From Diadema antillarum (lineage: Eukaryota), in assembly GCF_040938485.1 (NCBI RefSeq), contig NW_027270942.1:248001-312000 (forward strand): DNA of 64,000 nt. Reading direction: 5' to 3'. Of this stretch, positions 1 through 64,000 are shown piece after piece (position 1 is the stretch's first letter; each line of letters begins with the position of its first letter). Below the pieces are notes generated by a model. It was not told where the DNA came from. It worked only from the letters and a program-made list of their open reading frames with translations, and made no database searches. Made by a program: the position numbers and the translations under genes.

Positions 1-2063
1 AATATGATCCACATAAACTGCCAATATCTTGATTTTGGTTTATTTTCAACTGCAAAACTTTGTTAGAAGGTACAGAAAATAATTACTGTCCTAGGTATGA
101 AAACTTAAAAATTTGAGTCAGTCAACCAAAATGACATATTTTGGTCCATTACAGAGAATACTAAACTGCGAATTTTTGTGAGTTTTGAGCTGGGCAGTCA
201 CGTATGATTGATATCAATGTGTAGCCATTTTAATGATATAATGTGGTCATGCTACTTGTACCCTATGTGTTTCAGATCCGTGAAAAGTCATTAATTTCAC
301 ATTTTTAGATGGACAAAAAGTAGCCTCATGATGATGGGGGATTTGTTTCTTGGCATGCCTTGAATGTAGGTCAGATATTTCTTCATTGTGTCTTTTTTTT
401 TCTTTTTTTTCGCCGATGTGCACGAGTGATATGCCATTCCCTACTTAAAGTACAAGCAAATAAGATAAAAATACAAATAATTACCACCTCATGTTGCCGT
501 GGTGACCATGACAATTTCCCTGTCAAATCTGTGTGTGACAAGATCCACGTAAACATGAAAGTAGTCCAAGTTAGGCGACTTAATCTTGTTTATATCATGC
601 ATGCAACCAATGTGTACATTTTTTTAAAATAGAGAGAATCTTGCTCATACTTAATCAACATTCTTTATACTTAATAGATGTAATTATAATGTACGAGCAA
701 TGAGCCCTCAACTGTACTATTTTCTCCCTGTATGTTTTAATGAGCAAATGTTCATGTCTTGGAGATGTTGCCCACTCCAATGTTGTGGCAGGCCACATCT
801 GGGATGGCAATATGAGTATACCTTACAAATTTCTTTCTTGGTATGGCTCATGCTGAAACATATATCTCTCCTCACCACACATCAGGAGACTCGCATTATA
901 ACAAAGTCCTTGGGACCGGCAGTTTTCTTTCATTATATCAAAACTTTGTAATAACCGAAGGTTTGCACCTTAGACTCTAATGAGTATAATTTTTGTGTCC
1001 TGAATTTTTAATTTGTATTAAACAAAATTGCTTTATAACTGTGTTTGCTGTAACAGGAGCATCTTGTACTACTTTGCAGGTGCCCAGTATATATCCACTC
1101 AATAGTTTTTAGACTTTAATCACATTCTATTTGACAGAATTCAGTGTCCCAGAATCAGCAAATGACATCAGGATTGTCCATGCAAATTGCAAATTGACTG
1201 AGAAATGTTGTACTCAAACTATGGTGCTGTTGATGTGGTTAATTTGTTAATAAAGCAACTGTTTCATTTACTGTTCAAGTAACATATGAGTAGTCTTAAT
1301 GCAAGACACACTCACTGCTGATACTAACTAGCCAAGATTGTGTGTGTGCATAGTTTTCGTCAATTTCACCTATGATGTGGGAAATTTAAACATGTAGTCA
1401 AATGCAATTTTGGCAAGAGAGCAAGAGGTGCATTTACTATAATTGCCATCATCTCTTTTAAAGTATGTGTGTTTCCTTTATCGCCATAGCGACTCTGCTA
1501 AGTAGCACCAAGTTGAAAGCTTTTACCTACCACTAGCGTCCATTATGGTCTTGTGCAATGGCCCCTTATGTATCTATTTATTGTTCAATGTGAAGTAACT
1601 TATTGATTATGCTCTTCCCATCTACTTACTGACCTGTGCTATGGGCACGCTGTACCACAGTTGAAACAGCAGTGAGGTGAATCCTGCCTCATTAGGAACA
1701 TGGAGGAAAATTAGGTCTTGTTCATTGCACACCTGTTTCGGGCAGCAGAGACATCATGGCTTGAAGAGAGAGTAATGAGGAATATCTGTATTTTGTGTCG
1801 TTTCGTGGCCTTGTATTATGAATTCATTATATCGTGTGATATTTCCACGCATGTGGTGTGGAAAACAGTTGGTGAAAATGACAAATATTCTGCTAAAACA
1901 CACCCTCAGAGTAAGAATTCCAAATGACATGGCCATGCTGCATAAGAGTTTTAGAAAAAGAATTCTCCCCTCATTACCCAAGTCGATAGATGTAAGCAGA
2001 AAATTGTTGTTTTTCAGTGCAGCAGATTTACTGAAGCAGAGTCGATGCACAAGGGAAAGAGTA

Positions 2064-2264
2064 CTGTAAAAGTGGTTTCTTTCGCGGTGGTTTTATTTTC
2101 GCGCTTTGAGGTTGAACCACGAATTTAACATCACGTGAAAATGTTTTGAGCTCGTCGCTTGTATAACGCTATCATTACCGACCGCGAATTTAAACACACG
2201 CGAAAAAGTCCACACCGATGGAAACCGCGAAAGTTTTTGTACGCGAAAGAAACCACTTTTACAG
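2064..2264. mobile_element. Tc1/mariner-type MITE
   Basis: Perfect ~23-bp terminal inverted repeats CTGTAAAAGTGGTTTCTTTCGCG / CGCGAAAGAAACCACTTTTACAG; TA on both flanks; no ORF. Confidence 0.85.
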
Positions 2265-3581
2265 TAGTTCTCATACCAATCCACTCTGTGGAGAGGAATG
2301 AATAGATAGCAGGTTTGGAAGTTGAGGTGAGAAAGGGGACTTCAAAGTTCATTCAAAGTTCATTCAAAGTTTACTACAATGTCTACTTTCCAAAAGGAGC
2401 CCATTGAAAAGCTCTATTCCTAATTGATGCTCCTCACAGGGAACACAAAGACATTTTTTTTTTTCAATGCTTGATCCTGCTGTTCTGATATAAAATTTTG
2501 TCTGTATCTGAATGTTTTTGTGGAGATTCTTCCTGGATTGTAGCCAAGACATCATGGTCATTAGACTCTTGTTATTGTATTCTCATCATCATCATTACAA
2601 AAAAAAAAATAATAAAAATGATAGTAACCAGAGCACTCTGGGAGTGCAGACCTCTGCCAAGCTACTCATTTCCACCACTGATCTTGTTCTTCCTAAGAGA
2701 TCAGTGATTTCCACCCATACATATGTATGCTGAAAATCACCTGATTTCCCAATATAAAAGCCCTTTGTTATGTCATCAACTTCCAGCTGCACGGCTCTTC
2801 GCCCTAACAGAAACTAGGGCCTGCACTTTAGTGCACATTTGCAAATTTCAAAGTAATGTACAGCTTGAACTCCCAAGTTCATTGATCCTACCTGCCAAAA
2901 TATCAATTTTCCTTCATAGATATATGAAATTTCCCATATCACTACCAAAATTTTATCATCTGTTACATGTGTCGTTCTCAACCTTTCCTGTAAGTTCCAT
3001 CCAAATTCGTTCTCAACCTTTTGAGTTATTTTGCACACAGACAAACAAACTATCAAACAAACCAATGCTGATGAAAACATAACCTCCCTTGGCAGAGGTG
3101 ATAATGGTGTATGATGGGCATATTTTAGCTTTGGTCTGTGTTCCTTGTGAAAGTGCTGCACCAAAGTAACTTGTCCACATGGCACTGCTGACCAACTTTC
3201 ACAACTTGCCAATCTGAACTCTTGTTTTTAAAAGCATTGATGTAAATTGGTTGATTTTTCAGCATAAGGAAGTTGCAATAAATCACAAGAAAAGAAATAA
3301 GTAATTTTTTTTTAATGTCCAAGTTGGCCACAAGACGACAGGATTTCAGCGCTGCAAAACGTGGTGGGTCTCATGAATGCAATGCACAATAACTTCTGTG
3401 CAGTAGGATCTTGTAATGATTTTCAGCGATTGCCCTTGGATGTAGCAGAGCTGATTTCAATCAAGCAAGTGTGGAGGCTTTTAGAGGCATCTGTTTATGG
3501 GTGTAAGATGCATTGATGTCCATTTTGAAGGCGACATAGAGAAGCATTGCGTATACTTTCACTATTTGAGGTTTCAAGTCT

Positions 3582-4110
3582 TTATAACACATTATAGAAT
3601 GGGTAGCGAGAATCCTGCGATCTGATTGGTCGAGAGCTATGTGTTCATTTTTACTGGCCGCACGCTGAGTCACAGTGGTAAACATGTTATCGCGCACTTA
3701 GCAAGAGTACGCGTACTTGTAACAAAGGTTCGCGCACTAAAGCAAGCGTTCGCGCACTCAGCTTGGCCATGCATCCAGTAAAAACTGATGCATGGCTGGC
3801 CATGCATCCAGTAAAAACGGTAAGTACGGGTATGCATGCCCGTTTACGGAAAGCCAAAAGGAAATGCATCCAGTAATTTTGTCATCGGGTAACACGATAG
3901 AAAACTGGGTTTTTGACAAGAAAATTACCCATTCTATAAATCAAATGACGCACATGTCTTTTCGTGCGTCAGTCGGAATATAGTGTGCATGCGGTAACTA
4001 TGGAATTTAGCCTAAACCCACTCGGCTTCGCCTCGTGGGTTAAGCATTCCATAGTTACCTTATGCACACAATTCCGACTGACGCACTCAGACCTGTGCGT
4101 CATTTGTATA
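3582..4110. mobile_element. Non-autonomous foldback element with sub-terminal inverted repeats and a long terminal hairpin (superfamily uncertain)
   Basis: TATAGAATGGGTA (3593-3605) is inverted at 3926-3938. Internal repeats GGCCATGCATCCAGTAAAAAC x2 and TCGCGCACT x3. Imperfect ~165-nt hairpin 3942-4106 centred on CTCGGCTTCGCCTCG. Confidence 0.6.
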
Positions 4111-5189
4111 TCGATGAGTTCACTCTTGCTATTATGCTGCTGGATATGGTTTCAATGAAATTACACTTGTCCTCATTCATCAGAACCTTTTGTACCTCAG
4201 GTGCTCTATGCACTTGTTTCATTGCATACCACTTTCCCTTACTCATTTTCAATAATGTTGCCAAAATGAGACATGCAGAAAGGGTGATCACATTACAATT
4301 CTATCTGGTACAAAGTTACTGGTACAAAGGCAGCCATATCTTGAATTCTAAATTTCATGTGGTTGCCAAACAATGCATGGTTACCAAAGCATGCATGCAT
4401 GTGTTTGGCACAGTAAGTAAGGTGGATCTCTTCCTACGTCGCTTCTGCAAGTAATATGTTGCTGTTGTCTTTTTTCAACTTTTTTGTAGCCGTTCTCCAC
4501 GTGACATGCACAAAAGAAGACCAGAAAAAAAAAAGGCCAACCATAAACAAATCACCTCACTTATATCTAGCATAGTCAAGTGGAGTGTTGCCAGATTACA
4601 AGAGCATTGAACATGTTTACTTGTCGAAGAGACAGAACAAAATTTCAGTGTAATACAGGGGTATCATGGAAAGTCTGCCCAATGGTGTCAATACCATTCC
4701 ACAGCAGCCGTCTTCATCTGTCAACCAACAAGCTGTTGTACAGTAGACTACCTATATCTGTGCTTGTGTGTACAGTATGGTCAATCCCACCTCAAGAAAA
4801 CTTTGTGCCACAGGTATCATGCTGTGTTACATACAAGCTGGTTCATAGGATGTCTGTCTGTCTGTTTTTTTACCTTTTGTATTTTGTTCTGTAATATGCC
4901 TGCATTCTAGCCCTGTCATGGACATGTATAATATGAGAGAGTACCAGTGTGAAACCCTTTCATGTGTTGAGGAAGGTGCACACTGCAGAGAGATTAATCG
5001 GTCCTTGCAAATGACTCGGTACAGTATATGTGAAGTAATTGTTGTAGAATTACGTGCAGGGTAGCTGTAGCACAGAATCACATGCGAAATTGTAACCCAT
5101 GAGAGGAAAATTTGATCAAGTTTTAGAGGGTTCCATTCATGAGGTTAGTAAAACGTCGGTCAAATGACATCGAATGTTACAAACTCCAA

Positions 5190-5593
5190 GGGTGCATTCG
5201 AGCACTCTCCTAAAGTGAACCGAACTGTACCAAACCTGCGCTAGAGGAACGGTCAAACACTTCTGAAGTGTCCTGTACCAAACCAAACAGAGCCAAAAGT
5301 GGACCACCTTCTGCAATGTGCTCCGAAAGGGTACCAAAAGGGTACCAAAAGTCTGCATGTGAAGAATGTGCGAACACACATACATCATAATGCAAAGAAT
5401 TCTTCCTTTTTGTTTGGGACATCTGTAAGTAGTTCAAACACGACAGGTGAATGACCGTGTTGTTACAAAATGCGTGACCTCCTCTAAAAATTCATCAGAG
5501 GTGTGCTTTCTCCACAGAGAGCTTGAACGCTCCTAATCTGGCACAGTTCAGTATGGTTCGTTCTGGTTTGCTTTTGAGTGCTTGAAGGCACCC
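5190..5593. mobile_element. PIF/Harbinger-like MITE
   Basis: TIR GGGTGCATTCGAGCACTC / GAGTGCTTGAAGGCACCC (16/18); 3-bp direct repeat CAA on both flanks (5187-5189, 5594-5596). Confidence 0.6.
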
Positions 5594-5629
5594 CAACTCA
5601 TGATGTGGTCTCCTAGAACTGAACCAAAA

Positions 5630-5810
5630 TGTTCCATGACATTTGCTCCTGCGACAATTGCTCCCATAAATCTACCAACAAACATTACCCCAACCCTAAC
5701 CCTAATCCTCACACCAAACTAAACCTCAAACCCTATGACAATGCCAACCCTAATCCAAAGTCCTTGGAGAAAATAGGACGATTGTCGCAAGAGTAAATGT
5801 CATGTCATTG
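5630..5810. mobile_element. MITE with telomere-like (CCCTAA) core, older copy of the 39519-39738 family
   Basis: TIR CATGACATTTGCTCCTGCGACAAT (5635-5658) / ATTGTCGCAAGAGTAAATGTCATG (5781-5804); internal AACCCTAACCCTAA; opposite orientation to the 39519 copy; no intact TSD. Confidence 0.75.
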
Positions 5811-8800
5811 GCCTAGCATTATGTGGTTGTGAGCAAAATTAGCAATGTGTGACTCGCTGATGGCCACGTGTAGGCTGCTTGAGAACAATGATTTCCCCTT
5901 TTGTGTTTCATATGAATGGGAACCTCGAGGATGAACCTTTGTAAAGAATTGCACTGTATTCAAAGCACACTGTTCCGTCAGTAGGGCTAAGAATCTCCTT
6001 CGTCAGATAATGCTCTCATAGCGTAATGTGTTGCCATACTTCTTAGTGTGTTAATGGGATTTTGATGGGACTCTTTTAAAATTCGTAGAGGATTTAGGTT
6101 TGTAATAAAAAAAACCAAGAAATTGACATGAAATGGTTTGGTTTTTCTGTGATTTTATGTGTTTGGTCCTTTTTTATGATTCTTTTTTATGAGTTTTCGT
6201 GTGTCCGTGTGTGGTTATGTTGCTATACTCAATTCTTGGCTGGAGTAATCCTAGCCTGTATAATTCTCCAGGAAAAAAAAAAAGAAAAAAGGTTAGAAGT
6301 CCTTTACTTGTCTGACGTACTGAACCCCCCCCCCCCCCCATTATGGCTGATATAGACATTAAAACAGAACCCATACCGAACAGGTCTACAATGGTGGTGT
6401 GAAAACGTGCGACATAGCCCTTTATATTGGTCATAGTAAATCACCGACTTCTATTTCCATCTCTCTATAGAAAGGTGAGAAAGAAAGAAGTCACCGAATG
6501 ACTGGTTAGGAATTGAAGCATAACTATCTGGCATTTATTTTGGCAGACAAATGACCACTCCTCCTCTTAGTATCAAACCAAGGAAGTTTAAGAGATTGAG
6601 TTCCCACTGGCTGTAATTATTCAAGCAGTTGACAGTTTTCTATTGATGTACAAAAGAATTCCACAGGTGCATTATGTGCCTTTGATGAGCGATGTTCGAT
6701 GTCGCCGTCTTGCTGAGCAATCTGAGGATTCATTTTAAACGTGAACTTAATGTTGGCTATATTTTGCTTTTTTATCTATCAAATGAAAGGAAATCTCACT
6801 TCATGATAAAGCAATTTAAACAAGAGTCAATTCTGTCAAGAAATATTTGCAAAGTGTAAATCAGAGCTGTCTCATGTGAAAGTGTCTAAAACTGTACCCT
6901 CCTGGAAAGCCGATTTTGTCACTTTTGCACATTTTCGGCTTTGTGCCCGGGCATGCCCAGTTGAGAAATTTTCATTTCTATGTTGTCGTTTGCGCAATTT
7001 CTTTTCGCGCTCCCCCTGTCTTTACCATTATACACATCACCTAGCTTTTATTAGTAGGGGTAGCAAAAGTAATTGCCATCACAAAGACATAATTATCTAC
7101 CTTAGAAAGTGGCTGGTGATTATGCAATGAGACACGAGTTAGTTGTCTTCTTATCTACCAGACCCAGTGTCGCACGTGCTCCATATATTTTCGAGTGGCG
7201 GCATCGAATGAGAGTTCGAAGGAAATAAGACAGTTGTGACTCCATTTTCTTGAACCTCCTTCACCAAACACAACACCGCACGGGAGTACATGATGAATTT
7301 TATAGAGAGAAGGTCATTTCTCGGTCACTCCTTGAAATATGAGGATCAGACATTATATTACGAAAACGATTCAAATCCATGAACGTTCACAGCAGACAAG
7401 GCGCACTGCAAGAGAATGAGAGAGGTGTGTATACGCGCTATTTTCAGTACGATGTGATCTGGGCCTCCATTTCCTTAAAAAAAGGTATAAAAATGCTATG
7501 ATAGCATCTTTTCCTGGTATGCATGATAACGTCAAGAATCCAACTTCTGATTGGCTGTTGCTACATTTTAGCAAGAATTGCCTGATCCCCCAATGACTCT
7601 CTGATTGTCGAACGGACGAGACTGCGTCCCGCGGATTCTAATGTATGTGGTCTAAAAACTCCTTAGTTAAATCCCAAACTATACTCGGTTGTTGTCAAGT
7701 TTTGTCGGGTTTTTTTATTGATGGTGATATTAACGAGGAGAGGGGCTCTGCGCATAGCTTTCTATAAACAATCTTTAAACTCTCTACGATGATTGCTTCC
7801 ATTATATCCAGTAAGCAGAGATAGAAATTGTGACGAATGATTTATTTTAGAATTATGTCATACCTTTTCTGTCAATCATTTAAGTGCACATCGTTATCAC
7901 TTTGGTAATGTCTTACCATGCTCATTAGACTAAGAGGCTTTGAAAGATCTTAACATACACTCACTCAGAAAGAAAAAGGAAGCACTACTGAGGAGTCATT
8001 CCCTCGTTAGGTTGGAATAATCAGCTTCAATTAGCTTGCTGGGTTTGGGGTTGAGTCAGAGCCATCTCTTTGGAAAACATCTCATACGTGTTGCCATGCT
8101 GCATCCACAACATAAGCAATGAAACGGCCAAATTTCAGGCGGTCTGGCGTCATAATCAGCATTTTTGTGGATTCGTCAGTTGTTGCCCTATCCAACTCTC
8201 GATCCAAACTCTCCCTCTCTCTCTTTTCTACGATATCTCTATCCGAACGATGACAATAAGCGATTTGGCTGAAGTACCTCAATAATAGCAAAACCCATTG
8301 ACGCTTTTTCTTATTTTCAGTCCATCGCGACTGCAACTCAAGCTTATTTCTTCACCACAAAATCGATGCCTCCGCGGCGGAGAGCTATCACAAAAGACGT
8401 CTGCTCGTTTGTTACCGCTCTTTTGCAGAGGCCAGCTATTTCGGCAACCTTTCCTCCACCCCTCGGCATTGTACTCGGCCGGCGAGTCAAATCAAGAGTG
8501 TGGACTCTCTGATCGCCTCCTCTTCTCCTCCCAGGATCTCACCAAATCTCGTTTCTTTAAAATGCACTGGAAAAGGAGATAAATTAACCTCTTATTTCAA
8601 CTGTCATGAAGGACTTGATGTTTTCTCAGCATTGCTGATCTGAAGAAGCGGCTAAAAATAGGAAGTAGCCAGAAGACGAACGTTACAGAACAGGCGAAGC
8701 CGAGTCCTCGGGGAGAAGATAAAAGCTTTGTTAAGACATTTTCATCGATGGAAATTACTTGGGACCTAGTCGATGCAGTCTACGGGTATTAACGACACTT

Positions 8801-8815
8801 TTGGGGACATTTATC

Positions 8816-10373
8816 ATGGCGGAAGTCTCTAAGACGAAAGAGACGAAAGATTTTGAAGAATGCGAACCGATCGACAAAAATGACTTTATTCCCTCACTGG
8901 ACGATGCAATGACAATATTTGCCGAATACGACAACACCGTGTCTCTGTACACCCAGACTACAAGTGAGAGAGAAGAAAGATCTGTCGCCCCTGATCTTGA
9001 ACTTTTCGTCGAGAGCCGCAAACTCTATTGTGAAAAGCTGCCAGAGGGTAGAAGTGGCGAGAATAAAGCCGTAATTTTGTTTACTAATTCTCTCAGATGC
9101 GTGGATCAGCTAGCAATCGATTCTCGTCGCATTCAGGCGAATAACATTCAGAATACAGTACCGCATTCAGTGAAAGAGTCAAGGAAAGACCATGAGACCA
9201 CCTACAACAGGCCGCTAAACAAGGTCCCGGCAGGGGACAGACACTATCCGGACTGCGAAGTTGCCTGTAGCCAGACTGACGTGAATCCAGATAGAGAATC
9301 CAGCGGTGTGGTGTTGAGGAGGATCGGCGTAGAACCCGGTCCTTTCGGAGAGCAAGTGACAACACCAGGCCCCAACGAATCTCGGCAAAATCTAGCTGAG
9401 TCGAATAGAGACGGAAATAATGTCATAATGGTGCATACAGACAACGTGGATCGAGGGACTGGAAACACCGACAAAGTTCTTCACGGACACAACCATGGGA
9501 TGACTAAAAGGCGACACTCGTCGGCTAACATGGCGGGGGATGATCTCATTGGTTTCGCTAAAAAGTTGTCTGCAAAGGGATCAAATGAAAAAGACTTCGT
9601 CAAATCGTCCCCAAGGAATGACATAGACAAGAATTTAGAAAACGGACTACCTTCAAGTGTTATGAAGAGCAGTAACAACAACAACGATTCAGACTTCATA
9701 GATTCTATGTCAAAGAAAAGTCCAAGACCTACAATCACTCCCCCGAGTCACGGGTCCGTGTCCTTACCAAACACGCCCAGGGATCCACCGCTCAACGACT
9801 CCAAGCCAACCCGTCGCCCTCGCCGCTACTCGCTGGCCGACATTAGTAACATGGGTCTGAGCGTCGTCCAGGACCAATCGTTTGCACGAGAAATCCGGCA
9901 GCACCAGCTACTGCTGCAAAACAAACACCGTCAACCACCGATATGCGAGCAATCCGACAAGGCCGACGTCGAAGAGACAAACGAATCAGCGTGCGCACCG
10001 TCAAAGACTGCGGACTTGACGTCGCCCGATGAGCGAGCACGCTACCTACAGCGGCGCCGGGCGTCCCAGGGTTCGATCCCGCACATCCTCCCCAATCTAC
10101 ATCTTCCGCGATCACCAAGCATCAGCAAAAGTTCCTCCTTGGAGACCGTGTCGACGGCGACACCACTGATCAGCGTCACCGTGGATGAAGAGGTGCCGTC
10201 GTCTCCAAAGCAATCTAGCGACGACTCCACGATGTCGAATGCCGAGAGCGAGAGACGCCTTGCCATGTATCGACGAAGTAAAAGACGGTCATCATGGGCG
10301 TGTACCGGAACTCATTCGAATGTCAAACCCATCTCAACGTTGACCCTTCTTCGAGAGACCTCTTACCACGGCG
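8816..10373 (+). CDS. Large coding exon for a ~519-aa low-complexity, probably disordered Ser/Arg/Pro-rich region; probable first coding exon of the FAM124-like gene
   Basis: Stop-free frame of >1.6 kb in a CpG-rich stretch. ATG at 8816 (atcATGG) with in-frame TAA upstream at 8732. Strong phase-1 donor G|GTGAGT after 10373. No recognisable domain; 5' end uncertain. Confidence 0.7.
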
Positions 10374-11087
10374 GTGAGTATAGTTTACAGTATAACTGTG
10401 AACTTACGTGTCATCTGCACTGTTGAAGTTCGCCTATATGAAAAGTGGCATATCAATATAGTGACTCCGGTTGATACCAACACACTTCCAACAGATTAAG
10501 CCATTTCAATGGAAAATATTATGCATCGTATTTTATTCATTTATCGTGCCGTGCCCAATTCATACCCAACGCGTCAAATTATTTCATTGCTAAAGGTTAA
10601 CCCAACTGCCTGACTGAAAAGTATGAAACAATTCTCACTTTTGGGATTCTGTCACTTCTGGTGCATTCAAGATGTCATATCCTTCTACATCTGCATCAAT
10701 AAAAAAAATAGAATGATTCTAGCCAAACGTTGTGTGAAGTAATTCAGAGTGCGTAACTTGGGTGTCGAGCAGCATTTTGTAACATATTCTAGTTGGAGAA
10801 ACTGCCGCATGATTTTCACTACTTACTATCATGGTAGCTTTTATTTTTACCAAATGGATCTTTGTGATACTCTGTTTTGTAACCCAAACAGGTGTTATCA
10901 TGTCTTCCGTCTTTTTTACGTAATGCTTCAAAGCCATGAACATCGAAACGCAAAAAGTGCACGTTTTTAATATCTTTGTCAAAATACAATTACAATTCAG
11001 TCCCTTTTCGTGCCTAAACTATAATGTAATACGAATATGCATGAACAATCTTCATATTTTGTTCGAAGGTTTGCGGGGTGAAGTAAA

Positions 11088-11147
11088 TGAGGGAGAAAGA
11101 TTTGCGGTGACACCATTGATGGTGTCACCGCAAATCTTTCTCCCTCA
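11088..11147. repeat. Perfect 29-bp inverted repeat with 2-nt loop
   Basis: TGAGGGAGAAAGATTTGCGGTGACACCAT-TG-ATGGTGTCACCGCAAATCTTTCTCCCTCA. Confidence 0.95.
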
Positions 11148-11333
11148 ATCTTCATATTGATAATTATTGAGAAAGATCGAAAGTTTATTTGTATTTTGTG
11201 AGAAATAAGTATTAGGGTTATAAGAGATATAATTGATATAATAGACAAAAGAATTACAGTAAAACCGATGAAAGACTCCTCATGATTACATGTACTTGAA
11301 TTACTTGAATGTCCTAAAAGCATCGCCATAAGG

Positions 11334-11428
11334 CAGGGGCGGATCCAGGAATTCCGTAAAGCGGCGCCCCTTTGATTACAAAATTAAAGGGGGCGCACGT
11401 GCCCCCCCCCCACCTGGATGCGCCACTG
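11334..11428. mobile_element. Short degenerate MITE of the CAGGGGCGGATCCAGG family
   Basis: CAGGGGCGGATCCAGG ... CCTGGATGCGCCACTG ends; shares GGAATTCCGTAAAG with the 56097 copy. Confidence 0.7.
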
Positions 11429-37135: not shown

Positions 37136-37178
37136 TTCCGGGTGGTGGTGGGTGCCGGTGCCGATCGATCGATGATGA

Positions 37179-37188
37179 TGCTGACTCA
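37179..37188. promoter_or_regulatory. Candidate CNC-small Maf (NF-E2/ARE-type) element
   Basis: TGCTGACTCA matches TGCTGA(G/C)TCA; lies between the divergent ASB and PSMD4 starts. Motif match only. Confidence 0.35.
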
Positions 37189-37277
37189 GTCCGATGAAGT
37201 GTATGGGAGCAGCTGGTAATGGCGCGCCAGCTGTTTACAAGCAATACAGTACATATAACTAGGAAAAGAAAGAAAGA

Positions 37278-37331
37278 ACAAATAAACAAACAAACAAACA
37301 AACAAACAAACAAACAAACAAACAAACAAAC
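37278..37331. repeat. (AAAC)n microsatellite
   Basis: Tetranucleotide run; source of spurious CLFV/KQTN ORFs. Confidence 0.95.
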
Positions 37332-39188
37332 TGACGTAAGGCCATACAATTTTCCAGATTTTGTAGCCCGACTGTTATGCCAGACTTTGTTGTTGCCCTT
37401 GTTTTAATTGTGTCTATATACAGCAGCTCGCTTTGTTTCTCTTTAACTTTGTTCTGATTTTGCTTTGCCTTGCTTTTATACTTTAGTTTGCTATAGGCCC
37501 TACTGTAGGCCTATGCTTTGTTTGACAACCATCTACTAGTACGTAACAAGAATCCTCCTTCCCAACTTGCCAGCGCTCAAAAACCGCGGATGTGGGAGGA
37601 AACAGGCCTCTATAATTACATTGAATTGTTCCTCTATATCACCCCCATATCACCTATAAGTCAATGGGCCATACACATTTGTCTCTTTTTCCCGGATAAT
37701 GTCCGTCGTTTGAACGTCGGCCGAGCGCTTTTATTTCTGAAATATTTTACACCAGCTAAAGCTCACCTGAGTGTCTTGAATTTTATCACAGCAAACTCTG
37801 CGAATCATTTAAACCCATCTGAATATTTGACAGAGGTTGTAGGGGAGGAGACAGTGGCCCAGGTGCCAGGGCCGGGTAATGTGGGGAGGAGGGCGGGGCT
37901 CCACCCCTTTAGCTTTTAAAAGATACACACACAAAAAGGAGGGTATCACAGTAATATTATTTGTCTGTGCTCCGAAACGATTCACGGGCTCTAACTGTCC
38001 TTGTATAGGCCTAAACGAGAACACAGCGTCATATCTCTCTCCCTCTCTCTTTTTCAACAATTGCAGACAGTCAAGCATTGAGGGGCCTACCTATACAAGC
38101 GCCTCAAATATTCTAATTATGTGTTTTCTATGTAGGAATTACCTTCAAAGTGTGAAGTTAGGCGTGCTGGTGATGGTGACGGTGAGAAAATGATAAAGAC
38201 GATTATTTTCTCTTTGTTTTAATGTTAAGAACAATTTGAATACAATGACCAATATGTAGGACTGTCTATATTGTACTGCTAAACAGATGTGAGTATTTCT
38301 GGTCATCATGTAATGAAGCCAGTTTGTAGGCTAGGCCTAGGTTTGTTGAGTTTCCTGTTCAAGTTAACTTTAAAGAATGCAACAAAATGAGACCAAAAAA
38401 CAAAAACAAAAACAAAAAAACGGAGGAGTTTAATCAAACTGAATATAATTTAATTTTTAGCTGTCGTTCATGTCACAAAAAGTATGGATTAGAAGAAGTA
38501 CCGTAACGAGTTTCCCCTCTTTTTCAGAATAAACCAAGTCCTTGGCATCGAAATAGGCCAGCTATTGTAGAGTTGCGATTCAATTGTAGTAAGAGGGTTT
38601 TAGTCGGTAGTCATGGTTGTTTTGATAACAAAATCGGCCTAAAAGGAGATTATCGATGATAAATCATTCCTCATGTGGTTGAAACTGACATCAATGTTCA
38701 GAAAACAAACAATATCAACCGTACACGCGTGTTTGATTTTACTCTAATCACCAAATTTGCAACATTAGCTTTATAATCTCATCACTGATGGTTTTGCGTT
38801 TTACTAAAAAAATGGCATTTATTTGATACTGAAAGAAGTTGTGGAGAATTGTAGGCCTGCAGCAGGCAGAAACGTTAACTCTGCCGACAAAGGCCTTCAT
38901 AATCATCGATCTATTACTAGTATCTCTCTTTTTTATGGACCTTTGTGAGATTTTGTGAAGTGTCGCAGTGTAGGCTTATTACCAAGTCACGAAAGTACAG
39001 TGAAAGTGCATCGAAGAGTGAGAAATATTACAAAGAAAAGTTCCAGAAGAGGCTTTGAGTGACAGGCATCACAGTAGAAGTAGAAGCAGAAGTTTAAACA
39101 ATCATTATTTTCAAGATGTTCAGCAAAGAGCACCGCGTGCATTGTACCGACTTGACTCTGATCTGATGATGAACATAAATTTGAAGGA

Positions 39189-39200
39189 TAGCGCCATCTA
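39189..39200 (-). promoter_or_regulatory. CTCF/YY1-like motif upstream of PSMD4
   Basis: TAGATGGCGCTA on the minus strand resembles the CTCF core; 65 bp upstream of the PSMD4 ATG. Motif match only. Confidence 0.3.
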
Positions 39201-39264
39201 CAGTTGTCTTCGTCACTCTTCGCTCTCCTCATTCCGCTGCAGATTTAATCGAGAAAGATCAACA

Positions 39265-42200
39265 ATGGTGCTTGAAAGTACCGTAATTTGGTAAGAAAAA
39301 CCACCTATGCTTTTAGAATAGATGAAAATATGTTTCTTGATCATTGGAATCGATTAATTTTGTTTCTACAATAAAGCGAAAGCTTACCTTTTAATCCTTG
39401 ATATGTGTAGATAAGTGATGAAGCAATTTCGTGTAGAATTGTGTAGTCCCATATCTTGCATATCGTGTTAGTATCGAACCTATGTTTGTTACGTAGTTAT
39501 AAGGCCTATGCTATGCCTGGTGACACGACATTTGCTCCTGCGACAATTGCTCCGGTCTTATTTTCTCTAAGGACTTAGGGTTAGGGTTAGGGTTGTGATA
39601 GGGTTTTAGGTTTAGTTTGATGTGAGAATTAGGATTAGGGTTAGGGTTACGTTTATGGGTTGAATTTACGTTTGGCTTAGCATGCAGATATATCATGGGA
39701 GTAGATCTAATTGTCGCAGGAGCAAATGTCATGGAACCGCTATGCCTATGCATGGCATGACATTGACCGAAAGATCGGTCTGTATCTGTCCGTCGGGGAA
39801 TGTTCCACGGAGACTTCGTCTGGCTTCACGGATCCCCTCCGTATACAGACCGAAGTCAATGATTGCGGCTCCTGTGTGGGGCAGTCGCGCACAGCAAACG
39901 TTACGATAAACCAAATTTCAGACAGCTTACATTCAAACAAGTTTGACATGACATGACACATTATGCAGCAATATTTGGGATAAATTTCTCACATTGTGCA
40001 ATCGAAATACTTACATAAATTCCGTTATAATGCAGAAATTTTATCGATATCGCAACATCGCCGTTCGCGAGCAGTAAGTCGCCATTTTGAATCTGTAAGC
40101 CAATCACATGCGAGGTACGTGTTTTAGTTAAACAAACACGTAGAAACTACCTCGCATGTGATTGGCTAATATATTCATAGTGTATGTTTCTGCAGTTTTA
40201 ATGTGACGACGCGACAGGCTGTGTTTTACGTTGAAAATTCTAATAAAATGTTGGATTATTCATTAATCTGGTGAGTGCAATGTATTCTTAAAAAGCTAAT
40301 TTCATTATGCAAGCTTAAATTTGCCGACCTAGGGCCGTGAATTAGACGCAATCGAGAAGGATGAGGTACCTCACCCAATTTTCCATAGAGACAGTGGTTA
40401 AGAACATCCACACAGCAATGGGTACTGATACCTTCCGTCTGTCTACGGAGGACAGCGTTAATGGCAAAATATAAAGGAGTCCTCCGGACAGACGGATCTT
40501 CCTGTCTAGGCATGGCACTGTGCGGCATGGAGCTACACTGAACTTACTGTAGTGCCAAGTATCTAGGCCTAAGTGTAATAGATTCTACTTGTAGATCTAG
40601 AAATCTAGACTCTACACCCATAGATTCATGTGGAGTTAACAAGTTGTTCAATGCACATGCATGTGACTTTATCGTGTTATTTAGAAAGCCTATTCTTCAC
40701 TTTTTACTTAGCCCCAATGTAATGTAATAGTAATAATCTCTATTTCCAAAACTTGGAATAAAGTATTAAAGTTACCCAGTGTTCGACAATAAATTGCGGA
40801 AGCAAAATAGCGTGCATGATCCAAACGCCTGCGCTGCGATCATCGTTCGAACGCCTGTACTCATTGTTCGGCCCCGGATGTCCATGCTTCGACATTCACG
40901 ACGTACTGCGCCGTGCCCTCGCCCTGTCTATGGAATGTATTACTATTACTATGCGAGAGATTCAACGCATACACAACACGTTGCGATCGAACCATGGTGA
41001 TATACCGCAAGTTCTGGCACGGGTGGCATGCAAAATATAAATATTGCGAAAACACTCAAGTTATCTCAGGAATGGCTGCCATCTTGGCTGTAGGTGTACA
41101 CGCTGTACAGATTTAATGCAGATAAACAGACTAGTAACTTCGAAACTTGGAATGAAACAAGTCTATATGTGTTGCTATGCAACTTTACTTACCCGTTAGG
41201 CCGTTACTTACCTGTTGAACTGCTTACGCGAGCTGACCCGGGAGGGTCGCGACAATGATTTTGGGGGTCTGGTGACATGGCCCACTGTTGTGCTCTTCAG
41301 AATACGTGTGGAGGTAGTTGCATAGATTGAATTTCGTACTTGACATGCGCTTTTTTTTATTCATGAATTTCAGGAAATCTTTATTTGTAAGAGTGGTCTA
41401 TTCATGGAAGCTGTCGAATCAAGGGCCACTTGATTTTTTACTTCTTTTTTTAACAAAATCAAGGTATAGTGGGAATAATGTTGTTCAGCTCGATTTTCTT
41501 GAATTTTTAGATTAGATTTGTAGAGAGTCTCTTCCTTGTCTTCGCAACTTGGTGACCGACCAGACCAGAGGTTGCACAAATGGATAATTTATTTTCATTG
41601 CTTGTCTGTCATTGTCTAATTGCATTCATTATTTGTGTCCCCAGTTTTTGTTTGAGAGGGCAAATTGCTGAGATCTTTACCTTTACCTTTACTGAAGATA
41701 CTGGAAGATTCCACAGAAGTTAAGCATCCAGGTCTATCCTCTTCTGATTAACTCTTAACGTGCCATGGTCGCCGAACGGCGACCTTAGTCCTGACGTGCC
41801 GTGGTCGCCGATCGGCGACTAAGAAGAGCAAGAAAAGCATTGATCATTTAAGTTCTTGTGGTACCGTAATGTGTTACACCAAGCAACTGCCAATGATATG
41901 TACTGGTAGCTGATTAGCATAGCCATCGTTTCCACTAAAAATATGAACATGCTTACATTGGAAAATTTTGAGTAAATACACGATTTTTCAGCTACATGTA
42001 TTTTTTTTCGCGTCGGGAAAATCCGCAGCGTTCGCACCCTCTGCGAGATGTGTATCGATCAAAAGTCTCATAGGTAAACCACGCGTGTGTATGCTATTGA
42101 ATCTGCGTGTAATGTCTATGCGGTTCCACTCGCATTGTTCCGCTTGGATACTGTCCTGCGGGAAGCTGCTTTGATTTTGTCCCTCAAAGAGGGTCAGCTT

Positions 42201-45200
42201 TCGTCCGTCGGTCAAGTCTTTCATCCTTTTGTTTTGGTGAATGTAACTAATCGTCCCCACGCTAGCATAGGAATTGCGCGTGGACAAAGGCCTGCCGATT
42301 TCAATAGAGTACGCCCGCCCGCTGTCCGCTTAGACAAAAGGAGGATTAGCAGGTTCTTCCTTCTCAGGTGGACAAAAGACACTATTCCAGGGCCCGGGAC
42401 AATTACTTTAGTTAGCTGGACAACACCCAACACTTTACATAGACCTAGAACTTGTAACATGTGAATTTAAGTCCCATCATAGGTTTTTTTTTGTTGTTGT
42501 TGTTGTTTTTTTTGTAGGAACCCCCTATTGAATATCAGAAAAGTTGATAGCATCAATCATAATTATATACTTTGTGATGCTGTAAAGCTAACTGTCTCTG
42601 CACCTCTTGTCATTGGTGATGGAAGGTTATATGTTGACCTGTGCCAAGATGGATTTCATGATCATGATTTCATGGCGTAATAATTTGTCTTCCTTATCTC
42701 TGAGGAATGTTATCACAGGAGGAGGAGGAGGAGGGAATGGTACAAATTCTCAGACCACTTCATGTATTTATACATTATCTATTTGCATTCATTTCTTTTT
42801 CCAATAGTGTGGACACAAGTGAATTTATGCGGAATGGAGACTTCATACCAACAAGGATCCAGGCCCAGCAAGATGCCGTTAATCTGGTTTGCCTGTCTAA
42901 GACCAGATCTAACCCTGAGAACACAGTTGGTCTAATAACACTCTCAGAGTAAGTTGGCAAGTAAATACCATACTCTGAACAGCAGAAACACAGTCTTGAT
43001 ATGATTGTTGTAGGAATTGATAAAGAAGTCCTGTCAGGAGATGGAGTGTTCAAATGCCACCAGATTGTCTTGCGATTTGCTTTTTTTTTTAAATGAAAGT
43101 GCAATAAGATTCACATTAGTGGATTTCACGGTCATAGAATCAGAGCAAGACATTTAATGTGATTTGTAGTGAATTGTTTGGGATAATCTCAGTGATCTCC
43201 TTTGCTGTCAGTATGTGTGGTTTTCATGAAGAGTGAGAACATCATAACATAATTTTATTGTTGTTTATTCTGAGATGTATACTGCAGATCAGTTTGATGC
43301 AGTGATCATCATGATTACCAGGTAGTCATTTCATTGACTGTGGATCCCTACGGTGTTTTGAAACGCAGCGTATGTTGAAAGTGTGCATCATGTCCCACTC
43401 ATTTTCGTCCCTGAAAACAGTATACAGTGGACGACCATTAAAACAAAGTCCTTGGGACAGGCAGTTTTCTTTCGTTATAACTGAAAAAATAAACAATAAA
43501 AAGCATAGAACAGATAATGTTGCAGTCTGAATTTTTATTTTGTTGTAACCGGAATTTCGTTAGAACCATGCTCGTTATAATGGGAGTACACTGTAGTACA
43601 GCTTGGTTCTCTCCGATAAAAAAAAAAAAATTTGACATAGAAATTGAGTTGACTGTTGAGCCAAACAAGCCTTAAATGAAGATTTGCTTTCCCCCTTATA
43701 TTTATTCTATCTCACAGGGTGAAATGCCTTGTCACCATGACTACGGATGTTGGGCGTATTCTCGCAAGGCTTCATCAGGTCACTCCGAAAGGGAGTCTGA
43801 GCTTCATGACTGGTATCAGGGTTGCCCATGTGAGCATGTGTAGCAATTGATCCTACTTACATTTTTGTGATCAAAATGTACATGATTATATTAACATGGA
43901 GATGATTTTTCAGATTACCGTTGCCTTTTTAAAGAATTATGTATATCTTCTTCATTAAAGAGACATAACTCATTTAATTGGTAATAACATTTGATATAAT
44001 TAGAAATAAAAATGTTCTACTGTATATAATATGATGCTTTGCACAGTCTAGTACCATCTTTACTTGTGGTTGTTTCCAATGTTCAGTGTCACTCAATGCA
44101 GCCCATGTGTTATATCCCTGTTTTGCTTCAATCTCACATCATTTCCAGCTGGCACTGAAGCACAGACAAGGGAAAAATCACCGGATGAGGATTGTAGCAT
44201 TTGTTGGCAGCCCGGTTGAGAATGAAGAAAAAGAGGTTTGTACCGATAATCTTTATAATGGCTGTAAAGGGCTCTCAGAGTTTACTCTAAATGCATTCAT
44301 GTTTGTGCTTACAATTGCAGTGCAAAACTGCTCAAGATGTAAAAAAAGAAAAAAAAAATGTTAATATGTTAAGTGTGTAAACAGAGACATGTGTCTCACA
44401 GATAAAAAGTTCATGATATGACATGAAGACTTTGTCGTTGCATAAATTCCATTGAGGTAAAACAGACGTGCCTCTGTACTCGAATGAGAAATGTGCCATT
44501 GTTGTTTTATATCGTGGACTTACACTCAACATTCTGCATTTTATGCATACTTTGCATATATCAGTGTTTAGGACTGATCATGTCAACCACAGCTCTTAAA
44601 CAAGGACTTTAGTCTCATTACACCCCAGAATATGAAATTTGGTTATGTGCTCTTTGCAACCTTTTCCTCCACCCTCTAGCTTGTGAAAATGGCAAAGAAA
44701 CTGAAGAAGGAGAAAGTTTCTGTCGATGTCATCAACTTTGGAGAAGATGTAAGTTTGAATATGTGATCCATGATATCTTAAATTAGTACTGATATTTAGG
44801 AAAACTTTCTTTGGTATGTATTCATATTATTGAATGGACACTCTACCTATGTAGTGGGACAAGAGACATCTAGTACAATGTTATTAAAAGTTCTGATTGA
44901 CAATTGATGTACATGTAGGTGGCTGGTGTTTATCGCTTTTACTCTATAATTACTTTTCTTTCTGTATGTGTGTTTTTGTTCTGCTTGTGTAGTGCCATTT
45001 GTTCACCATAGCATGATATGTTTTTTACAGTGTAGGTACTTATTTCTTTGATATATCATATGGACTGGTATAAGCTTAAAGCCCCAGAATGTATTGGTTG
45101 TAGCATATTTATTCCTCATAGATATTGGGATGGTTAACGTTTGAAGGAAAGTCAATACTCAGTATTATGACACACGTGCCGGACCAGTCTTCAGCATGCA

Positions 45201-48200
45201 AGGGTTTTTCTTCATTTCTTGAAGCTGTGGTCCAGAGTTTTATGTGCTATTGCAGTTTTGCTGAAGGTATAAAATGCGTGCATTTTTTCATGAAAGTGTT
45301 TCATCACTTTATTAAATACAGACTCTTGAAACACATTGTGAATGTGTGGAGAATATACCACAAGTCGAGTTCTCCCTCCTTTTCACCAAAATGTTTGTAC
45401 TTGCTGTTTGAAGAGACTGGTAGGGATATTGTTATTCTTTGCTTTCTGTCATTTTTTTTCCTAATCAGAGGGTGAATACAGATAAGCTGACTGCATTTAT
45501 CAACACAATCAATGGAAATGAAGGCACAGGGTAAGTGGTTGTGTAGGACTTTCGGGCTAAACGTGGAGAAGCAGATATATAGCACAAAAGGCAGTGACTT
45601 TCCTGTTAGCTTTCAGTTCTTACAGTTATTACAATTTCCCAACCAGCAAAACTTTAAACCCAAGTATTCACAGCATGTTCCAATTATAGACACTCACTGC
45701 TGGATTGGCACATCCTGCCAGGGCAGTGCTAGAATTTGGCTTTACAAGAACTGGACTTAGCAAGCCTCATCAATCTCCTACCACCACAACAGCCAAACCT
45801 GTTAAAAGTGCAATTTAATTGCATGATTTGGTTGTCATAAAATTGTTTAGTATTCATTGCTGATATTGTAATTGAATGACCAACAAGAGTATGATTGGTG
45901 AATTATTGTAATTAGCACCAAAAAAAAGTGTTCAGAGTTTTGTGAGCATATTAAGGCAATCATTTACAGAACCATTCACCACCAGTCACATTGCCCCTCA
46001 CACATACTGAATATATGCCAGGGGCAATGTGTCAACAGAGATGAACAGAAAGGGATGAAATGTCAGTTGAAGCAACAGAAACCTCCATGGATCTCTTGGT
46101 AAACATGACTGATGTATCAGAATTTATGGCATTATTTGGCCAAACTTTAAAGAAGTCTCCCTTCTAGAACCATGCAATTTGTTGTGCCTCGTTTGTTTTG
46201 TGTAATGCTGTCTTTGTTTGTAATGCTGGAGGGAACTGTGCTTATGGTTATGTTGTGACACACTCTACCTGGAACATCAGCATGAGTATTAGAGTGTTCT
46301 TATTTTTTATTTACTTATTTATTTATTCTTTTTGTCTGTGATCTGGAAGGTCGCACCTCGTCACCATTCCACCGGGAACTCTTCTCTCTGATGCCCTCAT
46401 GAACTCGCCCATCATCGTCGGTGAGGATGGCTCAGGAGCAGTGCCCGGTCTTCCAGGGGCCACTGGTGGAGAGTTTGACTTTGGCTTTGATCCTTCCACA
46501 GACCCCGAACTGGCAATGGTGAGTTCGTCAGATGTTGTTTGGTCTTGTCCATTTTGAGTCATCATCATAATTATGCCTCATTCTCTACAGTGACTCTGAC
46601 ATTCTCTATACTCTTGTGTTCAGTGAGCATTTTTGTAGGTCTGTGTGTGTGTGTATGTGGATGTATGCCATCTGTCTACTTTTGCTGTTCATGATTTGCT
46701 GATGCTAACTCTACTTGCATTAGATACTACTGCCACTACCACTACTACAGTGCACTCCCGTTATAACGAAATGCTCGGGACCGGCAGTTTTCTTTCGTTA
46801 TAACGAAATTTCGTTATAACCGAACAAATACAATATATAACCAAAACAAGGAAACCACGTATATATATCATATTCTGTTTGCTGAATACTCATCATACAC
46901 TGGAAAGCTATGTGAAATGTGATGGGATAACTGTACAATACAATAATAAACGCAAGTTCCCCTCAGAAACTGTGCGTGACACAAGGAGCGAACACACAGT
47001 GGTGTGAAGCGTTCACCCATGCAGAGCTTAGAGACGCTATTTATATGCTTGTTCCGCTACGTATTTTCAAAAGCAGTTCGCATTTCGTTATAACGGAGCT
47101 CATTTCTTTTGTTTTTCTTTGTCTGCGGCGCTCGGAAAAGACTTCGTTATAATGGAAATTTCGCTATAACCGTGTTCGTTATAAGCGAATTTTGTACCAT
47201 AGACTTTAATGATGATAATTTTGGGACCAGATGCTTTACTTCGTTATAACGAATTTAGTTATAACCGTGTTCGTTGTAACGGGAGTGCACTGTATTGGGG
47301 TTTCCAATAAGCCAGTTCACGATTAACTCATGTGCACATTGGTACAAATGACCTGTCTTTTTTTCTCAGTTCGTCAGGCACTTCACTCATTTTCAGTGCA
47401 ACATTATGTATAAGCTTGCCCGACATAGCAATTTATGAAATTCATGTTCAAACAAGAATGAATTTACATTTAGACTAGGTGACCAGAATCAGTGAATTTA
47501 AAAACCAACGTGCCTGATAGTACAAATGAAATGATCTTTTTTTGCTCCTGCGCTAACTGGAACTGTAAACTAGCTTATTGCTCATGTCAGTTTTTGCTTT
47601 CCAACTCTTTCTCATCTCTGTGCCTCGCAAAGTTGTAATATCTCTGAATGGGGAAGTGGAGATGTACAAATGACTGTGGACTTTAAAGGTCCAGTTTACC
47701 TTTGGGAGCAGTGCTTTACAAAATGTTCAAGATATCACTTTTGATACCTATGTGTAGGTCAGTTGTATCACAAAACACCCTACCATATAAAATTTTTGCA
47801 ATAAAGCCTAAATTACAAGGAGATATCACTATTTTTCTCATTAAACCAGAACTGTAGACGGTTTAGTCCGGAAACATTTTTATTATAACTATTGTTCACA
47901 TTTTGTATATTCAACAATACTTAACATTGATTATACTGGTTCAAATTTTTATATATGTTGTTTCTATCCCTAGCTCACATTTTAGAACTATTTTGAAGCA
48001 TTAATGCTGGGTTTTTGTTTCATCTGCAAATGGTAAATTATGCCTTTAAAAAAAAAATAAGCAAGACAAATTGCACTAAGATGATGATTGGATGGTGTTA
48101 TCTCTTATCCCAGGCCCTTCGCATCTCCATGGAAGAGCAGCGGCAGAGGCAGGAAGATGACACCAAGAAGCCAGAGGATGCAGCTGCCGATCCCTCCCTC

Positions 48201-60726: not shown

Positions 60727-61252
60727 CACTGTAAAAACATCGGTGTTAGCTTTAACACCACGGGTGTTAAATCTAACACCGATCAAACTTCAATAAAGGA
60801 TCACACCCACAGGTGTTAAAAATGCACTGGTGTTGAAAAGTGTTCACCTGACACTTCGTGGTATTAATTTGACACTGTACCTGGTGTTATTTTGACACTG
60901 TACTGGTGTTAATTCAAAAATGACACCACATGGTGTTGATTTGATATTTGTTGGTGTTAATATCAATGGTTTAACACCCGTCCAGCTTCAATAAGAGACC
61001 ACACCAGCTGGTGTTACTTTGGTGTAAATTTATTTTCACATTTTTTCAAAAATCTAGTATTTTGATGTAAAATTCTTGATCGTCTTGTTTAAATTAAAAA
61101 TCAACAAGAAGTGCAGTTACTAAGAAACTCTTCAAAAAACAGTTTAAAATTTGGAAATGACACCCAGAGGTGTTAATTTAACACCATAAATGAGCACCGA
61201 AAATTTAACACCAGCTCGGTGTTCACTATTTAACACCGGACTTTTTGCAGTG
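60727..61252. mobile_element. EnSpm/CACTA-like non-autonomous element
   Basis: CACTGTAAAAA ... TTTTTGCAGTG termini; TA on both flanks; many AACACC/GGTGTT subterminal repeats in both orientations. Confidence 0.75.
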
Positions 61253-61418
61253 TATTAATGTTAAAATCAAACAAAACTTCTATTACTCAAATTCATGAAT
61301 TTCTTCCGTCGAGATGTTTTCATTGCAACTGATTGACAAATTGCCCTACATCGACGTAAATAAGCACTGAATTGATCAGTGTTTAGTAGTAGCCATGATA
61401 AAAAATCATGGGCGTACA

Positions 61419-61490
61419 TACTCGAGCAGGATTCGAACCTACGACCTCCTGATCACCGGACAGGCGTCATCTCCACTAGACCACCGAGCT
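61419..61490 (-). pseudogene. tRNA-Thr-derived sequence (SINE-like head / pseudo-tRNA)
   Basis: 72 nt; A box TGGTCTAGTGG, B box GGTTCGAATCC; foldable acceptor, D and T stems; anticodon arm CCTGT-CCGGTGA-TCAGG resembles tRNA-Thr but has a 31:39 mismatch, C33 and a GGT triplet; T6 run shortly downstream. Confidence 0.7.
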
Positions 61491-61748
61491 TTCGCCCGAA
61501 AGCAAGTGTTGGTTCTAAACCTTGTAGCATGCAGCGGGTACTGCTTTGTTATTCAAATTCATGAATTTCTTCCGTCGAGATGTTTTCATTGCAACTGATT
61601 GACAAATTGCCCTACATACGTAGGGCAATTATTTTGTCAATCAGTTGCAATGAAAACATCTCGACGGAAGAAATTCATGAATTTGAATAACAAAGCAGTA
61701 CCCGCTGCATGCTACAAGGTTTAGAACCAACACTTGCTTTCGGGCGAA

Positions 61749-61820
61749 AGCTCGGTGGTCTAGTGGAGATGACGCCTGTCCGGTGATCAGGAGGTCGTAG
61801 GGTCGAATCCTGCTCGAGTA
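61749..61820 (+). pseudogene. tRNA-Thr-derived sequence, mirror copy
   Basis: Same as 61419-61490 except B box GGGTCGAATCC (T54-equivalent changed to G). Confidence 0.65.
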
Positions 61821-62912
61821 TGTACGCCCATGATTTTTTATCATGGCTACTACTAAACACTGATCAATTCAGTGCTTATTTACGTCGATGTAGGGCAATT
61901 TGTCAATCAGTTGCAACTTCTATTACATAGTGTATTTGATTTTGTTTAAGTTTGCTGTCTTCGCGAAAGGCAATCTGGTTTTCCCCATTGTGTAAAGTCT
62001 TTATAGGTGCAGAGCGTCGTGAGCAGAGACCATTTACACAATATATTGAGTTTGCAAAACAACAACAACGACATAATGAAGTCATTTATCGTGCCAAAAC
62101 TGGTCTCAAATTCGGATTTATATATCGTAACACTCTGTTGATCGAGAACACAAACACTCTTATACATCGTTAAATTCTTGAAGCAAATATATTACCGAGA
62201 GATACGTGAAAGCAGTGATAAAAAGGTCCATACATAAGCATTTTCGCAGTAATTATATCATACGCAAACATAATTTTCGATCACTACCCCCTTGTGACAT
62301 AATATTGACAGCCATTAAAAACAAGAAAAATAAACTGGCTCAACAAGTATTTTGTCGTTATTCGTAATCCTCTATCTATATACACACAGGCCTCGTATCT
62401 CCCGACAACATCTATTTTAGTACGATTGTAATGTCCAAATTCTGGGGACAAAAATCCGGTGTAAAGATGACTTTTATAAACAGAGTAAAGGTAGCAAAAA
62501 AAAAAAAGCAGCACAAGTTTAATAAAGTCCACATTGGCACAAAAACAACATCAGATAATTATGTATGGTAGTTATGAAGATTTCAACTTCTCCATTTTAT
62601 TTCTACATACGAAACACTTTTATGCTTCGCACATCACATAAAGTCGAAGGGCATGTCCAAATTCTCCCGTGTGGTCTCACACCAATTTTCTGTATTTCCT
62701 TAACTGTAGACGAATTTTTAGAGAAGACCTTTTGCTTCAATCTACCATAGAATTGTTACGATATATAGCTATACTGAGTATTATGGATGTCTAAAGGTTG
62801 AGTTGCAATTACGTATCATCAATCATTGCCAAAAGTATATTAAAGTCAATCCCATAAATTGAAAGGAGATATAAGAGCCTGCATAATTGTGAAGATATGA
62901 TGCCTCTGTACC

Positions 62913-62963
<51 letters not shown>

Positions 62964-63029
62964 CAATAATAAAGTCACAACAGAGGAATGCAGGGAATGC
63001 ATTAATAGCCAATCTTGATTTAATGAATA

Positions 63030-63067
63030 ATCCGAATTTTCGAGGAACCTTCCTCTTCTTCAGGGAT
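63030..63067 (-). ncRNA. Minimal type I hammerhead ribozyme motif, mirror copy
   Basis: Exact reverse complement of 63092-63129. Confidence 0.65.
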
Positions 63068-63091
63068 GACAGTGCGAATATTCACACTGTC

Positions 63092-63129
63092 ATCCCTGAA
63101 GAAGAGGAAGGTTCCTCGAAAATTCGGAT
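63092..63129 (+). ncRNA. Minimal type I hammerhead ribozyme motif
   Basis: AUCC-CUGAAGA-A-GAGGA(AGGU)UCCUC-GAAA-AUU-C-GGAU; predicted cleavage after C63125. Confidence 0.65.
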
Positions 63130-63229
63130 TATTCATTAAATCAAGATTGGCTATTAATGCATTCCCTGCAATCCTCTGTTGTGACTTTATTATTGCTATT
63201 TCTTAGTACTGCCAATACGCGGAACAACT

Positions 63230-63277
<48 letters not shown>

Positions 63278-64000
63278 TAGATATGTATACTAAATTTGTG
63301 GGTTTTTTTTTTCTTCTCTGTGAGACGATGGTAAGCATTCAATAACTCAATAACTCAATAATAATATCGCTACAATGCTATAGAAATTTGATGTGAAATA
63401 AATTAGTATCGAAGAAAGGACTCAAATTTCTTGCAGCAATGATTGACTTTTAAATCAATCAATTACTGTGCGGCTGTATGTATTAAGCGAGTGGATAATA
63501 TGGAAGTAGAAGCTCTGCTGGTACTGAAAACCTAAATCAACAAGAACAACCGCAAAAAAAAAACCCGAATGCTACTGACTGTTATTGTTGTTGTTGTTGT
63601 TGTTGTTGTTGTGGAAGTTGTTGAAGTTGCTGCAGTGATGATGGGGGTTATGACTGTGTGTGGCTGGTCTATAATATGAGATTCTTTCAATTTGAAATTC
63701 AACTCAATTTGAGTTTGATCTTTATTATCAAGACTGATATTTGCAATAAATCGCACGTTGAAATCAATCGCTTGTAAGATTTATGATATAGCTATAGGAC
63801 CAGAATAATTGTGAAATTGATTTCAATCACATCGAGCGTAAGTTTGTTTACAAGTGCGCGTAACTACGGTTTTTTTAATACCATCGCAGACACACAAGAA
63901 TCTAAGAGCTTCACGTGTTGGGGCGCCAAGTGTCGCATGGCCTATTTCGTTACGAAACCAGACATTTTTGTTGACGAAATTACCATTTCGATCGTTAACG

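What the first reader, a model, noticed from the sequence alone, without database searches (positions are those of the whole stretch)
63030..63129. Back-to-back minimal hammerhead ribozymes, one on each strand
Seen: all core nucleotides in type I order. Stem I AUCC/GGAU, CUGAAGA, one extra A, stem II GAGGA-AGGU-UCCUC, GAAA, then A-U-U-C. Stem III collapses to the self-complementary AAUU and the cleavage triplet is UUC (after 63125; mirror 63034). ATTAAA follows ~10 nt later. Established: PLE pseudo-LTRs encode minimal hammerheads with very short palindromic stem III proposed to cleave as dimers, and an extra A after A9 is a known natural variant. Inference: transcription from either direction makes a potential self-cleaving RNA. 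Read-through of the whole palindrome would pair it with its antisense and silence it, a built-in switch. Stem I is only 4 bp plus weak extension, so activity is unproven.
Basis: partly seen in the sequence, partly recalled or inferred. Interest (0 to 1): 0.8.

Follow-up and report, generated by a model that had tools for sequence, protein, structure and literature searches.

The report
Truncated jumping-gene ends carrying hammerhead motifs
The two mirror-image 'self-cutting RNA' motifs are real examples of the minimal hammerhead already known from Penelope-like jumping genes, sitting in a dead, head-to-head pair of truncated tail ends of such an element, so the find is genuine but of a known kind.

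Summary
Both strands carry a complete minimal type I hammerhead motif at 63092-63129 (+) and 63067-63030 (-). The motif is not chance: a descriptor gave 0 hits in 200 simulated windows. A covariance model trained only on other families of this genome finds exactly these two sites in the window (27.2 bits, E about 6.5e-5).

The 238-bp palindrome is neither a designed device nor a MITE. It is two 118-nt, 5'-truncated, head-to-head copies of the 3' end of an autonomous Penelope-like element (PLE), with a 36-nt 'tail' on one side, inserted in (TA)n. The parent element (L063) encodes RT, a Cx4CxxC linker and GIY-YIG, and its 3' UTR ends in exactly this arm. At least eight 3'-module families of this genome carry the same motif format, four of them next to RT/GIY-YIG ORFs. 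That format matches the min-HHR class of Cervera & de la Pena 2014.

The 'built-in switch' idea is unsupported, because arm lengths vary between copies and a read-through RNA folds into a perfect hairpin. Cleavage is untested.

Side leads are an A(A/U)UAAA hexamer just after the ribozyme in six of eight families, and a few arms that start exactly at the predicted cut.

The scan has noted similar hammerhead-armed foldbacks elsewhere in this genome.

The parts
62915..62961 (.). Left (TA)n microsatellite, the insertion target
   Evidence: Nearly all copies of the family abut (TA)n on both sides.
62962..63079 (-). Left arm: a 118-nt 5'-truncated copy of the PLE 3' end, sense on the - strand, without a tail
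   Evidence: It is the reverse complement of the right arm. It matches the last 118 nt of the 3' UTR of the autonomous element at L063:6281-6398.
63030..63067 (-). Minimal hammerhead motif on the - strand; predicted cut after C17 at 63034
   Evidence: Descriptor hit. Covariance model R1 gives 27.2 bits, E 6.5e-5.
63076..63083 (.). Palindrome centre: GAATATTC, an 8-nt palindrome already present in the parent 3' UTR, shared by both arms. This is the fold-back junction.
   Evidence: Centres differ between copies by length and filler.
63080..63197 (+). Right arm: a 118-nt 5'-truncated copy of the PLE 3' end, sense on the + strand
63092..63129 (+). Minimal hammerhead motif on the + strand. Helix I is 63092-95 with 63126-29. 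The core CUGAAGA is 63096-63102. The extra A is 63103. Helix II is 63104-08 with 63113-17. GAAA is 63118-21. AAUU is 63121-24. C17 is 63125.
63135..63140 (+). ATTAAA hexamer, starting 10 nt after the predicted cut. A(A/U)UAAA sits 1-5 nt after helix I in 6 of 8 families.
63198..63233 (+). 36-nt PLE 'tail' on one side only (35 nt in the consensus; this copy has one extra T)
   Evidence: 25 of 26 inverted-pair copies carry exactly one tail. In a related family the tail is the first 63 nt of the next tandem unit.
63234..63279 (.). Right (TA)n microsatellite, the insertion target

Best explanation
The stretch is the middle of a dead insertion of a Penelope-like retrotransposon (PLE) into a (TA)n microsatellite. 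Two copies of only the last 118 nt of the element's 3' UTR lie head to head, and one of them is extended by the 36-nt 'tail' typical of PLE insertions.

Each arm carries the family's minimal type I hammerhead, so one motif appears on each strand.

In the parent element the motif lies about 735 nt downstream of the RT/GIY-YIG ORF and 72 nt before the element's 3' end. By analogy with the published PLE min-HHRs, it is expected to cut the element's RNA after C17 when two motifs pair through the self-complementary AAUU. This step is inferred, not shown here.

The palindrome most likely arose during integration. The first cDNA strand was primed in the tail and then turned back on itself at the natural GAATATTC palindrome and copied itself (inferred). 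In this copy the two motifs are probably inert relics, because any transcript crossing the palindrome folds into a perfect hairpin.
For: 1. The motif is present and non-random.
2. A covariance model trained only on four other PLE families of this genome finds exactly these two sites in the 64 kb.
3. L063 holds the autonomous parent.
   - It has a 754-aa ORF with RVT_1 (8.9e-15) and, by eye, a DKG motif, a Cx4CxxC linker and GIY-YIG.
   - The ORF is 51% identical over 606 aa to a PLE ORF whose GIY-YIG passes Pfam's cut-off.
   - Its 3' UTR ends in the window's arm, then the tail, then (TA)n.
4. The genome holds 607 hammerhead arms and 685 3'-terminal arms of this family, with 0 hits for the reversed controls. 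The distance between the two hammerheads of a pair is variable, and sampled arms run from 42 to 242 nt or more.
5. Each inverted-pair copy examined has one tail (25 of 26). A subfamily-diagnostic site agrees between the two arms in 24 of 26 copies.
6. Four PLE families of this genome with the RT/GIY-YIG ORF beside the motif (A, alpha, beta, gamma), and four further 3'-module families (delta, B, C, D), have the same motif format at the same place.
   - In 272 kb scanned there were 89 hits and 0 in reversed sequence.
   - All 21 distinct variants carry an extra A, G10.1-C11.1 and a 4-nt palindrome, although the descriptor did not require these.
7. Across 12 distinct sequences, 93.3% of cells are paired against 63.4% in shuffles. 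Eight of 9 pairs show compensatory changes, and 0 of 500 shuffles reach the observed score.
8. The format matches the published PLE min-HHR class, and the inverted-copy, tail and microsatellite architecture matches published PLE insertions (PMC4209133; PMC8557442).
Against: - No cleavage data exist for this or any sea-urchin PLE hammerhead. Published min-HHRs cut poorly in vitro.
- Rfam hammerhead models do not score the site.
- The isolated 38-mer's minimum-energy fold pairs CUGAA with UUCGG instead of forming helix I (-11.2 against -10.0 kcal/mol for the hammerhead fold).
- The AAUU duplex alone is unstable (+2.2 kcal/mol).
- Within the family, the motif is no better conserved than its flanks.
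- The alignment behind the covariation counts was fitted to the model. The families were first found with a descriptor that demands pairing.
- The snap-back origin is inferred from junction anatomy only.
Confidence: 0.88

Rival explanations
1. The hammerhead-shaped module is kept in PLE 3' ends as a recognition or folding element for the element's reverse transcriptase, or for 3'-end formation, rather than as an active self-cleaving ribozyme.
For: - About 89% of arms that keep the 3' terminus also keep the motif (607 against 685).
- In two families the commonest short arms end only 3-14 nt upstream of the motif.
- DNA copies contain uncut motif plus downstream sequence, so the templates were uncut or religated.
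- Published min-HHRs have low in vitro activity.
- An A(A/U)UAAA hexamer follows the motif in 6 of 8 families.
Against: - Every catalytic-core position is kept across families whose helices have fully diverged. This includes the C3-G8 to U3-A8 covariation; H17 other than G was required by the descriptor. A mere protein-binding hairpin would not need this.
- The 5'-end hot spots just upstream of the motif coincide with natural short palindromes that explain them mechanically.
Confidence: 0.15
2. The palindrome is itself a functional unit: a non-autonomous hairpin element, a source of small RNAs, or the strand-dependent ribozyme switch the first reader proposed.
For: - The family has hundreds of short inverted copies.
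- The whole palindrome folds as a perfect 118-bp RNA hairpin.
- There are sub-threshold matches to hairpin microRNA families (MIR6426 at 58.7 bits against a gathering score of 96).
Against: - Arm lengths, centres and symmetry differ from copy to copy, and single-arm copies are common.
- The microRNA matches are far below threshold and reflect hairpin shape only.
- No head-to-tail junction exists in the genome (0 hits).
- The arms are 3' ends of a coding PLE.
Confidence: 0.06
3. It is a chance hammerhead-like string inside an ordinary MITE or foldback DNA transposon that inserts at TA.
For: - The repeat is short, palindromic and high-copy, and is flanked by TA repeats.
- Rfam gives no hammerhead hit.
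Against: - There is an asymmetric tail on one side only.
- Inner ends are variable while outer ends are fixed.
- The arms are identical to the 3' UTR of an RT/GIY-YIG element.
- Simulations gave 0 hits.
- The same motif, with compensatory helix changes, occurs in seven other families.
Confidence: 0.01

Closest known systems
Minimal hammerhead ribozymes (min-HHR) of metazoan Penelope-like elements (Cervera & de la Pena 2014, PMC4209133)
   Same: - Type I order, with a short helix I (3-5 bp).
- An unpaired nucleotide between A9 and G10.1, and a G10.1-C11.1 pair.
- No loop 3; a palindromic 15.x/16.x stretch instead (AAUU, AGCU or ACGU).
- U3-A8 core variants in sister families.
- Location in the terminal repeat or 3' end of PLEs, with many solitary truncated copies.
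- Pairs on opposite strands 100-700 bp apart were already noted in that paper.
   Different: - Helix II here is 4-5 bp, against the 7-8 bp described for Schistosoma.
- The host is an echinoderm according to earlier scan notes; no paper in the searchable library reports sea-urchin PLE hammerheads.
- The two motifs here are only 24 nt apart.
PLE insertion architecture (Craig, Yushenova, Rodriguez & Arkhipova 2021, PMC8557442)
   Same: - 5' truncation.
- An adjacent inverted 5'-truncated copy.
- A 30-40-bp tail at one end only.
- Insertion bias for microsatellites.
- A CX2-5CxxC linker before a C-terminal GIY-YIG, as in the Neptune and Nematis clades.
   Different: - In that paper's Discussion the (TA)n bias is stated for Naiads, which lack canonical hammerheads. 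Here hammerhead-bearing elements with a C-terminal endonuclease target (TA)n.
- Clade assignment was not tested by phylogeny.
Metazoan non-LTR retrozymes (Cervera & de la Pena 2020, PMC7229834; Li et al. 2026 preprint, 10.64898/2026.07.22.740005)
   Same: Short non-coding repeats that carry type I hammerheads and are linked to PLEs.
   Different: Retrozymes are head-to-tail tandem repeats with canonical hammerheads (loop-loop contacts) that yield circular RNAs. Here the copies are inverted, the motif is minimal, and no head-to-tail junction exists in the genome.
L1 5' inversion by twin priming, and hairpin self-priming by reverse transcriptases (from general knowledge)
   Same: Inverted structures are created during reverse transcription at the target site, with junctions at microhomologies.
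   Different: Both arms here copy the same 3' segment and share variants, which fits fold-back on one cDNA rather than two primers on different parts of one RNA.

Membership tests
Hammerhead ribozyme, PLE minimal type I class | Catalytic core in type I order: C3(U3) U4 G5 A6 N7 G8(A8) A9, then G12 A13 A14, A15.1/U16.1, and H17 other than G | tested here: met
   CUGAAGA at 63096-63102, GAAA at 63118-21, U16.1 at 63124, C17 at 63125. The mirror copy is on the - strand.
Hammerhead ribozyme, PLE minimal type I class | Helices I and II flank the core, with G10.1-C11.1, and are supported by covariation | tested here: met
   Helix I is AUCC/GGAU and helix II is GAGGA/UCCUC. Across 12 distinct sequences from eight families, 93.3% of cells are paired, 8 of 9 pairs have compensatory changes, and G10.1-C11.1 is invariant. 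The alignment was fitted to the model.
Hammerhead ribozyme, PLE minimal type I class | An unpaired nucleotide between A9 and G10.1, and a palindromic 15.2-16.2 stretch without loop 3 | tested here: met
   The extra A is at 63103 and AAUU is at 63121-24. All 21 distinct variants in this genome show both features although the descriptor did not demand them.
Hammerhead ribozyme, PLE minimal type I class | Recognised by an independent profile of the class | tested here: met
   Covariance model R1, built from families alpha, beta, gamma and B only, finds exactly the two sites in the window (27.2 bits, E 6.5e-5).
Hammerhead ribozyme (Rfam families RF00163, RF00008, RF02275-7) | Score at or above the Rfam gathering threshold | tested here: not met
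   No hammerhead family matched at E<=10 on 62850-63350. From my own knowledge, the Rfam hammerhead models expect a closed helix III, which this class lacks.
Hammerhead ribozyme, PLE minimal type I class | Site-specific self-cleavage after H17 | not testable with these tools
   There is only an indirect hint. Four independent insertions have arms that begin exactly at G1.1. This was not cleanly replicated in family alpha.
Penelope-like element (PLE) | A single ORF with a PLE-type RT (DKG motif) and a GIY-YIG endonuclease | tested here: met
   For the ORF at L063:3295-5559: RVT_1 at 8.9e-15; DKG, Cx4CxxC and GIY-YIG motifs read in the translation; GIY-YIG by Pfam only 0.0089, below the cut-off; 51% identity over 606 aa to a PLE ORF whose GIY-YIG passes the cut-off.
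Penelope-like element (PLE) | Insertion anatomy: 5' truncation, an inverted adjacent copy, a one-sided 30-40-bp tail and a microsatellite target | tested here: met
   for family A. A tandem array with an inverted upstream copy and a tail is seen for family gamma.
MITE / foldback DNA transposon | Fixed terminal inverted repeats at both ends, symmetric structure, target-site duplication | tested here: not met
   There is a one-sided tail. Inner junctions vary while the outer 3' ends are fixed. The arms are a retroelement 3' UTR. Target-site duplication cannot be read inside (TA)n.
Metazoan non-LTR retrozyme | Head-to-tail tandem repeats, each with a canonical type I hammerhead, giving circular RNA | tested here: not met
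   The arrangement is inverted. A pattern for a tail-to-arm head-to-tail junction gave 0 hits in the genome. The motif lacks loop 1 and loop 3.
microRNA precursor (MIR6426, mir-1677) | Score at or above the Rfam gathering threshold | tested here: not met
   58.7 against 96 bits, and 46.2 against 84 bits. The matches reflect hairpin shape only.

The most novel reading that the evidence does not exclude
The genome may hold a fossil record of what these minimal hammerheads do in vivo.
- Some insertions are cDNA copies of RNAs whose 5' end is exactly G1.1, the nucleotide after the predicted cut. This would be the first in vivo evidence that PLE min-HHRs cleave.
- The conserved order is hammerhead, then A(A/U)UAAA, then about 50-65 nt, then the unit boundary, then the ORF start. 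This suggests the ribozyme trims the leader supplied by the upstream repeat, while the hexamer ends the upstream unit's message.
Probability: 0.25. Interest if true: 0.6.

Novelty: new member of a known kind. Interest (0 to 1): 0.3.

Why it matters
That turns a striking 'double ribozyme palindrome' into an ordinary by-product of PLE integration.

The wider value is modest. The genome offers several young PLE families with the same ribozyme format but fully diverged helices, and hundreds of truncated copies whose junctions record how the reverse transcriptase turned around. This is good material for testing whether PLE minimal hammerheads cut in vivo and how the odd inverted-plus-tail insertions arise.

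Tried and rejected
- **Rfam on the window and on 62850-63350.** No hammerhead was found. Only sub-threshold hairpin microRNA-like hits appeared, which I rejected as shape artefacts.
- **Rfam RF00163 over the whole genome.** Nothing rang, not even in the control genomes, so the search is uninformative.
- **Blastn of the arm against 30 PLE loci found through GIY-YIG.** No similarity was found. The parent was found instead through the variable spacing of hammerhead pairs.
- **Head-to-tail (retrozyme-like) junction pattern.** 0 hits, so the retrozyme reading was rejected.
- **Core-versus-flank conservation inside the family.** There was no difference. I judged the test powerless at about 1% divergence.
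- **Relaxed hammerhead search in PLE family epsilon, L038-L043 and L045.** None was found within the 1.5-kb flanks. For L038-L043 the 3' UTR seems longer than the flank. The question is left open.
- **Replication of the 'arm starts at G1.1' footprint.**
  - Family gamma has too few short copies.
  - Family alpha shows a diffuse cluster 51-64 nt from the end, with four arms at 57 and only one at the exact site, 60.
  - The exact 72/70 junction of family A occurs at only 3 loci genome-wide.
  - The footprint therefore stays a lead.
- **Bacterial promoter and terminator scan.** It is irrelevant for this eukaryote.
- **Big protein searches, structure prediction and complex prediction.** They were not used, because the family scans settled the protein.

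Full report
**1. What is in the sequence**

The + strand at 63092-63129 reads AUCC | CUGAAGA | A | GAGGA-AGGU-UCCUC | GAAA | AUU | C | GGAT.
- This gives all hammerhead core positions in type I order, with one extra A after A9 and a G10.1-C11.1 pair.
- There is no loop 3. Instead there is the self-complementary AAUU, followed by C17 at 63125.
- ATTAAA lies at 63135-63140.
- The same string is on the - strand at 63067-63030.

The two copies are the arms of one spacer-less palindrome, 62960-63079 / 63080-63199, 98% complementary.

A descriptor written after Cervera & de la Pena's min-HHR finds exactly these two sites in the window. It finds none in 200 simulated windows.

Rfam's hammerhead families do not score the site even at E<=10. 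The only matches are sub-threshold hairpin microRNA families.

**2. What the palindrome is**

The repeat is abundant in the window's own 1.75-Gb assembly.
- Alignment of 28 copies shows a fixed outer end on both sides and a variable centre.
- A 35-nt extension lies on one side only.
- (TA)n flanks nearly every copy.

Genome-wide there are 607 copies of the 38-nt hammerhead and 685 copies of the 3'-terminal 38-mer, each at up to 3 mismatches. The reversed controls gave none.

The two hammerheads of a pair lie from 8 to 5419 nt apart (start-to-end coordinate difference). The arms are therefore independently truncated copies of something longer.

The longest pair (L063) shows what that is.
- It has a 754-aa ORF with RVT_1 at 8.9e-15.
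[quoted passage not shown] Pfam scores the GIY-YIG at only 0.0089.
- The ORF is 51% identical over 606 aa to another PLE ORF of this genome whose GIY-YIG passes Pfam's cut-off.
- Its roughly 840-nt 3' UTR ends with exactly the window's arm, then the 35-nt tail, then (TA)n.

The window element is therefore two 118-nt, 5'-truncated, head-to-head copies of the 3' end of an endonuclease-bearing Penelope-like element.

Inverted 5'-truncated copies, a one-sided 30-40-bp tail and microsatellite targeting are published hallmarks of PLE insertions (PMC8557442).

**3. How the palindrome probably formed (inferred)**

- The centre, GAATATTC at 63076-63083, is a natural 8-nt palindrome of the parent 3' UTR.
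- Other copies join at other short natural palindromes: CG, AATT, TTAA, and in family alpha the small hairpin TCAA-CAC-TTGA.
- 25 of the 26 copies examined have exactly one tail; in L021 the tail is cut to about 9 nt and was not scored. A subfamily-diagnostic T/C site agrees between the two arms in 24 of 26.

This fits one cDNA that was primed in the tail, copied the RNA, and then folded back and copied itself. It does not fit two unrelated RNAs, and it does not fit a DNA transposon.

In a tandem array of family gamma (L168), the tail is simply the first 63 nt of the next unit. That stretch includes the ORF's start codon, which lies 4 nt after the unit boundary. Tail-bearing copies therefore come from templates that span a unit junction.

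**4. Is the hammerhead real?**

The strongest evidence is comparative. Wherever a PLE 3' end was in reach, the same format appears at the same place, 55-76 nt before the unit end and on the sense strand. Four families (A, alpha, beta, gamma) have the RT/GIY-YIG ORF beside the motif; delta, B, C and D are known only as short 3' modules.
- Helix I is 3-5 bp.
- The core is CUGANGA or its U3-A8 covariant UUGANAA.
- An extra A follows.
- Helix II is 4-5 bp and opens with G-C.
- GAAA follows.
- Next comes a 4-nt palindrome (AAUU, AGCU or ACGU).
- Then comes C or U at position 17.

In 272 kb there were 89 hits against 0 in reversed sequence. The extra A, G10.1-C11.1 and the 4-nt palindrome were present in all 21 distinct variants, although the descriptor did not demand them.

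A covariance model built only from families alpha, beta, gamma and B finds exactly the two sites of the finding in the whole window (27.2 bits, E about 6.5e-5).

On 12 distinct sequences, 93.3% of pair cells are standard pairs. Shuffles give 63.4%, and shifted registers give 22-43%. Eight of nine pairs carry compensatory changes. The alignment was fitted to the model, so these counts lean towards the structure.

The features are those that Cervera & de la Pena list for metazoan PLE min-HHRs (PMC4209133):
- a short helix I;
- an unpaired nucleotide between 9 and 10.1;
- G10.1-C11.1;
- a palindromic 15.2-16.2 stretch;
- U3-A8 variants;
- pairs on opposite strands.

**5. What remains unshown**

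Cleavage is untested.
- The monomer's minimum-energy fold uses an alternative CUGAA/UUCGG pairing. It scores -11.2 kcal/mol against -10.0 for the hammerhead fold.
- The AAUU duplex alone is unstable at +2.2 kcal/mol.
- This agrees with the weak, dimer-dependent in vitro activity reported for the class.

A transcript through the whole palindrome is a perfect hairpin of -213.7 kcal/mol. In this copy the motifs are therefore probably inert.

Inside the family the motif is no better conserved than its flanks: 1.16% against 0.80% changes per site over 52 arms. That is what young dead copies would show in any case.

**6. Leads**

- *Hexamer.* A(A/U)UAAA follows helix I within 1-5 nt in six of eight families whose surrounding sequence is otherwise unalignable.
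- *Arms starting at the cut.* 59 family A loci were chosen by the 3' terminus, not by the hammerhead.
  - Four independent insertions have arms that begin exactly at G1.1, 72 nt from the 3' end, where no natural palindrome exists.
  - This is what run-off copies of hammerhead-cleaved RNA would look like.
  - Family alpha shows only a diffuse cluster near its site.
  - The exact family A junction occurs at just three loci genome-wide.
  - This remains a lead.

**7. Verdict**

The Penelope-type hammerhead reading is supported, and the 'switch' reading is not.

This is a new member of a known kind, in a well-understood kind of dead insertion.

The scan has noted look-alike hammerhead-armed foldbacks elsewhere in this genome. 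One of those notes gave me families B, C and D.

No masked stretch was touched. Nothing in the window looked human.

Noticed in passing
window 63135-63140; L036, L046, L056, L060, L031: A poly(A)-signal-like hexamer (AAUAAA or AUUAAA) lies 1-5 nt after helix I of the hammerhead in six of eight PLE 3'-module families. It sits 46-63 nt before the unit end, and the surrounding sequence is otherwise unalignable between families.
   Followed up: partly
L070, L071, L084, L093 (G000:C163:2493190-, C138:604500-, C21:2969580-, C52:647688-): Truncated family A arms begin exactly at G1.1, the nucleotide after the predicted hammerhead cut, in four insertions with different flanks. This may be a footprint of in vivo cleavage. 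It was not cleanly replicated in family alpha.
   Followed up: partly
L168 (G000:C753:448500-457500): A tandem array of a full-length PLE (family gamma). Units are 3864 nt and each carries a 1031-aa ORF that starts 4 nt after the unit boundary. A partial unit and an inverted truncated copy lie upstream. The terminal 63-nt 'tail' is the first 63 nt of a unit.
   Followed up: partly
L001, L002 (G000:C575:333051-333311 and 314168-314428): Two further loci are 100% identical to the window's element, including its unique flanks, in reverse orientation and 19 kb apart. This looks like a segmental duplication or uncollapsed haplotigs of this region.
   Followed up: no
L038-L043 (for example G000:C705:820441-823710): One PLE family with a GIY-YIG ORF of up to 909 aa has a long 3' region with internal TA-rich microsatellites. 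No hammerhead motif was found within 1.5 kb downstream.
   Followed up: partly
window 61418-61490 (-) and 61749-61821 (+): Two tRNA genes on opposite strands lie inside what another note calls a 594-bp palindrome, 1.2 kb upstream of the finding.
   Followed up: no
L031:706-905 and L031:962-1450; L032:4839-5170: Three other short foldback PLE 3'-end insertions (families D, B and C) lie within 14 kb on the same contig. Each sits in (TA)n, has a one-sided tail and carries its own hammerhead variant. Two of the variants have the U3-A8 core.
   Followed up: yes
window 25066-25196, 28876-29008, 58677-58808: Three runs of N (131-133 nt each).
   Followed up: no
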